A stretch of DNA of 64,000 bases, taken from the sequence record PZ386972.1; one strand, given 5' to 3'. The stretch's first letter is position 1, and the number at the start of each line of letters is the position of its first letter. The notes beneath the pieces were generated by a model. That model had not been told where the DNA came from. It searched no databases and saw nothing but the letters and a program-made list of their open reading frames with translations. Below are positions 1 to 64,000 of this stretch, one piece after another. Both the position numbers and the translations under genes were made by a program. This stretch comes from a phage.

Positions 1-2476
1 GCATCTTATGAAAGAATGCAGCTCTATCATTCGGTTTATCTTTGATATATTGTTCAACATGCTCAACCGTTACATCTTTAATAGACTCAAGATGATAATA
101 GCGAACAAGAAGTAGTTTAGCTTCATACGCATCTGCATGGCGGGGGGCACAATAATCAGGAGTTGAGTACAAAATGGCTTTGATTCGCTCTTCTGTATAC
201 TCTTTACCTGCACCTTCGATAGTTCCCCAGCTTTCACTGAAAATATCAATAGTTGCACCCTGATCAAGCAAGTAATAACGTAAAGTACTAGTATAGTTCC
301 TAGACTCCAGCTCCCTGCGACGTGCGTATAATTGCTGTGCTAACTCCAGCCAACCCTCATCAATGTTATATTGTTCAGAACCTGCGGAAAATCCACTCGT
401 AGATTTATCAATAAAATAATAAATGTTCTGAGCGCCACGGTCGCGCCTGATTGCTTGAAAACGCATGTTTGGCGCTTGGTTACTAGTTCTAGTAATAACG
501 AATACGTTATCAAAATAGTTGAAGTCAACACCACTCGTTACGGATGGACTACATAATAAGCAATCAATTTGTTGGTCAATTAGCTCATTAGTTGTGTAAT
601 CCAGAATACGTCGAATATCCACATCAGACGTAGAGTTTGAGTGGATTTCCTTAACTAACGCACCCGTATTACGACGCAATGCCATGCCCTTCTCATTCAG
701 TTCATCCGGACCACAGTCAGATACTAGGATAGATTTCTCACCCATCTCTAGGGAAGTCTGAAGTGCAACCCAAATACTGGATTCATCAGGGAACTCATAA
801 GCATGAGCTTTTGACAGCATTTTACGATGATGATTATAAAATGCAACCGGTTTATCAAACTCAATCAAAGAACCATATGCTTCAATTGTTTCTGCACTAA
901 TATCCCCATCAGATAATATAATGATTTTTGCAGTTGCAAGAATATCCCGAAGAACCTGAATGCACTCGCGACGTTGTTTAACAACCGGGGCGAATAATAG
1001 GTCATTCATTACTGCATCACATTCATCAATAAAGATTGCATCAATTTGACCAATAAAACTCTTGAACTTATGCAAAGAGTGAATAGTTGTGGACATACGG
1101 TCAATAGCACCACGCTTAAAATTAAGCATATCTACAGACTTATCATATTGTCCTGCGCTAAATTTCTTAGCGTTTGAAGATACCAGCGCTCTAGTATTTG
1201 TAACTGCTAAGAAATTACCTTTAATAACTCCTGAATCTAACCAACGCACAACCGCCGTGGTTTTACCTGTACCTAGACTTGCTTTTACAAAAGTCATATA
1301 ACCTTCTGGCGGTACAGTATTTAATTTCAAAAAGTTATCAGTTTCTAGGGAATTAGTTTCTAGCTTTTTAAGTGGAATACCTTTTAAAACATCAGGTATA
1401 TCACGTTTAGAATTATTAACAAACGCTTTCAGAGCCTGTTTACGACCGTTATTAAAGTAATCTTGAATATTACGACTATTATCTTTAGTTGCAATATATT
1501 CTGATAAGGCTGGACGGATTTCTTTTTCTAGCCATGCAAAATCAACACCATCCTCTAAAGCTCTGTGATAGAGTTTAGGTATGATACGTAGATACACTCC
1601 ATCCTCAGCTTCTTCTAGTTCGCTGATAGTTTCCTCTACTTTATCAGAGGCAGCTTTTTTACCTTTAATTTGATCGAGTAAAGAGTAAAACTCCTCCTTA
1701 AACTCACCTCTAGTTGTTTCATAGTCAACCAGATTATTAGGTAAATTTACTTTAGAACCCTTAACAAATACCAGACGTGAAGCACCCTCCGCCTTAAACG
1801 GATCTACTATACCATCAGTAAATAACGGATCTGCAAAATAATGGAGCTGTACGGAAGAGTAATAAGCTAAGTCGGCAATATCAAAGCCATACTTTTGTCT
1901 ACTACTTTCGTTGATAGATGTAAATAAGAATTTGATTTGACCCTGAGTTACTTTAACATTAGATTCTAGTATTAGGTGCATTCGGATACCTGGTTTTAGC
2001 CCAGCCGAAGACGATGCATGAGCGATAAACCCTGCATCGAGAGGAAACATGTCCTCACTAATACTATTTAACATTCTAATAATATGTCGAGCCATGCCAA
2101 CAAGATCAAACTTGTTACAACCACCTGTATCTACAATACCATCCACGTCCATTGCAATTATATGACTTGGATTAGATACATTAAAGTTGCCCTTCTTACG
2201 CCGCACATTATTTTTAGGTGCAAGACATCGACCTCGTACCGCAACGATATGAGGATCAGACGTTAAACGTCTCATAAGAGGGAGCATTTCTACTAGGGTT
2301 TGAGGATCAACTTCATCAATTACATCAAACTTGAAGGGCATTGAAGCTGGTTTACCTTCAGAATGCTTTGAGGAAAATCTTTTAGCAAAAAGATAGTCTT
2401 CTGCTTTAACTTCTCGCCAAATGCCTGTGGCTAAATCGCGATGAAATCCTGCATGACCTTGTAGGATTGAGAACAC
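1..2476 (-). CDS. SF2-type helicase/ATPase with large N-terminal domain (possible replication initiator or origin-binding helicase); 3' end runs past window start
   Basis: Uninterrupted minus-strand frame from GTG at about 2474-2476 (AGGAG 7 nt upstream) to position 1; translation shows Walker A GTGKTT and Walker B FIDECD; absent from ORF track because no stop lies inside the window. Confidence 0.55.
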   Translation of the reverse strand, partial: MFSILQGHAGFHRDLATGIWREVKAEDYLFAKRFSSKHSEGKPASMPFKFDVIDEVDPQTLVEMLPLMRRLTSDPHIVAVRGRCLAPKNNVRRKKGNFNVSNPSHIIAMDVDGIVDTGGCNKFDLVGMARHIIRMLNSISEDMFPLDAGFIAHASSSAGLKPGIRMHLILESNVKVTQGQIKFLFTSINESSRQKYGFDIADLAYYSSVQLHYFADPLFTDGIVDPFKAEGASRLVFVKGSKVNLPNNLVDYETTRGEFKEEFYSLLDQIKGKKAASDKVEETISELEEAEDGVYLRIIPKLYHRALEDGVDFAWLEKEIRPALSEYIATKDNSRNIQDYFNNGRKQALKAFVNNSKRDIPDVLKGIPLKKLETNSLETDNFLKLNTVPPEGYMTFVKASLGTGKTTAVVRWLDSGVIKGNFLAVTNTRALVSSNAKKFSAGQYDKSVDMLNFKRGAIDRMSTTIHSLHKFKSFIGQIDAIFIDECDAVMNDLLFAPVVKQRRECIQVLRDILATAKIIILSDGDISAETIEAYGSLIEFDKPVAFYNHHRKMLSKAHAYEFPDESSIWVALQTSLEMGEKSILVSDCGPDELNEKGMALRRNTGALVKEIHSNSTSDVDIRRILDYTTNELIDQQIDCLLCSPSVTSGVDFNYFDNVFVITRTSNQAPNMRFQAIRRDRGAQNIYYFIDKSTSGFSAGSEQYNIDEGWLELAQQLYARRRELESRNYTSTLRYYLLDQGATIDIFSESWGTIEGAGKEYTEERIKAILYSTPDYCAPRHADAYEAKLLLVRYYHLESIKDVTVEHVEQYIKDKPNDRAAFFHKM

Positions 2477-3095
2477 AACAATACTCCTGTGTTGGAAATG
2501 AAATAAGTTTTCTTTAGGACTATTCAGAAAGAATAGAACAACTGTTACTGTCAATTTCTCAACAAATTAATTGCAAATACTGAAGTGGGGTGGCAACTTC
2601 CACTTTCACGCTGCGCTGCTGCTTTGCTATATCGCACAAATCCTTGAGGATGGCCGCTAAGCCAGATTTGCTCACCTAATGCTTCATATACTAGCTCATA
2701 CTAGATGCAATATAACTTACAGAATCACGTCTCGGAGTTTTTCACTCCTCCCGTCTCACTTCACAACCACCTCTATCTAGGTTGCTTCGAGGCCTTACCA
2801 GGGTTCCTACGGGACGCAGATCGCTAAGTATTCTATTAACTATTTGTTTAAAAACTAACACGTAACAGTTAAAACAACCCTTAATGTGGCAGCCTAACTG
2901 TTCCGTATCGCGGATTGTAAACAAGAAAAATTAGCAAAATCAATTTTTACTAATGTCTCTCAATTCAATATAAATATTATACCAAGATTTTGGGCATCAT
3001 GCAAGTAAAATTTTCCGGATGGTGCTATCATTGGTCTTAAGTACGGATAAAACCGAGCCAAAATGACTCGGTAATCAGAGTTCAGCTAATAAAAA
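2477..3095. other. about 620 nt non-coding spacer, GC-richer than flanks, no ORF of 60 aa or more
   Basis: Only short ORFs in six-frame track; several local inverted repeats visible. Confidence 0.4.
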
Positions 3096-3488
3096 TCATT
3101 CATCATTTAATCCTGGAACATAGATCCCAACACGATTTAATTGTTCTTTAGCTTCTGCGAGAATATCTGGAGTGTACTCCCAAATATCGTCTTCCACCTG
3201 TAAAAGATGGGAAGAACAACCATCATGCGGCACACGACATATGGCCAAACCACGTGGATGGAACAAAGAGAAATTTAGGGCAACAATTAAACCCATAGCA
3301 GACAACTCATTCCAATCCAACTCCCATTCCCCCGCGTAGCCGGATAGGAAAACACCAACACAGGGATCATCTATTTGCTGCTCCGGAAAAGTGAAGGAGG
3401 CTTGTCTTACCCCCAACCAACGTTGTAGCAGCTTCTCCGCACGTTTCACCAAACTAGGATCAATCTGACGCCAATATACTTGTTCCAT
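3096..3488 (-). CDS. hypothetical protein, paralog of the adjacent 3498..3926 gene
   Basis: ORF track; shares DDP/EAPC-G, MGL-ALN-LF-P and PGL motifs with neighbour. Confidence 0.5.
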   Translation of the reverse strand: MEQVYWRQIDPSLVKRAEKLLQRWLGVRQASFTFPEQQIDDPCVGVFLSGYAGEWELDWNELSAMGLIVALNFSLFHPRGLAICRVPHDGCSSHLLQVEDDIWEYTPDILAEAKEQLNRVGIYVPGLNDE

Positions 3489-3497
3489 TCTGCCTCC

Positions 3498-3926
3498 TTA
3501 AGCAGTTAAACCTGGGATCATATACCCGAAACGTCGAAGTTTCTGAATCCCATCATTTACTTCTTCCGGTGAGTAAGACCAACCGTAACGTTCATTAACC
3601 TGAAAACCAGGAGATTCACTAGTTTTATAGTTAACAACAAGGCGATGCTTAGCAGGCATAAACAGCTTATAGTTTAACGCAAAAACTAAGCCCATTTCAT
3701 CTAACTCTTTCCAGCCGACAATTTCTTCAAGACCCTCCTCTACCTGAACAATTAAACCAATACAGGGAGCCTCATCAATATCATCTTTAAAAGCAAAGGA
3801 GATTTCGTTATTCTCACACCATATTTTCAAAGAGTTAATAGCCTCATTATATAGGCTAGCTGGGAGAGTACGCCAAAAGTTAACCAAAATTGGGTTAGCT
3901 TCTTTAGAGAATACATTATTGAACAT
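3498..3926 (-). CDS. hypothetical protein, paralog of 3096..3488
   Basis: ORF track; tandem arrangement with 10 nt spacing; shared motifs with neighbour. Confidence 0.5.
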   Translation of the reverse strand: MFNNVFSKEANPILVNFWRTLPASLYNEAINSLKIWCENNEISFAFKDDIDEAPCIGLIVQVEEGLEEIVGWKELDEMGLVFALNYKLFMPAKHRLVVNYKTSESPGFQVNERYGWSYSPEEVNDGIQKLRRFGYMIPGLTA

Positions 3927-3928
3927 AT

Positions 3929-4435
3929 TTACACCTTAAATTGCTGTAAGGATTTACACATTTCAAGATCCGGACTAAATTCTAGCATATAGCTAACAGC
4001 TTTTAAATCTTGAAGATTTATCCCAGTCCTACCGTTGACTATAACCGTTGGATACTGATACATCATAGCACCCGCATCATCAAGCACACACCAATGTTTG
4101 AGCTTATGCTTTTCAACGAAGCGAAGAACAGAATTACCCCTAGATAATCCACCTCCAGTAAAATCCGTTGTACCAAGAAAGCGATCGATAAGACCTAATC
4201 CGGTCATAATCTGAACGTTCTCCATCTCATTTCTAACAGAGAACCAAGATGATACCCCAACAATCATTATTGGGGAAGGACGAATAAAGTCCTGAAAAGC
4301 CTTGAGAAGTGGTTTGAAAACCCAGTCACTTCCAAAGAAAATCTTTTCATCATCAGGTGCATGATGGTGGGAGATGCTCGAATTGAGCACCCCATCAATA
4401 TCTAGAAAAATAATTGGAGTATTACTTATTTCCAT
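3929..4435 (-). CDS. HAD-superfamily phosphatase (nucleotidase-like)
   Basis: N-terminal FLDIDGVL motif (DxDxV/T) typical of HAD hydrolases. Confidence 0.5.
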   Translation of the reverse strand: MEISNTPIIFLDIDGVLNSSISHHHAPDDEKIFFGSDWVFKPLLKAFQDFIRPSPIMIVGVSSWFSVRNEMENVQIMTGLGLIDRFLGTTDFTGGGLSRGNSVLRFVEKHKLKHWCVLDDAGAMMYQYPTVIVNGRTGINLQDLKAVSYMLEFSPDLEMCKSLQQFKV

Positions 4436-4604
4436 TTTTGTTCCTTTCTAAGAACGTATCATACTCAACCGTATCAACATATATAACACCATAGTCATCG
4501 GATTTATAGTCCATTTCCCACAGCTCACAGCGATAGCACCAACTACCATCAGCCCATACAAATATATCATCGGGATGTGTATAAACAGATTTAACTATGG
4601 ACAT
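4422..4604 (-). CDS. small hypothetical protein with WCYR motif
   Basis: ORF track; motif DIFVWADGSWCYR shared with next ORF. Confidence 0.35.
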   Translation of the reverse strand: MSIVKSVYTHPDDIFVWADGSWCYRCELWEMDYKSDDYGVIYVDTVEYDTFLERNKNGNK

Positions 4605-4780
4605 ACCTGTTTCTCCTCATCTCCAGAGGAGAACCACATATTATCCGTAGTATAGATAATTTTATATGTGTATCCCAACCGTTTTCTTACACTAGGAAAC
4701 CTGTAGGCAAACCTATAACACCAAGTGCCAGACTCAGTTATAAAAATATCCCATTCATTATTTCTTGCTTCTCGACACAT
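4595..4780 (-). CDS. small hypothetical protein with WCYR motif (paralog of 4422..4604)
   Basis: ORF track; motif DIFITESGTWCYR. Confidence 0.35.
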   Translation of the reverse strand: MCREARNNEWDIFITESGTWCYRFAYRFPSVRKRLGYTYKIIYTTDNMWFSSGDEEKQVCP

Positions 4781-5576
4781 AAGGTCTACCCTCTAAATGA
4801 GCTTCTACACGAGCAATAAAATCAGGATCACTGAAAGCATCTACCGCACCCTTACTCCAATAAGGGATACTACGTTCTTCCAGCTGGTACATCTCACTAC
4901 GAGTCATACCCTGATAGCCTGGCTCCGCTGCTAGGGCACTATCATAGTAGTTAACTACCATAAATTTCGCAGCAGTCCTATTAAGAACAGGAAATAATTC
5001 CCAGTAGAAGTTAATTACTTGGTTAGAGCAACCAACCACAACGATCATATCTTGGCTGGTAATACCATCAAAAACATTGTACATTTCTGCATATGCTGGA
5101 GCATGCTCTCCAAAGAAGATTACATTAGGTTTAACCCATTTATAATCATCTGGATCAATAGAAGTATATCCTACATCAATAACCAGTTTATTGCTACTAT
5201 TGTAGCTATCAGCTACAACAACCTCTTTTAAATATCCGTGAATGTGCAGAATGTCACTATGTGGAACGCCAGCACGCTCAATAAGGTCATCGACGTTGGT
5301 AGTCAAGTTTACTACTTGACCTGGATATTGTTTATACCATTCACCAATACGCAAATGCGCAAGATTGGGTTCAACAGTTTTTAGCTCTTCACGACGCTTG
5401 TTGTAAAACATATGGGTTTTATGATAAAAATTACCACGAAAGGCATGAATATTACATACTTCTTCTAGATCATAATCATCCCACAATGCTTTACCACTAG
5501 CAGTATCAGTACGAAAAGCTCGTACACCACTTTCAACACTCAAACCTGCACCGCTAATAATAATTAATCTACGCAT
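4758..5576 (-). CDS. Sir2-family NAD-dependent deacylase/ADP-ribosyltransferase-like protein
   Basis: N-terminal IISGAGLSVESGVRAFR matches the sirtuin GAGxSxxSGIxxFR NAD-binding signature. Confidence 0.65.
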   Translation of the reverse strand: MRRLIIISGAGLSVESGVRAFRTDTASGKALWDDYDLEEVCNIHAFRGNFYHKTHMFYNKRREELKTVEPNLAHLRIGEWYKQYPGQVVNLTTNVDDLIERAGVPHSDILHIHGYLKEVVVADSYNSSNKLVIDVGYTSIDPDDYKWVKPNVIFFGEHAPAYAEMYNVFDGITSQDMIVVVGCSNQVINFYWELFPVLNRTAAKFMVVNYYDSALAAEPGYQGMTRSEMYQLEERSIPYWSKGAVDAFSDPDFIARVEAHLEGRPYVSRSKK

Positions 5577-5790
5577 TTTTCACCTGTTCTCTGAAGTTTT
5601 GCCCAATACTGTCTAATAGCTCAGCTAATTCTTTATTGCCTTTCTCCGTTAAGGTATTAGCAATAACTTCTAGCATAGTAGCGCAGGATTCAACACCGTC
5701 CTTATAGCCAGCTTCCCATTGCTGCATTAATGCGTTTTCCAAAGCAGCGTTTAAACCCTTATCTGGTAGCATCGGCTTCGAGAATGCCAT
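5569..5790 (-). CDS. hypothetical protein
   Basis: ORF track, overlaps start of Sir2 gene by 8 nt (operon-like). Confidence 0.35.
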   Translation of the reverse strand: MAFSKPMLPDKGLNAALENALMQQWEAGYKDGVESCATMLEVIANTLTEKGNKELAELLDSIGQNFREQVKNA

Positions 5791-5977
5791 AAAGTTTCTC
5801 CTCTAGTTCCATAACACGATTTTCATAAGAGGCACGCAACTTTTCAATTGCCAGCGCACGCACTGTAACCTCATTAGAGTTAATAGCTAATTGGGCCAGA
5901 TCTTCTGTTTCCATACGTCCGTTGTAAATTAAGCGATATTTAAGATGTTTTACATTCTTCATAGTTTCTCCTCTCAA
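5759..5977 (-). CDS. hypothetical protein
   Basis: ORF track, RBS-like GGAGA upstream. Confidence 0.35.
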   Translation of the reverse strand: MRGETMKNVKHLKYRLIYNGRMETEDLAQLAINSNEVTVRALAIEKLRASYENRVMELEEKLYGILEADATR

Positions 5978-6060
5978 ATTTATAAATCAATTATACATAA
6001 GTTTTAGCTCGAAAGCAAATAAAATAAAAGCCAGGTCGACTAGCAACCCGGCTGATTAGC

Positions 6061-7935
6061 TTATTTAGCTCGAATATCCTGATGTTTCACCCTACCCATA
6101 ACTTCATGTTGTTTGCCGGGGTTAAATGGACGAGCACCCGGATTTCCAAGATACCCACAAACTCGACGAGTTACTTCAAGAGTTTCTGGGTCATGATTAC
6201 CACAGATAGGGCACTTAAATCCATCTTCGGATGCTATTGTTTCACCTAAGAATCCACATTTACCACAAGAATCTACTGGAGTATTAATACCGAAGTAATG
6301 AACCTTACTAGCAGCATAATTAATAACCCATTCGAGTGCATCTGGGAATCGTTTCATATCCGGTAGTTCTACATAGGAAATACACCCACCAGAAGCAATC
6401 GGAGTAAAGTTAGATTCATAATCAAATTTCACGTTAGGAGCAACTTTACGTTCTACATCAAGGTGATGCGAGTTAGTATAGTATCCTTTGGACAGAATAT
6501 CTTCATGCTCCGGGAAATATTCACGATCTAGACGACAAAAACGGTCACATAGGGACTCTGATGGTGTAGCATACAGGCTATAACCTAACTTAGTTTCTTC
6601 CTTCTTCTGATCTACCCTATCCCGCATGTACTGCAGTACACGCTGAACAAACTTGATGCAGGTCTCGGACATTGTGTCTATATCTTTGCCAAACATGAAC
6701 TGTAGCATTTCATGGCAACCAATATACCCTAGAGATACAGAAGCACGGTTATAGAAATGATCGAATACGTATTCATCAGGCTCCAAGCGCAGTCCAAAGG
6801 CTCCTGACATATAGAGGATGGGTGCAGCTTTAGCTTGAATGTATTTTAAGCGATCAACTCTCCACTCCAATGCTTTTAACGCTGTATCCACACGTAGCTC
6901 AAGCAAATCAAAGAATAGGTCAATATTTCCTTCAGCTTCGATAGCAATTCTAGGCAAGTTTACAGAAACAACACCTAAGTTATTACGACCGGCAGTTTCA
7001 CCATCTTCTGTAGCAGCTAGGAATGAACGGCAGCCCATAGAAACTTTGTAGTCTCCAGTAACTTCTACAACTTTGTCATAGCTGATATAATCTGGATACA
7101 TACGTTCAGCAGTACATTTCATAGCTAACTTCTTGATGTCATAATTAACATCTCCTGGTTTCATATTTACGCCATCACGAAGCACAAATACCAGTTTCGG
7201 GAAGATAGCTGTACGTTTATTGATACCTAAACCATCCATGCGTACTTTCAGTATTGCTTTCTGTACTAGACGTGCTTCCCAAGAAGTTCCTAGACCAAAA
7301 CCAAAGGTAATAAATGGACTCTGACCATTAGAGTTGAACATCGTATTGATTTCATACTCTAGACCCTGACAAGCATCATAGACTTCTTTTTCAGTCATCT
7401 CCGTAGCCATTACTGATGCTTTGGCTTCATCCTTAGTCCAACGTTTTGCAAAGGCATGATTTTTGTCATAGGATTTACGAACATAAGGAGCTAATACCTC
7501 ATCTAATCGGTCTACAGAAGTACCACCATACTGATGGGAGCTAACCTGTGTGATAATCTGAGCTGTAATAGCCGCCGCAGTAGTAATAGAGTTTGGAGTA
7601 CTAATTTCAGCATTACCAACCTTCATACCATTCTTCAACATATCTTCCAGAGCTACCAGACAACAATTAGTCATGCCTAATGCAGCATAATCAGCATCAT
7701 GGAAATGAATATCCCCAATCATATGAGCATTTCGAATCTGAATTGGCATTTCTTCTAGAATCAGATACTTACTCAATTCACCTGCAAGCATATCCCTCTG
7801 TGTAGGGAAACGTTCTGAGGGTTTATTGGCATTATTAAACAGCAGCTCTTCATCTGCTGACCCTTCGATAATCTCTTTGCAGTTTCTAATTAACGCCTGC
7901 ATTTCTTTATACTTTAGTTCTTCATTGCGATTCAT
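6061..7935 (-). CDS. nrdD: anaerobic ribonucleoside-triphosphate reductase (class III RNR)
   Basis: 624 aa; C-terminal glycyl-radical motif RVCGYLG and Cys-rich CxxC...CxxC zinc ribbon; overall NrdD-like sequence. Confidence 0.85.
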   Translation of the reverse strand: MNRNEELKYKEMQALIRNCKEIIEGSADEELLFNNANKPSERFPTQRDMLAGELSKYLILEEMPIQIRNAHMIGDIHFHDADYAALGMTNCCLVALEDMLKNGMKVGNAEISTPNSITTAAAITAQIITQVSSHQYGGTSVDRLDEVLAPYVRKSYDKNHAFAKRWTKDEAKASVMATEMTEKEVYDACQGLEYEINTMFNSNGQSPFITFGFGLGTSWEARLVQKAILKVRMDGLGINKRTAIFPKLVFVLRDGVNMKPGDVNYDIKKLAMKCTAERMYPDYISYDKVVEVTGDYKVSMGCRSFLAATEDGETAGRNNLGVVSVNLPRIAIEAEGNIDLFFDLLELRVDTALKALEWRVDRLKYIQAKAAPILYMSGAFGLRLEPDEYVFDHFYNRASVSLGYIGCHEMLQFMFGKDIDTMSETCIKFVQRVLQYMRDRVDQKKEETKLGYSLYATPSESLCDRFCRLDREYFPEHEDILSKGYYTNSHHLDVERKVAPNVKFDYESNFTPIASGGCISYVELPDMKRFPDALEWVINYAASKVHYFGINTPVDSCGKCGFLGETIASEDGFKCPICGNHDPETLEVTRRVCGYLGNPGARPFNPGKQHEVMGRVKHQDIRAK

Positions 7936-7964
7936 TATACTCTCCTTCTCTAACTAAGACTACT

Positions 7965-7993
7965 ATTATAACTCATTCGAGGGCGGATGTCAA
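7965..7993 (-). promoter_or_regulatory. sigma70 consensus promoter (TTGACA-17-TATAAT on minus strand) driving nrdD
   Basis: Reverse complement of the plus strand reads TTGACA, 17 nt spacer, TATAAT. Confidence 0.6.
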
Positions 7994-8044
7994 CAATATT
8001 TTACTATAAAGTTCTGTAACATGATCTGAGTCAAAAAATTTTAT

Positions 8045-8073
8045 TTGCCAATTTCTATTAAAAATTGTATAAT
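8045..8073 (+). promoter_or_regulatory. promoter TTGCCA-17-TATAAT followed by palindrome CACGCACTCGTGCACGCG
   Basis: Seen in sequence upstream of phoH. Confidence 0.5.
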
Positions 8074-8186
8074 CACGCACTCGTGCACGCGATATAAAAT
8101 GATTATCTAGTATCACACATCTCACGTTAAAAGCAAGCAAATTTTTTATTTAAATGCAATATCATAGGCTTATTTAAAATTGTAGT

Positions 8187-8214
8187 TGCTTTTTACTGTA
8201 TATATTGGTATAAT
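8187..8214 (+). promoter_or_regulatory. T5-type early promoter (TTGCTT-16-TATAAT)
   Basis: Member of the dispersed promoter module family. Confidence 0.55.
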
Positions 8215-8287
8215 ATATTTGTAAGTTGATAAACAAGATCTTTTTGTTGATCCTCTGTTAGCGAAGTACACTATAGGAGTGTTATTT

Positions 8288-9040
8288 ATGGGAAAAGCAC
8301 GTCAAAAAAGAGAGAACCGCAATGGTTCAAGAAAGCGTGGCAACAAATATGAGAATAACGTAATTCAGGCTGATTTTTCTAATGATTACGCTAACCCAGT
8401 TGCTAAATCCCTAGTAGGTAAAAACCGCGAGCAAAAATCATATATCAATATGATCAAGAACAACACAGTGACTGTGGGTATCGGTGAGCCAGGTACTGGT
8501 AAAACCTTTATTCCGTCCGTTCTTGCAGCTCAGGAACTCGTAGACATTCACTCAGATATTGAGCAAGTGATCCTCGTACGTCCTAATGAACCTCTAGGTA
8601 AGTCTCTTGGTATGCTTCCTGGTGATCTAGCAGAAAAGCTAGAGCCTTGGTTGGAGCCAATAGCTGATGGTATGAAATGGGCCATCGGCGAACATGCCTA
8701 TAAGGGATATGTCGAACGTCAGAAAATTAAATTTTTGGCTATCGAACATGCTCGTGGCAGAACTTTCAACAACTCCTATGTAATTGTCGATGAAGCTCAG
8801 AATATTTCCGTTGAGGCAATGATTTGTCTCCTAACTCGTGTAGGACAAGACTGCCGTTTAATTATCTGCGGAGATATAGCTCAGAAAGACATTAAAGGTG
8901 ACTCAGGTCTAGCACTCCTTATGGAAGTCTATGAGAAATACGAAAATGCCCCATTCTCAATGATCGAATTGATTGATAACGTTCGTTCTGTTGAGTCTAA
9001 AGCATTCTATGACATCTTTAAAGACATGGGGAAGGTGTAA
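8288..9040 (+). CDS. phoH: PhoH-like ATPase
   Basis: Walker A GEPGTGKTF and PhoH-like body; start moved to ATG 8288 with AGGAG RBS (track gives GTG 8279). Confidence 0.8.
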   Translation: MGKARQKRENRNGSRKRGNKYENNVIQADFSNDYANPVAKSLVGKNREQKSYINMIKNNTVTVGIGEPGTGKTFIPSVLAAQELVDIHSDIEQVILVRPNEPLGKSLGMLPGDLAEKLEPWLEPIADGMKWAIGEHAYKGYVERQKIKFLAIEHARGRTFNNSYVIVDEAQNISVEAMICLLTRVGQDCRLIICGDIAQKDIKGDSGLALLMEVYEKYENAPFSMIELIDNVRSVESKAFYDIFKDMGKV

Positions 9041-9041
9041 T

Positions 9042-9263
9042 ATGGGAAACGTCGTTCATCTGAGCCGTAAAACTAAAATACATCGTACTTCACTGAGTGC
9101 TGCTAATATGATTACACGTAAGGAAGGGGAAGAAAGTCCTAAGACAACCCTAGCGTGGAAAATTGTAACCTCAAATCCAAATAAACCATTCAATTATAAC
9201 GAGCTGAGCACCTCCATAGATATTCTATTAAAAGAAGTAGCTAGAGCTAAAGTAATTGAATAA
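9042..9263 (+). CDS. hypothetical protein
   Basis: ORF track 8973..9263; internal ATG 9042 preferred because it avoids overlap with phoH. Confidence 0.35.
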   Translation: MGNVVHLSRKTKIHRTSLSAANMITRKEGEESPKTTLAWKIVTSNPNKPFNYNELSTSIDILLKEVARAKVIE

Positions 9264-9405
9264 GCTAAAAAGCTAGACTGGTAATATACAGGGCCTGGGT
9301 ATGAAAATACTCGGGCCTTTTCTATCAGAAAATTTTATTTGCCTAATGACCGATAATAAAGTAGAATATTCCTTAAATCCTGATAACTATAAAAAGGAAA
9401 GCCAA

Positions 9406-11736
9406 ATGAGCCATCGCATTGAAAAAGTAATTAAACGTGACGGTACTGTAGAAGACTTTGCTCCTGAAAAACTCAATGGTTGGGCAGAGTATGGTTGCAA
9501 AACAGTTGATGTAAGTTGGTCCGCCATTACTATGGCTGCTCAAAAAACGCTACCTAAAGGGGTTGTAGATTCCGACACTCTGATGGACGCATTAATTAAA
9601 GCTGCTGAAAGTCTTATCAAAGATAACCCAGCATACGATGTGCCAGCAAAGGAATTACGTCTTGCGCAAATGCGTAAACGCCTTTATGACTCTTTCGAAC
9701 CGCCTTCTCTACGCTTCTTCCATGACCACATGGTTAGCGTAGGTGCATGGGAAGACATGAGTGCATGGATTACCGATGAGCAATTTGAAGCTCTGAATCA
9801 GGTTATCGACCATGATCGTGACCGTCTTTTTACTAGTGGTGGGCTGAAGCAGTTCTTTGATAAGTATTCCCGTCGTAACATAGCCACTGGTGAAATTTAC
9901 GAAACTCCGCAGTTTGCCTACATGGGTATGGCAATGGCGATGCTATCTCAACCTAACTGGACAATTCTAGATGCAATCGACCTCTACAACGCAATGTCAC
10001 TCCACAAAATCAACGTTCCTACGCCGCCACTGGTTGGTCTGCGCTCTAGTGACCGTGGATTTGCTAGTTGCTGCCTCGTGGATTCCACTGACACGTTGGA
10101 TTCAATCGACACCGCCGAGCACATCGTCTTCAAAATGGTCGCAGCCAGAGCGGGAATCGGGTATCATCTTGAAAGCCGATCAATTGCTGATCCGGTGCGA
10201 AATGGGGCATTCCCGCATTCCGGAAAACTGCCATATTATCGACACATTGACCGCTCAGTAAAGGCCAATACTCAGCAAACTCGTGGTGGTTCTGCTACAG
10301 TATCTTATCCATACTTCGACCCTGAAATCATTCAATTGATGCAGGTTAAGCAACAACGTGCTACAGATGAGAATAAAATCGATAAGATGGATTATTCTCT
10401 GAGCTTTAACAACCTTTTGTTAAAACGTTATCTTAAAAACGAAGATATTACGCTAATGTCATACTTCTATGCTCCAGAAGTTCATGAAGCGTTTTATAGT
10501 GATGACGAGGCTAAATTTGAAGAAATCTACGTGGCAGCGGAGAAACGTGTGGCATCTCTTACAAAGATCGACCACGAAGGAAAAACAGTTCCTGCAGCTC
10601 CTAAAGTCTCTGCAAAAGAAATCCTAGATACTTGGCTACGTATCCGAATGGAAACAGGACGTATGTATGCTCACCACATTGGAGAATCTAATCGTCACGG
10701 TAACTTCCTTGATCCGATCCGTATGACAAACCTTTGTGTTGAAATTACTCAGCCTACACGCCCGTTCCATCACATTACAGAGCTGTACAAGACAAAAGAG
10801 CAGCTTGATCAAATGAAGCCGGAGGATATTGGTGAAGTATCTCTGTGTAACTTAGGTGGTGTTGTACTTGGACGCATGGAATCTCTGGCTGAGTGGGAAA
10901 AAACTTGCTACATCCTTCTGAAATTTGTTGACACAATTATTGAAATTCAGGATTATCCGTTCCCAACTATGGAATATACGGCTAAGAAACGTCGTAATGT
11001 TGGTATTGGCCTGATGAACGCAGCGGGTGCAATGGCAGCAGAAGGTCTGGCTTACGAAGGTATTGAAGCCCGTAACTGGATTCACCGTGAGGCTGAAAAA
11101 CTGTCTTACTTCCTGCATAAAGCCTCTGTACGCCTGGCTAAAGAACAGGGTGCATGTGAGTGGTTTGATCGTACTAAACCATCTAAAGGAATTCTAGTAA
11201 TCGACACGTATAAGAAAACTGTTGATGAACTGGTATCCGTAGGTCTAGAAATGGATTGGGAGTCTCTACGTGCAGATATTCTGAAATATGGTATGCGTAA
11301 CTCTGTTCTGACTGCTCAGATGCCGGGAGAAAGTTCTTCTGTTCTGCTAGGAGTTACTAACTCTATTGAACCGCCTCGTAAGATTGTATCTATCAAGGGT
11401 AGTGCAGTGAATAAAGTAATTGCAATTGCTCCGGGTGCAACCGATTGGGAAACGTTAATGAGCTATAAACTGGCTTATGATGTAGATCGTATCGAGTGGA
11501 TCAAATGGGTAGCAACTATGCAAAAATTCTTCAGTCAGTCTATCAGTACGAATATGTACTATGACTACACCAAGTTTGAGAATGAAATCATTCCTGGCCC
11601 AGTAGTAGTTCGTGATTTCATGACTGCTGTTAAGTATGGGTGGAAAACTTTCTACTATGCAAACTTCAATACCGCAAATGGTGGAGGTGCTGGAGAAGAA
11701 GCAGCCGGTTGTGCATCCGGTGGTTGTACTATTTAA
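9406..11736 (+). CDS. nrdA: ribonucleoside-diphosphate reductase alpha subunit (class Ia)
   Basis: ATP-cone N-terminus, NLCVEI active-site region, C-terminal CASGGC; start at ATG 9406 with AAGGAAAG RBS (track start 9301 probably too early). Confidence 0.9.
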   Translation: MSHRIEKVIKRDGTVEDFAPEKLNGWAEYGCKTVDVSWSAITMAAQKTLPKGVVDSDTLMDALIKAAESLIKDNPAYDVPAKELRLAQMRKRLYDSFEPPSLRFFHDHMVSVGAWEDMSAWITDEQFEALNQVIDHDRDRLFTSGGLKQFFDKYSRRNIATGEIYETPQFAYMGMAMAMLSQPNWTILDAIDLYNAMSLHKINVPTPPLVGLRSSDRGFASCCLVDSTDTLDSIDTAEHIVFKMVAARAGIGYHLESRSIADPVRNGAFPHSGKLPYYRHIDRSVKANTQQTRGGSATVSYPYFDPEIIQLMQVKQQRATDENKIDKMDYSLSFNNLLLKRYLKNEDITLMSYFYAPEVHEAFYSDDEAKFEEIYVAAEKRVASLTKIDHEGKTVPAAPKVSAKEILDTWLRIRMETGRMYAHHIGESNRHGNFLDPIRMTNLCVEITQPTRPFHHITELYKTKEQLDQMKPEDIGEVSLCNLGGVVLGRMESLAEWEKTCYILLKFVDTIIEIQDYPFPTMEYTAKKRRNVGIGLMNAAGAMAAEGLAYEGIEARNWIHREAEKLSYFLHKASVRLAKEQGACEWFDRTKPSKGILVIDTYKKTVDELVSVGLEMDWESLRADILKYGMRNSVLTAQMPGESSSVLLGVTNSIEPPRKIVSIKGSAVNKVIAIAPGATDWETLMSYKLAYDVDRIEWIKWVATMQKFFSQSISTNMYYDYTKFENEIIPGPVVVRDFMTAVKYGWKTFYYANFNTANGGGAGEEAAGCASGGCTI

Positions 11737-11745
11737 TAAAAACAA

Positions 11746-11769
11746 GGAGATCTTCGGGTCTCCTTTTTC
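11746..11769 (+). terminator. rho-independent terminator after nrdA
   Basis: GGAGATC-TTCG-GGTCTCC hairpin followed by TTTTTC. Confidence 0.6.
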
Positions 11770-11782
11770 TTTGAAATTTTAC

Positions 11783-11811
11783 TTGCTAATCGCTACCAGA
11801 TTTGCTATAAT
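11783..11811 (+). promoter_or_regulatory. T5-type promoter (TTGCTA-17-TATAAT) immediately upstream of HNH gene
   Basis: Seen in sequence. Confidence 0.5.
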
Positions 11812-11817
11812 ATTTAT

Positions 11818-12315
11818 ATGAAATTAACACAGAGTAGATTAAAAGAGCTAATCTCCTATGATCCTGAAACTGGTGAATTTACCTGGCTTCCAAGAAAAAA
11901 TTTAGCAAAGCATTTATGGAACGCTAAAGCAGGAACCTACGATAAGCTAGGGTATCTTCGTATAAAAGTGGAAGGAGTTCAATACTTAGCTCATCGCCTA
12001 GCCTTCTTGTATATGACTGGAGAAATACCAGAAGGAAAAATTGACCATAAAGATACTAATCCGTCCAATTGTGCCTGGAATAATCTACGTGAAGCCACGA
12101 GTTCCCAAAATTCTATGAACTCATGCGCAAGAGTGGATAACCAGCTTGGAATGAAAAATATTCGTGTAAAAGGCAATTCATTTCAGGTTAGGATAGGCAA
12201 AGACGGTAAATCTTATACAAAAACTTTAAAAACCATAGAAGAAGCTATAGAGTGGAGAGATACCAAACTACTAGAACTTCATGGGGACTTTGCAAACAAC
12301 GGAGAAGCTAAATGA
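11818..12315 (+). CDS. HNH homing endonuclease inserted between nrdA and nrdB
   Basis: 165 aa; HNH-like KDTNPSNCAWNNLREATSSQNSMN region; overlaps nrdB start by 4 nt. Confidence 0.7.
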   Translation: MKLTQSRLKELISYDPETGEFTWLPRKNLAKHLWNAKAGTYDKLGYLRIKVEGVQYLAHRLAFLYMTGEIPEGKIDHKDTNPSNCAWNNLREATSSQNSMNSCARVDNQLGMKNIRVKGNSFQVRIGKDGKSYTKTLKTIEEAIEWRDTKLLELHGDFANNGEAK

Positions 12316-13457
12316 CTACTTTACTTAACTTAGAATGGGATCATACTAACGCTGATCTTTTCCTCGGTGATTCTTTGGGTATCGCAGATTATGTGCGTGT
12401 GGCACATCCCGAACTGGAGCGATTAGCTCTGTTGCAGCGTTCCCAATTCTGGACTGAAACTGAAATTAGTCTTGAAGCTGATAAAAAGCAGTGGGGTAAT
12501 CTCCCGCGTGAAATTCAGGAAATTACACTCCTGAACTTAGCATGGCAAACTCAAACTGATTCCTTTATCAGTCGTGCCCCTGAAGCAGCTATTATGCCGC
12601 TTGTAAGTCGTCCAGAATTGGAAGGTATGCTCAAGCAGTGGAGCTACTTCGAAGATCTGCATAGCCGTGCATATAGTAATATTATTCGTAATGTGCTGAC
12701 TGATCCAGCAGAATTTATTGATTCTGTAACCAAAAACCAGGAAGCATTCGCACGCATCGCTGATTCTGTTGAACTATTCGATGAACTGTATCAGTTAGGT
12801 CAGTATTTCATCGCAGTACGCGATCATCGTGGTGACAATACATATCCAGAAACTGAGTTCCCTGAAGTTAAACGTGAAACTCAGGCTAAACTATTAGACG
12901 CTTACTTTGCGATCTATGGTCTGGAAGCAATGCAGTTTTACGCATCCTTTGCATGTACCTTTGCATTAGCAGAGAACGATATTCTGCAAGGTATTGCTAA
13001 AAATCTGCAATTAATCGCTAAAGATGAAGCTCTGCACACTCAGATGTCCAAAGCAATCATCCAGATTATGTTCCAGCAGTTTGACAAAGATCTGGTGAAT
13101 GAAGCAGTGGCTAAAGCACCAGCACAGCTCCTGAAAACTCTGAAAACTGAAATTGAATGGGGTCATTTCATTTTCAAAGGTCGTAGTCTGATTGGCTTGA
13201 ATGCAGAACTTCTAGAAGAATATCTGTACTTTGTGGGGCGTAATGCATTTATGCACATCGGTGTAGAATGGCCTAGTCATTTACCAGTAATCACCAAGAA
13301 CCCCATTCCGTGGATCATGAACTGGCTGGATACCACTTCTTTACAGCCTGCTCCACAAGAAATCCAGATTGGTGCAGCATATCGTGTAGGTCAGGTAACT
13401 GAGACCTCTACTGATACTCTGAAAGATCTGGGTAATGAATTTGGAGATTTCTTATGA
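12312..13457 (+). CDS. nrdB: ribonucleoside-diphosphate reductase beta subunit
   Basis: 381 aa ferritin-like R2 protein, position directly after nrdA. Confidence 0.85.
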   Translation: MTTLLNLEWDHTNADLFLGDSLGIADYVRVAHPELERLALLQRSQFWTETEISLEADKKQWGNLPREIQEITLLNLAWQTQTDSFISRAPEAAIMPLVSRPELEGMLKQWSYFEDLHSRAYSNIIRNVLTDPAEFIDSVTKNQEAFARIADSVELFDELYQLGQYFIAVRDHRGDNTYPETEFPEVKRETQAKLLDAYFAIYGLEAMQFYASFACTFALAENDILQGIAKNLQLIAKDEALHTQMSKAIIQIMFQQFDKDLVNEAVAKAPAQLLKTLKTEIEWGHFIFKGRSLIGLNAELLEEYLYFVGRNAFMHIGVEWPSHLPVITKNPIPWIMNWLDTTSLQPAPQEIQIGAAYRVGQVTETSTDTLKDLGNEFGDFL

Positions 13458-13987
13458 TTACAGCAATGTATGCAGTTGGGCCGAATGGAGAGTTCGGCCT
13501 CCGCGGTAAACTTCCCTGGGGTTCCTTCAAAGAAGAACTAGATGCCTTCTATTCTCAACTGGACGTGTTGAATCCAGATAACATCATCATTGGTGCTGGT
13601 ACTTATTTAGCTCTTCCATACGCCGTTAGGGAACGTATGATTGGAGCTTCTGATCTATTTATTCGTGCTGATCGTCCACTGCCAGACGATATTACGCATG
13701 ATATTTACACCCCAATTTCAAAGATTGGGGATACATTACCTACTTTTCTAAAAGATCAGCAAACAGTAGTTCTAGGTGGAGCTAATCTTCTTCTAGAAAT
13801 GTACCAACATGGGCATATAGAAAGTGCTTTTGTATCTACAATCTTTAGCGAACAGAAGCTAGAGGCAGATATACACCTAGATAGTATGATACTGGATTAT
13901 AACTATGAATCCACCCGATTAGTCTATGCAGTTGGCGCAAACAGTGATAACAGCCTGCGATTTGTACAGGAATTGGTTACTTATTAA
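13454..13987 (+). CDS. dihydrofolate reductase
   Basis: 177 aa; N-terminal AVGPNGEFGLRGKLPW matches the DHFR NADPH/folate-binding region. Confidence 0.75.
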   Translation: MITAMYAVGPNGEFGLRGKLPWGSFKEELDAFYSQLDVLNPDNIIIGAGTYLALPYAVRERMIGASDLFIRADRPLPDDITHDIYTPISKIGDTLPTFLKDQQTVVLGGANLLLEMYQHGHIESAFVSTIFSEQKLEADIHLDSMILDYNYESTRLVYAVGANSDNSLRFVQELVTY

Positions 13988-14826
13988 TGCAACAATATTT
14001 AAAAATTTTGACAGATGTAATTTTACTAGGTGAACCCCGTAATGACCGTACAGGAACAGGCACAGTTTCAATTTTTGATTCCTATGCTAAGTTCGACCTA
14101 CGTGAAGGGTTCCCGGCTGTAACTACCAAACGCCTGGCCTGGAAATCAGTAGTAGGAGAACTTTTATGGTTCTTGTCTGGTTCCACAAATCTTCATGATC
14201 TACGTGTATTCACATTCGGTCGTGACGAAGGACAGTGGACCATCTGGACTCCAAATTATGAAGACCAAGCCATAAGTATGGGGTATGATAAGGGTAATCT
14301 AGGACCAGTATATGGTAAACAGTGGCGTAACTTTGGTGGGCGAGATCAGATTCTAGAACTTATTGAAGGACTCAAGAATAATCCTCATGGCCGCAGACAT
14401 CTAGTTTCTGCATGGAACGTAGCTGAACTTGATAAAATGGCATTACCACCCTGTCACTACGGCTTCCAGTGCTATGTAAGTAACGAGGGATACCTAGACC
14501 TTAAATGGACACAACGTTCTGTAGATTGTTTCCTCGGTTTACCTTTCAATATTGCTAGTTATGCTTTATTAACGCATATATTAGCAAAACTGACAGGGTT
14601 AAAACCTCGTTATCTTATCTTTAGTGGCGGTGATACTCATATCTATAATGACCACATGGAACAGGTAGAAGAACAGGTAAAACGTAAACCTCGTGCTTTA
14701 CCTACTCTAGTAATGCCAGAGTTTGTAGATCTTTACGATTTATTAGAAAATAATACAGCAGCTTGGTCCTTCCAGCTTGAAGGATATGATCCGCATCCGG
14801 CTCTTAAAGCTAAAATGTCCTCTTAA
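13987..14826 (+). CDS. thyA: thymidylate synthase
   Basis: 279 aa; ThyA motifs WFLSG and active-site PCHYGFQCYV. Confidence 0.9.
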   Translation: MQQYLKILTDVILLGEPRNDRTGTGTVSIFDSYAKFDLREGFPAVTTKRLAWKSVVGELLWFLSGSTNLHDLRVFTFGRDEGQWTIWTPNYEDQAISMGYDKGNLGPVYGKQWRNFGGRDQILELIEGLKNNPHGRRHLVSAWNVAELDKMALPPCHYGFQCYVSNEGYLDLKWTQRSVDCFLGLPFNIASYALLTHILAKLTGLKPRYLIFSGGDTHIYNDHMEQVEEQVKRKPRALPTLVMPEFVDLYDLLENNTAAWSFQLEGYDPHPALKAKMSS

Positions 14827-14832
14827 CTTAAA

Positions 14833-14856
14833 TAGCCCTTCGGGGCTATTATATTT
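14833..14856 (+). terminator. rho-independent terminator after thyA
   Basis: AGCCC-TTCG-GGGCT hairpin followed by AT-rich run. Confidence 0.55.
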
Positions 14857-14865
14857 AAATTTCAT

Positions 14866-14894
14866 TTGCTTATTTAGTGAAATCTAAATATAAT
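14866..14894 (+). promoter_or_regulatory. T5-type early promoter
   Basis: TTGCTT-17-TATAAT inside conserved module. Confidence 0.6.
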
Positions 14895-14919
14895 ATATTT
14901 TATAAATTGGAGGTATACA

Positions 14920-15201
14920 ATGATTTCAGCCAAAGAAGCTCAAGAACTTGCAGGATTAACAGAAGTACCCGCATTTCTAAAGTTTATAGAAGAAAAGATT
15001 GTAGAAGCTGCTAAGTCTGGAAATACAGAAGTAATTATTCGAGATAATCCTTACGCTAGGTGGCTATATAATCCTAGAGAAATGCCAGGAGCAGCTAAAT
15101 CGGTACTAAAAACCTTATCGGATAAGGGGTATCATCTCTCACAATACTACCGAGAAGCCGCCTTTGTAGACATGGGTCTTAAAATTAGTTGGGAGGTATA
15201 A
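14920..15201 (+). CDS. hypothetical protein
   Basis: ORF track, RBS GGAGG upstream. Confidence 0.45.
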   Translation: MISAKEAQELAGLTEVPAFLKFIEEKIVEAAKSGNTEVIIRDNPYARWLYNPREMPGAAKSVLKTLSDKGYHLSQYYREAAFVDMGLKISWEV

Positions 15202-15677
15202 TGTCGGTTTTCCACATTTATACAGATGGTGCTTGTAAGTCTAATCCAGGTCCAGGTGCTTGGGGTTTTATTGTCTATGATGATAACGACGATCGTTTAG
15301 GTTCTAAATCTGGATATAGTCCTAAAACTACAAATAATGAGATGGAACTCACGGCTATTGTAGAAGCTCTACGTTGGTCTGTTAAAAAAGATAATAGACC
15401 AATTGCTATCTATACTGACTCTGCTTATTGCAAAAATGGCATGGAAAGTTGGATGTTTTCTTGGCAAAGGAAAGGCTGGAAGAAAGCAGATGGTGAAGTC
15501 CCTCTTAATCTAGAACTTTGGCAGGAAGCATTTAAATTAACACAGCAGTATATCAACTTTCACAATACTAATCCTACCTTTATTAAGGTTAAAGGACATT
15601 CTGGTATTAGTGGTAATGAAGCTGTAGATGCATTGTGTAACACAGTTATTACTGAGGCTGAAATGGCCGAGATGTGA
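15201..15677 (+). CDS. rnh: ribonuclease H
   Basis: HIYTDGACKSNPGPGAWGF and later DSAYC/HSG motifs typical of RNase HI; start taken at ATG 15201 with GGAGG RBS. Confidence 0.8.
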   Translation: MSVFHIYTDGACKSNPGPGAWGFIVYDDNDDRLGSKSGYSPKTTNNEMELTAIVEALRWSVKKDNRPIAIYTDSAYCKNGMESWMFSWQRKGWKKADGEVPLNLELWQEAFKLTQQYINFHNTNPTFIKVKGHSGISGNEAVDALCNTVITEAEMAEM

Positions 15678-15697
15678 TAAATAAATTAAAAATTTTC

Positions 15698-15726
15698 TTG
15701 CTTAAAGCCACCTAATTTAGTATAAT
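15698..15726 (+). promoter_or_regulatory. T5-type early promoter
   Basis: TTGCTT-17-TATAAT. Confidence 0.6.
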
Positions 15727-15753
15727 ATTCGTATTGAAAGTGAGGAGGGCTTT

Positions 15754-16038
15754 ATGCGAATTTATAACTCAAATTCATTAGGATTTAAACCATTGAGAAA
15801 ACGTGCACAATCACCTCGTCAAATAAGAAAGGCTAATATTGGTGAGCCAGAAACACGTCTTCCACCTCCTCCAGAACAACGTTTAGTTTATCTGGACGAA
15901 GAATTAGCTGAACGCGAAAGAAAAGCTCAAGAAGAGATTGAGCGTAAGAAAATGTGTACTGCCCCAGCCTACTCCAAAGGGGCTTATCAGTATATCTATA
16001 CAGCCGAAGAGGCCAAAGATGCGGGGCGTAAAAAATGA
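15754..16038 (+). CDS. hypothetical protein
   Basis: ORF track, RBS GAGGAGGG upstream. Confidence 0.45.
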   Translation: MRIYNSNSLGFKPLRKRAQSPRQIRKANIGEPETRLPPPPEQRLVYLDEELAERERKAQEEIERKKMCTAPAYSKGAYQYIYTAEEAKDAGRKK

Positions 16039-16484
16039 AGATTACTGAATTTAAAGGTGCTTATAGTTTCTTATCTAACTTTTATTTATCACCAATTACT
16101 TTCGAATATCTGAATGAAATATGGCATGCTGATACTGTAGAACATGCTTTTCAGGCTATGAAATCCGACCAAAAAGATGATGTAGCTCATGTACTACGCT
16201 CCCTAAATGCAGGAGTTGCTAAACGTAGAGGACGTAAATTAATTCTACGCTCTGACTGGGATAAGGTAAAAGATGATGTAATGTTAGAGCTTTTACGGTT
16301 AAAGTTTGCAATCCCTGATTTGAGAGACAAACTGTTAGCAACAGAAAATGCAACTTTGATTGAAGGAAATACCTGGGGGGATACATATTGGGGTGTTTGC
16401 CGAGGCATCGGGGATAATACTTTAGGAGTTCTTTTGATGCAGGTAAGGTCTGAAATTAAAAGAAGCTTACAGTTAATAAATTAA
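16035..16484 (+). CDS. NADAR-domain (YbiA-like) protein
   Basis: FLSNFY...EHAFQAMK motifs characteristic of the NADAR/DUF1768 fold. Confidence 0.55.
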   Translation: MKITEFKGAYSFLSNFYLSPITFEYLNEIWHADTVEHAFQAMKSDQKDDVAHVLRSLNAGVAKRRGRKLILRSDWDKVKDDVMLELLRLKFAIPDLRDKLLATENATLIEGNTWGDTYWGVCRGIGDNTLGVLLMQVRSEIKRSLQLIN

Positions 16485-16492
16485 AAATTCAT

Positions 16493-16521
16493 TTGCTAAA
16501 CGCTTCAAATTCTCGTATAAT
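16493..16521 (+). promoter_or_regulatory. T5-type early promoter
   Basis: AAAAATTCATTTGCTAAA...TATAAT...CATAAATTGA module. Confidence 0.65.
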
Positions 16522-16559
16522 ATACTTCATAAATTGATAAACAAAAAGGAAAATAAATA

Positions 16560-17075
16560 ATGGCTAAGCAGAAAAACGCAAAAACTCAAGCAGCTCCGGC
16601 AGTTAAAACTTTCCCCCAGACTGAGGCTAACCGCAAAGCTCGTCTGGAACGCCACCTGCGTAAGCATCCTACCGATGCTCAGGCTGCGCAAGCACTGAAT
16701 AATCCGGCTCCGATTCGTCAAAAGCCGAAGGCTAAGAACGCTACTCGTTCTGTAGCCCGCCTTGTGACCTATGTACAGGGTTACGGTCACAAATCTGTTC
16801 CCGTAGCACTGAGTTTCAATGCTGGAGCAGAATTGTTCCCTCGTAATGGCATGGCCATGAAAGATTATGAGAAAGCAGTTAACCAGAAACGCAAACCAAC
16901 GGCAGATGTATTGCGTGATACTCGTGGACAGTTTGGTTCTGTTAAGCCAAATATCTTTGGCGTAGAGTATAGTAAAGATAATGTTCGTGCTCTGTGTTAC
17001 GGTGTAGGCATTAAGTTCACGGGTGATTCTGCTCGTAAATCTGCTAAACCAGCTCGTAAACGTAAAGAGAAGTAA
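16560..17075 (+). CDS. basic hypothetical protein (possible nucleic-acid binding)
   Basis: 171 aa, Lys/Arg-rich termini. Confidence 0.45.
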   Translation: MAKQKNAKTQAAPAVKTFPQTEANRKARLERHLRKHPTDAQAAQALNNPAPIRQKPKAKNATRSVARLVTYVQGYGHKSVPVALSFNAGAELFPRNGMAMKDYEKAVNQKRKPTADVLRDTRGQFGSVKPNIFGVEYSKDNVRALCYGVGIKFTGDSARKSAKPARKRKEK

Positions 17076-17138
17076 TAGATAAATAGGGGCTTCTGCCCCT
17101 AGAATCTACTAATTCTCTAACTAATCAAGGATATTTTT

Positions 17139-17354
17139 ATGTTCTCTAAGAAACCACGTTCTGTTACTGAAATCGTTGCTTCCTTTACCACTATCACTGA
17201 TGAGCTTCAAGCTCGTATTGAGGCTGATCAAAAAATTGCTGCGGATATTCAGAAACAGCAGGAAGAACTCGCTTTAAAGTTGGCTGAAACCAACAAGAGT
17301 GAAAAATCTGCCCAAACTATTATGGAAAATATCCTTAAACTGCTGGGCAAGTGA
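17139..17354 (+). CDS. hypothetical protein
   Basis: ORF track. Confidence 0.4.
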   Translation: MFSKKPRSVTEIVASFTTITDELQARIEADQKIAADIQKQQEELALKLAETNKSEKSAQTIMENILKLLGK

Positions 17355-17363
17355 TTTAAATCA

Positions 17364-17388
17364 GGGGGCGAAAGCCCCTCTTATTTGG
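17364..17388 (+). terminator. rho-independent terminator
   Basis: AGGGGGC-GAAA-GCCCCT hairpin then CTTATTTGG. Confidence 0.55.
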
Positions 17389-17395
17389 AGAAACT

Positions 17396-17632
17396 ATGCG
17401 TAATTTTGTAGCAAAGAATGATTTTAACCGTGCTAGCACCCATAAGTCAGCTAGGGATTATACACGACTTTCTAGTCATGAGGTAATGGATGCCTGTTAT
17501 GAAGAGCTGGAAGGTAGCTGGAATGAATGGCCCGACTTCTCTATGGAAGAGAACTGGGATGTCAGTGAGGATATGCTTCCTGGTTTTAAAGACCCCAAGA
17601 AGTGGGAGTCTATTAAAGAGACAGCTCTTTAA
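17396..17632 (+). CDS. hypothetical acidic protein
   Basis: ORF track. Confidence 0.4.
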   Translation: MRNFVAKNDFNRASTHKSARDYTRLSSHEVMDACYEELEGSWNEWPDFSMEENWDVSEDMLPGFKDPKKWESIKETAL

Positions 17633-17660
17633 TAGTTTTCTACACAATAAAGGATAGATT

Positions 17661-18362
17661 ATGAAAGTAAAACCATTTGGTATGCTAGATATTGAATCTC
17701 TAGGAACTCCAGGAGATTGTGGTACTACTCATATCGCAATGCCTTCTTTCGCTTTTGTGGCTATGCATGGGATTGATAAAGACCCTGACTTAGTATTTGT
17801 TACTTTGGATGTGCAGGATCAGCTTAATTCTGGTGCCAAAGTTACAGCATCTACTCTAGCATTCTGGATGGATCAAGCTAAAAATAGCCCCTCTGCTATT
17901 CACATAATGGAAGCTATGAAGGAACGTAATCCAAAACTGATTGCCTTCCAAAATGGTAAACATCATTGCACTAATAAATTAGGCTCAAACTATGCTGCCT
18001 TCTCTATGGCGCAAAATATTATGGAGTTGGCTCTAGGCGAAAATGCTTTGTATTATGGCAATGGCCCAGAGTTTGATATGACTATCTACTCTGCAAACAC
18101 GTTCCATGCTGGAACCAATGAAGAGGTAGTTCCGTGGAAATTCTGGAATTTAGGCAATGTTCGATCTCTTCGTAATCTCTGGATGCAAGCTGGTTATAGT
18201 TACAAAGATCTAGAGGCTGAAGGTATTAGCTGGGCAAAAGCTAAAATGGAAAAGATGGACACCATTCGTTATGGGATCTATCCGGTTAAGCACGACCCAG
18301 CATTCGATGCCCTAGTTGAGGGCTATTGTGTTGCAGCTATGATCGAAAAAATGAAAATTTGA
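17661..18362 (+). CDS. DEDDh-type 3'-5' exonuclease (DnaQ-like)
   Basis: N-terminal MLDIESLG (DxE) and C-terminal HDPAFDA (H-x4-D) motifs. Confidence 0.5.
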   Translation: MKVKPFGMLDIESLGTPGDCGTTHIAMPSFAFVAMHGIDKDPDLVFVTLDVQDQLNSGAKVTASTLAFWMDQAKNSPSAIHIMEAMKERNPKLIAFQNGKHHCTNKLGSNYAAFSMAQNIMELALGENALYYGNGPEFDMTIYSANTFHAGTNEEVVPWKFWNLGNVRSLRNLWMQAGYSYKDLEAEGISWAKAKMEKMDTIRYGIYPVKHDPAFDALVEGYCVAAMIEKMKI

Positions 18363-18363
18363 T

Positions 18364-18392
18364 TTGCTTCCGGCTCCAAAATTCTGTATAAT
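18364..18392 (+). promoter_or_regulatory. T5-type early promoter
   Basis: TTGCTT-17-TATAAT. Confidence 0.6.
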
Positions 18393-18432
18393 ATATTCAT
18401 AAATTTGAGAAAACAATAAAAGGAAAACAAAT

Positions 18433-18615
18433 ATGCCAGTATCTAAAAATGTTCGTAAAAATGGTAAGAAAGCTACTCGTAATCTTGGTATCCGTCGTAT
18501 GGCTGAACGTCAATCAGGTATCCAGAAAATCTTTGATCTGCTAAATCGTGCTAATCCTAAAATTGATAACAGTAACGATACTGTTCTGCGCACTCTGCTG
18601 GCAATTGGTCTGTAA
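18433..18615 (+). CDS. small basic hypothetical protein
   Basis: ORF track, RBS AAGGAAA. Confidence 0.4.
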   Translation: MPVSKNVRKNGKKATRNLGIRRMAERQSGIQKIFDLLNRANPKIDNSNDTVLRTLLAIGL

Positions 18616-18668
18616 TAGACCAAGTTTAAACAAATTCAAATCTCAAACTTCATATAAGGAAGCAAATA

Positions 18669-19307
18669 ATGACTACTCGTATTTCTAAAACTCGTGCTCT
18701 GGCAACCATCAAATCTCTGGAAGCTAAAATCCGTAAAGCTACTGAACAACAGCTCCTGATCGCTGTTGGTGAAGGTAAGGATAAAAATAAGGTTGTAGTT
18801 GGCGCTGCAATCGAAGTAGACGATCTATCTGCTCGTATTAAGGCAGATTTCCAATCTCTCCTAGATATGATGTCCCAGCGTGATCGTATAAAAGCTGCTC
18901 TGATTAAGAGCAATGCGGAAACAGTAGTTGAGATTGGTTCTCGTAAGATGACTGTTGCGGAAGCAATTGAAGCTAAGCGTTCTATGGAACTTAAAGCTCA
19001 ACTGCTGGCTAACATGCGTAAACAGTTCCATGCCGCTACGGTTAAGTTTAATACGCAGAAAGCACAGTTTGATGCTAAATATGAGCGTCTGCAGGATAGC
19101 ATGGCTACCCGCGATAAGAAAACTTCCGAAGATGAAGTTAAAATGCAGCTCAACCTGCTGGAACTCAAGAATACTCCATTCTTGATTGATCCGCTGGAAC
19201 TGGAAAAGCTGATTAAGCAGCATGACGAGGAATATCAGGACTTTGCAACAAATGTTGACTTTGTTCTGTCCGAGTCTAACGCCTCTACCTTCATTGAAGT
19301 AGAGTAA
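18669..19307 (+). CDS. coiled-coil hypothetical protein
   Basis: ORF track; heptad-rich sequence. Confidence 0.45.
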   Translation: MTTRISKTRALATIKSLEAKIRKATEQQLLIAVGEGKDKNKVVVGAAIEVDDLSARIKADFQSLLDMMSQRDRIKAALIKSNAETVVEIGSRKMTVAEAIEAKRSMELKAQLLANMRKQFHAATVKFNTQKAQFDAKYERLQDSMATRDKKTSEDEVKMQLNLLELKNTPFLIDPLELEKLIKQHDEEYQDFATNVDFVLSESNASTFIEVE

Positions 19308-19690
19308 TAATTTAAAAGCTAGTAAATCGGTAGACGAAAGCCCAAGCATCTTACCTCGCAGCAGCGGTTGAAATACGAGGTTAAATAAGACCGCTGACCA
19401 TACTATAAAGTATAATCTATTGGAGATTATGTTTATTACACCAGCCTTTTAAGCTGACACGTAAGAACAAAGCGTCGTTGATATTACCGACACAACTTCA
19501 AAGATCAACATTTAAGTATGAAAGCTGAAAAGTTTAAAGAACTCAAACTTCTAAACTTCTAAAGCTAAAAGATGCAAAGTATTCGTTGATGATTCAAACC
19601 CTAGATCAAAGGTACATGGCTTATAAGATATGGCCTGTGGCGCCTCTAGGCTGTTTATCGGTTTACTAGTTTCACAATTTAAAAATGTAT

Positions 19691-19719
19691 TTGCTAATTT
19701 ACTAAGTTATTTGTATAAT
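19691..19719 (+). promoter_or_regulatory. T5-type early promoter
   Basis: TTGCTA-17-TATAAT. Confidence 0.6.
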
Positions 19720-19749
19720 ATATTTTTAAATTGATGAAACGAGGCTATT

Positions 19750-20067
19750 ATGACTTTTCATATTTTGATTGATGATGTGCGTAATCTTCACGGAATGGAC
19801 ATTATCATTCGAACCCCAGAAGCCGCTGTAGAGTTTCTGAATAAAACTGATACCACAGGCCACTTCGTTTATATGGATAATGACTTGGCTGTAGATGGTA
19901 TGGAAGGTTATCAAATTCTTCGTTTACTATTAGAATTTGGGCAGAGACCAAAGAAAGTGGTACTAGTAACCTCGAACCCAGTAGCTAAGCAAAATATGCG
20001 TAATGATTTGCTTGACTTAGGGTATAAAGAAAATCCCAATCGTGTTGAATATGATTGGCAGGAGTAA
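19750..20067 (+). CDS. hypothetical protein
   Basis: ORF track. Confidence 0.45.
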   Translation: MTFHILIDDVRNLHGMDIIIRTPEAAVEFLNKTDTTGHFVYMDNDLAVDGMEGYQILRLLLEFGQRPKKVVLVTSNPVAKQNMRNDLLDLGYKENPNRVEYDWQE

Positions 20068-20072
20068 AAAGA

Positions 20073-20522
20073 ATGAAGGCAGCTTTGCTTTTAGTAGCTG
20101 CCCTTACCTTCAGCTTTAGTAGTCAGGCATCGCACGATGCAAAAGAAATAGATTGCATTGCTAAAAATATCTATTTCGAGAGTCGTGGTGAGGGCATAAA
20201 GGGAATGACGGCGATAGCACATGTTACTAAAAACCGTGTAAACTCCGGTAAATTCCCAGATTCCTACTGTAAAGTAGTATATCAGTCTAACCAGTTCTCT
20301 TGGGTATCTAAGAGACCAAAAGTTGATAAAACTGATGAGGCTTGGCAAACCGCTAAGAATTTAGCTAGAGTGATATACTACGTTGATTTACCACAAGATC
20401 CTACACATGGAGCACTATACTTCCATAGTGGTAAAGATAAACCTTACTGGACAAAGAAGTTTAAGAAAACAACTAAGATTAAGGGACATACGTTTTATAA
20501 ACCTGTTGTCACTAAAACTTAA
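20073..20522 (+). CDS. secreted SleB-like cell-wall hydrolase
   Basis: Signal peptide MKAALLLVAALTFSFSSQA and NIYFESRGEG...AIAHVTKNRV resembling the SleB/Hydrolase_2 family. Confidence 0.55.
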   Translation: MKAALLLVAALTFSFSSQASHDAKEIDCIAKNIYFESRGEGIKGMTAIAHVTKNRVNSGKFPDSYCKVVYQSNQFSWVSKRPKVDKTDEAWQTAKNLARVIYYVDLPQDPTHGALYFHSGKDKPYWTKKFKKTTKIKGHTFYKPVVTKT

Positions 20523-20530
20523 AAATTTAC

Positions 20531-20559
20531 TTGCTTAAATACTTAAATTTCTGTATAAT
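20531..20559 (+). promoter_or_regulatory. T5-type early promoter
   Basis: TTGCTT-17-TATAAT. Confidence 0.6.
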
Positions 20560-20590
20560 ACTTTCATAAATTAATGAGAGGAAGCGAATT

Positions 20591-20760
20591 ATGAAATCAG
20601 TTGTAATTATTGGTGTTAACACTCGCGGTATTCGTACTACGAAAACTGTTAAAACTTCTAACGTTGCTGAAATCACTACGAACCCTAAAAAGTTTGATTT
20701 CGCCAAAGTCTCAGCAGTTATGACAGAACAATCTTTTAACCAAGCATTGGGGATGAAATA
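20591..20760 (+). CDS. small hypothetical protein (56 aa)
   Basis: ATG 20591 with GAGGAAG RBS; below ORF-track length cutoff. Confidence 0.3.
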
Positions 20761-21195
20761 ATGGGTACGAATATGCTTCGTGTGCTGCGAGAATTAATTG
20801 AAAAAGCTCGCAAACACGGTGATACTGTGTCAGTCAAGCACCTTAGTACGATTTTAGGCGACTTACAACGAATTGATAAAGATTGCGTATCTAGACTAGA
20901 GTTTACTAACTGGGTTAAATCACAGTTCAAAGCAATTGAGAATACAATGACTTCTGCTGCAAAAGCAAATATCGAATATACTCCAGATGCTGAATATCTC
21001 GACTTGTTAGCAGGTCTAGAGCATGAATATGCTCTGGAGCAGTTAACTGAAGTTCAGATTCGTGAGTATTTTGCAGAACTGGTTAAATTAAACCCAGGTA
21101 TTACCAAAGCTCTATTAATGAAAACTATTAAGGCAGAATTTCCTGGACGTTATGATGGTAAAACAACTGCTTTGATTGCTAGTGAATTTTTCTAA
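20761..21195 (+). CDS. hypothetical protein
   Basis: ORF track. Confidence 0.45.
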   Translation: MGTNMLRVLRELIEKARKHGDTVSVKHLSTILGDLQRIDKDCVSRLEFTNWVKSQFKAIENTMTSAAKANIEYTPDAEYLDLLAGLEHEYALEQLTEVQIREYFAELVKLNPGITKALLMKTIKAEFPGRYDGKTTALIASEFF

Positions 21196-21203
21196 AAATT
21201 CAT

Positions 21204-21232
21204 TTGCTAAATACTTATAAATTCTGTATAAT
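21204..21232 (+). promoter_or_regulatory. T5-type early promoter at head of tRNA region
   Basis: AAAAATTCATTTGCTAAA...TATAAT. Confidence 0.6.
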
Positions 21233-21239
21233 ATATTCA

Positions 21240-22029
21240 TAAATTAGGGAACAGCGAGCCGATTACGCTGAGTGCAGAATCCCAACCGGAGCGCATTGAA
21301 TAGAGTCGGTGGGTTAGTTGTAAAACTAGTACACAGGGGGCGGCAATCCCGGTTAGTGGCTAGAACGTGTAAAATGAGGCGTCTGAAACCTCTCCCCTAA
21401 ACTCTTCTCTGATTTATAAATAGTGGGGTGTGGAAATCACTTATGTAGTAACACTGCCGTCCTAGTATAATTGGTATTATCAAGCCGTAACTGGTGGAAG
21501 ATGTAGGTTCGAATCCTACGGTCGGTAAGAACTGGATAACTGATGCTTTTAACGTAAAAGCTTCCTAGGTTAGTTGCGCACTGCCTAAACCACGCGGTAG
21601 TTGGTTCCAGACTAACCAACCAGTCTGCTGAATAGTTTTATTACGATTTAACTATGTCCAGGCTAAAGAAGAACTTTAGAAGGTATTCTAGGATAGTGAA
21701 GTTCTTTCTCCATATCGGAGTAGTTTTTCAAGCTATCCACAAAGTGGGAAATGCTGACATGAGAGATGTCACTAATGGTGCACAATAGCACAGGTAATTC
21801 GCGATAACTCCTGTTGAGTAGCAGCAAAAGGTGGGAAGTCATGACCCCAAGCCTAACCGAGTCCTCAATATACCGCAGGACATAACCACTAAGTCACCCT
21901 GACTTAAACTGGAAAATAATAGACGTTACTGTATTTTGTCTTGAAATACTTAATGAGTGAGACTTATGACTCTCCCGGTATCGTCTGTATTTTTAAGAGT
22001 TTTTACGAGAGTTCTTAAAAATACTTAAA
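21240..22029 (+). ncRNA. about 790 nt structured non-coding transcript region (candidate stable RNAs)
   Basis: No ORF of 60 aa or more on plus strand; multiple hairpins such as AAGAACTT/AAGTTCTT and TTTTTAAGAGT/GAGTTCTTAAAAA; lies between promoter and first tRNA. Confidence 0.3.
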
Positions 22030-22101
22030 CGGGGTGTAGTCTAAGGGAGAGGCAGGAGTCTTCTAAATTCCTTTATGCAGGTTCGAATCCTGTCACCTCG
22101 G
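22030..22101 (+). tRNA. tRNA-Arg (anticodon TCT)
   Basis: Acceptor CGGGGTG/CACCTCG, anticodon loop CTTCTAA, T-arm GCAGG-TTCGAAT-CCTGT, encoded CCA. Confidence 0.7.
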
Positions 22102-22138
22102 CCAATTTTATTAACTGTAACTAAAACAAAGGAAATAT

Positions 22139-23086
22139 ATGTTTAATACTAAAAATATGAAAGAACTGACTTCTGAGCAGAAAGTAATTCGTACTATTAA
22201 ACGTTGGGGTATTGGTGCTGTAGTTGGTTTAGCAGGCTTGATTCTAGCCTTTAATTCATATACTATTGTTTCTGATGGTACGGTTAAAACTCAAACATTC
22301 CTGGGTAAAGTAGATCCTAATCCAGTATTGCCGGGTTTCCATCTTGTAAACCCGTTTGCATCTTTCGATACTTTTAGTACAAAAGATATTGCTGTAAAAT
22401 TAGATAAACTTCAGGTTCCTAGTCAGGATAAGTTTAAATCCACTGTTGACCTGACTGTTATGTTGCAATTTGATGGTTCTAAGGCACCGATTAACCGTAT
22501 TAACGCAGGTACTCAGGATCAGGCACTAGACAAGTATGTAACTGAAAAATTACTGTCTACTATTCGTGAGTTTGGTAAGTCTGTACCTAAAGCACAAGAT
22601 TTGTTTGATGCTAAAATTCAGGCTCAATTGCAAACTGCAATTCAACAGGAAGTTGAAGAGTATGCGCGCCCATATGGTTACACAGTTAAGCAGGTATTCC
22701 TTCAGGATATTACCTTGCCGCCAGTAATCATGGAACAGGTACAGAATACCAAAGTTCGTGAAGAGCAAGTTAATGCTGCGAAAGCTGAACTTGCTCGCGT
22801 TGAACAGGAAGCACAGCAAAAAGTTAAACAAGCAGAAGCAGATCGTGAAGCTCGTAACAACCAAGCTATTGCTAATGAACGTGACGCAGATGCTAAACTG
22901 TACGCAGCTAAGAAAGAAGCTGAAGCTAACGCCGCATTGCAACGTACCATTACTCCTGAAATGATTCGTTGGAAACAACTGGAAGTTGAAATGATCCGTG
23001 CTCAGAAGTATCAAGGTGGTGTACCTCAGACTGTGGTAGGTACTGGCTACGATGGTCAAATGATCATGGATATGCGTAATAAATAA
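22139..23086 (+). CDS. SPFH/band-7 (HflC/prohibitin-like) membrane protein
   Basis: N-terminal TM helix, SPFH-like core, C-terminal Ala/Glu-rich coiled coil. Confidence 0.55.
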   Translation: MFNTKNMKELTSEQKVIRTIKRWGIGAVVGLAGLILAFNSYTIVSDGTVKTQTFLGKVDPNPVLPGFHLVNPFASFDTFSTKDIAVKLDKLQVPSQDKFKSTVDLTVMLQFDGSKAPINRINAGTQDQALDKYVTEKLLSTIREFGKSVPKAQDLFDAKIQAQLQTAIQQEVEEYARPYGYTVKQVFLQDITLPPVIMEQVQNTKVREEQVNAAKAELARVEQEAQQKVKQAEADREARNNQAIANERDADAKLYAAKKEAEANAALQRTITPEMIRWKQLEVEMIRAQKYQGGVPQTVVGTGYDGQMIMDMRNK

Positions 23087-23110
23087 TACCCGCATGTAAC
23101 ATCTGAAGTA

Positions 23111-23146
23111 AGCCCTGCGTTTCCTGGAGAGCGCAGGGCTTTTCTA
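23111..23146 (+). terminator. rho-independent terminator
   Basis: AGCCCTGCG...CGCAGGGCT hairpin followed by TTTTC. Confidence 0.6.
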
Positions 23147-23182
23147 TATAATGTAATTATAAAACTAACTAGGAGATTAAAC

Positions 23183-23701
23183 ATGGGTGTTGATGAATTA
23201 ACACAGCATCTTCTATCTAGAGGATTTGATGCGGATAAATATCATTGCTGGTTAAGTCCGGAAGGATGGCTAACAGTCCCGTTGTATGATTTCTCTGGGA
23301 TGTTGAGGGGCTATCAAACTTATAATCCTTCTGCTCCAAAAGGTCATGGTAAGTGTCCCTTTGAAGCTAAATATTTTACCTATTCTACTACCCAGTGTGT
23401 ATGGGGATTAGAAACTCTCAATGGAGATGAAAAAGTAGTATTGATCGCTGAATCTGTATTTAAGGCAGTTGCGTTACATAATGCTGGTTATCCAGCCCTA
23501 GCAATGTTGGGTTCTTCTCCAGGAAAAGCGTTATTAAAGCAACTGAAATTATTACCTTTTAAATTGGTAGCTGTCGGGGATAACGATCCTGCGGGTGAAA
23601 AATTTGCTAGAAAATTAAACGGCTTTGTTTCTCCTGTAGATGTGGATGAGATGTCTACAGAAAACTTGAAAAATTTTCTTGCTATGAAGCTAAATTTCTA
23701 A
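23183..23701 (+). CDS. Toprim-domain protein
   Basis: Conserved acidic residues LIAESVFKA and VGDNDPAGEKFA resemble the Toprim E and DxD motifs. Confidence 0.4.
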   Translation: MGVDELTQHLLSRGFDADKYHCWLSPEGWLTVPLYDFSGMLRGYQTYNPSAPKGHGKCPFEAKYFTYSTTQCVWGLETLNGDEKVVLIAESVFKAVALHNAGYPALAMLGSSPGKALLKQLKLLPFKLVAVGDNDPAGEKFARKLNGFVSPVDVDEMSTENLKNFLAMKLNF

Positions 23702-23707
23702 TATAAT
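23679..23707 (+). promoter_or_regulatory. T5-type promoter overlapping the 3' end of the upstream CDS
   Basis: TTGCTA-17-TATAAT ending about 15 nt before tRNA-Ser. Confidence 0.5.
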
Positions 23708-23722
23708 ATATCTTATAAATTC

Positions 23723-23808
23723 GGAAGAATAGCATAACGGTATTGCAGCAGATTGCTAATCTGTCGGTTTGAAATATAGCCTTGTGGGTTCGATTCCCAC
23801 TTCTTCCA
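23723..23808 (+). tRNA. tRNA-Ser (anticodon GCT), class II
   Basis: Acceptor GGAAGAA/TTCTTCC, anticodon loop TTGCTAA, long variable arm, T-arm GTGGG-TTCGATT-CCCAC, CCA encoded. Confidence 0.8.
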
Positions 23809-23817
23809 CCAAATTCT

Positions 23818-23892
23818 GGTTCTCAAGCTCATATGGTATGAGCACCCGGCTCATAACCGGAAGGTACGTAGGTTCGAATCCTCGGGGAGCCA
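23818..23892 (+). tRNA. tRNA with CAT anticodon (Met or Ile2)
   Basis: Acceptor GGTTCTC/GGGAGCC with wobbles, D-arm GCTC...GAGC, anticodon loop CTCATAA, TTCGAAT T-loop (imperfect T stem), CCA encoded. Confidence 0.6.
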
Positions 23893-23914
23893 CCAAATTA
23901 AATAAGGACAACTA

Positions 23915-24103
23915 ATGGAATTATTCATAGTTTCTGTTAAATTTGCACAAGATAGAGAACGTTCGGATGAGTTTAAACAAGGGTACAGACTAGTAAAGGC
24001 TACATCTGAACTCCATGCTATGGACAAAGTAGTAGACTATATGTATAATGTAGAAGATGTTTACTACGTCAATGCTTTAGAAGCCTCAAAAGTAATTAAC
24101 TAG
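23915..24103 (+). CDS. hypothetical protein
   Basis: ORF track. Confidence 0.4.
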   Translation: MELFIVSVKFAQDRERSDEFKQGYRLVKATSELHAMDKVVDYMYNVEDVYYVNALEASKVIN

Positions 24104-24112
24104 GGAGACTAT

Positions 24113-24289
24113 ATGTCTAAGTTTCAAGAACTCAAGCAAGAGCTAGAAGAGTGTGCCTGCCCTGAGTGTAGGGGAATTGGTGAAAGTTCTGATGCAGAAG
24201 CAGGAGATACTTTTTGCAATATCTGGGTTTGCCCAAATTGCAGTGGTACAGGTATTAATCCTAACTGCGGTATTTCCCCTAGATATTGA
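24113..24289 (+). CDS. small Cys-rich (zinc-ribbon-like) protein, 58 aa
   Basis: ATG 24113; CxxC...CxxC pairs (CPECRG, CPNCSG); below track cutoff. Confidence 0.35.
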   Translation: MSKFQELKQELEECACPECRGIGESSDAEAGDTFCNIWVCPNCSGTGINPNCGISPRY

Positions 24290-24400
24290 ACGAGGGTAAC
24301 ACCTGTGAAACTAAAAGATTATTATATTGGTTGGTTTGTGGGACTAGTAGTAGGATTTTCACTAGGCTATAATATGTATCAACTAATAAACTGATTACAT

Positions 24401-24474
24401 GGGGGTGTAATCGAATTGGCATAGGTACTGGACTTAAAATTCAGGTTTTGTGGGTTCGAATCCCACCACCCCTA
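24401..24474 (+). tRNA. tRNA with TAA anticodon (Leu by anticodon) but class I architecture
   Basis: Acceptor GGGGGTG/CACCCCT, anticodon stem CTGGA/TTCAG, loop CTTAAAA, 5-nt variable loop, T-arm GTGGG-TTCGAAT-CCCAC, CCA encoded; weak D stem. Confidence 0.5.
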
Positions 24475-24652
24475 CCAACTTAAGGAAATAAGATGTATAG
24501 ACATCCACCTCCGCCAACACGTCGTTCTAGAGAAGTTATCCTCATGGAATTGACGAAAAACTTCAAGGCAACTCTTGAAGATAGAGATCTAGGCACGGAT
24601 GAAGACATTGATTTTATTTGTAGACTATTAAAGATGAAACTGGAGAAACAAC

Positions 24653-24859
24653 ATGGCTAATCCTGAAATTACCGCACAACGTTTCATGCTTAAAGGCATG
24701 ATTGCTGAGGCAGGTATGACCCAAGAGGTTGCAGACTTTCATAAGCAATTTCTTGATATTATAACTCTAGCTAAAGAGACAGGAGAAAGAGAACACGGAG
24801 CAGCAATTATGGCTATATCTCTTATTAGCCTAGACTTAGCTGAAGAATCTGGAGTTTAG
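24653..24859 (+). CDS. hypothetical protein
   Basis: ORF track. Confidence 0.4.
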   Translation: MANPEITAQRFMLKGMIAEAGMTQEVADFHKQFLDIITLAKETGEREHGAAIMAISLISLDLAEESGV

Positions 24860-24889
24860 CTCCTCCAAACAGAATTTTTAAAAATGTAC

Positions 24890-24919
24890 TTGCCTTTTGC
24901 TTTAAATTTCTGGTATAAT
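24890..24919 (+). promoter_or_regulatory. T5-type early promoter
   Basis: TTGCCT-18-TATAAT. Confidence 0.55.
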
Positions 24920-24949
24920 AGTTATATAAATTGATGAAGGAGTTAACGA

Positions 24950-25225
24950 ATGCAAAATCGTGTTATAGCAACTGGTATTGAAAGTGCAATCTGTAAATCC
25001 TGGGAAGGCTGGGAAGGTGAGATTGAATGGCTTTATTTCTACGATGTAGAACTTCTGCCGGAAGTTAAAGCTAAATGTGTTGAAGCTGGCATGGCTCCAG
25101 ATGCAAAAGCTGATATTGATATTTCAATGTCTGAACTTAAAGGTCGTGTAATTACTGTTAGTGATGAGGGCGAAGAAGTTTTCGAACTTCCATTCTCCTT
25201 AACTGTCGCTCCTAAGTTCGACTAA
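24950..25225 (+). CDS. hypothetical acidic protein
   Basis: ORF track. Confidence 0.4.
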   Translation: MQNRVIATGIESAICKSWEGWEGEIEWLYFYDVELLPEVKAKCVEAGMAPDAKADIDISMSELKGRVITVSDEGEEVFELPFSLTVAPKFD

Positions 25226-25261
25226 CTAATACAGCACTGAGCAAGTTCTTTAAAATTTGAC

Positions 25262-25290
25262 TTGCTCAGTGCCATAAAACTTGATATAAT
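25262..25290 (+). promoter_or_regulatory. T5-type promoter; its -35 lies in the 3' arm of a long terminator-like inverted repeat
   Basis: CAGCACTGAGCAAG...CTTGCTCAGTGC inverted repeat at about 25232-25273, then TTGCTC-17-TATAAT. Confidence 0.55.
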
Positions 25291-25353
25291 AGTTATCTAA
25301 TTTGGAAACATATCTAAAAGTGTTTAAACTAGTATTTGAATACTTTTAAATAT

Positions 25354-25438
25354 GGGCGTTTATTCCGTAGATGGTAGCGGAGGGGATTGTAAATCCCTGG
25401 TCATTGCGACTCGAGTGGTTCGACTCCATTAACGCCCA
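25354..25438 (+). tRNA. tRNA-Tyr (anticodon GTA), class II
   Basis: Acceptor GGGCGTT/AACGCCC, anticodon loop TTGTAAA, long variable arm, T-arm GTGG-TTCGACT-CCAT, CCA encoded. Confidence 0.8.
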
Positions 25439-25459
25439 CCAAATTTAAAGGTAAAATAT

Positions 25460-25942
25460 ATGTACACTGATAGAATTGTTCAAGAAGCTGCAAACAGAGG
25501 TCTTATTGATCTGGGATCACCAGTTGATATAACTAAAGAGCTAATAACAGAGAGCCTTACGTTTGGCACAGCTAACTTTGGCCGAGATAGTAACCGTCGG
25601 TATAGCTTGAAACTATCAGCATTATCTTTTATTAAGTACAATAAGAGTATTGGAGAAAAATCAAGTTGTGGTTTTATCTACGCGATAACTAATCCAGCTT
25701 GGACTGATTATGTAAAAATTGGCATGTCTTCTGACCCAAAAACAAGATTAGCCAATTACCAGACATATTCTCCACTACGTGACTATAAGTTAATACATTG
25801 GTCATTTTGGTTTAATGCTAGAGAAGCAGAGAAAATGCTTCATAATAGCTTTCCAAAAAGAATTAATGAATGGGTAGTTTTGGACAGAAGTGTAGATGAA
25901 ACACTTGCTGATTTTAATAAACTATCTAATAAACAATTTTAA
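25460..25942 (+). CDS. T5orf172/GIY-YIG-like domain protein (homing-endonuclease-like) embedded in tRNA cluster
   Basis: GFIYAITNPAWTDYVKIGMSSDPKTRLANYQT matches the GIY-YIG-related T5orf172 signature. Confidence 0.5.
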   Translation: MYTDRIVQEAANRGLIDLGSPVDITKELITESLTFGTANFGRDSNRRYSLKLSALSFIKYNKSIGEKSSCGFIYAITNPAWTDYVKIGMSSDPKTRLANYQTYSPLRDYKLIHWSFWFNAREAEKMLHNSFPKRINEWVVLDRSVDETLADFNKLSNKQF

Positions 25943-25943
25943 T

Positions 25944-26015
25944 GCACCTATCATCTATCGGTTAGGACATCAGGTTTTCAACCTGAGAAGCTTGGTTCGA
26001 TTCCGTGTGGGTGTA
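25944..26015 (+). tRNA. tRNA-Glu (anticodon TTC)
   Basis: Acceptor GCACCTA/TGGGTGT, anticodon stem TCAGG/CCTGA, loop TTTTCAA, TTCGATT T-loop, CCA encoded. Confidence 0.7.
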
Positions 26016-26026
26016 CCAAATTCTGC

Positions 26027-26100
26027 ATTCCTAGAGTGTTACTGGACAGCATGTCGGTCTCCAAAACCGTACGGTCTAGGTTCGAGTCCTAGTAGGTTTG
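26027..26100 (+). tRNA. tRNA-Trp (anticodon CCA)
   Basis: Anticodon loop CTCCAAA, T-arm CTAGG-TTCGAGT-CCTAG, CCA encoded; acceptor stem has two U-U mismatches. Confidence 0.55.
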
Positions 26101-26109
26101 CCAAAATTT

Positions 26110-26181
26110 GCACCTTTAGCTGAGATGGATTAGCGCTTGCCTGAAGAGCTTGAGAGGTTCGTTCGATACGAACAGGGTGCA
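26110..26181 (+). tRNA. tRNA-Phe (anticodon GAA), tentative
   Basis: Acceptor GCACCTT/AGGGTGC, loop CTGAAGA, T-arm GTTCG-TTCGATA-CGAAC, CCA encoded; anticodon stem weak. Confidence 0.5.
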
Positions 26182-26201
26182 CCAAATTGAGGGAGCTGCT
26201 G

Positions 26202-26474
26202 ATGCATCCTGAAAACTTCTTTATTTACTGCGCGGATAAGTTGCTGAAACGTAGAATTAACAAAGTCTATCATTATCGTGCTAGTCAACAGCCTTATGTA
26301 TACGCTTTTGACGGTGATCACATCCCATTAGAACAACTATCTTGTGATTACATGATATTGAAGAACTTTGACGAGACAAAGATCTCAAGCGTTCATAATC
26401 GACAGAATCCCTTAACGTGGAAATATAAGAAGAAAAAGAAAGGCATCAAATTCTTAAAAAATGTAGTTGCTTAG
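26202..26474 (+). CDS. hypothetical protein
   Basis: ORF track (TTG 26187); ATG 26202 with GAGGGAG RBS preferred. Confidence 0.4.
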   Translation: MHPENFFIYCADKLLKRRINKVYHYRASQQPYVYAFDGDHIPLEQLSCDYMILKNFDETKISSVHNRQNPLTWKYKKKKKGIKFLKNVVA

Positions 26475-26495
26475 TTTCCAAAAGTTCTGTATAAT
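26467..26495 (+). promoter_or_regulatory. T5-type early promoter
   Basis: TTGCTT-17-TATAAT. Confidence 0.6.
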
Positions 26496-26523
26496 AATTA
26501 CATAAATTGAACTGGAGAAGCAA

Positions 26524-26811
26524 ATGAAACGATTAGTTAGATTTAAGTGTTGTGGTTCTGAACATATTTTCACACATCTTCGTGAATTTAAAATGTGTGA
26601 TTGTGGTAAATCAGGCTATGACTCAGGAGATGGGTTCTACACCCGTACTCTAGGGAACTTCAATGATCTAGAATTTGAAGATCTCGAAAAACAAGAAAAA
26701 GAATTATGTATCTGTTATGAATGTGGTGATCAAGATTACTACTCTAAAACAGGTAAGAAAGTGTGTAGCAATTGTGGTTCCGATCATGTAGCTACACATT
26801 ATGAAAGATAA
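26524..26811 (+). CDS. zinc-ribbon protein with four CxxC pairs
   Basis: CCGSEH, CDCG, CICYECG, CSNCG motifs. Confidence 0.45.
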   Translation: MKRLVRFKCCGSEHIFTHLREFKMCDCGKSGYDSGDGFYTRTLGNFNDLEFEDLEKQEKELCICYECGDQDYYSKTGKKVCSNCGSDHVATHYER

Positions 26812-26816
26812 TAAAC

Positions 26817-26889
26817 CGACCGTTGGCTGAATGGCTTAGGCGAAGGATTGCAAATCCTTTTTATGTGAGTTCAAATCTCATGCGGTCGT
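26817..26889 (+). tRNA. tRNA-Cys (anticodon GCA)
   Basis: Acceptor CGACCGT/GCGGTCG, anticodon stem AAGGA/TCCTT, loop TTGCAAA, T-arm GTGAG-TTCAAAT-CTCAT, CCA encoded. Confidence 0.75.
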
Positions 26890-26892
26890 CCA

Positions 26893-27044
26893 ATTTGCTG
26901 AAAGAATTGTTAAATCAATTCAGGCACGCGTAGGAACACTGTCTCCGTAATTGAAAGATGAGACACGGTTTGGAGAGGTATGCCGCTACACGCTACGGTG
27001 CTAACTCCGTCTAGGTGAAAATCCTAGTCAGCAATATAAATTTA
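26893..27044 (+). ncRNA. about 150 nt structured spacer between tRNA-Cys and tRNA-Asn (candidate small RNA)
   Basis: Hairpins such as GTCTC...GAGAC; no ORF. Confidence 0.25.
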
Positions 27045-27124
27045 GGGTCGTTAGCCAAGCGGTTTGGCGGTGGACTGTTAATCCATGTCGAAAGACAACG
27101 TAGGTTCGAATCCTACACGGCCCG
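27045..27124 (+). tRNA. tRNA with GTT anticodon (Asn) and unusually long 13-nt variable arm
   Basis: Acceptor GGGTCGT/ACGGCCC, D-arm GCCA...TGGC, anticodon stem GTGGA/TCCAT, loop CTGTTAA, variable GTCGAAAGACAAC, TTCGAAT T-loop, CCA encoded. Confidence 0.65.
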
Positions 27125-27229
27125 CCAAATTCTGTGTAGAGTTAAGTAAACCGGTAGCCAACCAGCTATCATTGCTGACATCGAATTCAGCCACAGATAC
27201 CATTTTCATTAATAACTGAGGAAACAAGC

Positions 27230-27415
27230 ATGTCCAAGAATGTAATTGCACAGTTAGAAGTTCATCGTGATAACACAGCTAATAACATTAAGTGCCGACA
27301 AAAAGATATTGAAGCTCAAAAGGCTGATCTTTTAATGAGTATTCGAGAGCTTAATGTACGAAAAGAGTTTCTTAAAGAACTTAATGCAGCTATTGAAAAA
27401 CTCAAAGCTGAGTAA
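27230..27415 (+). CDS. small coiled-coil protein
   Basis: ORF track. Confidence 0.35.
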   Translation: MSKNVIAQLEVHRDNTANNIKCRQKDIEAQKADLLMSIRELNVRKEFLKELNAAIEKLKAE

Positions 27416-27424
27416 ATGAATTAT

Positions 27425-27498
27425 GCGACCGGGGCTGGCTTGGTAATGGTACTCCCCTGTCACGGGAGGGAATGTGGGTTCGAATCCCATCGGTCGCG
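27425..27498 (+). tRNA. tRNA-Asp (anticodon GTC)
   Basis: Acceptor GCGACCG/CGGTCGC, anticodon stem CTCCC/GGGAG, loop CTGTCAC, T-arm GTGGG-TTCGAAT-CCCAT, CCA encoded. Confidence 0.8.
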
Positions 27499-27678
27499 CC
27501 AAATAAGGTAGGTTAGCTATGGAACGTAGGGAGTTTACTCCGGAAGAGATAGAGCAGATAAAAGAATCTGCTATGAAAAATGCTAGAATATCTCTGTCAC
27601 TGGAAGGTATCATTATAAGTGATGTAAACTTTGAAAAAATCAAAGCCATAGCTGATGAACTGGAAAAAGTAATTTAAT

Positions 27679-27751
27679 ACATCCATAGCTCAATGGTTAG
27701 AGCTACCGCCTCTTAAGCGGAGGGTTCTAGGTTCAAGTCCTAGTGGGTGTA
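27679..27751 (+). tRNA. tRNA-Lys (anticodon CTT)
   Basis: Acceptor ACATCCA/TGGGTGT, D-arm GCTC...GAGC, loop CTCTTAA, T-arm CTAGG-TTCAAGT-CCTAG, CCA encoded. Confidence 0.65.
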
Positions 27752-27780
27752 CCAAACTAAACTAGCACGAGAAATATGCT

Positions 27781-28128
27781 ATGATTAATGCTAAAGAAGA
27801 GTTGTTACTTGCCCTAAAGAATACTAAGTCTGAAGTTAAGTGTATTAAGATAGAATTCGGTTATTATGGGAACAAAGAAGTTTGGATATTACCCGTAGGT
27901 TATACAGAAAAAGATATTGAAGATTTTCTAAATAATCTAGACTTCAAATATGATTCTGGTTTCGGTGGACAATTGCTTTACGGTAACGTATGGTTTACTG
28001 ATGGAACTTGGTTAGAGCGTGGTGAATATGATGGTTCTGAATGGTGGGAGTATAAGACTACACCAGCAATCCCAGAAGAATGCCGAACAATTAATGGTGA
28101 AGTAGATCGTACTTTACTATTAAATTAA
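27781..28128 (+). CDS. hypothetical protein
   Basis: ORF track. Confidence 0.45.
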   Translation: MINAKEELLLALKNTKSEVKCIKIEFGYYGNKEVWILPVGYTEKDIEDFLNNLDFKYDSGFGGQLLYGNVWFTDGTWLERGEYDGSEWWEYKTTPAIPEECRTINGEVDRTLLLN

Positions 28129-28250
28129 CAAAATTTCAGTGCAGAACACGGAGCTAGCAATTCGGAAGTGCTGACTCATGATAGGCTGCCTATGTACTTG
28201 CGAAGCGGTCGTGTCCAAGACTCGGACTCTTGCACTGAAAACAATCAAAC

Positions 28251-28368
28251 ATTCTAGCGTGGTTGATGGGGAAACCAGCTTGGCTAGGGCAGAAGCTCGT
28301 TCGATTCGAGTGAAAGAATGGTTCTCGTAAGTCCGCACAAGTGATAACAGGTTCGAGTCCTGTCTAGA
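28251..28368 (+). ncRNA. 118-nt tRNA-like RNA: perfect 7-bp acceptor-like stem and canonical T-arm, no encoded CCA
   Basis: 5' ATTCTAG pairs with 3' CTAGAAT; T-arm ACAGG-TTCGAGT-CCTGT; internal second TTCGATT hairpin. Confidence 0.35.
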
Positions 28369-28383
28369 ATGACACTATAAAGT

Positions 28384-28494
28384 TTACTTATTATGTAGGT
28401 TCCGATAGATCGGCGGGTCTATTCTGGCATTTAAGAGAGGTCTCGCAAACTTCTTTGTCAGCCGTGGGGTTGATAGCCTCCAGGTGGCCTACAC
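28384..28494 (+). ncRNA. about 110-nt structured RNA closed by terminal helix
   Basis: 5' TGTAGGT pairs with 3' GCCTACA; internal hairpins; no ORF. Confidence 0.3.
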
Positions 28495-28520
28495 AATAAG
28501 TAAATTTATTAAAAATTCAT

Positions 28521-28549
28521 TTGCTATTCTGCTTAATTATCTGTATAAT
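28521..28549 (+). promoter_or_regulatory. T5-type early promoter
   Basis: TTGCTA-17-TATAAT. Confidence 0.6.
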
Positions 28550-28579
28550 ATATTTTATAAAGTGAGTTAACAAAATTAA

Positions 28580-28652
28580 CAGTGCGTAGCGCAGTTGGTA
28601 GCGTGGGAGCCTTGGATGCTTCGGGTCGCAGGTTCGAGTCCTGCCGCACTGA
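28580..28652 (+). tRNA. tRNA-Pro (anticodon TGG)
   Basis: Acceptor CAGTGCG/CGCACTG, D-arm GCGC...GCGT, loop CTTGGAT, T-arm GCAGG-TTCGAGT-CCTGC, CCA encoded. Confidence 0.75.
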
Positions 28653-28661
28653 CCAAACAAT

Positions 28662-28736
28662 TGCGGGTTAGATCTCTGGTAGAGATCGCTAGTCTCATAA
28701 GCTAGAAAGAGGTAGGTTCGATTCCTGCACCCGCTT
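28662..28736 (+). tRNA. tRNA with CAT anticodon (Met or Ile2)
   Basis: D-arm GATC...GATC, anticodon stem CTAGT/GCTAG, loop CTCATAA, TTCGATT T-loop, CCA encoded; 1-72 U-U mismatch. Confidence 0.6.
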
Positions 28737-28759
28737 CCATTTTAATAGAGGATTTCGAA

Positions 28760-28927
28760 ATGAAAGTATTTCGATTAGTAGTAAGTGACAAACGTTTAGG
28801 TAAGAATACCTCAAAATCCTTACTTGCTCATTATGGAAAAGATGAGAAAGAAGTAATGGCGGAGTTTGGGATTAATCACCCTTACTTGAAAGTTCACTCT
28901 ATTAAAGAAGTATATAATGGTTACTAA
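28760..28927 (+). CDS. small hypothetical protein (55 aa)
   Basis: ATG with GAGGA RBS between two tRNAs; below track cutoff. Confidence 0.3.
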   Translation: MKVFRLVVSDKRLGKNTSKSLLAHYGKDEKEVMAEFGINHPYLKVHSIKEVYNGY

Positions 28928-28928
28928 T

Positions 28929-29004
28929 AGATCGCTAGCTCAATAGGTTTAGTAGCATCCGACTTTTAATCGGAAGGTTCTGGGTTCGAGTCCCAGGCGA
29001 TCTA
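28929..29004 (+). tRNA. tRNA-Lys (anticodon TTT)
   Basis: Acceptor AGATCGC/GCGATCT, anticodon stem TCCGA/TCGGA, loop CTTTTAA, T-arm CTGGG-TTCGAGT-CCCAG, CCA encoded. Confidence 0.8.
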
Positions 29005-29026
29005 CCAATTTCAAGAAAAACGCAGT

Positions 29027-29054
29027 TGCTTGATGCTTAATTTCTTGTTATAAT
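29027..29054 (+). promoter_or_regulatory. T5-type early promoter
   Basis: TTGCTT-16-TATAAT. Confidence 0.55.
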
Positions 29055-29104
29055 ATTTATATAAATTGATGAGGATTTCTCCTCATCATAGTTCACTAAG
29101 GTAT

Positions 29105-29268
29105 TAGCTCGACCTAGGACTGGCTGCCAAAAAGCACGATCCCTACGATTCGGGAGAAGTTCTAGATTAGTCCACTAGATTCAGCGGCAACTGAATAGTG
29201 TATCGGGTTTGCGAGATGACGCGGTTCCTTCCGCTCGAAGCGAAGGTGCTGTAGTTACGCCGAGCTAA
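29105..29268 (+). ncRNA. about 165-nt structured RNA closed by TAGCTCG/CGAGCTA helix
   Basis: Long-range complementary 7-mers plus internal hairpins; no ORF. Confidence 0.3.
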
Positions 29269-29292
29269 TAGCCTTAGTAAACTAAAGAATTT

Positions 29293-29368
29293 GGGGAATG
29301 GGTCTGCATGGAGTGGACACCTCGCTTGCACCGAGGACATCAGAACGGTTCGATTCCGTTATTCTCCA
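29293..29368 (+). tRNA. tRNA-Ala (anticodon TGC)
   Basis: Acceptor GGGGAAT/ATTCTCC with G3-U70 wobble, anticodon stem CCTCG/CGAGG, loop CTTGCAC, T-arm AACGG-TTCGATT-CCGTT, CCA encoded. Confidence 0.75.
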
Positions 29369-29376
29369 CCAAATAC

Positions 29377-29450
29377 GCGTGATTGATGGAATTGGCATAC
29401 ATACCGTCCTTAGAAGTCGGGTTTTGAGGGTTCGAATCCCTTGTCACGCA
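29377..29450 (+). tRNA. tRNA with TAG anticodon (Leu by anticodon) but class I architecture
   Basis: Acceptor GCGTGAT/GTCACGC, loop CTTAGAA, 5-nt variable loop, T-arm GAGGG-TTCGAAT-CCCTT, discriminator A, CCA encoded; weak D stem. Confidence 0.5.
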
Positions 29451-29453
29451 CCA

Positions 29454-29565
29454 AATTTGATGGTCAGAGTAAATTAAACCTACTATCTCGGTTGAGCTGT
29501 TTTAATGGGTTCGAATCCCAGCGAGGCGTAACTGCCTGGCGTGATAGAGGCATCATCTTATTATT
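29454..29565 (+). ncRNA. about 110-nt segment containing an orphan T-arm-like hairpin (tRNA-like fragment or small RNA)
   Basis: TGGG-TTCGAAT-CCCA hairpin with no matching acceptor stem or CCA; AGGCGTAACTGCCT hairpin. Confidence 0.25.
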
Positions 29566-29653
29566 GGAAGAGCAAATCGAATTGGCGACGAAAACCGCTT
29601 GGAAAGTGGCTGACTGGTAAAACGGCTTGAGAGTTCAAATCTCTCCTCTTCCG
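29566..29653 (+). tRNA. tRNA-Ser (anticodon GGA), class II
   Basis: Acceptor GGAAGAG/CTCTTCC, loop TTGGAAA, long variable arm, T-arm GAGAG-TTCAAAT-CTCTC, CCA encoded. Confidence 0.7.
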
Positions 29654-29668
29654 CCAAACAATTTATAT

Positions 29669-29760
29669 GGTAGGTCAATCCAATGGCTGGCGCTGGACTC
29701 CGACTTGAAATCGGTTGATCGTAGTGATACGGTGTAAGGGTTCGATCCCCTTACCTACCT
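29669..29760 (+). tRNA. tRNA-Ser (anticodon TGA), class II
   Basis: Acceptor GGTAGGT/ACCTACC, loop CTTGAAA, long variable arm, T-arm AAGGG-TTCGATC-CCCTT, CCA encoded. Confidence 0.7.
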
Positions 29761-29764
29761 CCAA

Positions 29765-29910
29765 GTCTTGAAGTATGCCGGAATCGGTAGACGGGGCTGC
29801 CTAAAAGGTTTATAGGGAACATCCACTCCCTACAACATACCTCATAAAGCGGCTGAGATAAATGGTCTATCTCGTGAAGGTTCAAGTCCTTCTGCTTCTT
29901 GATACATCTA
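29765..29910 (+). ncRNA. about 145-nt structured segment with D-arm-like and T-arm-like hairpins but no complete cloverleaf
   Basis: GAGATA-AATGGTC-TATCTC and GAAGG-TTCAAGT-CCTTC hairpins; no CCA. Confidence 0.25.
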
Positions 29911-30014
29911 TGGCTCAAAGTGTAACGGTGCTATTTGATGCTCTTAGTAAGACTTTCCCGACATGCGTTCGGGAGTAAGCTGCTAAGGCTAGAATAGAAG
30001 AGTTTCTGAGAGCC

Positions 30015-30134
30015 GCCACAATTGAAAATTCGTACTCGTCTTGAGCTGCGTGCAATAGGAGATAACTTGATTAGTATTCTAGAACATGCTAATTGAGGAT
30101 GGTTTCGCTAACCCTGCGAGTTTTCAATTGTGGC
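30015..30134 (+). ncRNA. structured element closed by a perfect 14-bp helix whose 3' strand overlaps the 5' end of tRNA-His
   Basis: GCCACAATTGAAAA at about 30015-30028 is the exact reverse complement of TTTTCAATTGTGGC at about 30121-30134. Confidence 0.4.
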
Positions 30135-30203
30135 TATATCATAATTGGTTAATGATCCTGATTGTGAATCAGGCCTATGTGGATTCGAATTCCACTAGCC
30201 ACC
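30130..30203 (+). tRNA. tRNA-His (anticodon GTG)
   Basis: Acceptor GTGGCTA/TAGCCAC, anticodon stem CCTGA/TCAGG, loop TTGTGAA, T-arm GTGGA-TTCGAAT-TCCAC, discriminator C, CCA encoded. Confidence 0.8.
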
Positions 30204-30231
30204 CCAAATTAACTTAAATAGGAAATAAAAT

Positions 30232-30429
30232 ATGGCTGATTTCTGCAAACAATGCTCCATTGATATGTGGGGCAGAGATACTGGTGATCTTTCTGGTTTG
30301 ATTACAGAAGCTGAGGTCAAAGAAGGTTATGGTGCAGTTGTGATTTGCGAAGGATGCGGAGTTATTCGAGTAGATCATGAAGGCAAACGTTTAGAAGAAC
30401 AGGAAAACTTAGGAGAAACAAATGAGTAA
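30232..30429 (+). CDS. small Cys-containing protein
   Basis: ORF track. Confidence 0.4.
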   Translation: MADFCKQCSIDMWGRDTGDLSGLITEAEVKEGYGAVVICEGCGVIRVDHEGKRLEEQENLGETNE

Positions 30430-30658
30430 TGCTTTAATTAGTGAAATTATGTTAACACGTCTTGCAGAACTGCAAACTCTTCGAGATGAATCTCAGAATA
30501 ACTTAGCCTACCATAAACAGATGGTAGATACTCTTACTACTCGTATTGATACTTACGAGCGTGATATTGCAGCATTACAAGCTCTTTTCTCTGTATCAGC
30601 ACCAGATACGTTAGAACAGCCTGCTGTATCTCAGCCAGTAGAAACAGCATCTAGCTAA
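30422..30658 (+). CDS. hypothetical coiled-coil protein
   Basis: ORF track; overlaps upstream stop. Confidence 0.4.
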   Translation: MSNALISEIMLTRLAELQTLRDESQNNLAYHKQMVDTLTTRIDTYERDIAALQALFSVSAPDTLEQPAVSQPVETASS

Positions 30659-30667
30659 TAGCATTCT

Positions 30668-30740
30668 TGGGATGTAGATCAATTGGCAGATCGTCGGCCT
30701 CTGACTCCGAAGGTTCCACGTTCGATCCGTGGCATCCCAG
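30668..30740 (+). tRNA. tRNA-Gln (anticodon CTG)
   Basis: Acceptor TGGGATG/CATCCCA, D-arm GATC...GATC, loop CTCTGAC, T-arm CCACG-TTCGATC-CGTGG, discriminator G, CCA encoded. Confidence 0.7.
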
Positions 30741-30749
30741 CCAAACAAT

Positions 30750-30822
30750 TGGAGAGTAGTGTAACGGTTAGCACAACGGCCTTTGACTCCGTTAATGGTA
30801 GGTTCGATTCCTCCTTCTCCAG
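30750..30822 (+). tRNA. tRNA-Gln (anticodon TTG)
   Basis: Acceptor TGGAGAG/TTCTCCA, loop CTTTGAC, TTCGATT T-loop, discriminator G, CCA encoded. Confidence 0.65.
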
Positions 30823-30833
30823 CCAAGTAATAA

Positions 30834-30906
30834 GCGGTTAAGCACACGGGTTGTGTCGCAGGCCTTCCAAGCCTCGCTGAGTAGGGTTCGATTCCCTCTA
30901 GCCGCT
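30834..30906 (+). tRNA. tRNA-Gly (anticodon TCC)
   Basis: Acceptor GCGGTTA/TAGCCGC, loop CTTCCAA, TTCGATT T-loop, CCA encoded. Confidence 0.6.
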
Positions 30907-30925
30907 CCAACTTTAAGGAAACATT

Positions 30926-31177
30926 ATGCACGTTTTTGAGTTTCGTAATAAAAGTACCGATAAACGAGTTATTGTTATTGGAGAAACATACCGAGCATAC
31001 GAACAAACTGACGGCTCTGTTATCCTAAACGATGAGAAAGGAGGTTTTAGCTTTTATCCAGAAGAACCTTATGAAGAGTTTCGAAAACAATTTAACCTAG
31101 ACTGGAGAAAGCATTTAAACACTGTTGCTTCATCTGTAGTATTGCCAACTACCAGTACTGTACTCTCTAATGGCTGA
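30926..31177 (+). CDS. hypothetical protein
   Basis: ORF track. Confidence 0.4.
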   Translation: MHVFEFRNKSTDKRVIVIGETYRAYEQTDGSVILNDEKGGFSFYPEEPYEEFRKQFNLDWRKHLNTVASSVVLPTTSTVLSNG

Positions 31178-31342
31178 TAACCTAAAAGTCAAGATCGATA
31201 AACAAAAGAAACGTGTAGAAGTAGAGATTGGTGAAGAACGTGTAGCCTTCACCTTTGAATTTCTACAACAAATGGCAATGGCGGTTATGACTGATAAGTC
31301 TCCTGTTATTGAAAAAGAAATCCCGTTGAAATAACGGGTTCT

Positions 31343-31426
31343 GCTGGGTTGGCAGAATGGTTGAATGCACCTGATTTGTAATCAGGAGGAGTAATCCCGT
31401 TGCAGGTTCGAATCCTGTGCCCAGCA
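31343..31426 (+). tRNA. tRNA with TGT anticodon (Thr) and long 15-nt variable arm
   Basis: Acceptor GCTGGGT/GCCCAGC, anticodon stem CCTGA/TCAGG, loop TTTGTAA, T-arm GCAGG-TTCGAAT-CCTGT, CCA encoded. Confidence 0.55.
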
Positions 31427-31611
31427 CCAACTTAAGGACTATTATGTTTAAATTATTAGTAGTTATCTGGTATAGTCAATCAAATAGAGCGAATACCTCC
31501 CACGTTATAGACTTTAATACTAAAAATGAAGCTGAAAAAGCATATTCTAATTTAATAGAACGTAATAAAGAATCTCGTAGTATAGTTTATGAAGTGACTA
31601 AACTTTATTAA
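31417..31611 (+). CDS. small hypothetical protein (track start overlaps tRNA 3' end; true start probably the internal ATG)
   Basis: ORF track. Confidence 0.3.
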   Translation: MPSTNLRTIMFKLLVVIWYSQSNRANTSHVIDFNTKNEAEKAYSNLIERNKESRSIVYEVTKLY

Positions 31612-31619
31612 AAATTCAT

Positions 31620-31648
31620 TTGCTTTCTCTCTTATTTATTGTTATAAT
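31620..31648 (+). promoter_or_regulatory. T5-type early promoter
   Basis: TTGCTT-17-TATAAT. Confidence 0.6.
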
Positions 31649-31678
31649 ATTTATATAAATTAATGAGAGGGAAGCCAA

Positions 31679-31972
31679 ATGAAACGTTATCTTTCTGTTG
31701 TGTTCCAAACTGGTGGTCAACGCTATACCTATGAATTTCCTGGCTCTTGGAAGATCAAAGAGGGTGATCAAGTAGTAGTGTTAACACCGCGTGAGGGTTT
31801 CAAGGTAGTAACGGTTAAGCAAGTATTTCCAAAAGAGCATGAACCAGCTAAAGGCATTCGCTATAAGATGATTCATGGTGTAGTTCGTCAAGTACCACGA
31901 GCGGAAGTCGAAATCAAAGTAGATAAAGATGGTAGACTTAAATATACCTCTTGCTTAGATGAGCTGCTATAA
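31679..31972 (+). CDS. hypothetical protein
   Basis: ORF track, GAGGGAAG RBS. Confidence 0.45.
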   Translation: MKRYLSVVFQTGGQRYTYEFPGSWKIKEGDQVVVLTPREGFKVVTVKQVFPKEHEPAKGIRYKMIHGVVRQVPRAEVEIKVDKDGRLKYTSCLDELL

Positions 31973-32178
31973 TGAGGATTACTTTCACAGAAAAGATCAT
32001 GAGTAATGGTGTTATGATCATTACTGCATGGGATGGCAATCAGTGGTGTAGTGTTTCAGGTATTAAGCCTGAAGAACAAACACTAGAAAATATCTCAAAG
32101 ATTAAGCGAAGAATGGCAGAACGTGCACGACTTCCAGGTGCACCTAGAAATGGCAAACGTTCTGCTGCAAAATGTTAA
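31972..32178 (+). CDS. hypothetical protein
   Basis: ORF track, ATGA start-stop overlap with upstream gene. Confidence 0.4.
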   Translation: MRITFTEKIMSNGVMIITAWDGNQWCSVSGIKPEEQTLENISKIKRRMAERARLPGAPRNGKRSAAKC

Positions 32179-32179
32179 T

Positions 32180-32253
32180 GCTTCGGTAGCTTAGCGATCT
32201 AAAGCACTCGGCTGATAACCGAGAGATCGGGGGTTTAAATCCCTCCCGGAGTA
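32180..32253 (+). tRNA. tRNA-Ile (anticodon GAT) with atypical TTTAAAT T-loop
   Basis: Acceptor GCTTCGG/CCGGAGT, anticodon stem CTCGG/CCGAG, loop CTGATAA, T-arm GGGGG-TTTAAAT-CCCTC, CCA encoded. Confidence 0.7.
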
Positions 32254-32352
32254 CCAAATTTAGGAATTAAGACTATGCGTCCAGGAAAGTTTAAAAAAGC
32301 TAATTGGTCTAAAGAGTATAAAGAATACTTACTTAGTCTAGTAAAACATAAC

Positions 32353-32425
32353 AGTTAGTTGGCAGAGTGGTTATGCACCTCCTTCATACGGAGCGACTAC
32401 AGTGGTTCAAATCCACTACTAACTA
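32353..32425 (+). tRNA. tRNA with CAT anticodon (Met or Ile2)
   Basis: Acceptor AGTTAGT/ACTAACT, loop TTCATAC, T-arm AGTGG-TTCAAAT-CCACT, CCA encoded. Confidence 0.65.
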
Positions 32426-32465
32426 CCATTAAAAGAGCTAGAGATAGCTAAATTTAGGAGCAGCT

Positions 32466-32660
32466 ATGTTAACAATTAAAATAATGTCAGCCAAGAATGG
32501 TGAACATATCCATACAGGCAAAAGTGTGAGCTTTAATCCTAGAAATAAAAGATTGGCTATAGTTGGAGTAGACCAAGCCATCTTTTTAAAAGAAGATGAA
32601 GTAGCATATGTCATGAACCAAACTGGTAAGACAGTTTCCGTATACTATGGAAAAGTATAA
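32466..32660 (+). CDS. hypothetical protein
   Basis: ORF track. Confidence 0.4.
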   Translation: MLTIKIMSAKNGEHIHTGKSVSFNPRNKRLAIVGVDQAIFLKEDEVAYVMNQTGKTVSVYYGKV

Positions 32661-32702
32661 AGAATAAATAGCTGAGCCAAATTCTAACATCTGGGAGATC
32701 TA

Positions 32703-33071
32703 ATGAAAGCATATCAAAATCTTAAATCTGGCGTAATTAACCTTGTTCATGAAAATCAGATTATTCAGCTATACTCCGACAACGGTGAACTTAAACAGAA
32801 AGTTCTAGTTGAAGATCTAGAAGGTATCACACCACAATTCGATCCCGAAGCCTTCCGTGAAGTCAAAGTGGAAGTCGCCCCTCAAATCGAAGGTGGTCAG
32901 CACCTAAATGTCAATGTGTTAAGCCGTGATCAGCTTTTGGATGCGCAGAAACATCCTGAAAAATATCCTCAGTTGACCATCCGTGTCTCTGGCTACGCTG
33001 TTCGATTTAACGCACTGACTCGTGAACAACAGAACGACGTTATTAGTCGTACATTTACTCAGGCGATGTAA
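32703..33071 (+). CDS. autonomous glycyl-radical cofactor protein (GrcA/YfiD-like)
   Basis: C-terminal [27 protein letters not shown] matches the glycyl-radical domain signature of PFL/GrcA. Confidence 0.6.
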
Positions 33072-33152
33072 TGGGGTTTGGGTACGATTTCTCCGAACTA
33101 CGTGAGGTAGTCGAGCAAACTCCATTTATCTCCCAAGTTTTAGGAGAAATGT

Positions 33153-33467
33153 GTGGATCGAGCATTAAGACGCCATCACCGGCAACGTGTGAAGAACAAC
33201 CGCAGGAAGTATTGGACAGTCTTCCCACATGAAGAAAGCCCTAAGCGGTTAGGTATTATCACTACTACTCCTTGCATCTGTTCTTGTTGGATGTGTGGGA
33301 ACCCTCGCAAATACTATAAGAATAGTAAAGCAGGCATGAAAATTTCGGAGATTAGAAAAATGGAAGCAATGATTATGGGCATCTCAAATGATGAATTTGA
33401 TGGCTTTGTAGGATTCGGAGAAGGAATCAGCTCAAGCTGTTTCGAAGATGAACGCCCCGATCTGTGA
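33153..33467 (+). CDS. hypothetical Arg-rich/Cys-rich protein (alternative overlapping small ORFs exist in the other two frames)
   Basis: ORF track (GTG start); see findings for the overlapping coupled ORFs. Confidence 0.3.
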   Translation: MDRALRRHHRQRVKNNRRKYWTVFPHEESPKRLGIITTTPCICSCWMCGNPRKYYKNSKAGMKISEIRKMEAMIMGISNDEFDGFVGFGEGISSSCFEDERPDL

Positions 33468-33476
33468 TTAATAACA

Positions 33477-33512
33477 AACCCCAGCTATTGAATAAGTAGT
33501 CTGGGGTTTTTC
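33477..33512 (+). terminator. rho-independent terminator
   Basis: AAACCCCAG...CTGGGGTTTTT hairpin. Confidence 0.65.
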
Positions 33513-33588
33513 TGTATATAGGTAAATAATTTATGTATAACAAAATTCATCCACATTAGGTTAATTTAAAAGACTTAATGGAGGTAAT

Positions 33589-33936
33589 ATGAGCCGTACT
33601 TATCGTAAACAATCTGGTGATCAGTGGTGGAAGTCTAAAGAACAATTCTCTCAAGAATATTCTTTCTTCAAAGAAAATGGCTACTGGATTCGTGTTATTT
33701 ATGCTAAATCCTGGGATGATATAAGACAGGAAATGAAGGAAGCAACCATTCGTAATGAGAAAAAGGATGGTTATAACTGGAATTCTATTAGTAAGAATGT
33801 TAAGTGGCATTCTAATAAAATGGTTCGTCAAGGGAATCGTCAAGAACTCCACCGCGTGATGAAAGATCCAGAAAATTACGACTATAATCGCGATCATGAC
33901 ATGCGTAAGCGTGGATTATGGTGGTGCTATGACTAA
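33589..33936 (+). CDS. hypothetical protein
   Basis: ORF track, GGAGG RBS. Confidence 0.45.
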   Translation: MSRTYRKQSGDQWWKSKEQFSQEYSFFKENGYWIRVIYAKSWDDIRQEMKEATIRNEKKDGYNWNSISKNVKWHSNKMVRQGNRQELHRVMKDPENYDYNRDHDMRKRGLWWCYD

Positions 33937-33953
33937 ATTCTGAAATAATTCAT

Positions 33954-33982
33954 TTGCTAAACCTCTCTTTTCTTGATATAAT
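33954..33982 (+). promoter_or_regulatory. T5-type early promoter
   Basis: TTGCTA-17-TATAAT. Confidence 0.6.
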
Positions 33983-34012
33983 ATATTTATAAATTGATGA
34001 GAGAGGTTTGAA

Positions 34013-34294
34013 ATGAAAAATCGCCTAGACTGTGCTGTTCATGTTCTTGAACATGATGTTGTGGGAACCTGTATGTCTTACCATGAAGCAGGTCGTTTAA
34101 TTAAAGAACGTGTGGCAGATGTGTGCGGGTTGAAGATTACTGCTGAGGAAGCTGATGATCTCTTAGGTCAAGCACTGGAGAAAACCGAAATGTTCCTCTG
34201 CGATTCTTGTTCTTGGTGGTGTGAAGCTCACGAACGTTCTTTCAACGATTATGATGTATGTCGTGATTGTAGCGGGGAGGATGAAGATGAATAA
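34013..34294 (+). CDS. Cys-rich hypothetical protein
   Basis: ORF track. Confidence 0.45.
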   Translation: MKNRLDCAVHVLEHDVVGTCMSYHEAGRLIKERVADVCGLKITAEEADDLLGQALEKTEMFLCDSCSWWCEAHERSFNDYDVCRDCSGEDEDE

Positions 34295-34586
34295 GTTTAT
34301 TATTGCACTGATGATCTCCGCAGTTAGTTTCGGTTCTCTGGCATCTACCAAAGTTTCTATGAAAAATGGTAATGTTAAAGTCCAACAGAACGGCATTATT
34401 ACTGAATATGGTAAAGTTCGTGATGTTAAGGAACGTAATGGTAAAGTAGAAATATATACTAATAAAAACTTCTCTACTCCAGCCGTTACTATTAGCAAAC
34501 GCGGTGAAATAACCACTCAACGTACTAATAGCTCTAGTTCTTTTACTTGTCGTTATGATTGCGACTTTGAAGGTGAAGATGAATAA
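34287..34586 (+). CDS. secreted small protein with signal peptide
   Basis: MNKFIIALMISAVSFGSLAST signal sequence; ATG 34287 with GGAGG RBS preferred over track start 34221. Confidence 0.45.
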   Translation: MNKFIIALMISAVSFGSLASTKVSMKNGNVKVQQNGIITEYGKVRDVKERNGKVEIYTNKNFSTPAVTISKRGEITTQRTNSSSSFTCRYDCDFEGEDE

Positions 34587-34998
34587 TTTAGACCCTAGAA
34601 TTAAATTTGCAATTACAGAAATCCAAGATCAAATTGATGAGGACTTCACTGTTTGGTCAAGGTCTGGTAATGGAGAATATTGCCAGCTTTATAGCATGAA
34701 AATGGGTATCTCAATTGAGCTTAATATCAACTCTGAAGGTAGAGTAGAAGCCCAACCCATGTTCAGTGTTCCAGGCTTCTCTGGATTTGTTTCAGGTATA
34801 AAATTGTGTCTACCAAATAACCATCTTCATCGAGTTATTTGTCAGCTAGAGACTATCAAGCATTTCTTGCCAGAAGATAACATTAATGACTACTACCACG
34901 AAGTTATAGCAGCTCATATGATGAAAGAATGTAAACGTCGGAGAGAAGAACGTGAAAAGGCTAAACATCAACAGCACGGTGCAGATTCCAGCAACTAA
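34555..34998 (+). CDS. hypothetical protein
   Basis: ORF track. Confidence 0.45.
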   Translation: MIATLKVKMNNLDPRIKFAITEIQDQIDEDFTVWSRSGNGEYCQLYSMKMGISIELNINSEGRVEAQPMFSVPGFSGFVSGIKLCLPNNHLHRVICQLETIKHFLPEDNINDYYHEVIAAHMMKECKRRREEREKAKHQQHGADSSN

Positions 34999-35248
34999 GG
35001 ATATTTTAACATTCCTACGTAGTGAGAATACCCAGTTTTGGCATGACTATATTCAGGAAAATAAAAATAATCCAGATATAGTTGCTTTTGCCAAGAAACG
35101 TATTGGGGAGTATAAAGATCCAGAGATTAAAGATGGGATGATTACTATGCAGTTATGGATAGCTATGAAAACCTTTGGACCCACTATGAGTCTAGGATTT
35201 ACTCCACTGTTTACTGATATTCTAATTAATGAAAAGGATCTGAAATGA
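34952..35248 (+). CDS. hypothetical protein
   Basis: ORF track. Confidence 0.4.
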   Translation: MKRLNINSTVQIPATKDILTFLRSENTQFWHDYIQENKNNPDIVAFAKKRIGEYKDPEIKDGMITMQLWIAMKTFGPTMSLGFTPLFTDILINEKDLK

Positions 35249-35529
35249 TTATCTCTCCCTTTGCTCTTTGGTTCGTCATCGGGTCTGTGGTTGCTATTTA
35301 CAGCTTGATTGATGATCTATATATTTCTAAGAATAAAGATGTAATATTATACGTTATACATAAAACCCGACCATTAGACCTACCACCTCTTGATGATAAA
35401 ACATTACTCAGGTGTGCTAGATCTATGATATTTATTATGGATATTCTTTTAGGGCCAGCATCTGTACTTTTCTTTTATAGAAAAACTCGTAATATGAAAA
35501 AGTTTAAAGCTGAAATGCGGAATATTTAA
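35245..35529 (+). CDS. small membrane protein
   Basis: ORF track; hydrophobic N-terminal helix. Confidence 0.4.
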   Translation: MIISPFALWFVIGSVVAIYSLIDDLYISKNKDVILYVIHKTRPLDLPPLDDKTLLRCARSMIFIMDILLGPASVLFFYRKTRNMKKFKAEMRNI

Positions 35530-35603
35530 AGAACTCGCGTAGGACCGAGTTGCGTCACCTGCAACTGTTACGGATAAGGGAGTCGTGCCCCTTAGTGCGG
35601 TAA

Positions 35604-35984
35604 GTGGTGAGGTGGCTGCTAGCCATAACTGGAGATGATATGACTATATTACTAATTCTTGTTACAACTTGGTTTTTAATTGGTGCTGGATATGCGATAG
35701 CTATTATTAGACATTTGGACGAATATTCTGCTGAATGGTTTGTTAAGTATCTACGTATTGATGATCAGGAACATGAATTTAAGGATGAAAAGCAGAAAAA
35801 GGCAGTAGAGAAAATGACAGGCAAAGAATGTTTATTCTACATGCGTATTGTAGGATTCTTTGGGTTATTAATTGCTGGCCCAATTGGTTCTACTATTGCT
35901 CCGTACAAAGAAACAGTTGCTGACATCAAATTATGGAGAAATGCAGGGGTACTACGCAAAGCTAGAGAAACTAATATCACATAA
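35604..35984 (+). CDS. membrane protein (2-3 TM helices)
   Basis: ORF track; hydrophobic segments. Confidence 0.4.
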   Translation: MVRWLLAITGDDMTILLILVTTWFLIGAGYAIAIIRHLDEYSAEWFVKYLRIDDQEHEFKDEKQKKAVEKMTGKECLFYMRIVGFFGLLIAGPIGSTIAPYKETVADIKLWRNAGVLRKARETNIT

Positions 35985-36028
35985 GATTGACACTAAGTCA
36001 ACTTACTAGCAAAAGCAAATAATGACAA

Positions 36029-36064
36029 AGCCCAGCCTGCACTTTTGCGACTGGGCTATTTTTG
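36029..36064 (+). terminator. rho-independent terminator
   Basis: AAGCCCAG...CTGGGCT hairpin then ATTTTTG. Confidence 0.6.
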
Positions 36065-36078
36065 TAATAAAATTTTAG

Positions 36079-36107
36079 TTGCATAGATGCCCGAACTTTT
36101 GTATAAT
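36079..36107 (+). promoter_or_regulatory. T5-type early promoter
   Basis: TTGCAT-17-TATAAT. Confidence 0.55.
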
Positions 36108-36138
36108 ATATTCATAGATTGAGGCAAGAGGATTAAAT

Positions 36139-36837
36139 ATGAGGATTATTTCTAAATTCGCAGATGTATATGATTTGCAGAACAGTTTGTTTGATCCCGA
36201 TCGTGTTTGGGAGCGTAAAACTGAAGAGTTACTGGTTAAAGTAACTGATGATGCAGAAAAGAACATCGTGCATAGTCGCCAGGTATTTCGTGAAGATTCA
36301 CTATCTTTCCGTGGAGACTTCGAATACTTTGTAAATCCATTGTTCGTTGCAGGTGAAGTTTACTGGTTACACGAGCTGTACTGCTGGCATCCAGAGTTTA
36401 GCTTCAAAACGTTCGACCTCGACACTATGTTCGATAAAATGGAAGAGATGGGATTGCATGCTCGCTCTTACTTAATGGATAAGAGTCGTGGAGATGTTCG
36501 TGAAACAATGCGTGATTTGCTCGTTGAAGCAAAACCTAAAGCAGAACGTATCTTGTCCGAACTGCGTGTACCGATTGCATATGTGAAAGGTATCAAGAAG
36601 AACGATAACGATGATGTTCGTAACTTCGTGATTCAGACTAACATTCGTTTCCATCAGTCAGGTATTCCGTGGCAGGAAATTGAAAGTAACTTATACCGTT
36701 TACACCAAGTTCTCGAACAGTATATCTTCGGTGTACTAGGAACTGGTGAGCCTGATATGATTAAAGTATCAGATAAAGATAGGTTAGCAGCGCATGGATT
36801 TGATACAAAAACTTCTTTCAGGAATATGGCATGGTAA
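36139..36837 (+). CDS. hypothetical protein
   Basis: ORF track. Confidence 0.5.
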   Translation: MRIISKFADVYDLQNSLFDPDRVWERKTEELLVKVTDDAEKNIVHSRQVFREDSLSFRGDFEYFVNPLFVAGEVYWLHELYCWHPEFSFKTFDLDTMFDKMEEMGLHARSYLMDKSRGDVRETMRDLLVEAKPKAERILSELRVPIAYVKGIKKNDNDDVRNFVIQTNIRFHQSGIPWQEIESNLYRLHQVLEQYIFGVLGTGEPDMIKVSDKDRLAAHGFDTKTSFRNMAW

Positions 36838-37243
36838 GTGGTATATCCTGGGAGCAGGTCTAGCGATAGGCATCGGATTCGGTGCTTATCACTTAGTAGA
36901 TAAAGTGGAGACTTTAGCGGGAGATCTTGCAGTAGCTACTAAAAAGATCTCTTCTCTAGAGACTTCCCTTAATAAGGTGAAAGCTGAAAGCGAACTTCGT
37001 GAGACTAGAATGAATCAGTATTTCACGATGAATAATATTTCTCAAGCAGATCTAGACAAAAAGATTAAGCAGCTAGATAAAGCTCTTAGTCGTCAAGATG
37101 TTATCGCTGCAAAACCTGGATTGGTAACATTAATTGCTAAAAAGCAGAATAAAGAGTTCGAGGAAAGATTAGCGTGTTTAACTGGAAACTTGGAGTACTG
37201 CTCGCAGCCACAATCACAATCACAGGCTGTGCAGAAGAAATAA
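36794..37243 (+). CDS. i-spanin-like protein (N-terminal TM helix plus periplasmic coiled coil)
   Basis: TM segment WYILGAGLAIGIGFGAY followed by heptad-rich region; 3' end overlapped by lipoprotein gene in another frame. Confidence 0.4.
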   Translation: MDLIQKLLSGIWHGKWYILGAGLAIGIGFGAYHLVDKVETLAGDLAVATKKISSLETSLNKVKAESELRETRMNQYFTMNNISQADLDKKIKQLDKALSRQDVIAAKPGLVTLIAKKQNKEFEERLACLTGNLEYCSQPQSQSQAVQKK

Positions 37244-37527
37244 AACCAGAGCCATCTCATGAGTTAAAGCAAGCTCATGTAGATTGGCCTAAAGGACTTC
37301 AACCTTGTAGCTTTGACTTTAAATTTGAAAAGAAATTAGCTACAAATGGGGAAGATGGCGTAGTAGTTGTTATACCATACAAAGATTGGAATGCAAAAGC
37401 AAAATGTGAGGAAGCAGTTTACTCTTACATTTCACGACTGACTGGTATGGTCTGCTTTTATCGTCAAGATTTACAAGAAAAACGTTGCTTAGTTTACTAT
37501 CCACCAATTAACAATAGGAAAGATTAA
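37174..37527 (+). CDS. outer-membrane lipoprotein (o-spanin-like), start embedded in the previous gene
   Basis: Signal peptide with lipobox LLAATITITGC; embedded/overlapping arrangement typical of Rz/Rz1 pairs. Confidence 0.4.
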   Translation: MFNWKLGVLLAATITITGCAEEIKPEPSHELKQAHVDWPKGLQPCSFDFKFEKKLATNGEDGVVVVIPYKDWNAKAKCEEAVYSYISRLTGMVCFYRQDLQEKRCLVYYPPINNRKD

Positions 37528-38279
37528 TGTCAGTATTAGTCGGTTTACATGGTGAAGCTGGTTCGGGAAAAGATACCGTTGCAAAATTAATTATCGATTG
37601 GTGTAATGACACGTATCCAACGTGTTTATCTCGTCGTTATAGTTTTGCTAAGCCCGTTTATGAACTTGCATCCGTAATCCTCGGTGTAACTCCAGAGTTT
37701 CTAGGAGAGCGCAGGGGGAAAGAGATTGACCAATGGTTTACGGTCACACAATCTCAGTTGGAACGAGCCAGGGATGTGTGGTTTAAGTACGGTATCGATA
37801 AGTTTGAAGACTTCTCGTACGTTTGGCCTATTTTTGAGGAAAAATATCTTAATCCTCAACAACTTATCTCAGAGAATAAAGAAGACGGACTTTATAGTTT
37901 ATTTATTTCTCCGAGAAAAATGTTACAGCTCGTAGGGACAGAGCTAGGAAGGCAGCTGGTGCATGAACGCATTTGGCTCATAATTCTGGAGCAATCCATC
38001 GCTAAAGACGACCCAGACGTCGCCGTAATAACAGATGTTAGATTCCCCAATGAAGGAGAGCTACTCAGAGAAACAAACCATTTAGATATGGATTCTTTGA
38101 TAGTAAATGTAGTACCCGCTGAGCAGAAGTTTACTATTAAATCAGATCATCCATCTGAAAGTGGTATTCCTGCAAAATATATTACCCACGAATTAGTTAA
38201 TAAATTCGATGGTATCAATAACCTTAAACTAGAAGTTTATAACTTCTGTGACTTAGAGCTAGAACCACTAGTTGAATAA
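37527..38279 (+). CDS. deoxynucleoside monophosphate kinase
   Basis: 250 aa; P-loop GLHGEAGSGKDT at N-terminus; T5-type dNMP kinase size and position. Confidence 0.6.
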   Translation: MSVLVGLHGEAGSGKDTVAKLIIDWCNDTYPTCLSRRYSFAKPVYELASVILGVTPEFLGERRGKEIDQWFTVTQSQLERARDVWFKYGIDKFEDFSYVWPIFEEKYLNPQQLISENKEDGLYSLFISPRKMLQLVGTELGRQLVHERIWLIILEQSIAKDDPDVAVITDVRFPNEGELLRETNHLDMDSLIVNVVPAEQKFTIKSDHPSESGIPAKYITHELVNKFDGINNLKLEVYNFCDLELEPLVE

Positions 38280-38291
38280 TCAAGGATCGCT

Positions 38292-38891
38292 ATGACTAAT
38301 AAAAAAGAAGAAAAGACTAACCTGTTTCACTCCATTCGCCAATCTAATGAGTATACCTTTTTCTTTGATGAAGAATTAGGCCCGCCGGATGAATACCGTG
38401 ATTTATCAATGGTACTTATGCAGGCAAATGAGGACGACGAAATTAATCTGATGATTAATGGCCCGGGTGGTTATGTTGATACTGCTGCACAGTTATCTAA
38501 CTTAATTGCTAATTGCCGTGGAACAGTTATAGGACATCTGGTTGGTCCTAGTGCTTCTGCTTACTGCACAATTTTCCTATCCTGTCATGGATGGGTGGTA
38601 CATCCACATGCTACGCTAATGGGACACACGTTCTCTGGCGGATTCTGTGAGAAAGGTCAAGAAATCAAGAAAGCCTATGAATCTTACAACAAGTTCGTAG
38701 AAGATATGATGCTAGATGTCTACTATCCGTTCTTCTCAATAGATGAAATCGACGAGATGGTAAAAGACAACAAAAATATCTATCTAGATAGCAAGGAAAT
38801 CCATAAGCGTATTGAAATCTTGGCAAAATATCGATCTGAGCAATATAATAAAGCCCATTTACCTAAATCCGAGAAGCACAACGAAGAGTAA
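38292..38891 (+). CDS. ClpP-like serine peptidase
   Basis: MINGPGGYVDTAAQL resembles the ClpP INSPGG motif; GPSASAY and MGHTFSGG around candidate Ser/His. Confidence 0.5.
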   Translation: MTNKKEEKTNLFHSIRQSNEYTFFFDEELGPPDEYRDLSMVLMQANEDDEINLMINGPGGYVDTAAQLSNLIANCRGTVIGHLVGPSASAYCTIFLSCHGWVVHPHATLMGHTFSGGFCEKGQEIKKAYESYNKFVEDMMLDVYYPFFSIDEIDEMVKDNKNIYLDSKEIHKRIEILAKYRSEQYNKAHLPKSEKHNEE

Positions 38892-38900
38892 GTAATTTTA

Positions 38901-38934
38901 AGCCAGGGTTTAACGACCCTGGCTTTTCTTTTAT
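38901..38934 (+). terminator. rho-independent terminator
   Basis: AGCCAGGG...CCCTGGCT hairpin then TTTCTTTT. Confidence 0.65.
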
Positions 38935-38994
38935 CTAAAATTCTTCTTGACAACGACAAAATTTTATGCTCCAGAAGTGATCTTTAAAAACACA

Positions 38995-39023
38995 TTGTAA
39001 TTTTCCTCCAAAATTAGTATAAT
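38995..39023 (+). promoter_or_regulatory. candidate promoter upstream of holin (TTGTAA-17-TATAAT)
   Basis: Seen in sequence; weaker -35. Confidence 0.35.
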
Positions 39024-39047
39024 GGTAATGGTTAGAGGAGGTTACAA

Positions 39048-39704
39048 TTGGAAAAGTTCTTACAATTATTAACAGTACTGCTCCAAGAAGCGAAAGATCC
39101 AGCATCGCTTCTTAAACGTCTGCTAACTATCTTAGTTGCTGTCATTATTTTCTTATTTGTTAGTAATACTAGCGAGGTGATGTCATTCTTAAAGACTTTC
39201 TCCACGTCTGCGGTTCTACAGGATGTTCAAACTCAAAGGATAGATAACTTTCCCAATGTAGCTAGAGAAAAGAGCATGGTACTCTTTTCTCAAACGGGTG
39301 CGGATGCTGTTTTTGTCGTCAAGTATAAACCCGATGCCATTAATGATTATTCTAACATTATTGCATGGGAAAGCAATGCGCAATTAGATAGGGCTGACTT
39401 GGCCGATAAAGCGGTAAATAAAACGTCTGAGCTATATAGACGTCACTTGGAAGGCTTTAACTACGCATCGGATTTAAGTGTAAAAGTAAATAAATACATG
39501 GGGTTAAATATACCTGCGTTTAAGAACGTTACTTTTAATTACATATACACTTGTCCGTATTTCAATCTAAACAATATCTATGCTGGATATATTGGTATTG
39601 CTTGGAAAGATAATCCTGTAGATGCGGCCGATTCTGAGAAATTTAACGAGTATTTAACAAAGCTCTGTTCTCCACAACAGAGATCTTTAGGTAGATCAAT
39701 ATGA
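39048..39704 (+). CDS. putative holin
   Basis: TTG start with GAGGAGG RBS; TM segment LLTILVAVIIFLFV; immediately upstream of and overlapping the endolysin start. Confidence 0.5.
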   Translation: MEKFLQLLTVLLQEAKDPASLLKRLLTILVAVIIFLFVSNTSEVMSFLKTFSTSAVLQDVQTQRIDNFPNVAREKSMVLFSQTGADAVFVVKYKPDAINDYSNIIAWESNAQLDRADLADKAVNKTSELYRRHLEGFNYASDLSVKVNKYMGLNIPAFKNVTFNYIYTCPYFNLNNIYAGYIGIAWKDNPVDAADSEKFNEYLTKLCSPQQRSLGRSI

Positions 39705-40114
39705 GTTTTAAATTTGGTAAAAATAGCGAAAAACAATTAGCTACCGTTAAGCCAGAGCTACAAAAAGTAGCTCGTAGAGCTTTAGAATTATCTCCATATG
39801 ATTTCACGATCGTACAGGGTATTCGTACAGTAGCACAAAGTGCCCAGAATATTGCTAATGGTACTTCATTTTTAAAAGATCCTAGTAAAAGCAAGCATAT
39901 TACTGGGGATGCCCTTGATTTTGCTCCATACATTAATGGCAAAATTGATTGGAATGATTTAGAAGCATTTTGGGCAGTTAAAAAGGCTTTTGAACAAGCT
40001 GGTAAAGAACTGGGCATTAAACTTCGTTTTGGTGCTGATTGGAATGCTTCGGGAGATTATCACGACGAAATAAAACGTGGTACCTATGATGGTGGTCATG
40101 TCGAACTAGTTTAA
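39701..40114 (+). CDS. lys: endolysin, M15-family L-alanyl-D-glutamate peptidase
   Basis: 137 aa; VanY/M15-like H...D...H zinc-binding pattern (SKHITGDALDF, DGGHVE); matches T5-type endolysin size. Confidence 0.75.
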   Translation: MSFKFGKNSEKQLATVKPELQKVARRALELSPYDFTIVQGIRTVAQSAQNIANGTSFLKDPSKSKHITGDALDFAPYINGKIDWNDLEAFWAVKKAFEQAGKELGIKLRFGADWNASGDYHDEIKRGTYDGGHVELV

Positions 40115-40124
40115 TTAATAACTG

Positions 40125-40148
40125 AGGCGGGGATATTCCCGCCTTTTT
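40125..40148 (+). terminator. rho-independent terminator after endolysin
   Basis: AGGCGGGG...CCCGCCT hairpin then TTTTT. Confidence 0.65.
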
Positions 40149-40191
40149 AGGCAAAGGGGGCTTTAATAATTTTTGAAGATAGGAGAAAGCC

Positions 40192-40608
40192 ATGTTTGCA
40201 GAACTATTCACTATGATGCTGCTAGGTATCTGGAAAATAAGTCTAGTAGTATTCGTTTTAATGATAGTCTTTACTATCATTGCATTAACTACCCGAAATA
40301 GCTTATTAATAAAGGTTATTCACGGACTAGAGTATATAATTATGGGTTCATTCGGCGTTTGTAAATGCAATTGCCATAGAGATACGAAATATTGTTGGTT
40401 ATGGATGGAACTAGAGAATCCTATATCCATAGCTTTGGCTGTTTCATTCGGTATGATTCTTATGGCCCTTACTCTAGCATTAATACCTTTGATGTTAGCT
40501 GGGGGAGTTACAGCGTATTTCACCCTTTTCTCCCCGATACTTATGTACTCAATTTACCCAATAACTATGTATCTAGTTAGGAAAAAATTTATACATACAG
40601 TAGATTAA
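40192..40608 (+). CDS. multi-pass membrane protein
   Basis: ORF track; 3-4 hydrophobic helices. Confidence 0.45.
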   Translation: MFAELFTMMLLGIWKISLVVFVLMIVFTIIALTTRNSLLIKVIHGLEYIIMGSFGVCKCNCHRDTKYCWLWMELENPISIALAVSFGMILMALTLALIPLMLAGGVTAYFTLFSPILMYSIYPITMYLVRKKFIHTVD

Positions 40609-40621
40609 GATAAAAAAGTAG

Positions 40622-40650
40622 TTGACTTTTAGCCCTAGTTATTATATAAT
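40622..40650 (+). promoter_or_regulatory. promoter TTGACT-17-TATAAT
   Basis: Seen in sequence. Confidence 0.55.
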
Positions 40651-40683
40651 ATATACATAAATTAGTTAAGAGAGGTATATATT

Positions 40684-41115
40684 ATGTCTGATCGTTTCTA
40701 TACTCAAATGGCGGAACATTTTCGTATACCACATTACGAGCTAAACATTGCACTCCGTGATCATGACTCTCCTGAGTACAAAAAGCTCGAAAAGAAAGCG
40801 GAAAAATCTATTGATACAAAGGTAGGTGCATCTATGTCTAAGGGCAAAAAGTTAACTCGTCTTGATCTTAATAAAATTTTAACTGAACTTTTGGGTACTG
40901 ATATTGAAGGTGCTAAATTACCGCTTCTTGTATTAGAGACTATGATTAAAAAGGTCAAAAATAAAGAATATAAGAAGGTAGAAGTGCCAGAAGGCAGATT
41001 AAAGGCTCCTTATCAGGAAGCATTAACCGAGTGTTTGGGTGTAAATCTTGATCTGAGCACCGCAACCGTAAAAACTATGAAAAACTTCTTAGAGGCCATT
41101 AATAACTATGAGTAA
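40684..41115 (+). CDS. hypothetical protein
   Basis: ORF track. Confidence 0.45.
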   Translation: MSDRFYTQMAEHFRIPHYELNIALRDHDSPEYKKLEKKAEKSIDTKVGASMSKGKKLTRLDLNKILTELLGTDIEGAKLPLLVLETMIKKVKNKEYKKVEVPEGRLKAPYQEALTECLGVNLDLSTATVKTMKNFLEAINNYE

Positions 41116-41398
41116 ACTAGTATATCTATTGAAAGGTTCCACTTGCAATCCTTGCAAAATGTTTGAGCCAGTATTTGATAAAGTAGTCAATGACTATAAT
41201 TTGGAAATCCATAAAGAGACTGATAACACAGAATTAATGCAGAAATTTGGTGTGCGCCAAGTTCCTGTAGTAGTTCTGGCGGATCGCTTACCTAATGGTC
41301 GAGTAGAAGCTAATCATATTCTGATTGGACGTCAGCTTCGTAAAGAAACTATGCACGAAGCTATTAAAAATTTCCTGGATGATAATCCAGAGGACTAA
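41108..41398 (+). CDS. thioredoxin/glutaredoxin-like redoxin
   Basis: CNPC active-site-like CxxC motif near N-terminus, about 96 aa. Confidence 0.5.
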   Translation: MSKLVYLLKGSTCNPCKMFEPVFDKVVNDYNLEIHKETDNTELMQKFGVRQVPVVVLADRLPNGRVEANHILIGRQLRKETMHEAIKNFLDDNPED

Positions 41399-41403
41399 TA
41401 AAC

Positions 41404-41437
41404 AAAGCCTGATCTTAGCGGATCAGGCTTTTATTTT
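41404..41437 (+). terminator. rho-independent terminator
   Basis: AAGCCTGATC...GATCAGGCTT hairpin then TTATTTT. Confidence 0.65.
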
Positions 41438-41439
41438 AC

Positions 41440-41468
41440 TTGCTTTTTGCTAAAAATTTTGGTATAAT
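41440..41468 (+). promoter_or_regulatory. T5-type early promoter
   Basis: TTGCTT-17-TATAAT. Confidence 0.6.
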
Positions 41469-41495
41469 ATTTATATAAATTGACCGGAGGATTAA

Positions 41496-41741
41496 ATGTT
41501 AGCGGAACAGGCAAAACGTTTAGCCAGAATAAATAGAGCTGCACTTCTTAAAAGCAGAAAGAAACAATATAAGTATGTTAAAAAGAGAATAGTTTCTTCT
41601 GTGGGGATTGGAGGTTCTTTTGTACAGTTTAATCGTGATGAAATTAGTTATGAAGCTATAAAAGCCCTCTATAAAGAGGGTTATACCCTCCAACTATCTA
41701 ATGATTATGGTACAACTATTTTAACTGTTATTTGGGAATAA
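41496..41741 (+). CDS. hypothetical protein
   Basis: ORF track. Confidence 0.4.
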   Translation: MLAEQAKRLARINRAALLKSRKKQYKYVKKRIVSSVGIGGSFVQFNRDEISYEAIKALYKEGYTLQLSNDYGTTILTVIWE

Positions 41742-42607
41742 TTATGAAAAAAGAATTTAATGTACATAAAACTCTAGTAGTGCCGGATGATGCCAACTTG
41801 TTTTTCGTTGGTGATATTCATGGATGCAACGATTTGCTAGAAGATGCGTTGAAATTAGCTGGGTATAATAGCAAAAAAGATTGCGTAGTATGTGTTGGTG
41901 ATTTAATTGACCGAGGCACGCAAAACCTACAAGTTTTAGCCAAATTCCTGTATAATCCACGCTTTATCAGTGTCCGTGGTAATCATGACCAATTTATGAT
42001 TGTGGGAGATTGGGCTAATTGGATGTATAATGGCGGTATGTGGGCCATGAATGAACTAGATGCAGACACCATTAAAAATATTGCCGAAGATATGGCTGAA
42101 AAAATGCCAGTATTCCTAACTGTTAGACATCGTGGTAAGAAGTTTGGTGTTGTTCATGGTGGTGTACCTTTTACATACAAAGAATGTGGTAATGAAGTAG
42201 AAACCCCAGTATGGGATAATCTTATTGCACAAGTAGAAGCAACTAAGGAAGACCCACATGACCATCCGGGATACCATGTTGAACCATATTTATGGGATCG
42301 AGATGTAATCCAAGAAATAGGCTTCTACTTGTCCAAAAATGGTGAGGAACACCCATATTTCCAGCGTTATGCAGGATTTAAAGAAAAATACATGGTAGAA
42401 GTGCCAGAAGTTAAAGGGGTAGATTTCGTATTTCACGGGCATACTGGGGTCCCTTACCCGCTTCTTTATAAAAACCGTGTTTATCTTGATACTGGCGGTG
42501 TTTTCAACGGGCAGTTGACGGTTGCGCAGGTTAATGATGAAACGGGCAAAATCACCACATTTACTACACTCCGGGAAGATAGCTGTGGTGTACAGAGGAT
42601 TCTTTAA
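41732..42607 (+). CDS. Ser/Thr protein phosphatase-like metallophosphoesterase
   Basis: GDIHG, GDLIDRG and GNHD motifs of the calcineurin-like phosphoesterase fold. Confidence 0.65.
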   Translation: MGIIMKKEFNVHKTLVVPDDANLFFVGDIHGCNDLLEDALKLAGYNSKKDCVVCVGDLIDRGTQNLQVLAKFLYNPRFISVRGNHDQFMIVGDWANWMYNGGMWAMNELDADTIKNIAEDMAEKMPVFLTVRHRGKKFGVVHGGVPFTYKECGNEVETPVWDNLIAQVEATKEDPHDHPGYHVEPYLWDRDVIQEIGFYLSKNGEEHPYFQRYAGFKEKYMVEVPEVKGVDFVFHGHTGVPYPLLYKNRVYLDTGGVFNGQLTVAQVNDETGKITTFTTLREDSCGVQRIL

Positions 42608-42906
42608 TGAATGATAGAATGAAAGAAGTACGAGAAGAATTACGAGCAATGCGTATTGATGCCCTTCGTTGGAGGGCATTAGTTAATGCTTTCGTCAAAG
42701 GAGATACTGGGGTAATATATTCTGGGATAGCAGTCAATTTTTGTTTTAATTCTCCTACTGAAATAGAGGTAGAAACAAGGCTTACTACCTATCTTAATGA
42801 GGTAGACCTTAAGGAAGGAGAGACTTCCGAGGAGTTTAAAACCAAAGTGTTAACCTCTTGGGTTGATAGTTTAATACAGAATAAGGAAAAGAGTAATGAA
42901 AGTTAA
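42607..42906 (+). CDS. hypothetical protein
   Basis: ORF track. Confidence 0.4.
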   Translation: MNDRMKEVREELRAMRIDALRWRALVNAFVKGDTGVIYSGIAVNFCFNSPTEIEVETRLTTYLNEVDLKEGETSEEFKTKVLTSWVDSLIQNKEKSNES

Positions 42907-43486
42907 ATTCTGGTCAGACTTGCACCTAGACCACCCTGGAGCGTTACGTTTCCGTCCGTGGTTTAAGAACATGAAGGAGCACGATGAGTATATTCTAGAC
43001 ACTTTGTCCAAGCATATTGGTAAACGAACAAAACTTATTTTGCTAGGGGATATTGCAGTAGGTCGTGAAGGTCTGGCCAAATTAAAGTCGGTTATCCACA
43101 ATGTTCCTAACCAACTTATAATGGGCAACCACGATGCGGAACGTCAAGGACTGAGTATTAGGGACTTAGCAGAAGTTTATGACGATATTCAGGCTCTAGG
43201 TAAACAGACTGGAGGCGGCAAAAAGTTTTGGCTATCTCACTGCCCTTTGCACCATAATGAACTTCGTGGCAAACTAAATATTCACGGACACGTACATACT
43301 ACTTCTCTACGTGATCCACGTTATATCAATGTCTCATTTGAAATGAGTAAAACTCCAATTCCACTAGAAGATATTGTGTCTGGTAAGTTTACTAGTTATG
43401 ATAGAGTAGTTAATTGTACTACCGGCGAGGTATTACAAATAGGGGAAGACGTAGCTGCTGTATTGCGTGGTGATATAAATGTCTGA
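42896..43486 (+). CDS. second calcineurin-like metallophosphoesterase
   Basis: SDLHLD, GDIAVG, GNHD and GHVH motifs. Confidence 0.55.
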   Translation: MKVKFWSDLHLDHPGALRFRPWFKNMKEHDEYILDTLSKHIGKRTKLILLGDIAVGREGLAKLKSVIHNVPNQLIMGNHDAERQGLSIRDLAEVYDDIQALGKQTGGGKKFWLSHCPLHHNELRGKLNIHGHVHTTSLRDPRYINVSFEMSKTPIPLEDIVSGKFTSYDRVVNCTTGEVLQIGEDVAAVLRGDINV

Positions 43487-43594
43487 GTATATAGCTGAGG
43501 CTATTATTAAACGAATTATACAAGCGGTAGCAATACTTATAATCATTTGTATTGCTATTGGCACAGGATTAGGCATTTTAATTAAAAGTTTTAT

Positions 43595-43623
43595 TTGCTA
43601 AAATGCTTAAGTTTCTGTATAAT
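43595..43623 (+). promoter_or_regulatory. T5-type early promoter
   Basis: TTGCTA-17-TATAAT. Confidence 0.6.
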
Positions 43624-43653
43624 TACTTTATAAATTGATGAGAAGGAATCAAA

Positions 43654-44082
43654 ATGAACAAAGTTGATAAAGCTCTAGTTTTCGCAGCAGCAGATAAGTT
43701 TGAACAAGTTAAGGCAACTTTCCGAACCTTGTTCCAGTCTTACGTTCAGGATAAGTCTAACCCTATCTCTGAACGTTTGATGGTCTGGGAATGTTACGCA
43801 ACTGATGCCCTATTAATGGCAGATTACAGAGGTGAGGCAGACGAAGAGATCGAAGAACTCTTTGCTGAAGAAGCACCACGTTACCAGGCAGTTTATTTCC
43901 AGGATCTAGCTGAACGCATCATTCCTGATGATCTTTGGGACAAATACTATGGCAATCCTGAAGATGATGGAATGACACCAGAAGCGTGTATTGAGCTGAT
44001 CTGCAAAGATCATCCTGAAATCGCAGAAAAATTTGAGCAAGTATTGGCTTCTGAGTTTTCAGGTTTCGTTAACGATTGGTAA
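43654..44082 (+). CDS. acidic hypothetical protein
   Basis: ORF track. Confidence 0.45.
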   Translation: MNKVDKALVFAAADKFEQVKATFRTLFQSYVQDKSNPISERLMVWECYATDALLMADYRGEADEEIEELFAEEAPRYQAVYFQDLAERIIPDDLWDKYYGNPEDDGMTPEACIELICKDHPEIAEKFEQVLASEFSGFVNDW

Positions 44083-44099
44083 GTAATTAAAAAATTCAG

Positions 44100-44128
44100 T
44101 TGCTTTAAGCCTTAAAATTCTGTATAAT
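44100..44128 (+). promoter_or_regulatory. T5-type early promoter
   Basis: TTGCTT-17-TATAAT. Confidence 0.6.
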
Positions 44129-44142
44129 AAGTTCATAAATTA

Positions 44143-44412
44143 ATGAGAGAGGAAATTCTAATGGAAAACATGACTAAAAATGAAATGGCTAACGTTCTGG
44201 CAATTCTCCTCGACATGCAGGGTTTTGAGGGCCAGCTCATGAAGATGTCTATTCCGGCAATGAAAAAGATGTATGATTCCCTGAATAAGAATGCTATGGC
44301 GTTCAACCTCGCAAAACAGGAAGCACGTTTTGCGAAAGAACATCAGGCGACTGCCGAACGCCGTGCAGCATCTTTTGAGCGTGAAGTTAAGCAACTGAAA
44401 GGTAAGAAATAA
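44143..44412 (+). CDS. hypothetical protein
   Basis: ORF track. Confidence 0.4.
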   Translation: MREEILMENMTKNEMANVLAILLDMQGFEGQLMKMSIPAMKKMYDSLNKNAMAFNLAKQEARFAKEHQATAERRAASFEREVKQLKGKK

Positions 44413-44575
44413 TGGAAAGAGTATCAATTTCAATACTGTCATTCCTTATAGGAGTACTAATATATAATATGGTTGCTCTTAACATACACTTAACTGAAGT
44501 AGACAAGTCTCTTCATGAGCTAAATGTAGAGATTTGCAAAGTAACTCCAAATAACGAAAAATGTAAGGGTATTTA

Positions 44576-44857
44576 ATGTTAATTGAAATTCTTATTGGAC
44601 TGCTAGTGCTTATGACACTAGCAGCGATTGGTGGAATTATTGGTATTGTAAGCATACGAAAAAATATGGAAGGTATGCTCATTACTAACAGCGGATTGCA
44701 CCACCGTTTACTAGAGCAAGAACAAGATATTGAACTGGCCCAAAGACGCTCAGATATTCTTAAAGAAAAGTTAAATAATATTGAAGTAATAGTTGGAAAT
44801 AATAAATTACCTGCTAAAGTAATGCGTGCGCAGATAATTACGGAGATTAAAAAATGA
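44576..44857 (+). CDS. membrane-anchored coiled-coil protein
   Basis: ORF track; N-terminal TM helix. Confidence 0.4.
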   Translation: MLIEILIGLLVLMTLAAIGGIIGIVSIRKNMEGMLITNSGLHHRLLEQEQDIELAQRRSDILKEKLNNIEVIVGNNKLPAKVMRAQIITEIKK

Positions 44858-45099
44858 TGATGTTTATTCTCGCATTTTATTTAGTTGTGGTTGGTGTACT
44901 AGTTACTAAATACCACACATGGACACCAAAGAATGTAGCTAAGGTAGCTTTATTTGTTATTCCAGTACCTTTTATTATCTTCTCTATGTTACTGGTAATG
45001 CTAATTGGTAAAGTAACAAAAACCGATGTTAAACGTATTGCTGATGAATTGCAACAGTCTTGTGATATGGTAGAGGATATTATTAAAGATGAAGCTTAA
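44854..45099 (+). CDS. small membrane protein (2 TM)
   Basis: ORF track. Confidence 0.4.
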   Translation: MMMFILAFYLVVVGVLVTKYHTWTPKNVAKVALFVIPVPFIIFSMLLVMLIGKVTKTDVKRIADELQQSCDMVEDIIKDEA

Positions 45100-45415
45100 T
45101 TTTAATGAATTAAATACCTTACATGAGATATTACAGTTTGTGAATAATAATATTAGTATTCCGGATGATACAGTAGAAGTTCTCAAGATAATTGAGAAAA
45201 AAGTAGGAATTGAGATTGAGGACTCCTGGAAGCCACTTTCTGTATTAACACCTCTTAATATGAAAGTGATAGTTAAAAATATTGATACTGGTGAAGAATG
45301 TGAAATGATTCGTAAAGAACTAGCTGATAGCTATTCACCAAAGTCTGTAGTAATGTACCATGATGATACCGCTAAGATTCTACAGACAGCTAATTACGTA
45401 TGGCGTCTCCCATGA
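45089..45415 (+). CDS. hypothetical protein
   Basis: ORF track. Confidence 0.4.
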   Translation: MKLNFNELNTLHEILQFVNNNISIPDDTVEVLKIIEKKVGIEIEDSWKPLSVLTPLNMKVIVKNIDTGEECEMIRKELADSYSPKSVVMYHDDTAKILQTANYVWRLP

Positions 45416-45514
45416 TTGATTTAGTACCAATTACTGCGGGGCTAATAGCACTATTAGTGCTCGCAGTTTTTATTATTGTGGAGCAGGCCAAAGTAATAAG
45501 GAGACTTAAAAACA

Positions 45515-45715
45515 ATGATTGATTTTTATAACCCTAACATTCCCACAGCAGCAACAGAGTATTGTGTATTGCTCCCTTTTGCCGCTCTGTTAGCAGCACT
45601 CTTTAATATAGTTTTTAAAACAATAGGTCTAGATGTTCCTCCATATTATATTTCTGACCTCATTCCTTATATGTATGAGATGCTTCCAGTAGCGTTTAAT
45701 GGAGTTCGTAAATGA
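45515..45715 (+). CDS. small membrane protein
   Basis: ORF track. Confidence 0.35.
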   Translation: MIDFYNPNIPTAATEYCVLLPFAALLAALFNIVFKTIGLDVPPYYISDLIPYMYEMLPVAFNGVRK

Positions 45716-46173
45716 CAGCACTACAACAACTACAGAATTACTGGTTTGATAATCAATTTAACGATCTCTTTATCCAGTTATTTGTCGAAACGAACGGACG
45801 CTTCAACTACCGATTCTTTAATAAGTTTCACGAAACAAAATTCTCTCATACAGAAATTAATGCAGCGATCCAAGACCTAACGGGTTCTAAAGTAATTCAG
45901 TATCGTGAAGTAGACTTCACACCAGATTGTTTTGGGTTTGAATTGTTTAAGAAAGCGTATAAATTTGGTAAGTTTGAGGATGCTCGTCAATGGGTTCACG
46001 ATTTCTGGTACAACACTGATATTGTTCCTAGTCGTGTACTGATTCTTAACTGGATTGCTAAACAACATCCACCTAAAATGCAGTCATCCTTCTTACCAAC
46101 TGACACAGGAAACCTCTACCATGACAGAAAAGAAAAATCCATTGCTGGAGCAGATGAAGGAATGGGAGAGTAA
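45712..46173 (+). CDS. hypothetical protein
   Basis: ORF track. Confidence 0.45.
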   Translation: MTALQQLQNYWFDNQFNDLFIQLFVETNGRFNYRFFNKFHETKFSHTEINAAIQDLTGSKVIQYREVDFTPDCFGFELFKKAYKFGKFEDARQWVHDFWYNTDIVPSRVLILNWIAKQHPPKMQSSFLPTDTGNLYHDRKEKSIAGADEGMGE

Positions 46174-46492
46174 TATTGAATCTGGTCTAGTAGACGGAGA
46201 AGATATTGTTAACTCTATGCTAGAAATAACAATAGATAATGTTAACCCTATCTTGGCCAGTGAAACCTCAGATCTTATAGGACTTTCTAGTACTTTCGAT
46301 TCTTTAGCTAAATTAGCTTTAGATAATGAAGAGATAACCAAAGAAGATCTCGCCTCAGCTATGAATATGGCTATTAACGCTTACATTGGCAAACGTACCG
46401 ATGAACTTGACAAACAAATCAAAAAGCGTGATACAACGTTAAATCTTATGGAAACGGCCACTATTTTAAGAAGTGGTAAACAACTTCATTAA
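46121..46492 (+). CDS. acidic hypothetical protein
   Basis: ORF track 46055..46492; internal ATG 46121 preferred. Confidence 0.4.
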   Translation: MTEKKNPLLEQMKEWESNIESGLVDGEDIVNSMLEITIDNVNPILASETSDLIGLSSTFDSLAKLALDNEEITKEDLASAMNMAINAYIGKRTDELDKQIKKRDTTLNLMETATILRSGKQLH

Positions 46493-46498
46493 TTTTAG

Positions 46499-46530
46499 AG
46501 GCCAGGACTTAATTGTTCTGGCCTTTTGTG
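46499..46530 (+). terminator. rho-independent terminator
   Basis: AGGCCAGGA...TCTGGCC hairpin then TTTTGTG. Confidence 0.6.
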
Positions 46531-46750
46531 TTTCAAGGAACTTCAAATGCAAGTATATGTCCTTACTAGAGATATAAATGAGTATAATCAGGATGGTGAG
46601 TATTTTGTAAAAGTATTCGCTGAAAAGCCAAGTAAACAACAATTATTAGATGCTGGAGTACCAGAAGACCAGGCTAAGTGTATACTACAAGATAAAGAGT
46701 TTACTGGTGATGCTTACGAATGTTTCTACCTTAGCTGTGAGAATATCTAA
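46526..46750 (+). CDS. hypothetical protein
   Basis: ORF track. Confidence 0.4.
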   Translation: MCFKELQMQVYVLTRDINEYNQDGEYFVKVFAEKPSKQQLLDAGVPEDQAKCILQDKEFTGDAYECFYLSCENI

Positions 46751-47192
46751 TATGAGAGAAAAAGTAAATGAATTACTAATCAAGGAAGCTAACAACTTTC
46801 CAATAAATAGATTCATCAAATCGGATGGATCTATTAATAGAACTAAGATTAAGCAGCTACATCCCGACTTTCAACAAGAAGCACTAAACCTTATATTTAT
46901 CAAGAAAGCTGTTGCAGCTCATGGAGCTTTCTTTGGGTATGAGCGTGTAAATTACAAAACAATGCAACAGCAAGTAGAAATCTATTGTCCAGATCATGAA
47001 GGATATTACTGGCAAACTGCTAGATCTCATTTAGAAGGGCACGGTTGTCGACTGTGTGCACACAAGGTTGTGCAGCGTGTCACGGATTATGGAACTTATA
47101 CCGTACCAGCATGTTATCATAAATTTGTAATTGACGATAATCACATAGTTTGGTATAATAAGTTTTCAAAGTTAAGAATGGAGATAAAATAA
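46751..47192 (+). CDS. hypothetical Cys/His-rich protein (possible nuclease or DNA-binding)
   Basis: Internal start of track ORF 46650..47192; CPDHEG...HGCRLCAH cluster. Confidence 0.35.
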
Positions 47193-47377
47193 TGGAAACT
47201 CTTTTTATTTTAATGCTAGTAGGTTCCTTGCTAGTTATACTAGCACTTCTATTTATTTGCAGTCTTCTTAATAAAGAGAACCTAGAGTTAAAGTGTGAGA
47301 ACCAAATCCTTAATCGTGAACTTGAACAATATAACCTAGCAGCCCATAAACTGTTAGACAAACTGGAGAATAAATAA
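47192..47377 (+). CDS. small membrane protein
   Basis: ORF track. Confidence 0.4.
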   Translation: METLFILMLVGSLLVILALLFICSLLNKENLELKCENQILNRELEQYNLAAHKLLDKLENK

Positions 47378-47982
47378 TGACTTTTAATGCACAACAATCT
47401 ATTCAAGTAGTACCGGATCATGAATTGAATACGTGGGATTATAGCTTTAAAGATTTAACTGCTACTGTACAATTCAAATCTATGAAGCTAACATTTGCAC
47501 ACGCTGACATTAGCGCCTGTAAAGATCTTGAAAGTAAGCTCGAAGATGCTCGTAAGATTTTTGGTACGGCTCGCATCCCCGCTGATAACCTGATTAATGC
47601 ACTGATCGATGCAGGGTACAAACTCGTGAAGACCGAGGTGAACCGCCCTAGTACTCCAGTGACTATTAGAGATCCGTGGCAATCAGGGTCAATCGCACTG
47701 TTAAATAAATCATCGGATTTGCACAATATTCCATGCGGTGGTACGCTGTCATCTAACCAATCCTATCGAGTTGGGGAAGATTATGGCCCTTCTGTACAGT
47801 TGAAACATACTCAAGAAGCTTTTGAATCTGATATGCGAAGCGTAGCACCTGCGGATGCTGGAGTTTCTAGGAGTTCTGTTTGTACTATTCATTTTAATAA
47901 TCCTGGTAAACATGGAAGTTTAGAGGATGCTATTATGGAGGCGTTGGGAGCTGCTATTAACGAGAGTAAAAAAGATCAATAA
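47377..47982 (+). CDS. hypothetical protein
   Basis: ORF track. Confidence 0.45.
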   Translation: MTFNAQQSIQVVPDHELNTWDYSFKDLTATVQFKSMKLTFAHADISACKDLESKLEDARKIFGTARIPADNLINALIDAGYKLVKTEVNRPSTPVTIRDPWQSGSIALLNKSSDLHNIPCGGTLSSNQSYRVGEDYGPSVQLKHTQEAFESDMRSVAPADAGVSRSSVCTIHFNNPGKHGSLEDAIMEALGAAINESKKDQ

Positions 47983-48054
47983 AGATCGTTAACTAATTTA
48001 TAGGTCTACGCCTCTCCAGACCTTTTATTAGGGGAGGCACATTAGGAGAATAAT

Positions 48055-48438
48055 ATGTTACATTACACAATCGCATTAAATCGTCAAATAACTAGTCAAA
48101 CTCGTGTTATCATTCGTGAGCTGGATGCAAATAGAGTCCATCCAGAAGAGGAGGGAATAATCATAGAAGTATCTTTAGTTACTAATGGAGTGGATGAAGT
48201 AATCTATGAATCTCAAGCCTTAGCTGTACATCAGGTTGAAGATGCAAAAAAGATCCTAGAGATTTTGGTAGAAGAAATCATAAAGCTCAAACCTAATCGT
48301 AAGATCTTCAAAGAGTCTTTTATTAATGAACTGCGTTATATCCAGAATACTGCTGATTACTTAAGTTTTGAGTTCTTTACTGCTCACTACAATTCACTAG
48401 AAGATTTCTATCCGGCAGACAAAGTTCAGGAGGCTTAA
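48055..48438 (+). CDS. hypothetical protein
   Basis: ORF track. Confidence 0.45.
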   Translation: MLHYTIALNRQITSQTRVIIRELDANRVHPEEEGIIIEVSLVTNGVDEVIYESQALAVHQVEDAKKILEILVEEIIKLKPNRKIFKESFINELRYIQNTADYLSFEFFTAHYNSLEDFYPADKVQEA

Positions 48439-48439
48439 T

Positions 48440-49171
48440 ATGAGTATTAGTGAGAATTTAAAGACTATTATTAAGCTGGCTAAGAATGCAGACGGCAAAT
48501 GTGTTTCTGAACTAACTCCTGATGAAGCTCATGCAGTAGCATTCTGTTCTGAGTTTCATCCCGCAGCTTATACAGAAGCTGGAATTGTTAAATATAATAA
48601 AGAAGAAAAATTCGTAACTCTATCTCCTTCTTATATTGCAATGAGAAAGATCATCAATTCTGTTGGTGATAAGATTGTAGGGTTCAAGGCAGATTCATAT
48701 CATGTCTTTGCAGATCAGGAACTTCCAGTATTTAAAGAAGGAAATGTTAGAGTTGCACTAGAATTATATCCCGAGGAAAAGTTCATTCCACCTAAACGTT
48801 GTGAATATGATCATCTTCCTAGACTCCAAAGAAAAGATACTGGATTCCCTTATACAAAAGATGAAGTGTTGCTAGGGATTGCTTCTACGATTGCGCAGGT
48901 TCATCTATGTCTCGAAAAGAACCTAGAGATGCCATTAATCTTACAGTCTGCACATAAAGCAATGTTAAATGACTGGGATCAATTCTTTAAGATTATAGGA
49001 GCTGTCGGATTAGCACGTTTACTTCCTGCATTTGAGAACTCTGAAGTATTTGGCGAAGGTTCTTTCGGAACTGTAGATTATGATGCGCTAAAATCCCCAC
49101 ACTCCTATCTTGCAACTTTTCTCTTCATGGTCTCGAAGGGTATCGTTCTCAAATACAAGCGGAAGGAATAA
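48440..49171 (+). CDS. hypothetical protein
   Basis: ORF track. Confidence 0.45.
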   Translation: MSISENLKTIIKLAKNADGKCVSELTPDEAHAVAFCSEFHPAAYTEAGIVKYNKEEKFVTLSPSYIAMRKIINSVGDKIVGFKADSYHVFADQELPVFKEGNVRVALELYPEEKFIPPKRCEYDHLPRLQRKDTGFPYTKDEVLLGIASTIAQVHLCLEKNLEMPLILQSAHKAMLNDWDQFFKIIGAVGLARLLPAFENSEVFGEGSFGTVDYDALKSPHSYLATFLFMVSKGIVLKYKRKE

Positions 49172-49188
49172 ACGTTAACAAAATCTTC

Positions 49189-49218
49189 TTGACAACTCAT
49201 TAAGGTACATGTTATAAT
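49189..49218 (+). promoter_or_regulatory. promoter TTGACA-18-TATAAT directed into the gene-poor repeat locus
   Basis: Consensus hexamers; downstream 1.3 kb has no convincing plus-strand ORF. Confidence 0.5.
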
Positions 49219-49254
49219 AATCTCATAGATTAAAAACAACTTCTGTTTTTAGCT

Positions 49255-49536
49255 CTAGGCAACAAGATTATTGCTATCCCAACTCGAAGAGTACACCAGA
49301 GCCCCTGGCGCTAGGATGTATTCTGCAGCAGTTTTCACGGGATTAGCATACAGATCTTGAACGCCTAGAGCAGCAGACTTACGAGATTGGGGGATCTTAT
49401 ATTTAAAATAAAAGTAAAACTTTTGACCACATAATTTACATTCAAGATGATACACCTGTTGCCGCTCATCTGCTAGGATGGCACAACACTTTCCTAGAAA
49501 CTCCAGAGTTCTCACGAAATAATCACGAGATACCAC
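49255..49536 (-). CDS. small hypothetical protein (possible Zn-binding regulator), doubtful
   Basis: ORF track; CKLCGQKF motif; sits antisense to a promoter-driven region, so may be spurious. Confidence 0.3.
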   Translation of the reverse strand: MVSRDYFVRTLEFLGKCCAILADERQQVYHLECKLCGQKFYFYFKYKIPQSRKSAALGVQDLYANPVKTAAEYILAPGALVYSSSWDSNNLVA

Positions 49537-49544
49537 TCTTTCTA

Positions 49545-49625
49545 GGGCGGTTCTCCTAAGTTTCTAGGAACATATACTAGGCGGTTTAATACAGGGCGGT
49601 TATTGGGAGGGCGGTTATTTCTAGG
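49545..49625 (+). repeat. short direct repeats GGGCGGTT (x4) interleaved with TTTCTAGG(A) (x3)
   Basis: Seen in sequence. Confidence 0.6.
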
Positions 49626-49660
49626 AGACATTTTTTGAAAACACATTTCCAGAAATTACT

Positions 49661-50260
49661 GTCGGATTTGCACATTGTGTTTCTAGAAATTTATGGTCGG
49701 ATTTGCACAATCGCCTAAGTTTTTAGGAACATATAATCTCTTGAAAATGGCAGCATTATTTCGGGCCGAAGGCCCATGATTGCCTGAGTTTTTAGAGCCA
49801 CAAGAATTTTCACTTGTCAAGCTATTTTGCCCCATTTTGCTAATAAAATTTTACTTTATCTGCACTTATCTCAAATTAACCCAAATCTTCTCAACTCTTC
49901 TCCAAAATCCCCGCAAATCAGGTGCTCCGCACCAAACATGCGCCCCTCCCGCAGTTCCCCCAAATTTCTCTCGCTCTCTCAACTTCTCCCCAAACTCACA
50001 CAATCACACACCCTCTAATCGAAGTCACAAAAATCTTGTCGGATTCGCACATCTTAATCCTAGAAAAACCATGTCGGATTTGCACATACCCCACAGGATT
50101 CGAACGCAGTTCGTGATTGCTGGAGTTTTTAGGAAAATTCATTGTCGGATTTGCACACTATAAAAATTTTTCGGGTCGGATTTGCACACTACCAAAAATT
50201 GTCGGATTTGCACATACACGCCCCCGCGTAATCCATGGGGGCAAATGTCGGTTTTGCACA
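49661..50260 (+). repeat. array of 8 direct copies of the 14-mer GTCGGATTTGCACA (two with single substitutions), irregular spacing
   Basis: Copies at about 49661, 49696, 50038, 50073, 50144, 50175, 50201, 50247. Confidence 0.8.
49800..50035 (+). other. G-depleted, C/A-rich low-complexity tract on the plus strand
   Basis: About 235 nt with almost no G on the plus strand. Confidence 0.6.
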
Positions 50261-50285
50261 AAAGCGCAGGGCAATTGCCCTGCCC

Positions 50286-50450
50286 ACCTGAATGCAAATA
50301 AAAATGAGAATCGTTTGCATTTAAAAAGTGAAATGAGAATGATAATGATTCGCATTTAGAAAGTGAAATGATTCTCATTTAGAAAGTGGAATGATTCTCA
50401 TTTAGATAGTGAAATACAAATGATAATGATTCGCATTTAAGAACGGAAGT
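50286..50450 (+). repeat. iteron-like repeat cluster (ATGATTCTCATTTAGAAAGTG and GATAATGATTCGCATTTA units)
   Basis: Three to four tandem or inverted copies of about 20-bp units rich in AATGAGAAT/ATTCTCATT. Confidence 0.7.
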
Positions 50451-50470
50451 GAGAAACACTATTATTTAAG

Positions 50471-50479
50471 TTATCCACA
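50471..50479 (+). promoter_or_regulatory. DnaA box TTATCCACA
   Basis: Exact consensus 9-mer. Confidence 0.6.
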
Positions 50480-50543
50480 GACTTATTAACAGCACGATTT
50501 GACTTGACAGAATCCTAGCCATTTTGAGGCGTTATTAACAGAC

Positions 50544-50552
50544 TTATCCACA
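50544..50552 (+). promoter_or_regulatory. DnaA box TTATCCACA
   Basis: Exact consensus 9-mer; adjacent CTTATCCTA variant. Confidence 0.6.
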
Positions 50553-50945
50553 GCTTATCCTACTGTATAAATATACAGTATTCCTACGCAGTGAATAATT
50601 CTAATATAGCGTTAAAACGTCCTAGATCGCATTCTAACGCGTTTAATTTTGGTGGGGATACTAAAACAAGGGCAAAATTGGAGGAGGCTTGAAAATTAGT
50701 TAGCTCGCTAACGATCACACAAGGCGACACGTAACATCCTAATCATTAGCAGGCTAACCATCGCGGGCGCGGTCAAATAAGAATGATTCTCATTTGAGAA
50801 TTGGGGCACTTCCTGATAGTTGCGCCCCGTGATTATTACAGTAGTGGGCAACCGTTACGCTTTGCCCATTCCCGCCACTCATCTTGATGTCTAGACTTGC
50901 GACGGCGTACTAAAAACCGTTTATACCAGTGATTAAACCATCGTT

Positions 50946-51179
50946 TCATAAATCCTCCTCCGGTAGTCGATGCGTGATTTTTTCCTCCTCCCCATAGGAA
51001 TCCGCCAAATGCTGATAATAACCCTCGTGATCATAAATCACTTTATCATACTCGCCACGCTCGACCGCTTGCCGATTCTCTGGCGTATCGGGCACGTAAA
51101 AAACGTCTACCATCGTAGTAGTTTTGGTCACAATAATTTTATTGCTCATAGTAACTCCTAGTAAATATATTTTTGCCAA
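50946..51179 (-). CDS. hypothetical acidic protein
   Basis: ORF track; GGAGG RBS. Confidence 0.4.
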   Translation of the reverse strand: MAKIYLLGVTMSNKIIVTKTTTMVDVFYVPDTPENRQAVERGEYDKVIYDHEGYYQHLADSYGEEEKITHRLPEEDL

Positions 51180-51249
51180 TAGTGGCGAACGTTATCGCCA
51201 CCAGCGGAATCATTAGCTGCCTCAACATTACCAACGAAAATATATAATT

Positions 51250-51609
51250 TCATTGCGCCACCTTTCGAAACGCTGTTTCAATACTATCAGCCGTGGATTG
51301 AATATACGCGCCTTTCATTATCAGGCGCTCGGTGCATACCTTGCGGAAAATATTAATAAAATCCTCTTCATTTTCTGCAATCAATGCTTCCCCCATGACC
51401 TGAATATCACAAGATGCAAAGGTCAAAAATTGAAATGCTAGTTCACGGGCAACGACCGCATTGATTTTATAATGCGCCTTGCCCTCATAAATATTAATAA
51501 CGCCCTTGTAAGCTGGGGAAAGCTGATTTAAGTAATTTGCTAGTAATGCCGGACGGCAATTAGCAACAAAGCGATTGCCTTCATAAATTATCATTTGCAT
51601 AGCTCCCAA
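51250..51609 (-). CDS. hypothetical protein
   Basis: ORF track. Confidence 0.4.
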   Translation of the reverse strand: MGAMQMIIYEGNRFVANCRPALLANYLNQLSPAYKGVINIYEGKAHYKINAVVARELAFQFLTFASCDIQVMGEALIAENEEDFINIFRKVCTERLIMKGAYIQSTADSIETAFRKVAQ

Positions 51610-51836
51610 ATAGTTCCGCCGATGATCATTAGCTGACTAATAATTATCAGAATAAAACCAATTGAAGGCAGGACGCCCCAATATTGGAACGCCCTTTTAA
51701 TTTGTTGAATCATTTGTTAGCCTCCCAATCAGATAGCCAGATAAAAGCATAAAAATCCCCAATGAAAGGGGATCATTTTTAAATAAGGTGGCGGTAAAAC
51801 CGCCAACCATTGCAAGGATAATAATAATAACGCTTT

Positions 51837-52049
51837 TCATAGTACCCCACGAAAGGCCGCGTAAAAGGTGGCAAAGTGTTTAACCGTTTCAGCGATAACG
51901 TTGCCGCGCTTATCAAATTTCTTTTCTGTAACACGGAAGGCGTTTTTATTCCGCGCTACATATTCGATTTTACAATCAGGACGCTCAAACGTGTTTACAT
52001 CCACCAGCTTAAAGCCTTTCGAACGTGCAAGGGAAACGTTGCGAATCAT
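51837..52049 (-). CDS. hypothetical basic protein
   Basis: ORF track. Confidence 0.35.
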   Translation of the reverse strand: MIRNVSLARSKGFKLVDVNTFERPDCKIEYVARNKNAFRVTEKKFDKRGNVIAETVKHFATFYAAFRGVL

Positions 52050-52248
52050 TTTTTATTCTCCTTTACTAGTCATGCAGCCCAGCAGATAAGAAAATGCAGC
52101 GATACCCGCGCCAATAATAACCGCGTGGACACCGAAAGCTATTGCAAAAAGGGATAAAATAGCGCCCAAGATACCTGCTAGAATAGCTCGAAAAATAACC
52201 ATTTTCATTCTCCTAGTTAGTGGGGCGAAAGTAACGCCCCGTTATTAA

Positions 52249-52557
52249 TTACATTAAAACAATTTTAGCGGCTTGTTTTTTAGTACAGTGTTCCGCTTTC
52301 AGGGTATCCAGCAAAAAGCCCGCCGTTTGCTGATCGATTTTATCGGCATTATATAGTTCCTGAATGGTGTTATAGGTTTTAGCAATGCCGAACTCCTGCA
52401 CCATTTCATGAATGATGACGCGATTAGATACCCAACCTTGCGCGGTGAACAGATGACTAGCAGAAGAATAAGCAACCATTTTAAGCCTCCAAATTTTTGG
52501 GAAAATTTTTAATCCACCGTTTTGGTGTAAAGGCATTATAACAAAAAAGGCCACCAT
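52249..52557 (-). CDS. hypothetical protein (start uncertain, may be an internal ATG)
   Basis: ORF track; hairpin GGGGCG...CGCCCC just downstream. Confidence 0.35.
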   Translation of the reverse strand: MVAFFVIMPLHQNGGLKIFPKIWRLKMVAYSSASHLFTAQGWVSNRVIIHEMVQEFGIAKTYNTIQELYNADKIDQQTAGFLLDTLKAEHCTKKQAAKIVLM

Positions 52558-52584
52558 AAAAGGCGACCTTTACAAAACTTTACA

Positions 52585-53079
52585 TTAAACTACCTGTAAG
52601 GATTCAATATTGAAACATCGTTTCAATTCGTCATGCAAAACAGCATATTCCTCCCATCGGGTACTATCAGGAATATAAACAAGCTGTTTTAATCGGTTTG
52701 CATATATTACCGCTTTGTTATCGACTATCTCGACGCCGCCATATTTAATAATTAATTTCATGACGGAATTAATAGGATCTCCGCCGTTTACATATGTGCC
52801 GGATTTACTTAGCTGATAATGATAAAGGCTTGCATATACGTTTTCATTTTCATACCATTCGCCAGTTTCTTCGTCTTCATAGCCATCGCTACCAAAACGA
52901 GAAGCATTATCAACAGCCATTTCATGAGCAAAAGCGTCCAGATCCGTACCAGCAGGAACAAAATATTCCTCGGTATTCCCTTCCCCGCAATAGCCAGTAT
53001 GACAATCGACCAAAATGATCATATCATGTTTTGCCGTGCTCACTTCCCCTAGCGAGAAGCCGTATTTTTCCTCAGCCAT
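52585..53079 (-). CDS. hypothetical acidic protein
   Basis: ORF track, AGGAGG RBS. Confidence 0.45.
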   Translation of the reverse strand: MAEEKYGFSLGEVSTAKHDMIILVDCHTGYCGEGNTEEYFVPAGTDLDAFAHEMAVDNASRFGSDGYEDEETGEWYENENVYASLYHYQLSKSGTYVNGGDPINSVMKLIIKYGGVEIVDNKAVIYANRLKQLVYIPDSTRWEEYAVLHDELKRCFNIESLQVV

Positions 53080-53144
53080 TTATTAGCCTCCTATTAGTTA
53101 ACAAGGGAATAGTAGAGCGGGGAAATAATCCCCGCTAGTTATTA

Positions 53145-54155
53145 TTACTCGCTTTCGGTGCTAGTGGTAAAAGTAGAAATATCAATACCTTTTACCATTT
53201 CATCAATCATTTCAGCGATGTTAAAACTTTGCACCATTTCTAGCATTGCCGCCTCCATAGCTGCACCTGCCACCGCTTTCGCCTTTTGGTTAGTCGGGGC
53301 GTACTGGTCAACCGCTACACTTAGCAGGTTAGCGATCACTACACGACCAATCGGCGTATCAATATAACCTTTAATCATGAACGGCGCTTTTTTAGCCGCT
53401 ACTTTCGTGATTTGAGTCAGTGCAATTTTACCCGCTTCCAGTTTTGCAGCATTTACAACAGCGGATTTATTGGCGGCAACGATGTTAGCAATCTTGGTCA
53501 TGGTATTTTTTCCTTTGTTTTCAGTAGTTTGAGTGTTAACGCTTTGAGTGTTAGAATTTACATCATGTTTTTCTATATTGTCAATAGGCTGATTTTCATC
53601 TTTCCAGAAAGAAAAACCAGCGCTTTCAATATCTCCGTCATAAATATACGAGTATAGTTCCGAGGGTAACAAAAAATTACCATCGCCATCAAAAGCCATT
53701 ACAGCGGTATATTGAGATCCGTCATCATCCGGCTTATGCCACCCAGCGGGTAAATACTTCCAGATAACATTTAAAAATCCCTCAATACTAGAAAGTCCAT
53801 TTATCAGATCAAGTCCAATAAGCTCAAAACCATTTATATTAAATGATTGACGGCCTGAATTGCTATGATACGCAACAATATTATTGCCCTGCGCAATAAT
53901 AAAATCGGCATCCGGCCCCGCTCCCCTGCCTGTAAAGATATGGCAATCCCGATTATATAAAACTAACGTTGCCCCTTGCTTATATAGTGGTAGAAAACTA
54001 TCAATATCATAAGCGTCATAATCATCAAAAAAGTTTTGATGAATAGTTTCAGCCTTGTTAATAAAATGTTTAATACTGGTTGTCCTGCTACCGTCCAGCA
54101 GGTTGCGCAATGCACCTTTTAAAACGGTGGCATTATCAGGTTTATAAAGCCTCAT
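53145..54155 (-). CDS. hypothetical protein (336 aa), first gene of the minus-strand pre-early block
   Basis: ORF track, GAGGGAGG RBS; terminator-like hairpin GCGGGGA...TCCCCGC downstream. Confidence 0.5.
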   Translation of the reverse strand: MRLYKPDNATVLKGALRNLLDGSRTTSIKHFINKAETIHQNFFDDYDAYDIDSFLPLYKQGATLVLYNRDCHIFTGRGAGPDADFIIAQGNNIVAYHSNSGRQSFNINGFELIGLDLINGLSSIEGFLNVIWKYLPAGWHKPDDDGSQYTAVMAFDGDGNFLLPSELYSYIYDGDIESAGFSFWKDENQPIDNIEKHDVNSNTQSVNTQTTENKGKNTMTKIANIVAANKSAVVNAAKLEAGKIALTQITKVAAKKAPFMIKGYIDTPIGRVVIANLLSVAVDQYAPTNQKAKAVAGAAMEAAMLEMVQSFNIAEMIDEMVKGIDISTFTTSTESE

Positions 54156-54456
54156 TTGTTCGGCCTCCCTCGTTAATCGGTGAGTGAATGATATAGATAT
54201 TTTCTTTCTAGGGGCAAATATTATTTTACCTTTTTACCTTTTTATTTTCCTTGCCTAGCGCCTAGTTTTATGCTAACCGCGCAGCGGTGCAATAAAGAGC
54301 AAAACACGGCGAAGCCACCAGGGCGACGGGTGAAGGCTTTACTTTAATATTACTCCACCGCATTTAGCTCGTTAGAAAGCGTTTTAGGCCGCTTAAAATT
54401 GATTGCAGTTGTTAACACTACCTTTCTACCCTGTATATTTATACAGTAGAATAACC

Positions 54457-54465
54457 TGTGGATAA
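54457..54465 (-). promoter_or_regulatory. DnaA box (TGTGGATAA on plus strand)
   Basis: Exact consensus. Confidence 0.6.
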
Positions 54466-54468
54466 GTC

Positions 54469-54477
54469 TGTGGATAA
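54469..54477 (-). promoter_or_regulatory. DnaA box (TGTGGATAA on plus strand)
   Basis: Exact consensus, 12 nt from the previous box. Confidence 0.6.
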
Positions 54478-54529
54478 GTCTTTATATCGCCGCCTATCGT
54501 GTCAAATCATTTTGTGCTGTTAATAAACT

Positions 54530-54538
54530 TGTGGATAA
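54530..54538 (-). promoter_or_regulatory. DnaA box (TGTGGATAA on plus strand)
   Basis: Exact consensus. Confidence 0.6.
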
Positions 54539-54649
54539 CTTAAATGATAGTGGTTCTCACTTAGGCCGATAGTTTCTTATAGTTATTATTTCTCATTAAT
54601 TTATATGTATATTATATATCATGAAATAGTTAGTTGGCTAATGAGATTT

Positions 54650-54830
54650 TCCGTGATTAATAGTCTGCTAATAGTTTAAGCCGTTACAATCCACCAGCAT
54701 GATTATCATCCTAGCAATTATTAGTCTGCTATCTTTCCGATGCATACTAACAAATAAAAGTCAATTAATTTATTTCATAAAATAAGTAGTTATCCACTGG
54801 AAAATAAAAGTCAAGTGGATAACTAGGAAA
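54650..54830 (+). repeat. AT-rich control region with direct repeats (ATTAnTAGTCTGCTA x2, AATAAAAGTCAA x2) and two convergent DnaA-like boxes
   Basis: TTATCCACT at about 54790 and its inverse AGTGGATAA at about 54814. Confidence 0.55.
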
Positions 54831-55280
54831 ATTTCATTTTTGCTTTTGGGGATAAGTTATCAACAAGGCTAGAATGCGCCTAAAACGCCCTAGAATGCGA
54901 TGAAAGTTTTAGTCATGCCATTGCATTGCCTACCCTCGTTTATCGCTACCACGAGCTTTTTAGGTTTTGTCAAGTAGGGCAAAGCAAATATAAATGAAAA
55001 AATTACTTGCCTATCTGCTATGTTTTGTGGTATTCGCGCGCCCGTTTCTTTTAATTTTAGTGCGCCGCGCCCAGGTCGCCGCACGCCGTCCGGTGGATCG
55101 TGTCTTTACATTTCTTTACAAAATTAAGGTTGCGCCCTTTTCGGGAATCCCCTATTATTTATCACGTAGGGCGGCAATGACGAACTACACGGCGGGAAGT
55201 TTACCGCCGCGCTCTTTAAAAATTGGGTACATCTTAAAGCCTATCGGCGGTAAACTTATACATTATAAGGAATCGACGAT

Positions 55281-55484
55281 ATGAAACAAACTTTATTGAT
55301 CACTGGTAAACCTAGCAAGGCACTGGACAGCAAAACAAAAAATTTGTTGACAGTAGCGCAAAGATCGGTAAAATATCGATTTAAGCAGTACAAGAAAGGT
55401 CGCCAGCAAGGTCTGGAAATGATCTGGCGAAATATTATGATTGACCTGAAAGAAAATCATAAAAAATCTCAAAAAATTGTTTGA
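55281..55484 (+). CDS. small basic protein
   Basis: ORF track. Confidence 0.4.
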   Translation: MKQTLLITGKPSKALDSKTKNLLTVAQRSVKYRFKQYKKGRQQGLEMIWRNIMIDLKENHKKSQKIV

Positions 55485-55711
55485 CAACCTAGCCGATAGG
55501 TTTTAAGATGTACTCAGTTCGATAAGAGCGATAACTTGATAAAATTTGACGGTCGGTGCTTACCATAATGCATCCCGCCCCCTAACTGGGATATAGCGGC
55601 CTACGTGGAGTTCTTTAAATTGAATATACTGGCGAGCGGATTGTTACTTATTACCTGCTACTTTCTAGCAGGTAATGCGGAACAATCCCCAAATAACTAG
55701 GAGTTTATATT

Positions 55712-55963
55712 ATGCAAAACGTTATCACCGCGCCGAAAGTTGGTCAGTCTGTTTTTATTCCTTTCGTTACTAAAACGGATGAACTAACCGGAAAAGCCGA
55801 ACGTATTAAAGGTGCGGCGCTTATGCCGTTTGATACAATCGACGCGGTATATGCTGAAAATGAACGCAGTAACAACGGCAAAACCGTTTTTAGCGTTCGG
55901 GTTAAATCCGGCGATGTTGTAAAGGTTGTTCAACGCAACGAAAAATGGGAAGCTGTTTTATAA
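55712..55963 (+). CDS. hypothetical protein
   Basis: ORF track, AGGAG RBS. Confidence 0.45.
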   Translation: MQNVITAPKVGQSVFIPFVTKTDELTGKAERIKGAALMPFDTIDAVYAENERSNNGKTVFSVRVKSGDVVKVVQRNEKWEAVL

Positions 55964-56061
55964 TTTAGTGTTAACTTTATATACCCCAGTAGTTAGGGGT
56001 ATATAACGATTAACATTATGTTAATCTTATCCCTTAAATTAAACTAATAGGAGTTTTTACC

Positions 56062-56469
56062 ATGACTAACGTTAAAACCGCAAAATTCGCTTGGAATGAA
56101 GAAAACACCCAGAAAGCTGTTTCTATGTACCAGCAGTTAATCAATGAAAACGGTTTAGATTTCGCAAATAGTGACGGGCTGAAAGAGATTGCAAAAGCAG
56201 TAGGCGCGGCTTCTCCCGTGTCAGTTCGCTCAAAATTGACCAGTGCAAAAGCCTACCAAAAAAGCGATAAGCCTCGTAAAGTTGGCGGCGGTAGTTCTGT
56301 ACGCAAGGCGCATTATGTGCGCGTTATCGCTAAACACGCCATTGATTCCGGCATTATCAAAGACGCTGATGATCTGGCAAGTCTGGAAAGTGCAAAACTT
56401 GAAACGCTGGATGCGGTAGCGCAACTGTTAGGCGTTGCTGATGAAGTGAAACAAGCCGCAGGAGAATAA
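56062..56469 (+). CDS. hypothetical protein
   Basis: ORF track, AGGAG RBS. Confidence 0.45.
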   Translation: MTNVKTAKFAWNEENTQKAVSMYQQLINENGLDFANSDGLKEIAKAVGAASPVSVRSKLTSAKAYQKSDKPRKVGGGSSVRKAHYVRVIAKHAIDSGIIKDADDLASLESAKLETLDAVAQLLGVADEVKQAAGE

Positions 56470-56477
56470 TTATATAC

Positions 56478-56508
56478 CTTGCCCCCTTCTAGTGAGGGGG
56501 CAATAATA
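56478..56508 (+). terminator. rho-independent terminator
   Basis: CTTGCCCCC...GGGGGCAA hairpin. Confidence 0.55.
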
Positions 56509-56558
56509 TAACTGTTTAGCGATAGTTATTTTCTTCCCTTAAATCAGGAGTTTTAAAA

Positions 56559-56756
56559 ATGATTTTCTTTCCTACTGAATCCTTAATTCTAGGCTTGTTT
56601 ATTATGGCGGCCTCGTTATTGTTCGCTTATTTTCAAAATGATTTAGATTCGTATTATTTTAAACGTAAATCTAAGTTAGCAAAACGTTTGGGCTTGCTTT
56701 GTTTTATCGCTGCCGTTGCTTGTGGTGTTAGTTCTAGCCTTATGCCTTTAAATTAA
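56559..56756 (+). CDS. small membrane protein (2 TM)
   Basis: ORF track. Confidence 0.4.
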   Translation: MIFFPTESLILGLFIMAASLLFAYFQNDLDSYYFKRKSKLAKRLGLLCFIAAVACGVSSSLMPLN

Positions 56757-56846
56757 TGTTGCAAATTATAACGCCTATTATTCGAGGCGTTATATTTGGC
56801 AATATTGCCGTTATTAATCTAATCCCTTTAATGGAGTTTTATTATT

Positions 56847-58511
56847 ATGATTATTTCCGCAGAAAAACAAACCGTTATCCTGAAAATGGCCGCTGACTTT
56901 AATTTCTATGGTAAACGTCTGCGCGCCACTAAACTGGAGGTCTGCGACGATATATCAAAAGCGGTATATGATACTACAAAACACTCGACCGCTATCTGCG
57001 ACTGGCTGGAAGCAAATAAACCAGTTAAACCGAAAGCGGCGAAAGTAGCAAAAGCCATTAAAAACGATGAGCGTCCAGAAGCGGCGGGGATTGTTTCTAG
57101 CACGGTTGAACAGTGGGAAGTAAAACAAGGCAAACGCTTTATTATTACGTCGATTCAGAATAATACTTTCCCGCATAAAAACTTTTTAGCCTCATTGGAA
57201 AAATTCGCTGAATATATCGGTGCTGATTTGCTTGTTTCTAAGTATATTTATAATAAAAACGGCTTCCAAAATGGCGAGGGTGCGGATGGAATCAAATATG
57301 ATTCCGCGTTCGATAAATATATTTGCAGCAAAAACGTGTTTTTAAATAACCGCCGTTTTGCTTTCATGGCTGAAATTAACGTGTTACCAACCGCAGACTA
57401 TCCGCTTTCTGGATTCGCTGAAACTGCAACGGCGCTTAATCTGGAAGGTCTGGCAATCGGTCACGCTAAAATCACCGCTGAAAGCGTGCCAGCTCTCAAA
57501 GGTGAAGTAGTACGCCGTATGTATTCAACGGGCACGGCAACGCTCAAAAACTACATTCAGCAAAAAGCAGGGCAAAAAGCGGAGGCGCTTCATAACTTTG
57601 GTGCGCTGATTGTCGAGTTCGATGATGATGGTGAGTTTTTTGTGCGCCAGCTTGAAACAATGGATGAAAGCGGGGTGTTTTATGATCTGAATGTTTGCGC
57701 TACTCCCGCAGGATGCTATGAAACATCGGGGCATGTGCTAGGCTTGCAATATGGTGACATACACGCCGAAAAACTGGATGATGATTGTGCCGTTGCGTCA
57801 TGGGCTGGCGAAAATAGCTTGCTTGATATTCTTAAACCAAAATATCAGTTTATCCATGACGTGCATGATTTTACATCCCGCAATCATCATAATCGTGCAT
57901 CCGGTGTATTCCTAGCTAAACAATACGCCGCCGGACGTGATAAAGTTCTGGATGATCTTATCGATACTGGTCGCGTGCTGGAATCGATGGAACGTGATTT
58001 TAGTCAAACGATTATTGTGGAATCTAACCATGATTTAGCGTTATCCCGCTGGTTGGATGATCGTAATGCTAACATTAAAGACGATCCAGCAAACGCGGAA
58101 CTATATCACCGCCTGAATGCCGCGATTTACGGAGCTATTGCAGAAAAAGACGATACTTTCAACGTGCTAGATTATGCATTGCGCAAGGTTGCAGGTTGTG
58201 AGTTTAACGCCATTTTCCTAACAACTGACCAATCATTTAAAATTGCAGGCATCGAGTGTGGCGTACACGGTCACAACGGCATTAACGGCAGCCGTGGCAA
58301 TCCTAAACAATTTAAGAAATTGGGCAAATTGAACACCGGACACACTCACACCGCCAGCATTTACGGCGGGGTATATACCGCTGGCGTTGCTGGTAGTCTC
58401 GATATGGGTTACAACGTTGGCGCGTCAAGCTGGACGCAAACGCATTTAATTACCTATGCAAACGGGCAGCGCACTTTGATCGATTTTAAGAATGGTAAAT
58501 TCTTTGCGTAA
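56847..58511 (+). CDS. A1: A1-like pre-early protein, metallophosphoesterase-fold nuclease
   Basis: 554 aa; calcineurin-like motifs GDIHAE, ESNHD, GHTHT; size and placement beside dmp-like gene match T5 A1 (from memory). Confidence 0.6.
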   Translation: MIISAEKQTVILKMAADFNFYGKRLRATKLEVCDDISKAVYDTTKHSTAICDWLEANKPVKPKAAKVAKAIKNDERPEAAGIVSSTVEQWEVKQGKRFIITSIQNNTFPHKNFLASLEKFAEYIGADLLVSKYIYNKNGFQNGEGADGIKYDSAFDKYICSKNVFLNNRRFAFMAEINVLPTADYPLSGFAETATALNLEGLAIGHAKITAESVPALKGEVVRRMYSTGTATLKNYIQQKAGQKAEALHNFGALIVEFDDDGEFFVRQLETMDESGVFYDLNVCATPAGCYETSGHVLGLQYGDIHAEKLDDDCAVASWAGENSLLDILKPKYQFIHDVHDFTSRNHHNRASGVFLAKQYAAGRDKVLDDLIDTGRVLESMERDFSQTIIVESNHDLALSRWLDDRNANIKDDPANAELYHRLNAAIYGAIAEKDDTFNVLDYALRKVAGCEFNAIFLTTDQSFKIAGIECGVHGHNGINGSRGNPKQFKKLGKLNTGHTHTASIYGGVYTAGVAGSLDMGYNVGASSWTQTHLITYANGQRTLIDFKNGKFFA

Positions 58512-58564
58512 TTAAATTATTCCCTAGCGGCTTGAAATATAGCCGCTATCACAGGAGTCAAAAA

Positions 58565-58822
58565 ATGAAAGTTACATTACCCAAAACATTGGACGAAAAA
58601 GTATTCATTTCACCGGATGAAATGGAATCTGATAAAGTTTACAGCTTCGGGCCTATCCTAGCCGCCAAAACTAATACGGATGGTATTATTTCCGTCGATT
58701 CCCGTGATAACGATATTGTCCCTTTTGATGATGATGGTGCTTTTTATGAGTGGCTAAGCGATAATAATTTACCCGTAAACGGTGAATTAACGCCATACCA
58801 GATGCAGATTATTATCAAATAA
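58565..58822 (+). CDS. hypothetical acidic protein
   Basis: Internal ATG of track ORF 58532..58822 with GGAG RBS. Confidence 0.4.
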   Translation: MKVTLPKTLDEKVFISPDEMESDKVYSFGPILAAKTNTDGIISVDSRDNDIVPFDDDGAFYEWLSDNNLPVNGELTPYQMQIIIK

Positions 58823-58860
58823 ATTAAATCCATTATCAAACTAACTGGAGTTTTATAAAT

Positions 58861-59259
58861 ATGAAAAAGCAAAATATCCCATTCGATCGCGCTCAGTCCT
58901 CAATTGTTCTGGTTTATTCTAATGGCGAACGTTACCACGTCGAGGCGGGGCACGTTATTGATGACCTATTAGATTTCAATGACGCTTTGCAGGTTACTAC
59001 CTTTGCCTATACGCAAGGCAAACTAACCAGCCATATTAAGGCAAAAGGCGTTTATGTTGACACGGTGAAACAAGAAACGGTTATCATCGATGCCGTAAAA
59101 TCCGGCCTAGCCTTTGCAGTTGTCGCGCCTTGCCTCGCTTGCCTTGATGATCAATTGATTAGTGCAAAGGTCTACACATGTGCGGGGATTCGTTCTAGCG
59201 TATCCGGTGAGGATGTTAGTTTTATCGCTGATGCTCTCGCTTTTGGTCTGGCGTTCTAA
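58861..59259 (+). CDS. hypothetical protein (132 aa; possibly A2-like)
   Basis: ORF track; position between A1-like and dmp-like genes. Confidence 0.35.
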   Translation: MKKQNIPFDRAQSSIVLVYSNGERYHVEAGHVIDDLLDFNDALQVTTFAYTQGKLTSHIKAKGVYVDTVKQETVIIDAVKSGLAFAVVAPCLACLDDQLISAKVYTCAGIRSSVSGEDVSFIADALAFGLAF

Positions 59260-59273
59260 TAGTTAATTGAACA

Positions 59274-59306
59274 TAGCCCACTAATAAAATATAATTAGTG
59301 GGCTAG
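59274..59306 (+). terminator. hairpin, possible terminator
   Basis: AGCCCACTAAT...ATTAGTGGGCT inverted repeat, no clear U-run. Confidence 0.35.
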
Positions 59307-59346
59307 ATTGAATTAATCTAATCCCTTAAATGGAGAACGTAACAAA

Positions 59347-60081
59347 ATGAATCAAGTTAAAACGAATATTACCCGTAATTTCCCGCATATTTCCCGCGTC
59401 ATGATTTGGGATTTAGACGGCACTATCGTTAATTCCTTCCATCGTGTAGCGCCTTGCTTTGATAGCGAGGGCAATTTAGATTTAAATAAGTATAAAAATG
59501 AAGCCTGCAAACATCATTTAATAATGCAAGATACTTTATTGCCATTAGTTGAATATATGCGCCAGTGCATGAATGACGCAAATACTTTAAACATTATTTG
59601 CACCGCTCGACTAATGAGCAAGTCGGACTATTATTATTTGCGCAAACAAGGCTTGCGCGGTCGTGGTAATAGTAATATTCGCGTGTTTTCCCGTGATACA
59701 CTGCATAAATATTTTGAGGCTGATAAAGTTAGCGAAATATACCACAGCAAGGACGCAGTATATAAATCTTATTATTTTGAATTATTTAAACAACTATATC
59801 CGAACGCTGATTTTACAATGATTGATGATCATAAAGGCGTGCTATCAGCGGCAGCATCATACGGATTTAAAACGCTGGACGCGCAAGCCGTTAACGATAT
59901 TCTATCAATCGGCGTGACATTAATAGGTGAAACCTTTATTGATGAATCTCTCGACGATGATAATGATTATCAATTCCTAGCTGACCGCTTAAAGCTATGC
60001 TGGGAAGGTATGACCGAGGAAGAACGCGCAGAATATAGTTGCAGCCCGCAACAATATATCGAGAAATTAAAAGTTGCGTAA
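59347..60081 (+). CDS. dmp: HAD-type 5'-deoxyribonucleotidase (dmp-like)
   Basis: 244 aa with WDLDGTI HAD motif; size matches T5 dmp (from memory). Confidence 0.6.
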   Translation: MNQVKTNITRNFPHISRVMIWDLDGTIVNSFHRVAPCFDSEGNLDLNKYKNEACKHHLIMQDTLLPLVEYMRQCMNDANTLNIICTARLMSKSDYYYLRKQGLRGRGNSNIRVFSRDTLHKYFEADKVSEIYHSKDAVYKSYYFELFKQLYPNADFTMIDDHKGVLSAAASYGFKTLDAQAVNDILSIGVTLIGETFIDESLDDDNDYQFLADRLKLCWEGMTEEERAEYSCSPQQYIEKLKVA

Positions 60082-60099
60082 TAATTAAAGTTGAAATAG

Positions 60100-60136
60100 T
60101 TTCATCCTGCAATTAAAATGATTGCAGGATGAAACA
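60100..60136. terminator. bidirectional terminator hairpin between convergent gene blocks
   Basis: GTTTCATCCTGCAAT...ATTGCAGGATGAAAC perfect 15-bp inverted repeat. Confidence 0.65.
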
Positions 60137-60245
60137 ATTACCCTGCTAATAGTAACGGGGGTGGCGGTTAGCAGACTAAGTATTTTCGCCGGAGGCAGTG
60201 GACACACCTCCATGTGTAATCTTATGAAATTTGGCAAAAGTCAGA

Positions 60246-60491
60246 TTAGCGCATAGAAGGGTCATCAAACCGATGTTCAGGTCTAAACTCACGAAATCTC
60301 TTCCGCGACGCCCGAGATCCATCCGACCACTCCCGCTCAAACTCCACACGTTTCTCGTCAAACTTCCGCTCCCTTTCCGCAATCTCCCGCGTCACTCCCG
60401 CAATATATTCCCGATGTTTATTGATTGCCGCAGTTGTCCCGAAAACTCCCGCGAGTATCCCGATAATAAAAGCAATTATAATACTAAACAT
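60246..60491 (-). CDS. small single-pass membrane protein
   Basis: ORF track; N-terminal TM helix. Confidence 0.4.
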   Translation of the reverse strand: MFSIIIAFIIGILAGVFGTTAAINKHREYIAGVTREIAERERKFDEKRVEFEREWSDGSRASRKRFREFRPEHRFDDPSMR

Positions 60492-60681
60492 CTAATTCCT
60501 TCTCAATTTGCAGAATACGGGTGCTATCACAACGTTGCAGTAGTACTAGCTTTTCTAGAATAACTTGTTGTTGTTGTTTCACCTGAGCTTCTAGAGTTTT
60601 TAGGCGGAGATACACGACACGAGAGACAATGAGGATTACCCATACTAATATTACTATTAGTGTAACTGCCGCTTCCATCAT
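60484..60681 (-). CDS. small single-pass membrane protein (paralog family)
   Basis: ORF track; TM helix plus coiled-coil tail. Confidence 0.4.
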   Translation of the reverse strand: MMEAAVTLIVILVWVILIVSRVVYLRLKTLEAQVKQQQQVILEKLVLLQRCDSTRILQIEKELDV

Positions 60682-60784
60682 TTACGTTTCCCCGATAGTA
60701 AGGTTTCGATTCTAGCTAAGTGATTATCTAAAATACACTGCCCAATAATCACAATCCCCAGTAGTGCAATAATTACCCATTCCA

Positions 60785-60970
60785 TTATTTACGCTCCTCT
60801 AATAAAGTTTCAATTCTAGATAGTCTATTGCTCAACTGCATTAATTTAATTTCTGTTTGGGTTACAGAGGTATCTATTACACGTAAGCCTATAAAGAGAA
60901 GTATCAATAAGACGAATATGCCAATAATTACCCATTCCATTAAATCCACCCCGCCATAGCTGCTAACCAA
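60785..60970 (-). CDS. small single-pass membrane protein (paralog family, MEWVII N-terminus)
   Basis: ORF track; an unlisted 34-aa sibling MEWVIIALLGIVIIG... lies at about 60690-60790. Confidence 0.4.
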   Translation of the reverse strand: MVSSYGGVDLMEWVIIGIFVLLILLFIGLRVIDTSVTQTEIKLMQLSNRLSRIETLLEERK

Positions 60971-61015
60971 AAACCTACGAAAATTAGGAATAATACAAAA
61001 CCAAATCCGTAAATA

Positions 61016-61348
61016 TTAATCCACGCTTCGTACACTTCTCCGCGCCTGTTCTTTCTTTTGTTTGACATATCTTTCATGCTCCCGTAAATGTGGTATTTGG
61101 AATATTCTAGCAATTGCACGAACCATTATAACTGTTCCTATGAGATCCATCATTTCATCAAATCCAGATTCTTCTAGAAGAAATGATGTTCCCATTACAT
61201 CTTCCATAGTGTCTTGTATGACGTCCTGAATGATTTCATTAACTGCATTGTGAACCGCTTTTGCTCTAGGAGTCATCTCAAGTGGCATAGGTTCCTGGAA
61301 GGGCTTCTCATTTTCTTGCATAGTGTTTTCTGCCAGTACACCATCCAA
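61016..61348 (-). CDS. hypothetical protein
   Basis: ORF track. Confidence 0.4.
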   Translation of the reverse strand: MDGVLAENTMQENEKPFQEPMPLEMTPRAKAVHNAVNEIIQDVIQDTMEDVMGTSFLLEESGFDEMMDLIGTVIMVRAIARIFQIPHLREHERYVKQKKEQARRSVRSVD

Positions 61349-61395
61349 GAAATAAAAAATTTAGTTTACTTGGATGTCTTTTTGTTTTATACTAA

Positions 61396-61662
61396 TTACA
61401 GGTAATTAGATTGTTCTAGTTTAAATTTACAATTACCATATTTAAGGTCAAACTGACTGAGATCCCACCATCCAAACTTAGTACGGAGCTGTACTACTGG
61501 AAAGCGATCTCCCTTAATACGAACTTTTTGAACCTTGAGACCGTAATGTTCTTCTCCCGCACCACCAAAAGATTTTACAAATCCCGTACAAAATGGTTTG
61601 GGAGCAGGTGCACAACCAGATAACATAACTGCGGCAACTAGTGCAATCACAAACTTTTTCAT
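61396..61662 (-). CDS. llp: Llp-like lipoprotein (candidate receptor-blocking superinfection-exclusion protein)
   Basis: Signal peptide with lipobox LSGC; small size; divergent from the adjacent receptor-binding-protein-like gene, as for T5 llp/oad. Confidence 0.5.
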   Translation of the reverse strand: MKKFVIALVAAVMLSGCAPAPKPFCTGFVKSFGGAGEEHYGLKVQKVRIKGDRFPVVQLRTKFGWWDLSQFDLKYGNCKFKLEQSNYL

Positions 61663-61747
61663 ATTTATCTCTCCATTTCTAATTTATGAATCTATTATAG
61701 CAAAATAGAGGGATGAAAGCAAATACATTTTTATAATAGGAGATTAT

Positions 61748-63508
61748 ATGGGTTTTTTCGCTGGAAAATATAGTGATGGTAAAACTGTATTATCACTAAA
61801 TACTGCTAGTGGTGGAGATATTAATGCTCATAAAAACCCTAGTACTAATACTATTTTTCATTCTGATATGCCCTTCGTATTAGTAGAAAGCACTTATGAG
61901 AGTGCATTAAGTAGTGCTGGGAATGGTTTCTATGTATGCCAGATGCCTTCTGCAATAGCTAACTTAAAGAGTAATGATCCTGGTAGAGTTATACTAACAG
62001 CTATAGAAGTTAATGGTACTCATCGTGGTTTTTTGAATGGTACTCAATCTCAAGTTGGGCAGTTTCTTTCTTCTACTCAGGCCGATCCTTTTAGATCATT
62101 TGCTAGCTTAAGTCAAACTGCTGGATTTGCTTTTGGTAATAGTCTAGCTTCAGGTACTTATTCCTATAATAGTTCTCTAGGGCATGAAGAATCTATAGCT
62201 AGAAGTGGTACTGGCGGTACTGTACTACATAGTACTTATCATGGTGTTGTAAGACCAGGTGGTGGTGCACCTGTAGGTGCTACTGTAGCTGAAACTTTCA
62301 AACAACTAGGGTATCCTATAGGAAGTACTTCTGTTCCTATATCTTCAGGTGATACGTACTATTGGGATCCTAACTGGATGGCTCCAATGGGGGCTGGTAA
62401 ACGTGGCCATAACTGGTTTTATGTATGTAATTCTAATATTAGGGGGTATGCTGGATACAAACAAACAATCCCTAGCAATATAGTACAGCACTTTAGTGAT
62501 GGGGGGTATAGATATGTTTGTAGAGGTTCTACTACTAAGTTAGTAAGTCAATCAGCTAATACAAAAATAGTTCAAGATGGCTACGGAGTAACCCCTACAA
62601 AAGTTATATGGTATGTACTAAACCTAAGGTATTCTAATGGTGGTATGTCTGTTTCTAGCAATCCCTTTACAGGTTCTGACATAATAATTTCTCCGTCCAA
62701 CTTTACTATTAAGGGAGTTAAGTTATCTACTACTGGTTGGAAGTTTATTAATCAGAATGCTCTAGGGAATCTAAGTTCTCGTGCTGATATGGAGTATATT
62801 GGAGTAAACGCTGCGCATGGTGGAGTGTTTGGGGATACTACTGGAAGATGTGAATTTGTATGCTCTAACAAAGGATCTATATGGGCACCAGTCAACTATA
62901 GTGGTACAAGAGCACAACTTAGTATTTATAAGTTCTCTGCTAGTAAGACCTGGTATGTAAACTCTAATAATAATACTATTGGTAATGAGAATGGTGTTGT
63001 CTGGGGACCTTCATCAATACCTTTACGCCTATTATCCGGTAATGTGGCTAGTGCCTATATTGGTAATGATATTACTCCGACCTATCCGGGCACTGGTAAT
63101 GTTTATAAATCCCTAGCAACAGTTGGATTAGGCCTACCCAATAATAACTCTACTGTTATACTAACTAGTGAAATATTATCGGGTAACCTTAATGTTGCTG
63201 GGTTACCAGTAAATACGTGGAATGGTAGTGTTTTTCAGGTGCAAGGAAGAAAATCACAAAGTTATACAGGAGGAGATGCTATATTTCACCAAATTTTAGT
63301 TCTTCCTCCCGGAAAGTTAGTACCTTTCCACACTACCTCCGCCTATAAATATACTCCAGATAGCGGAGCTTTTAGTAGAAACAGTTTTATATATACAATA
63401 AAAAATCTTGGTAATGGTAATGCAGAATTAGGTGTTATACTACACGTTAGTTTAGGTTCCGCAGTTTTCTTACCGAGACTACGAGTAACAGTTCAACGCC
63501 TTACCTAA
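61748..63508 (+). CDS. receptor-binding tail protein (pb5/Oad-like), by synteny
   Basis: 586 aa, Gly/Ser/Thr/Asn-rich; adjacent and divergent to llp-like gene. Confidence 0.45.
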
Positions 63509-63518
63509 AGGAGGAAAT

Positions 63519-64000
63519 ATGGCAAATGATGTATTAGTACCAGATCTTATGTCCCCTGAAGGGATGGATGTGATTGAAGCTTATTTACAGTGTGGCAGCG
63601 ATGTGCCTTCTGCCGCACGTAGTCTTGGAATGTCCGAAATTGCTTTCCGAGATATTATGAATCGTAGTGAAGTTAAGAACTACTTAAACGATATTTTTAT
63701 GGAAAGTGGTTTCCGTAACAGAGACCGTTTGTTCGGTGTTCTAGATGAAGTTATTAAACGTAAGCTGGAGGAACTGGAAGAAACTGGCATGGGTTCTGAC
63801 CAGGATATTATGGATATTCTCTGGAAGGCACATAAAATGAAGATGGAAGAGATGAAAATGATGGTGGAGCTAGAAAAAGCTAAAGCTGCTGTCCGAGCTC
63901 CTGCTAGTCAGACCAATATCCAGAATAATATTATTGCTGGAGCTGGGGATCAAAACTACATGGACTTAATTACTTCCCTAGCTACTGGAGGTAAGAAGTA
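63519..64000 (+). CDS. HTH-containing protein (possible terminase small subunit or DNA-binding protein), 3' end beyond window
   Basis: Reading frame from ATG 63519 with GGAGG RBS runs to window end; [16 protein letters not shown] helix-turn-helix-like segment. Confidence 0.35.

What the first reader, a model, noticed from the sequence alone, without database searches (positions are those of the whole stretch)
29076..29290. Structured spacer upstream of tRNA-Ala with long-range TAGCTCG/CGAGCTA pairing
About 200 nt with no ORF, beginning with a GAGGATTTCTCCTC hairpin and closed by complementary 7-mers about 160 nt apart; located between a promoter and tRNA-Ala, so it must be transcribed as part of the tRNA precursor.
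Basis: seen in the sequence. Interest (0 to 1): 0.4.

Follow-up and report, generated by a model that had tools for sequence, protein, structure and literature searches.

The report
Phage T5 stable RNA "2H" gene
The "spacer" is the gene for RNA 2H, a roughly 190-base pseudoknotted non-coding RNA with its own promoter that is conserved across T5-like phages, was annotated long ago as a stable RNA, and still has no known function.

Summary
TAGCTCG (29105-29111) and CGAGCTA (29261-29267) pair, and they lie inside a 22-bp closing helix (29090-29111 with 29261-29283) that carries an invariant bulged G. The hairpin at 29067-29088 also exists.

The region is not a spacer. It is 98% identical to the misc_RNA "RNA2H" of phage T5, which the BF23 record notes as a "stable RNA with unknown functions". 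It sits behind promoter P13b and ahead of tRNA-Ala and tRNA-Leu.

A covariance model found homologues in six Demerecviridae lineages: T5/Epseptimavirus, Enterobacter KKP_3711, Klebsiella Sugarlandvirus, Providencia, Proteus and Pectobacterium. None was found in bacterial genomes, E. coli, Rfam or the phage T4 tRNA region.

Across 24 sequences, 93.6% of proposed pairs hold, against 42% or less for shifted controls, and 43 of 62 pairs show compensatory changes. The distant homologues replace part of the minimum-energy fold with a 5-bp pseudoknot and a loop-strand "kissing" contact. Two peripheral hairpins are freely exchanged between phages.

The function is not shown. My best inference is that the RNA is cut out at the closing helix and acts in trans as a stable accessory RNA. 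A cis-acting leader role for the downstream tRNA-Leu operon is the main rival. The entity is already known; the structure and the family-wide distribution are new detail.

The parts
29026..29054 (+). Sigma-70-type promoter P13b: -35 TTGCTT at 29026-29031, a 17-nt spacer, -10 TATAAT at 29049-29054.
   Evidence: Aligns with the 'promoter P13b' feature of T5 and BF23. The same TTGCT(T/A)...(TG)ATATAATATTTATAT block precedes the RNA in the T5-like, KKP_3711 and Klebsiella lineages, and a TGATATAAT box precedes it in My1. The consensus scan did not call it.
29067..29088 (+). 5' leader hairpin: 9-bp stem TGATGAGGA/TCCTCATCA with loop TTTC.
   Evidence: Present with different stem sequences in T5-like phages, KKP_3711/L064 and My1. 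Absent in Klebsiella phages and in the L009-L013 recombinants.
29090..29283 (+). RNA 2H unit, 194 nt. The T5-annotated mature RNA corresponds to 29102-29273.
   Evidence: 98.3% identical to T5 misc_RNA rna2H. Covariance model scores are 233 bits on the + strand and 31 bits on the - strand. Mosaic breakpoints fix both ends.
29090..29111 (+). P1 5' strand: lower part 29090-29101, upper part 29102-29111.
   Evidence: Pairs with 29261-29283. 97% of cells are paired and 12 of 22 pairs show compensatory changes across 24 sequences. Intact in all nine lineage representatives.
29261..29283 (+). P1 3' strand: 29261-29270 and 29272-29283, with an invariant bulged G at 29271.
   Evidence: The bulged G is present in all nine representatives.
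29117..29121 (+). Pseudoknot strand S1a (GGACU).
   Evidence: Pairs with 29169-29173. 100% paired in 24 sequences, and 4 of 5 pairs change on both sides. Kept in Providencia, Proteus and Pectobacterium.
29122..29139 (+). Conserved A-rich joining strand GGCUGCCAAAAAGCACGA. UGCC at 29125-29128 is the kissing partner of the P4 loop.
   Evidence: Nearly invariant in T5-like phages. The (N)CC-A-rich pattern is kept in all lineages.
29140..29155 (+). P3, a variable hairpin (UCCC/GGGA here).
   Evidence: Replaced by UUGCAA/UUGCAA plus a 23-nt insert, or by other stems, in other phages. All 4 pairs covary and 96% of cells are paired.
29161..29179 (+). S2 hairpin (UCUAG 29161-29165 with CUAGA 29175-29179). 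Its 9-nt loop carries pseudoknot strand S1b (AGUCC, 29169-29173).
   Evidence: The loop layout (3-4 nt, then 5 paired, then 0-1 nt) recurs in every lineage.
29180..29195 (+). P4 hairpin (UUCAG/CUGAA). GGCA in its loop (29186-29189) pairs with UGCC at 29125-29128.
   Evidence: The stem covaries: ACGC/GCGU, AGGU/ACCU, CUGAC/GUCAG, GGAU/AUCC. The loop contact covaries: UGCC/GGCA, UACC/GGUA, CGCC/GGCG, UUGC/GCAA.
29196..29210 (+). Joining strand UAGUGUAUCGGGUUU.
   Evidence: AGUGUA is invariant in the 24 aligned T5-like, KKP_3711 and Klebsiella sequences. It is not kept in Providencia.
29211..29260 (+). P6, a long exchangeable hairpin of the 'v1' type found in T5 and BF23.
   Evidence: The base GCG/CGC shows C-G, U-A, A-U and G-C at its middle pair. 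Most Epseptimavirus, KKP_3711 and Klebsiella phages carry a different P6 with the invariant tip loop UGGCUAAU.
29284..29453 (+). 9-nt trailer AAAGAATTT, then tRNA-Ala(UGC) at 29293-29371 and tRNA-Leu(UAG) at 29377-29453, in the same transcription unit.
   Evidence: tRNA-Leu follows the RNA directly in My1 and L064, after tRNA-Ala in T5-like and Klebsiella phages, and after a small CDS in KKP_3711, Providencia and Proteus. The UAG anticodon was read in this window, KKP_3711, FFH1, S126, PM135 and My1.

Best explanation
Shown: window 29090-29283 is the gene for RNA 2H, a non-coding RNA of T5-like phages (Demerecviridae) with its own promoter. Its two ends form a 22-bp helix with an invariant bulged G. 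The interior folds into a compact core made of four elements:
- a 5-bp pseudoknot between an upstream strand and the loop of a hairpin;
- a 3-4-bp contact between the strand (U)GCC and the GGC(A) loop of the next hairpin;
- an A-rich strand;
- two peripheral hairpins (P3, P6) that phages swap freely.

Inferred: the RNA is made as the first element of the P13b transcript, which continues into tRNA-Ala and tRNA-Leu. It is then released in two steps. RNase P cuts at the 5' end of tRNA-Ala. A double-strand-specific cut, of the RNase III kind, is made in the closing helix. The ends annotated in T5 (window 29102 and 29273) are staggered exactly as such a cut would leave them. This yields a stable RNA of about 172 nt.

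Because the core is held constant while the periphery is exchangeable, I take the core to be a specific binding surface. I take the RNA to act in trans as a stable accessory RNA, a partner or decoy for a host or phage factor. It would be useful in natural hosts but dispensable in the laboratory. Neither the factor nor the effect is known.
For: Identity:
- 96-98% identity to T5 rna2H, in the same position between P13b and tRNA-Ala.
- The BF23 record notes it as a 'stable RNA with unknown functions'.

RNA on the + strand:
- No ORF.
- Many G-U pairs that would be A-C mismatches on the other strand.
- Model score of 233 bits on + against 31 bits on -.

Structure:
- 93.6% of cells paired against 42% or less for slid controls; 43 of 62 pairs have double changes; 0 of 500 shuffles reach the observed values.
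- Pseudoknot S1 is 100% paired, with 4 of 5 pairs covarying.
- The whole architecture recurs in nine representatives of six lineages.

Discrete module:
- Fixed boundaries despite different upstream and downstream neighbours.

Own promoter in four lineages.

Processing:
- The T5-annotated ends are position 13 and position 184 of 194. That is a 5' end at U13 and a 3' end reaching two base-pair steps past its partner, plus the bulged G.

Accessory role:
- FFH1 carries a natural internal deletion of the RNA.
- T5 mutants with non-essential deletions in this tRNA region form plaques and were used in PARIS assays. Their published coordinates appear to span RNA2H (PMC11464382).
- The region is a deletion hotspot (PMC12483538).
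Against: - No experiment on function exists, and none could be run here.
- I could not establish whether the T5-annotated ends were measured or modelled.
- The RNA lies next to its promoter and upstream of tRNA-Leu in every lineage examined. This fits a cis-acting role equally well.
- No partner protein gene is consistently adjacent.
- The conserved P6 tip loop UGGCUAAU is missing in the T5 type carried by this window, so not every conserved surface is essential.
- That the T5 deletions cover RNA2H rests on my assumption that the coordinates in the paper and in AY692264 coincide in this region.
Confidence: 0.5

Rival explanations
1. Cis-acting leader of the tRNA-Leu operon. The folded RNA works only on its own transcript. 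It could protect the 5' end, organise processing of the downstream tRNAs, or modify RNA polymerase so that it reads through the highly structured tRNA array, as the put RNAs of phage HK022 and the EAR RNA of Bacillus do. Its accumulation as a stable RNA would then be a by-product.
For: - A promoter directly precedes the RNA in the T5-like, KKP_3711, Klebsiella and My1 lineages.
- tRNA-Leu lies downstream on the same strand in all six lineages.
- The 5' end of the transcript is always buried in a helix, either the leader hairpin or P1 itself.
Against: - A pseudoknotted fold of about 190 nt with an invariant core is far more than 5' protection needs.
- In the L009-L013 type recombinants the promoter and hairpin are gone, yet the RNA is kept intact.
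- A cut in P1 would separate it from the downstream transcript.
- No terminator-like site lies between it and the tRNAs.
Confidence: 0.25
2. Decoy for tRNA-directed host factors. The RNA displays tRNA-end-like features: an internal (G/A)CCA bound by a UGG(C/U) loop, much as RNase P and T-box RNAs bind NCCA, and a GCC 3' overhang after processing. It would soak up a tRNA-targeting defence nuclease or a tRNA-processing enzyme, alongside the phage tRNAs that are known to counter such defences.
For: - The gene sits among tRNA genes, of which T5 tRNA-Lys neutralises PARIS and T5 tRNA-Tyr rescues retron Eco7 toxicity (PMC11464382; PMC10644984).
- The NCC(A)/(U)GGN complementarity covaries.
- Other T5 stable RNAs in the same cluster are tRNA-like. 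RNA I ends in GCCA, and RNA2 has a GGUUCGAAUCC T-arm.
Against: - No tRNA model matches the region.
- The overhang is GCU, not GCC, in Providencia and Proteus phages.
- Rescue from PARIS mapped to a different fragment, carrying tRNA-Pro, fMet, Lys and Val.
- The NCCA/UGGN pairing is most simply an internal tertiary contact.
Confidence: 0.12
3. Catalytic RNA. The invariant pseudoknotted core is a ribozyme, for example one that releases the RNA from the precursor.
For: The fold is compact, with two long-range contacts and invariant joining strands, as in small ribozymes. The ends are defined.
Against: - No match to any ribozyme family in Rfam at E up to 10, for this RNA or for its distant homologues.
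- The annotated ends lie inside a regular helix. This is typical of a protein nuclease, not of self-cleavage.
Confidence: 0.05
The complementary (U)GCC strand and GGC(A) loop pair between molecules rather than within one, building a ring or chain on some phage machine.
For: - The size (about 172 nt), a helix formed by the 5' and 3' ends, and two complementary 4-nt elements that covary resemble what I recall of phi29 pRNA.
- Covariation cannot tell intramolecular from intermolecular pairing.
Against: - No match to the pRNA family in Rfam.
- From general knowledge, T5-like phages package DNA with a conventional terminase, and pRNA is confined to phi29-like phages.
- The RNA is dispensable.
Confidence: 0.03
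5. Passive transcribed spacer, or an element that works at the DNA level, with no function as RNA.
For: It is non-coding and lies between genes.
Against: - Compensatory changes preserve 43 of 62 pairs across lineages whose sequences otherwise differ by 25% or more.
- The G-U pairs are strand-specific.
- The RNA is retained in six lineages.
Confidence: 0.02

Closest known systems
RNA 2H (rna2H) of bacteriophages T5, BF23 and DT571/2, as annotated in GenBank AY692264, NC_042564/AJ604530 and KM979355
   Same: Orthologous: 98% identity over the 172 annotated bases, the same promoter (P13b) upstream and the same tRNA-Ala and tRNA-Leu downstream.
   Different: Nothing essential differs. The window lacks T5's tRNA-Val before the promoter, and the loop of its leader hairpin is inverted. 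The GenBank records give only coordinates, and the BF23 note reads 'unknown functions'. The fold, the pseudoknot and the family-wide distribution are worked out here.
Phage T4 species 1 and species 2 RNAs (rnaC, rnaD)
   Same: These are also small, stable, non-tRNA RNAs of unknown function, embedded in a lytic coliphage's tRNA gene cluster and co-transcribed with the tRNAs.
   Different: They are not homologous. The RNA 2H model finds nothing at rnaC/rnaD, and the best hits in the T4 tRNA region are hairpins of 12 bits or less elsewhere. They are also shorter, at 139 and 119 nt.
Other T5 stable RNAs in this window: RNA2, RNA IV, RNA1, RNA I, RNA III
   Same: Same cluster, same strand, same 'unknown function' annotation.
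   Different: There is no sequence or model similarity. The BF23 record labels RNA1 and RNA2 'tRNA-like'. RNA2 has a T-arm-like GGUUCGAAUCC, RNA I ends in GCCA, and the RNA1 region resembles a tRNA with a long insert. RNA 2H is larger and has none of these features.
Precursor processing stems cut by RNase III (bacterial rRNA operons, T7 early RNAs)
   Same: A helix of 20 bp or more is formed by the sequences flanking a stable RNA. The annotated mature ends are staggered with a 3' overhang inside that helix.
   Different: Cleavage by RNase III has not been demonstrated for this RNA. The lower stem sequence CUAAGG/CCUUAG and the bulged G are far more conserved than a mere cleavage site would need.
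Cis-acting antitermination RNAs (HK022 putL/putR; Bacillus EAR)
   Same: A structured RNA that lies next to its promoter at the head of a long transcription unit. From what I recall, EAR is also pseudoknotted.
   Different: No sequence or model similarity was found in Rfam. No effect on read-through is known. RNA 2H is annotated as accumulating as a separate stable species.

Membership tests
T5 RNA 2H (stable RNA of the Tequintavirus tRNA gene region) | Sequence homology to the annotated rna2H of T5 and BF23 | tested here: met
   98.3% identity over all 172 nt, mapping to window 29102-29273. 96% identity over the 233 nt that include the flanks.
T5 RNA 2H (stable RNA of the Tequintavirus tRNA gene region) | Position: downstream of promoter P13b, upstream of tRNA-Ala and tRNA-Leu1 | tested here: met
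T5 RNA 2H (stable RNA of the Tequintavirus tRNA gene region) | Accumulates as a stable RNA in infected cells | not testable with these tools
   Rests only on the GenBank note 'stable RNA with unknown functions'. No paper describing the RNA was found in the library.
tRNA or tRNA-like RNA | Cloverleaf with a T-arm and D-arm recognised by tRNA models | tested here: not met
   ARAGORN and Rfam RF00005 tRNAs each in the window but nothing in 29090-29283, even at E up to 10.
Any curated RNA family in Rfam 15 (6S, Y RNA, RNase P, tmRNA, SRP, riboswitches, ribozymes, pRNA, and others) | Covariance-model match | tested here: not met
   No hit on the + strand within the RNA at E up to 10 for the window copy. 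Only chance-level hits of E 2.1 or worse, to unrelated families, for the Klebsiella-type and KKP-type homologues.
Phage T4 rnaC/rnaD | Homology in sequence and structure | tested here: not met
   Model R2 with filters off finds nothing at L072 1409-1672.
Riboswitch or other cis-regulatory 5' leader | An aptamer followed by an expression platform (terminator/antiterminator or a sequestered RBS), with a P1 helix that can open | tested here: not met
   No + strand terminator-like site lies between the RNA and tRNA-Ala. P1 is a 22-bp helix. What follows the RNA varies: a tRNA in some phages, a CDS with its own RBS in others.
RNase III processing stem | Helix of about 20 bp or more formed by flanking sequences | tested here: met
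   22 bp, conserved by covariation in all lineages.
RNase III processing stem | Staggered cleavage on both strands by RNase III, leaving a 2-nt 3' overhang | tested here: inconclusive
   The T5-annotated ends (positions 13 and 184) have this geometry. I could not establish whether they were measured, and the enzyme is untested.
phi29-type packaging RNA | 5'/3' helix plus two loops with covarying complementarity | tested here: met
   P1, plus UGCC/GGCA, which covaries as UACC/GGUA, CGCC/GGCG and UUGC/GCAA. One partner here is a joining strand rather than a hairpin loop.
phi29-type packaging RNA | Homology to pRNA and association with a phi29-like packaging motor | tested here: not met
   No Rfam pRNA hit. 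The host genome is a Demerecviridae siphovirus.

The most novel reading that the evidence does not exclude
RNA 2H is the founding member of a new class of functional phage RNA. Its invariant pseudoknot and kissing core would bind, and disable or redirect, a specific host factor, such as an RNA-targeting defence effector or an RNA-processing enzyme. Alternatively it would itself be catalytic. Either way the mechanism would be unlike any described phage non-coding RNA, and it would make the decades-old puzzle of 'stable RNAs in phage tRNA clusters' experimentally tractable in a model phage.
Probability: 0.3. Interest if true: 0.75.

Novelty: already known. Interest (0 to 1): 0.45.

Why it matters
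T5 is a model phage, and its tRNA region has recently been shown to encode counter-defence tRNAs. Several non-tRNA stable RNAs in that region have had no function assigned in the records or in the papers I could search, and RNA 2H has no curated RNA family.

Three results here make it a well-defined target for deletion and compensatory-mutation genetics, for pull-downs and for structure determination:
- it is conserved across at least six Demerecviridae lineages;
- it has a covariation-proven pseudoknotted core;
- it behaves as an independent module.

If it proves to be an anti-defence or host-takeover RNA, it would add an RNA-based mechanism to a field dominated by proteins. If it is only a leader, it would still be an unusually elaborate one.

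Tried and rejected
1. The minimum-energy fold, and the RNAalifold consensus from T5-like sequences only, predicted three helices: CCUAGGAC/GUUCUAGA, a GCU/AGC hairpin, and a small UCG/CGA helix. None of the three survives in the Klebsiella or KKP_3711 homologues. I replaced them with the S1/S2 pseudoknot, an unpaired A-rich strand and the P6 base.
2. Rfam at gathering and at permissive thresholds, for the window and for two distant homologues: nothing.
3. Paralogues in the window: none. There is also no similarity to the other T5 stable RNAs.
4. Host homologue: none in 5,426 E. coli genomes by blastn. Two pattern scans of 185,579 species genomes gave nothing and one chance match respectively.
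5. Wider relatives: scans of IMG/VR and of metagenomes gave only T5-like, Klebsiella-like or KKP-like copies, or chance hits.
6. A tRNA-like NCC 3' end: weakened, because Providencia and Proteus have GCU there.
7. Antisense targets within the window: only one 13-mer, in a part of the RNA that is not conserved, which is about chance level.
8. Homology to T4 rnaC/rnaD: none.
9. Literature: no paper in the library mentions RNA2H. The T5 papers found deal with tRNAs and deletions, not with this RNA.
10. Vibrio-infecting Demerecviridae were not examined. A protein search meant to list them did not return them among the rows shown.

Full report
**What the window is.** The 3 kb around the finding matches 614 phage records. 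The best is Salmonella phage SCF at 99.7%, and all the top hits are T5-like phages. ARAGORN and Rfam each tRNAs on the + strand of the window, 20 of them shared. The window is therefore the tRNA gene region of a T5-like phage (Demerecviridae).

**Checking the observation.** TAGCTCG is at 29105-29111 and CGAGCTA at 29261-29267. Such a pair occurs once in the window and in none of 100 shuffles.
- The 7-mers are the inner part of a 22-bp helix. 29090-29101 pairs with 29272-29283, and 29102-29111 pairs with 29261-29270, with one bulged G at 29271.
- GAGGATTTCTCCTC (29071-29084) is the centre of a 9-bp hairpin at 29067-29088.
- No + strand ORF of 20 aa or more lies in the region.
- The stretch folds at -84.4 kcal/mol, z = -5.6.
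The natural unit is 29090-29283, and the hairpin lies outside it.

**Identity.** The region is 96% identical over 233 nt to phage T5 (AY692264), where it carries the features 'promoter P13b' and misc_RNA 'RNA2H'. The 172-nt T5 feature maps to window 29102-29273 at 98.3% identity. The neighbouring T5 stable RNAs are also present in the window:
- RNA2 at 28250-28374
- RNA IV at 28393-28495
- RNA1 at 29767-29911
- RNA I at 29912-30018
- RNA III at 30023-30128

No paper in the library mentions RNA2H.

**A module, not a spacer.** 427 phage records hold a homologue. In an alignment of representatives, the RNA always starts at AGTTCAC and ends at AAACT. This holds in three different situations:
- The promoter and hairpin are replaced by unrelated sequence downstream of a CDS (L009-L013).
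- The next gene is a small CDS instead of tRNA-Ala (Ace, 3-29, PRF-SP13).
- Phage FFH1 has deleted the interior.

Two internal hairpins are swapped between phages. P3 occurs as UCCC/GGGA or as UUGCAA/UUGCAA with a 23-nt insert. P6 occurs in two unrelated sequence versions. Meanwhile about 50 nt of core are invariant.

**Distant homologues.** A covariance model built from 27 T5-like sequences found no paralogue in the window. It did find clear homologues in Enterobacter phage KKP_3711 (82 bits) and in Klebsiella Sugarlandvirus phages (67-69 bits). A second model with a corrected structure found three more:
- Providencia phage PSTCR5, a Priunavirus, at 62 bits.
- Pectobacterium phage My1, Mccorquodalevirinae, at 52 bits.
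- Proteus phage PM135, a Novosibvirus, at 37 bits.

Searches elsewhere gave nothing new:
- Scans of IMG/VR and of metagenomes returned only these types or chance hits.
- Scans of 185,579 species genomes returned nothing real.
- E. coli genomes hold no match.
- Rfam has no family for the window copy or for the distant homologues.
- The model does not match T4 rnaC/rnaD.

The family therefore spans Demerecviridae of enterobacterial hosts, and I found it nowhere else. Vibrio-infecting members were not checked.

**Structure.** The distant homologues overturn part of the minimum-energy fold. They do not conserve the helix CCUAGGAC/GUUCUAGA, the small GCU/AGC hairpin or the UCG/CGA helix predicted from T5-like sequences. 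The conserved elements are these:

| Element | Window coordinates | Notes |
|---|---|---|
| P1 | 29090-29111 with 29261-29283 | 22 bp, bulged G at 29271 |
| S1 pseudoknot | 29117-29121 GGACU with 29169-29173 AGUCC | Partner lies in the loop of S2 |
| S2 hairpin | 29161-29165 with 29175-29179 | 9-nt loop |
| Kissing contact | 29125-29128 UGCC with 29186-29189 GGCA | Partner lies in the loop of P4 |
| P4 hairpin | 29180-29184 with 29191-29195 | |
| P3 hairpin | 29140-29155 | Variable |
| P6 hairpin | 29211-29260 | Long, exchangeable |

On 24 distinct sequences from four lineages, 93.6% of cells form standard pairs, against 30-42% when partners are slid by 1-3 columns. 43 of 62 pairs show changes on both sides, and no shuffle out of 500 reaches the observed values.
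- S1 is 100% paired, with 4 of 5 pairs covarying.
- P1 is 97% paired, with 12 of 22 pairs covarying.

A check of nine representatives, adding Proteus and Pectobacterium, confirms every element:
- S1 appears as GGACU/AGUCC, GAACC/GGUUC, GAGUC/GACUC, GAGCC/GGCUC, GAACC/GGUUU and GAGUC/GGCUC.
- The kissing contact appears as UGCC/GGCA, UACC/GGUA, (C/A)ACC/GGUA with its first pair broken, UGCC/GGCG, CGCC/GGCG and UUGC/GCAA.
- The bulged G is present in all nine.

Many pairs are G-U on the + strand, and the model scores 233 bits on + against 31 on -. The structure therefore belongs to the + strand RNA.

**Expression context.** A near-identical promoter block, TTGCT(T/A)...(TG)ATATAATATTTATAT, precedes the RNA in the T5-like, KKP_3711 and Klebsiella lineages. 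My1 has a TGATATAAT box in the same place. In Klebsiella phages the promoter abuts the RNA. In T5-like phages, KKP_3711 and My1, a leader hairpin of differing sequence is inserted between them. Downstream, tRNA-Leu follows in every lineage, either directly, after tRNA-Ala, or after a small CDS. The UAG anticodon was confirmed where it was read.

**How it most likely works.**

What is shown: this is a separately promoted, conserved, compactly folded non-coding RNA gene.

What is inferred:
- The RNA is released from the P13b transcript by RNase P at tRNA-Ala and by a double-strand-specific cut in P1. The T5-annotated ends (positions 13 and 184 of 194) leave a 5' end at U13. The 3' end reaches two base-pair steps past U13's partner, plus the bulged G, which is the geometry of an RNase III product. 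I could not establish whether those ends were measured.
- The invariant core against an exchangeable periphery suggests a specific binding surface and action in trans.
- The function is accessory. FFH1 has lost the RNA. T5 mutants with non-essential deletions in this tRNA region form plaques and were used in PARIS assays, and their published coordinates appear to cover it (PMC11464382). The region is a deletion hotspot (PMC12483538). In that work, rescue from PARIS mapped to a different fragment, so RNA 2H is not that factor.

The main rival is a cis-acting leader for the tRNA-Leu operon. The constant position next to the promoter and the constant synteny support it. The size of the fold, its retention without the promoter, and the likely cut in P1 count against it. 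The remaining rivals score lower: a tRNA-end decoy, a ribozyme and a pRNA-like multimer. A passive spacer is excluded by the covariation.

**Comparison with known systems.** The element is RNA 2H of T5, so it is already known as an entity. It resembles T4 species 1 and 2 RNAs in context but is not homologous to them. It is not tRNA-like by any model. It has no riboswitch-type expression platform.

**Verdict.** The object is a previously annotated stable RNA of unknown function, not a new discovery. What this analysis adds is the corrected, covariation-supported pseudoknotted fold, the family-wide distribution and the modular behaviour. Interest is moderate (0.45). It would be high if a trans-acting or catalytic function were demonstrated.

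Noticed in passing
window 29071-29084: The centre of the leader hairpin is inverted here (GAGGATTTCTCCTC, loop TTTC) relative to most other T5-like phages (GAGGAGAAATCCTC, loop GAAA). Only two metagenome contigs (L056, L061) share the window's version. It looks like a flip of the palindrome's centre.
   Followed up: partly
window 28250-28495 and 29767-30128: Five further T5 'stable RNAs of unknown function' are present: RNA2, RNA IV, RNA1, RNA I and RNA III. RNA I ends in an acceptor-like helix plus GCCA. RNA2 has a tRNA-type T-arm. None has an Rfam family above threshold.
   Followed up: partly
window 29566-29652 and 29669-29759: Two long-arm tRNA-like sequences that ARAGORN does not call. 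They match only the tRNA-Sec model, below threshold (19.7 and 37.6 bits against a gathering score of 47). They lie where T5 has tRNA-Ser2 and tRNA-Ser1, but only the 3' half of Ser1 aligns, at 84%. The T5 HNH endonuclease gene between tRNA-Leu and tRNA-Ser2 is absent here.
   Followed up: partly
L069 26694-26861 and L070 25227-25286: In Providencia PSTCR5 and Proteus PM135, the RNA is preceded by a conserved hairpin (GUGAG...CUCAC in one, GUGGG...CCCAC in the other). This is followed by CUUUAAU(C/U)AACU, a copy of the RNA's own P1 3' strand, which could compete for the P1 5' strand. It may be a remnant of a tandem copy or an alternative pairing.
   Followed up: no
L071 about 32703 onward (Pectobacterium phage My1): A tRNA-Leu(UAG)-like sequence (ggggttatgctgg...cttagaat...) directly follows the RNA. 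It lies in a stretch where the My1 record annotates nothing.
   Followed up: no
L042 399-611 (Klebsiella phage vB_Kpn_3): A chimeric copy. The 5' half is Klebsiella-type and the 3' half, from GGGTTTG onward, is T5/Epseptimavirus-type, so several P1 pairs are broken. This is either a recombinant pseudogene or an assembly artefact in a 'partial genome' record.
   Followed up: no
L035 6611-6790 (Enterobacter phage KKP_3711): Directly after the RNA comes GGAGG-N6-ATG and a short cysteine-rich ORF (MFLIKTTNWKCNCGCN...CKKCKSH...) that the record does not annotate. T5-like phages Ace and 3-29 have an unrelated 264-nt CDS in the same position.
   Followed up: no
window 20761-21195: A YqeY/GatB-like protein, labelled 'tRNA amidotransferase' (PHROG 1460), is encoded just upstream of the tRNA region. 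It is conserved in Providencia, Proteus, Pectobacterium and Vibrio Demerecviridae.
   Followed up: partly
window 29088-29067, minus strand: Read on the minus strand, the leader hairpin followed by ATTTATATAA meets the simple terminator criteria. No minus-strand gene nearby would use it.
   Followed up: no

What the first reader, a model, noticed from the sequence alone, without database searches (positions are those of the whole stretch)
29454..29910. Two tRNA-like fragments (orphan T-arms) embedded between bona fide tRNAs
29454-29565 carries TGGG-TTCGAAT-CCCA and 29765-29910 carries GAAGG-TTCAAGT-CCTTC plus a D-arm-like hairpin, but neither can be folded into a full cloverleaf with CCA by eye. 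They may be decayed tRNA genes, unusual tRNAs (intron-containing or split), or regulatory mimics.
Basis: seen in the sequence. Interest (0 to 1): 0.45.

Follow-up and report, generated by a model that had tools for sequence, protein, structure and literature searches.

The report
Two conserved phage tRNA-mimic RNAs
The two "orphan T-arms" in this T5-like phage's tRNA cluster are not decayed tRNA genes: one is the known but unexplained T5 stable RNA "RNA1", and the other is a conserved, apparently undescribed ~98-nt tRNA-like RNA that reference phage T5 lacks because a homing-endonuclease gene sits in its place.

Summary
The window is a T5-like phage (Tequintavirus), and both observed motifs are real at the stated coordinates. 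Fragment 2 (29767-29911) is the ortholog of T5/BF23 RNA1, which the curated records annotate as a "tRNA-like stable RNA with unknown functions". It folds as a class II-type cloverleaf with a 41-48-nt elaboration replacing the anticodon loop and has no CCA. Of its 39 consensus pairs, 15 show compensatory changes. This part is already known. Fragment 1 (29458-29555, within the tRNA-Leu to tRNA-Ser spacer) has no counterpart in T5, where the HNH endonuclease gene hegC fills the slot. It is unannotated even in the curated BF23 record and matches no Rfam family. It is nevertheless conserved in phage tRNA clusters of Tequintavirus, Klebsiella, Pectobacterium and Erwinia T5-like phages, a T4-like Erwinia phage and uncultured phages. 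A covariance model seeded from two lineages recovers all the others. 99.4% of cells pair, against about 40% in slid controls, and 17 of 23 pairs show double changes. Its architecture is a T-arm abutting a capped acceptor-like hairpin in a four-way junction closed by long-range helices. This resembles the tRNA-like module of bacterial YrlA, with different strand topology. Function is inferred only: a non-chargeable tRNA mimic released by tRNA processing, perhaps a decoy for tRNA-binding proteins.

The parts
29377..29453 (+). tRNA-Leu(UAG), upstream neighbour. Its CCA is followed directly by fragment 1.
   Evidence: ARAGORN; Rfam tRNA model, 47.5 bits.
29454..29565 (+). It is the presumed released RNA after an endonucleolytic cut in AAUUU 3' of the tRNA-Leu CCA and an RNase P cut at the tRNA-Ser 5' end. 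The biogenesis is inferred.
   Evidence: Boundaries from the flanking tRNAs. 100-97% identical in many Tequintavirus records.
29458..29555 (+). Core of the new tRNA-like RNA family, referred to here as element X: 98 model positions and 23 modelled base pairs.
   Evidence: Covariance model R1, 128 bits, E=1.4e-28. Model R2, 118 bits, and the only significant hit in the window.
29458..29462 (+). X P1 5' strand (UGAUG), which pairs with 29551-29555 (CAUCA). This is the terminal stem. It is 5-14 bp long and completely different in sequence in other lineages.
   Evidence: All 5 pairs show double changes and 100% of cells pair. Manual alignment.
29463..29478 (+). X 5' internal loop J1/2. It ends in an invariant AA. 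CAG at 29465-29467 is a tentative pseudoknot partner of CUG at 29497-29499.
   Evidence: Alignment. Complementarity test: summed run of 19 nt, 0/5000 shuffles, post hoc.
29479..29487 (+). X P2 5' strand: CCU, an invariant bulged A at 29482, then CUAUC. It pairs with 29543-29550 (GAUAG-AGG).
   Evidence: All 8 pairs have double changes and 98.1% of cells pair. Erwinia phage KEY adds a CCC/GGG variant.
29488..29505 (+). X P3 region (UCGGUUGAG, a short weak hairpin with a nearly invariant GG) plus the linker CUGUUUUAA, in which UUUAA is invariant.
   Evidence: Conservation line of Infernal's alignment. The P3 pairing itself is weak and was not modelled.
29506..29520 (+). X P4, the T-arm mimic: UGGG / UUCGAAU / CCCA.
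   Evidence: The two outer pairs covary (UA/CG and GC/AU).
29521..29540 (+). X P5, a capped acceptor-like hairpin that abuts the T stem with no linker: GCGAGGC - GUAACU - GCCUGGC. It is 7 bp here, with an invariant G.G at the third pair. The cap varies in length in other lineages.
   Evidence: The T-arm / 0 nt / capped hairpin / 2 nt module is the same as in the Rfam YrlA consensus.
29541..29555 (+). X 2-nt RU linker (GU), the P2 3' strand (GAUAGAGG) and the P1 3' strand (CAUCA).
29566..29656 (+). tRNA-Ser(GGA), missed by default ARAGORN.
   Evidence: ARAGORN -ps80; T5_ev212 annotation; homolog of T5 tRNAS2.
29669..29763 (+). tRNA-Ser(UGA), missed by default ARAGORN.
   Evidence: ARAGORN -ps80/-ps90; Rfam clan hit of 37.6 bits; T5_ev212 annotation.
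29767..29911 (+).
   Evidence: BLAST of the annotated T5 RNA1, 1-144 matching 29767-29911 at 84%, inside a collinear 93.6% block that runs on to tRNA-His. T5 and BF23 annotate it as a 'tRNA-like stable RNA with unknown functions'.
29770..29775 (+). RNA1 acceptor-like stem 5' strand (GAAGUA), which pairs with 29893-29898 (UGCUUC). No CCA follows.
   Evidence: RNAalifold pairs at columns 5-10/128-133, five with double changes. MFE fold z=-2.68.
29776..29793 (+). RNA1 D-arm-like segment, GCCGGAAUCGGUAGACGG. It resembles a class II, tRNA-Leu-type D arm with GG in the loop.
   Evidence: alignment to T5 tRNA-Leu1 and E. coli tRNA-Leu.
29795..29854 (+). RNA1 elaborated 'anticodon' arm. A 5-6-bp basal stem (29795-29800 with 29849-29854) carries a 41-48-nt insertion. 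The insertion contains an inner helix and an apical hairpin whose loop, ACAUCCAC (29819-29826), is identical in 12 of the 13 variants aligned (T5 itself reads ACAUCCGC).
   Evidence: ARAGORN -i reports an intron of 41 nt at position 37. Covarying stems and a nearly invariant loop.
29855..29873 (+). RNA1 variable-arm hairpin, GAGAUA-AAUGGUC-UAUCUC, with a nearly invariant loop.
29876..29892 (+). RNA1 T-arm: GAAGG / UUCAAGU / CCUUC.
29912..30128 (+). Orthologs of T5 RNAI (29912-30018, GGCUC...GAGCCGCCA) and RNAIII (30023-30128). They continue the same transcript up to tRNA-His at 30130-30206.
   Evidence: BLAST to the T5 features at 93% and 100%. T5 annotation.

Best explanation
The flagged interval holds two different non-coding RNAs that imitate parts of tRNA and are maintained by selection. 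They are not gene wreckage.

Shown. (a) 29767-29911 is the ortholog of T5/BF23 RNA1. It is a class II-tRNA-shaped RNA in which the anticodon loop is replaced by a conserved 41-48-nt structured insertion, and it has no CCA. (b) 29458-29555 is a member of a conserved ~98-nt RNA family (element X) found only inside phage tRNA gene clusters, on the tRNA strand. In X, a T-arm is directly continuous with a capped acceptor-like hairpin, and both sit in a four-way junction closed by two covarying long-range helices. T5 itself lacks X because the HNH endonuclease gene hegC occupies the Leu-to-Ser slot.

Inferred. Both RNAs are transcribed as part of the polycistronic tRNA precursor from the promoter that T5 annotates as P13b. 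They are freed by the enzymes that mature the neighbouring tRNAs: RNase P at the 5' end of the next tRNA or tRNA-like RNA, and an endonucleolytic cut in the A/U-rich sequence after the upstream CCA. Their terminal stems then protect them from exonucleases. They have no free, chargeable CCA end and no conserved anticodon, so they cannot decode. What they conserve is the T-arm/acceptor-side surface and elbow elements of tRNA. They therefore most likely work in trans as tRNA mimics that occupy or divert a protein that recognises tRNA shape, such as a host tRNA-targeting nuclease or a processing or modification enzyme. This would fit the documented anti-defence role of T5's tRNA cluster. The stated confidence covers the package 'selected, structured, non-decoding tRNA mimics'. 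The trans-acting decoy step alone deserves about 0.25.
For: Identity of the phage and of RNA1: megablast to Tequintavirus genomes; the T5 and BF23 curated annotations; a collinear 93.6% block; feature-by-feature mapping.

RNA1 structure: MFE z=-2.68. RNAalifold on 13 variants gives 39 pairs, 15 with compensatory changes, and two nearly invariant loops. ARAGORN -i gives a cloverleaf with a 41-nt insertion. With the insertion removed, the best resemblance is to class II tRNAs.

Element X. Conservation: it is present in 252 phage records, in divergent metagenomic lineages and in Erwinia phage KEY. Location: it is always within tRNA clusters, on the tRNA strand. Detection: a covariance model seeded only from lineages A and D finds lineages B, C, E, F and G full-length at 37-81 bits. 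Structure: 99.4% of cells pair against 35-44% when partners are slid, 17 of 23 pairs have double changes and 0/500 shuffles reach the observed values. The hand alignment agrees. Invariant unpaired residues cluster around the T-arm/P5 stack.

Non-coding, single transcription unit: there is no credible ORF and no internal terminator other than the T-arm look-alikes.

Absence from T5: hegC sits at 31022-31606 between tRNA-Leu and tRNA-Ser2. BLAST finds no T5 counterpart and the models find no hit in the 20-kb T5 region.

Context for a tRNA-related anti-defence role: T5 tRNA-Lys neutralises PARIS and T5 tRNA-Tyr counters retron Eco7 (PMC11464382; PMC10644984).

Precedent for capped-acceptor tRNA mimics: YrlA (PMC4201824; Rfam consensus).
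Against: There is no expression, processing or binding data for X. The BF23 curators annotated eight stable RNAs but left the X-containing 112-nt gap blank, so X may not accumulate to the level of those RNAs. T5 does well without X, and T5 deletion mutants lacking RNA1 are viable. DNA fragments other than the tRNA-Lys one did not rescue PARIS sensitivity. Both RNAs are therefore accessory, and RNA1 is not the PARIS suppressor. The single-sequence fold of X is not more stable than shuffles (z=-0.82). The pair statistics come from an alignment fitted to the model, and many sequences are close relatives. Only about 7-8 independent lineages exist. A purely cis role in precursor processing would explain the same conservation.
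Confidence: 0.6

Rival explanations
1. Cis-acting processing elements. The structured spacers exist only to organise maturation of the polycistronic tRNA precursor. They would position RNase P or RNase E cuts, block exonucleases, or prevent misfolding between neighbouring tRNAs, and would have no function once released.
For: X always lies between tRNAs on the same strand and starts right after an upstream CCA in T5-like phages and in L039. The T-arm plus 7-bp stacked helix is the kind of shape RNase P measures; YrlA with a 7-bp capped stem is cut by RNase P (PMC4201824). RNA1, RNAI and RNAIII are packed end to end with tRNAs.
Against: The flanking tRNAs differ between lineages (Leu/Ser, Met/Met, Arg/Asn, Thr/Leu) while the X core is invariant. 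T5 matures the same tRNA-Leu and tRNA-Ser without X. In L035 an ORF separates X from the next tRNA. Conserved loops, such as ACAUCCAC in RNA1, are hard to explain by a spacer role.
Confidence: 0.25
2. Unusual but functional tRNAs. RNA1 would be an intron-containing tRNA that is spliced. X would be cut in its P5 loop, as M. smegmatis YrlA is, and would receive CCA to give a two-piece chargeable tRNA-like molecule.
For: ARAGORN -i folds 29769-29900 as a tRNA with a 41-nt insertion at the canonical 37/38 position. P5 of X is exactly 7 bp in Tequintavirus. RNase P cleavage plus CCA addition is documented for one YrlA.
Against: The RNA1 'anticodon' and position 33 vary between lineages. 41-48 nt is far too short for a bacterial group I intron, and Rfam finds no intron. 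T5 and BF23 annotate the full 144 nt as the stable species. P5 length is not conserved, ranging from about 6 to more than 11 bp in other lineages. X has no anticodon arm.
Confidence: 0.06
3. Decayed tRNA pseudogenes or neutral leftovers of homing-endonuclease traffic in the tRNA cluster.
For: The region is a hot spot for HNH endonuclease insertions. X is dispensable in T5. RNA1 clearly descends from a class II tRNA.
Against: X is 97-100% identical across many Tequintavirus genomes and is recognisable in other genera, other families and uncultured phages. Compensatory changes occur in 17 of 23 pairs for X and 15 of 39 for RNA1. Neutral remnants would not preserve pairing.
Confidence: 0.03
4. 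Y-RNA-like tether. X would be a phage version of YrlA that binds a Ro60/Rsr protein and recruits an exonuclease.
For: X shares the T-arm / 0 nt / capped hairpin / 2 nt module with the YrlA consensus. YrlA-like RNAs were reported in 22 phages (PMC4201824).
Against: The Rfam YrlA model gives no hit on X in any lineage at E<=10. X has no D-arm hairpin after the capped stem. The Rsr-binding motif GNCGAA is not present in X (read directly from the sequence). YrlA genes lie next to rsr, whereas X lies in tRNA clusters.
Confidence: 0.04

Closest known systems
Bacteriophage T5 / BF23 RNA1 (T5s03; misc_RNA 'tRNA-like stable RNA with unknown functions', NC_005859 30501-30644)
   Same: Fragment 2 is its ortholog. 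It occupies the same position (after tRNA-Ser(UGA), before RNAI, RNAIII and tRNA-His), is 84% identical, and has the same covarying fold.
   Different: Only sequence-level divergence. This phage also lacks the small ORF T5.063 that separates tRNA-Ser1 from RNA1 in T5.
YrlA, bacterial Y-RNA-like tRNA mimic (Rfam RF02553; Chen et al. 2014, PMC4201824)
   Same: X shares the design principle: a T-arm (GGUUCGAAUCC) continuous with an acceptor-like helix that is closed by a loop, so there is no CCA end; then a 2-nt linker; with the RNA termini in a long closing stem.
   Different: In YrlA the 2-nt linker leads into a D-arm hairpin. In X it leads into the 3' strand of a long-range helix (P2), and the small GG-containing hairpin lies 5' of the T-arm. 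X has no Ro-binding motif, no rsr neighbour and no score against the YrlA model. X works like a YrlA tRNA-like module at most. It is not a member.
Bacteriophage T4 species 1 RNA (rnaC) and species 2 RNA (rnaD)
   Same: They are stable RNAs of unknown function encoded at the end of a phage tRNA cluster and processed with the tRNAs. rnaC has a T-arm, a weak acceptor stem, a long elaborated arm and a variable-arm hairpin, much like RNA1.
   Different: There is no detectable homology. The X models score rnaC at 12-15 bits (E 0.45-0.8), from the T-arm only. rnaD has no T-arm in its fold.
Canonical class II tRNAs (Leu, Ser, Tyr)
   Same: RNA1 keeps the acceptor stem, a Leu-type D arm (GGAAUYGGUAGAC), a 5-bp anticodon stem, a long variable arm and a T-arm.
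   Different: The anticodon loop is replaced by a 41-48-nt structured insertion, position 33 and the triplet are not conserved, and there is no CCA. Every ARAGORN-called tRNA whose sequence was read here (Lys, Ala, Leu, the two Ser, His) ends in an encoded CCA.
tmRNA tRNA-like domain and mascRNA-type tRNA mimics
   Same: They also use a T-arm/acceptor stack and are processed by tRNA enzymes (established knowledge; PMC4201824 discussion).
   Different: tmRNA and mascRNA have free acceptor ends. X is capped. ARAGORN's tmRNA mode and the Rfam tmRNA models find nothing beyond the 15-nt T-arm.

Membership tests
T5 RNA1 stable RNA (fragment 2) | Sequence homology and synteny with the annotated T5/BF23 RNA1 | tested here: met
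   T5 RNA1 positions 1-144 match window 29767-29911 at 84%, inside a collinear 93.6% block. The neighbours are the same as in T5 and BF23.
T5 RNA1 stable RNA (fragment 2) | Conserved extended-cloverleaf secondary structure | tested here: met
   RNAalifold gives 39 pairs, 15 with compensatory changes. MFE z=-2.68.
T5 RNA1 stable RNA (fragment 2) | Accumulates as a discrete stable RNA in infected cells | not testable with these tools
   Known only from the T5 and BF23 record notes. There are no data for this phage.
Canonical tRNA (Rfam RF00005 / ARAGORN) | Scores as a standard cloverleaf | tested here: not met
   No call on either fragment by default ARAGORN or by Rfam tRNA at E<=10. X is not called in any relaxed or intron mode. 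RNA1 is called only with the intron option.
Canonical tRNA (Rfam RF00005 / ARAGORN) | Conserved 7-nt anticodon loop with U33 and a fixed anticodon | tested here: not met
   In RNA1, position 33 is U, G or C and the triplet is AAA, AAU or AAC across lineages. X has no anticodon arm.
Canonical tRNA (Rfam RF00005 / ARAGORN) | Free acceptor end with CCA, encoded or addable | tested here: not met
   The acceptor-like helix of X is closed by a loop. The RNA1 3' strand is followed by UUGAUAC, whereas every ARAGORN-called tRNA whose sequence was read here (Lys, Ala, Leu, two Ser, His) encodes CCA.
YrlA / bacterial Y RNA (RF02553) | Match to the family covariance model | tested here: not met
   No YrlA hit overlaps X in the window or in lineages B, D, F and G at E<=5-10.
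YrlA / bacterial Y RNA (RF02553) | T-arm immediately followed by a capped acceptor-like hairpin and a 2-nt linker | tested here: met
   Compare the YrlA consensus line with the X alignment: 0-nt and 2-nt (RU) linkers.
YrlA / bacterial Y RNA (RF02553) | D-arm hairpin 3' of the capped stem; Ro-binding GNCGAA motif; adjacency to an rsr gene | tested here: not met
   After the linker, X goes straight into the P2 and P1 3' strands. The motif is absent on direct reading of the sequence. The neighbours are tRNAs. The window was not searched for a TROVE-domain protein.
tmRNA (standard or permuted) | tRNA-like domain plus tag reading frame | tested here: not met
   ARAGORN -m finds none. The Rfam tmRNA hit is only the 15-nt T-arm.
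Group I intron-containing tRNA | Self-splicing intron (over 200 nt, P1-P9 core) in the anticodon loop | tested here: not met
   The insertion is 41-48 nt. There is no Rfam intron hit in 28500-30700.
New family 'element X' (defined here) | P1-J-P2 (with bulged A) closing a junction that holds UUUAA, the T-arm, and a capped P5 with a G.G pair; located in a phage tRNA cluster | tested here: met
   Window 29458-29555 scores 128 bits (R1) and 118 bits (R2). Pair statistics. Genomic context.

The most novel reading that the evidence does not exclude
Element X founds a previously unrecognised class of phage-encoded tRNA mimics. Its cloverleaf is circularly permuted or re-wired: the acceptor end is capped and the termini emerge from the D-stem side. 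It spreads among unrelated phages within tRNA clusters. It would act as an anti-defence decoy that binds and neutralises a host tRNA-targeting immune nuclease, or another enzyme that reads the tRNA elbow. RNA1 would be a second, independently evolved decoy of the same kind.
Probability: 0.15. Interest if true: 0.8.

Novelty: new variant of a known kind. Interest (0 to 1): 0.5.

Why it matters
Phage tRNA clusters have recently been shown to be counter-defence arsenals. T5 tRNA-Lys neutralises PARIS and T5 tRNA-Tyr counters a retron toxin. The non-tRNA "stable RNAs" interleaved with these tRNAs have been known for about 40 years in T4 and T5 and still have no function. This analysis gives the first comparative, covariation-backed structures for one of them (RNA1). 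It also uncovers another, element X, that the T5 reference hides because a homing endonuclease gene replaced it. X is small and strongly conserved. It is present in easily handled phages (BF23, DT57C, many Salmonella and E. coli T5-like phages) and naturally absent from T5, which provides a ready-made genetic contrast. If X or RNA1 proves to be a decoy for tRNA-binding proteins, RNA-based tRNA mimicry would join the list of phage anti-defence strategies. More practically, annotators currently call spurious "hypothetical proteins" over X, and default ARAGORN misses three real tRNAs in this cluster.

Tried and rejected
1. Fragment 1 as the displaced 3' half of tRNA-Leu after endonuclease insertion. 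There is no similarity to the T5 or window tRNA-Leu 3' halves, and X follows both the class I-like and the class II tRNA-Leu variants unchanged.

2. Single-sequence folding of X. The fold is uninformative (z=-0.82) and the MFE does not even form the T-arm. The structure had to come from comparison.

3. MAFFT alignment of all lineages. It mis-registers the P2 5' strand. I solved this by seeding the covariance model from two gap-free lineages and letting Infernal align the rest.

4. Rfam at permissive thresholds on the window and on four divergent loci. No family matches X, RNA1, RNAI, RNAIII or RNA2H.

5. Paralogy of X with T5 RNA2, RNA3 or RNAIV, or with T4 rnaC or rnaD. There are no significant covariance-model hits.

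6. Bacterial homologs. The first pattern found 0 hits in 185,579 species genomes. A looser pattern found 39 hits, which are ordinary tRNA 3' ends; the best scores 30 bits and is a tRNA-Asn.

7. Looser patterns on viral contigs added no new lineages.

8. Targets complementary to the nearly invariant RNA1 loops. There are no GUGGAUGU or GACCAUU sites of note on the transcribed strand. The other ACATCCAC copies lie in coding sequence and do not form the hairpin.

9. The 261-kb 'jumbo' Klebsiella record as a new host lineage. It merely contains a Sugarlandvirus-type tRNA cluster.

10. Coding potential. Only short ORFs that run through tRNAs are present.

11. Literature searches for prior descriptions of X, or for a function of the T5 stable RNAs, found nothing in the held library. 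The original 1980s T5 papers are not in that library.
Full report
**1. What the window is**

Megablast of 28900-30250 hits 525 phage records. The best are Salmonella and Escherichia T5-like phages (Demerecviridae, Tequintavirus) at 98-99.6% identity. ARAGORN finds 22 tRNA genes on the + strand between 22030 and 32428, so the finding lies inside the well-known T5-type tRNA gene region.

**2. Checking the observation**

The sequence and a T-arm scan confirm both motifs: TGGG-TTCGAAT-CCCA at 29506-29520 and GAAGG-TTCAAGT-CCTTC at 29876-29892.

- Default ARAGORN calls nothing between 29454 and 30129.
- At a relaxed threshold it recovers tRNA-Ser(GGA) at 29566-29656 and tRNA-Ser(UGA) at 29669-29763. 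Both are annotated in T5_ev212 and correspond to T5 tRNAS2 and tRNAS1.
- Fragment 1 is therefore exactly the Leu-to-Ser spacer, and fragment 2 begins just after the second tRNA-Ser.
- Neither fragment is a standard tRNA for ARAGORN or for the Rfam tRNA model at E<=10.

**3. Fragment 2 is T5 RNA1**

The curated T5 reference (NC_005859) and the st0 record annotate three misc_RNAs between tRNA-Ser1 and tRNA-His:

- RNA1, 144 nt, 'tRNA-like stable RNA with unknown functions'
- RNAI, 107 nt
- RNAIII, 106 nt

Window 29763-30250 is collinear with T5 30648-30162 at 93.6% identity. The individual features map as follows:

| T5 feature | Window coordinates |
|---|---|
| RNA1 | 29767-29911 |
| RNAI | 29912-30018 |
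| RNAIII | 30023-30128 |

*Fold.* The RNA folds significantly better than shuffles (z=-2.68). The fold has these parts:

- a 6-bp acceptor-like stem
- a D-like arm
- a long arm with a 5-6-bp base
- a variable-arm hairpin
- a T-arm

*Comparative support.* I compared thirteen variants from Tequintavirus, Epseptimavirus, a Pectobacterium phage and Klebsiella Sugarlandviruses. They give a consensus of 39 pairs, 15 with compensatory double changes. Two loops are nearly invariant. ACAUCCAC (29819-29826) is identical in 12 of the 13 variants, and T5 itself reads ACAUCCGC. AAUGGUC (29861-29867) has one variant, in a Klebsiella phage.

*Relation to tRNA.* Intron-aware ARAGORN reads 29769-29900 as a cloverleaf with a 41-nt insertion at position 37/38. 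With that insertion removed, the RNA most resembles class II tRNAs, and its D arm is Leu-like. It is still not a decoding tRNA:

- Position 33 and the 'anticodon' differ between lineages.
- No CCA follows, although every ARAGORN-called tRNA whose sequence I read here (Lys, Ala, Leu, the two Ser, His) encodes CCA.
- The insertion is far too short for a group I intron, and Rfam finds none.
- T5 and BF23 annotate the full length as the stable species.

T4 species 1 RNA (rnaC) has an analogous design but no detectable homology. This half of the finding is already known, with its function still unknown.

**4. Fragment 1 is something T5 does not have**

In T5 the Leu-to-Ser2 slot is filled by hegC, an HNH endonuclease gene at 31022-31606. 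BLAST finds no T5 counterpart of 29454-29565. The 112 nt are nevertheless present in 252 phage records:

- 97-100% identical in many Tequintavirus genomes
- 78% in Pectobacterium phage DU_PP_V
- about 80% over the 3' two-thirds in Klebsiella Sugarlandviruses
- a partial match in the T4-like Erwinia phage IT22

Pattern scans added uncultured lineages L030, L039 and L032/L036/L041. BLAST from those added Erwinia phage KEY.

In every case the element lies in a tRNA cluster, on the tRNA strand, between tRNAs. The flanking pairs are Leu/Ser, Met/Met, Arg/Asn and Thr/Leu. No bacterial genome carries it.

**5. Structure of fragment 1 (element X)**

The lineages differ in helix sequence but keep the pairing.

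*Hand alignment.* A hand-curated structural alignment of 13 sequences from 7 lineages shows 2-5 canonical pair types per position in P1, P2 and the outer T-stem, with almost no broken pairs.

*Independent test.* To remove my own registration bias, I built a covariance model from lineages A and D only. It finds lineages B, C, E, F and G, and KEY, as full-length matches of 37-81 bits. On Infernal's own alignment:

- 99.4% of cells pair, against 35-44% when partners are slid by 1-3 columns.
- 17 of 23 pairs carry double changes.
- None of 500 shuffles reaches any observed measure.

Caveats: the alignment is fitted to the model, and there are only about 7-8 independent lineages.

*Architecture, in window coordinates.*

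| Element | Coordinates | Description |
|---|---|---|
| P1 | 29458-62 / 29551-55 | Terminal stem |
| J1/2 | 29463-78 | 5' internal loop |
| P2 | 29479-87 / 29543-50 | 3 bp, an invariant bulged A, then 5 bp |
| P3 | within 29488-96 | Weak hairpin with a conserved GG |
| Linker | 29497-505 | Ends in an invariant UUUAA |
| P4 | 29506-20 | The T-arm |
| P5 | 29521-40 | 7-bp capped hairpin, no linker to P4, invariant G.G at the third pair |
| Linker | 29541-42 | 2-nt RU linker back to P2 |

P2 closes a four-way junction that contains P3, P4 and P5. The invariant unpaired residues cluster around the P4/P5 stack.

*Possible pseudoknot.* There may be an extra pairing between J1/2 and the segment before UUUAA. 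The paired sequences are CAG/CUG, CAGUG/CACUG, GCAG/CUGC, AACC/GGUU and CCG/CGG in different lineages. It beats shuffles (summed run of 19 nt, 0/5000), but the test was devised after seeing the data.

**6. What X resembles**

*Linker comparison.* Read cyclically from the T-arm, the junction linkers of X are 0, 2, 0-1 and 7-9 nt. Those of tRNA are 0, 2, 1 and 4-5 or more (T to acceptor, acceptor to D, D to anticodon, anticodon to T).

*First mapping.* One consistent reading is a circularly permuted cloverleaf:

- P5 corresponds to the acceptor stem, capped by a loop.
- P2 corresponds to the D stem, opened and extended into P1.
- P3 corresponds to an anticodon stub.

*Second mapping.* The alternative is that the GG-containing P3 is a D-arm analog. 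I cannot decide between the two without 3D data.

*YrlA.* The nearest described design is the tRNA-like module of bacterial YrlA. Its Rfam consensus is stem - 4 nt - T-arm - 0 nt - capped hairpin - 2 nt - D-arm - stem. The paper describing it notes different arm orders in different Y RNAs, and RNase P cleavage when the capped stem has 7 bp. X is not a YrlA:

- The YrlA model does not hit X in any lineage.
- X has no D hairpin after the capped stem.
- X has no Ro-binding motif and no rsr neighbour.

A second, broader model (R2) finds only one copy in the window. It finds nothing significant in 20 kb of T5 or in the T4 tRNA region. X is therefore not a paralog of RNA2, RNA3, RNAIV, rnaC or rnaD.

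**7. Is X known?**

- Rfam 15 has no matching family.
- The records listed under the BLAST hits annotate nothing, or spurious 'hypothetical proteins', over it.
- The expert-curated BF23 tRNA-region record (NC_042564) annotates eight stable RNAs, all promoters and even the ribosome-binding sites. It leaves the 112-nt Leu-to-Ser2 gap (3769-3880) blank. That is exactly where the model places X (L013 3779-3876).
- Full-text searches found no description.

I conclude that X is undescribed, with the caveat that the 1980s T5/BF23 literature is not in the searchable library.

**8. How it probably works**

*Shown:* both RNAs are selected, structured and non-coding. They lie in one terminator-free stretch downstream of the promoter T5 calls P13b.

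*Inferred:*

- They are released from the polycistronic precursor by the enzymes that mature the neighbouring tRNAs. X starts 4 nt after a CCA within a conserved AAUUU and ends 10 nt before the RNase P site of tRNA-Ser.
- Their terminal stems stabilise them.
- Lacking a chargeable end and an anticodon, they present tRNA-like surfaces to proteins. The most likely role is as competitors or decoys.

The tRNA cluster's documented role in neutralising tRNA-cleaving defences makes a defence-related target attractive, but nothing here tests it.

*Evidence against a major role:* T5 lacks X. T5 mutants deleted for RNA1, RNAI and RNAIII are viable, and that region does not rescue PARIS sensitivity.

*Main rival:* a purely cis role in precursor processing. 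Decay, a spliced or split functional tRNA, and a Y-RNA role are each unlikely for the reasons given in the rival entries.

**9. Verdict**

- Half of the finding is already known (T5 RNA1).
- The other half is a well-supported new RNA family of a known general kind. That kind is the tRNA-like stable RNAs of phage tRNA clusters, and X also resembles the capped-acceptor tRNA mimics.

Interest is moderate. The structure is solid, X is naturally absent from T5, which gives a ready genetic contrast, and the function is open.

Noticed in passing
window 29566-29656, 29669-29763, 30834-30909: Default ARAGORN misses three genuine tRNA genes: Ser(GGA), Ser(UGA) and Gly(UCC). The Gly gene is 100% identical to T5 tRNAG1. 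They are recovered with -ps80. Automated annotations of T5-like phages therefore under-count tRNAs.
   Followed up: yes
window 29377-29453: The tRNA-Leu(UAG) here is 77 nt with a 5-nt variable loop, which is a class I shape, and has a U.U mismatch in the anticodon stem. T5's tRNA-Leu1 is a normal 85-nt class II tRNA. BF23 has the same short gene, and its curated note says a CUA-anticodon version is an effective amber suppressor. Which synthetase charges a class I-shaped 'Leu' tRNA is an open question.
   Followed up: partly
window 21400-22029, 27130-27202, 28250-28374, 28393-28495, 29102-29273, 29912-30018, 30023-30128: Orthologs of all the other T5 stable RNAs are present: RNAX, RNA3, RNA2, RNAIV, RNA2H, RNAI and RNAIII. 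RNAX carries an orphan T-arm at 21503-21519 and RNA2 carries two (28295-28311 and 28347-28363). RNAI starts GGCUC and ends GAGCCGCCA, which is an acceptor stem with an encoded CCA. For the four that lie within the Rfam-scanned stretch 28500-30700 (RNA2H, RNA1, RNAI, RNAIII), no family matched. The others were not scanned.
   Followed up: partly
L088 (Erwinia phage KEY) 785-1248; several Tequintavirus records: Annotated 'hypothetical protein' CDSs (key_098 and key_099, among others) lie over element X. X scores 81 bits at L088 983-1075. These are probably spurious gene calls over a structured RNA.
   Followed up: partly
L089 (PP355768.1, Klebsiella phage vB_Kpn_AM_K6, 261 kb, filed under Straboviridae): This record contains a tRNA cluster with the same order as Sugarlandvirus (Demerecviridae) phages (Gln-Glu-Ala-Leu-X-Ser-Ser-His-Arg). 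The X element scores the same as in those phages (68.1 bits). The record may be a chimeric assembly of two phages.
   Followed up: no
L039 5137-6408 (metagenome contig Ga0308160_10000997): An uncultured phage has a dense array of six tRNA-Asn(GUU), two tRNA-Ser(GCU) and two tRNA-Arg(ACG) genes within 1.3 kb. Element X sits between an Arg and an Asn copy. This may be a segmental amplification of a tRNA block.
   Followed up: no
L035 1526-1780 and L037: In two metagenomic Tequintavirus-like contigs a short ORF is inserted between element X and the next tRNA-Ser. It replaces the usual 10-nt tail. This shows that the slot next to X is an insertion hot spot, as with hegC in T5.
   Followed up: partly
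window 29763-29767 compared with T5 30651-30824: This phage lacks the small ORF T5.063 (174 nt) that separates tRNA-Ser1 from RNA1 in T5, BF23, OSYSP and STG2. Here RNA1 follows tRNA-Ser(UGA) after 3 nt.
   Followed up: no
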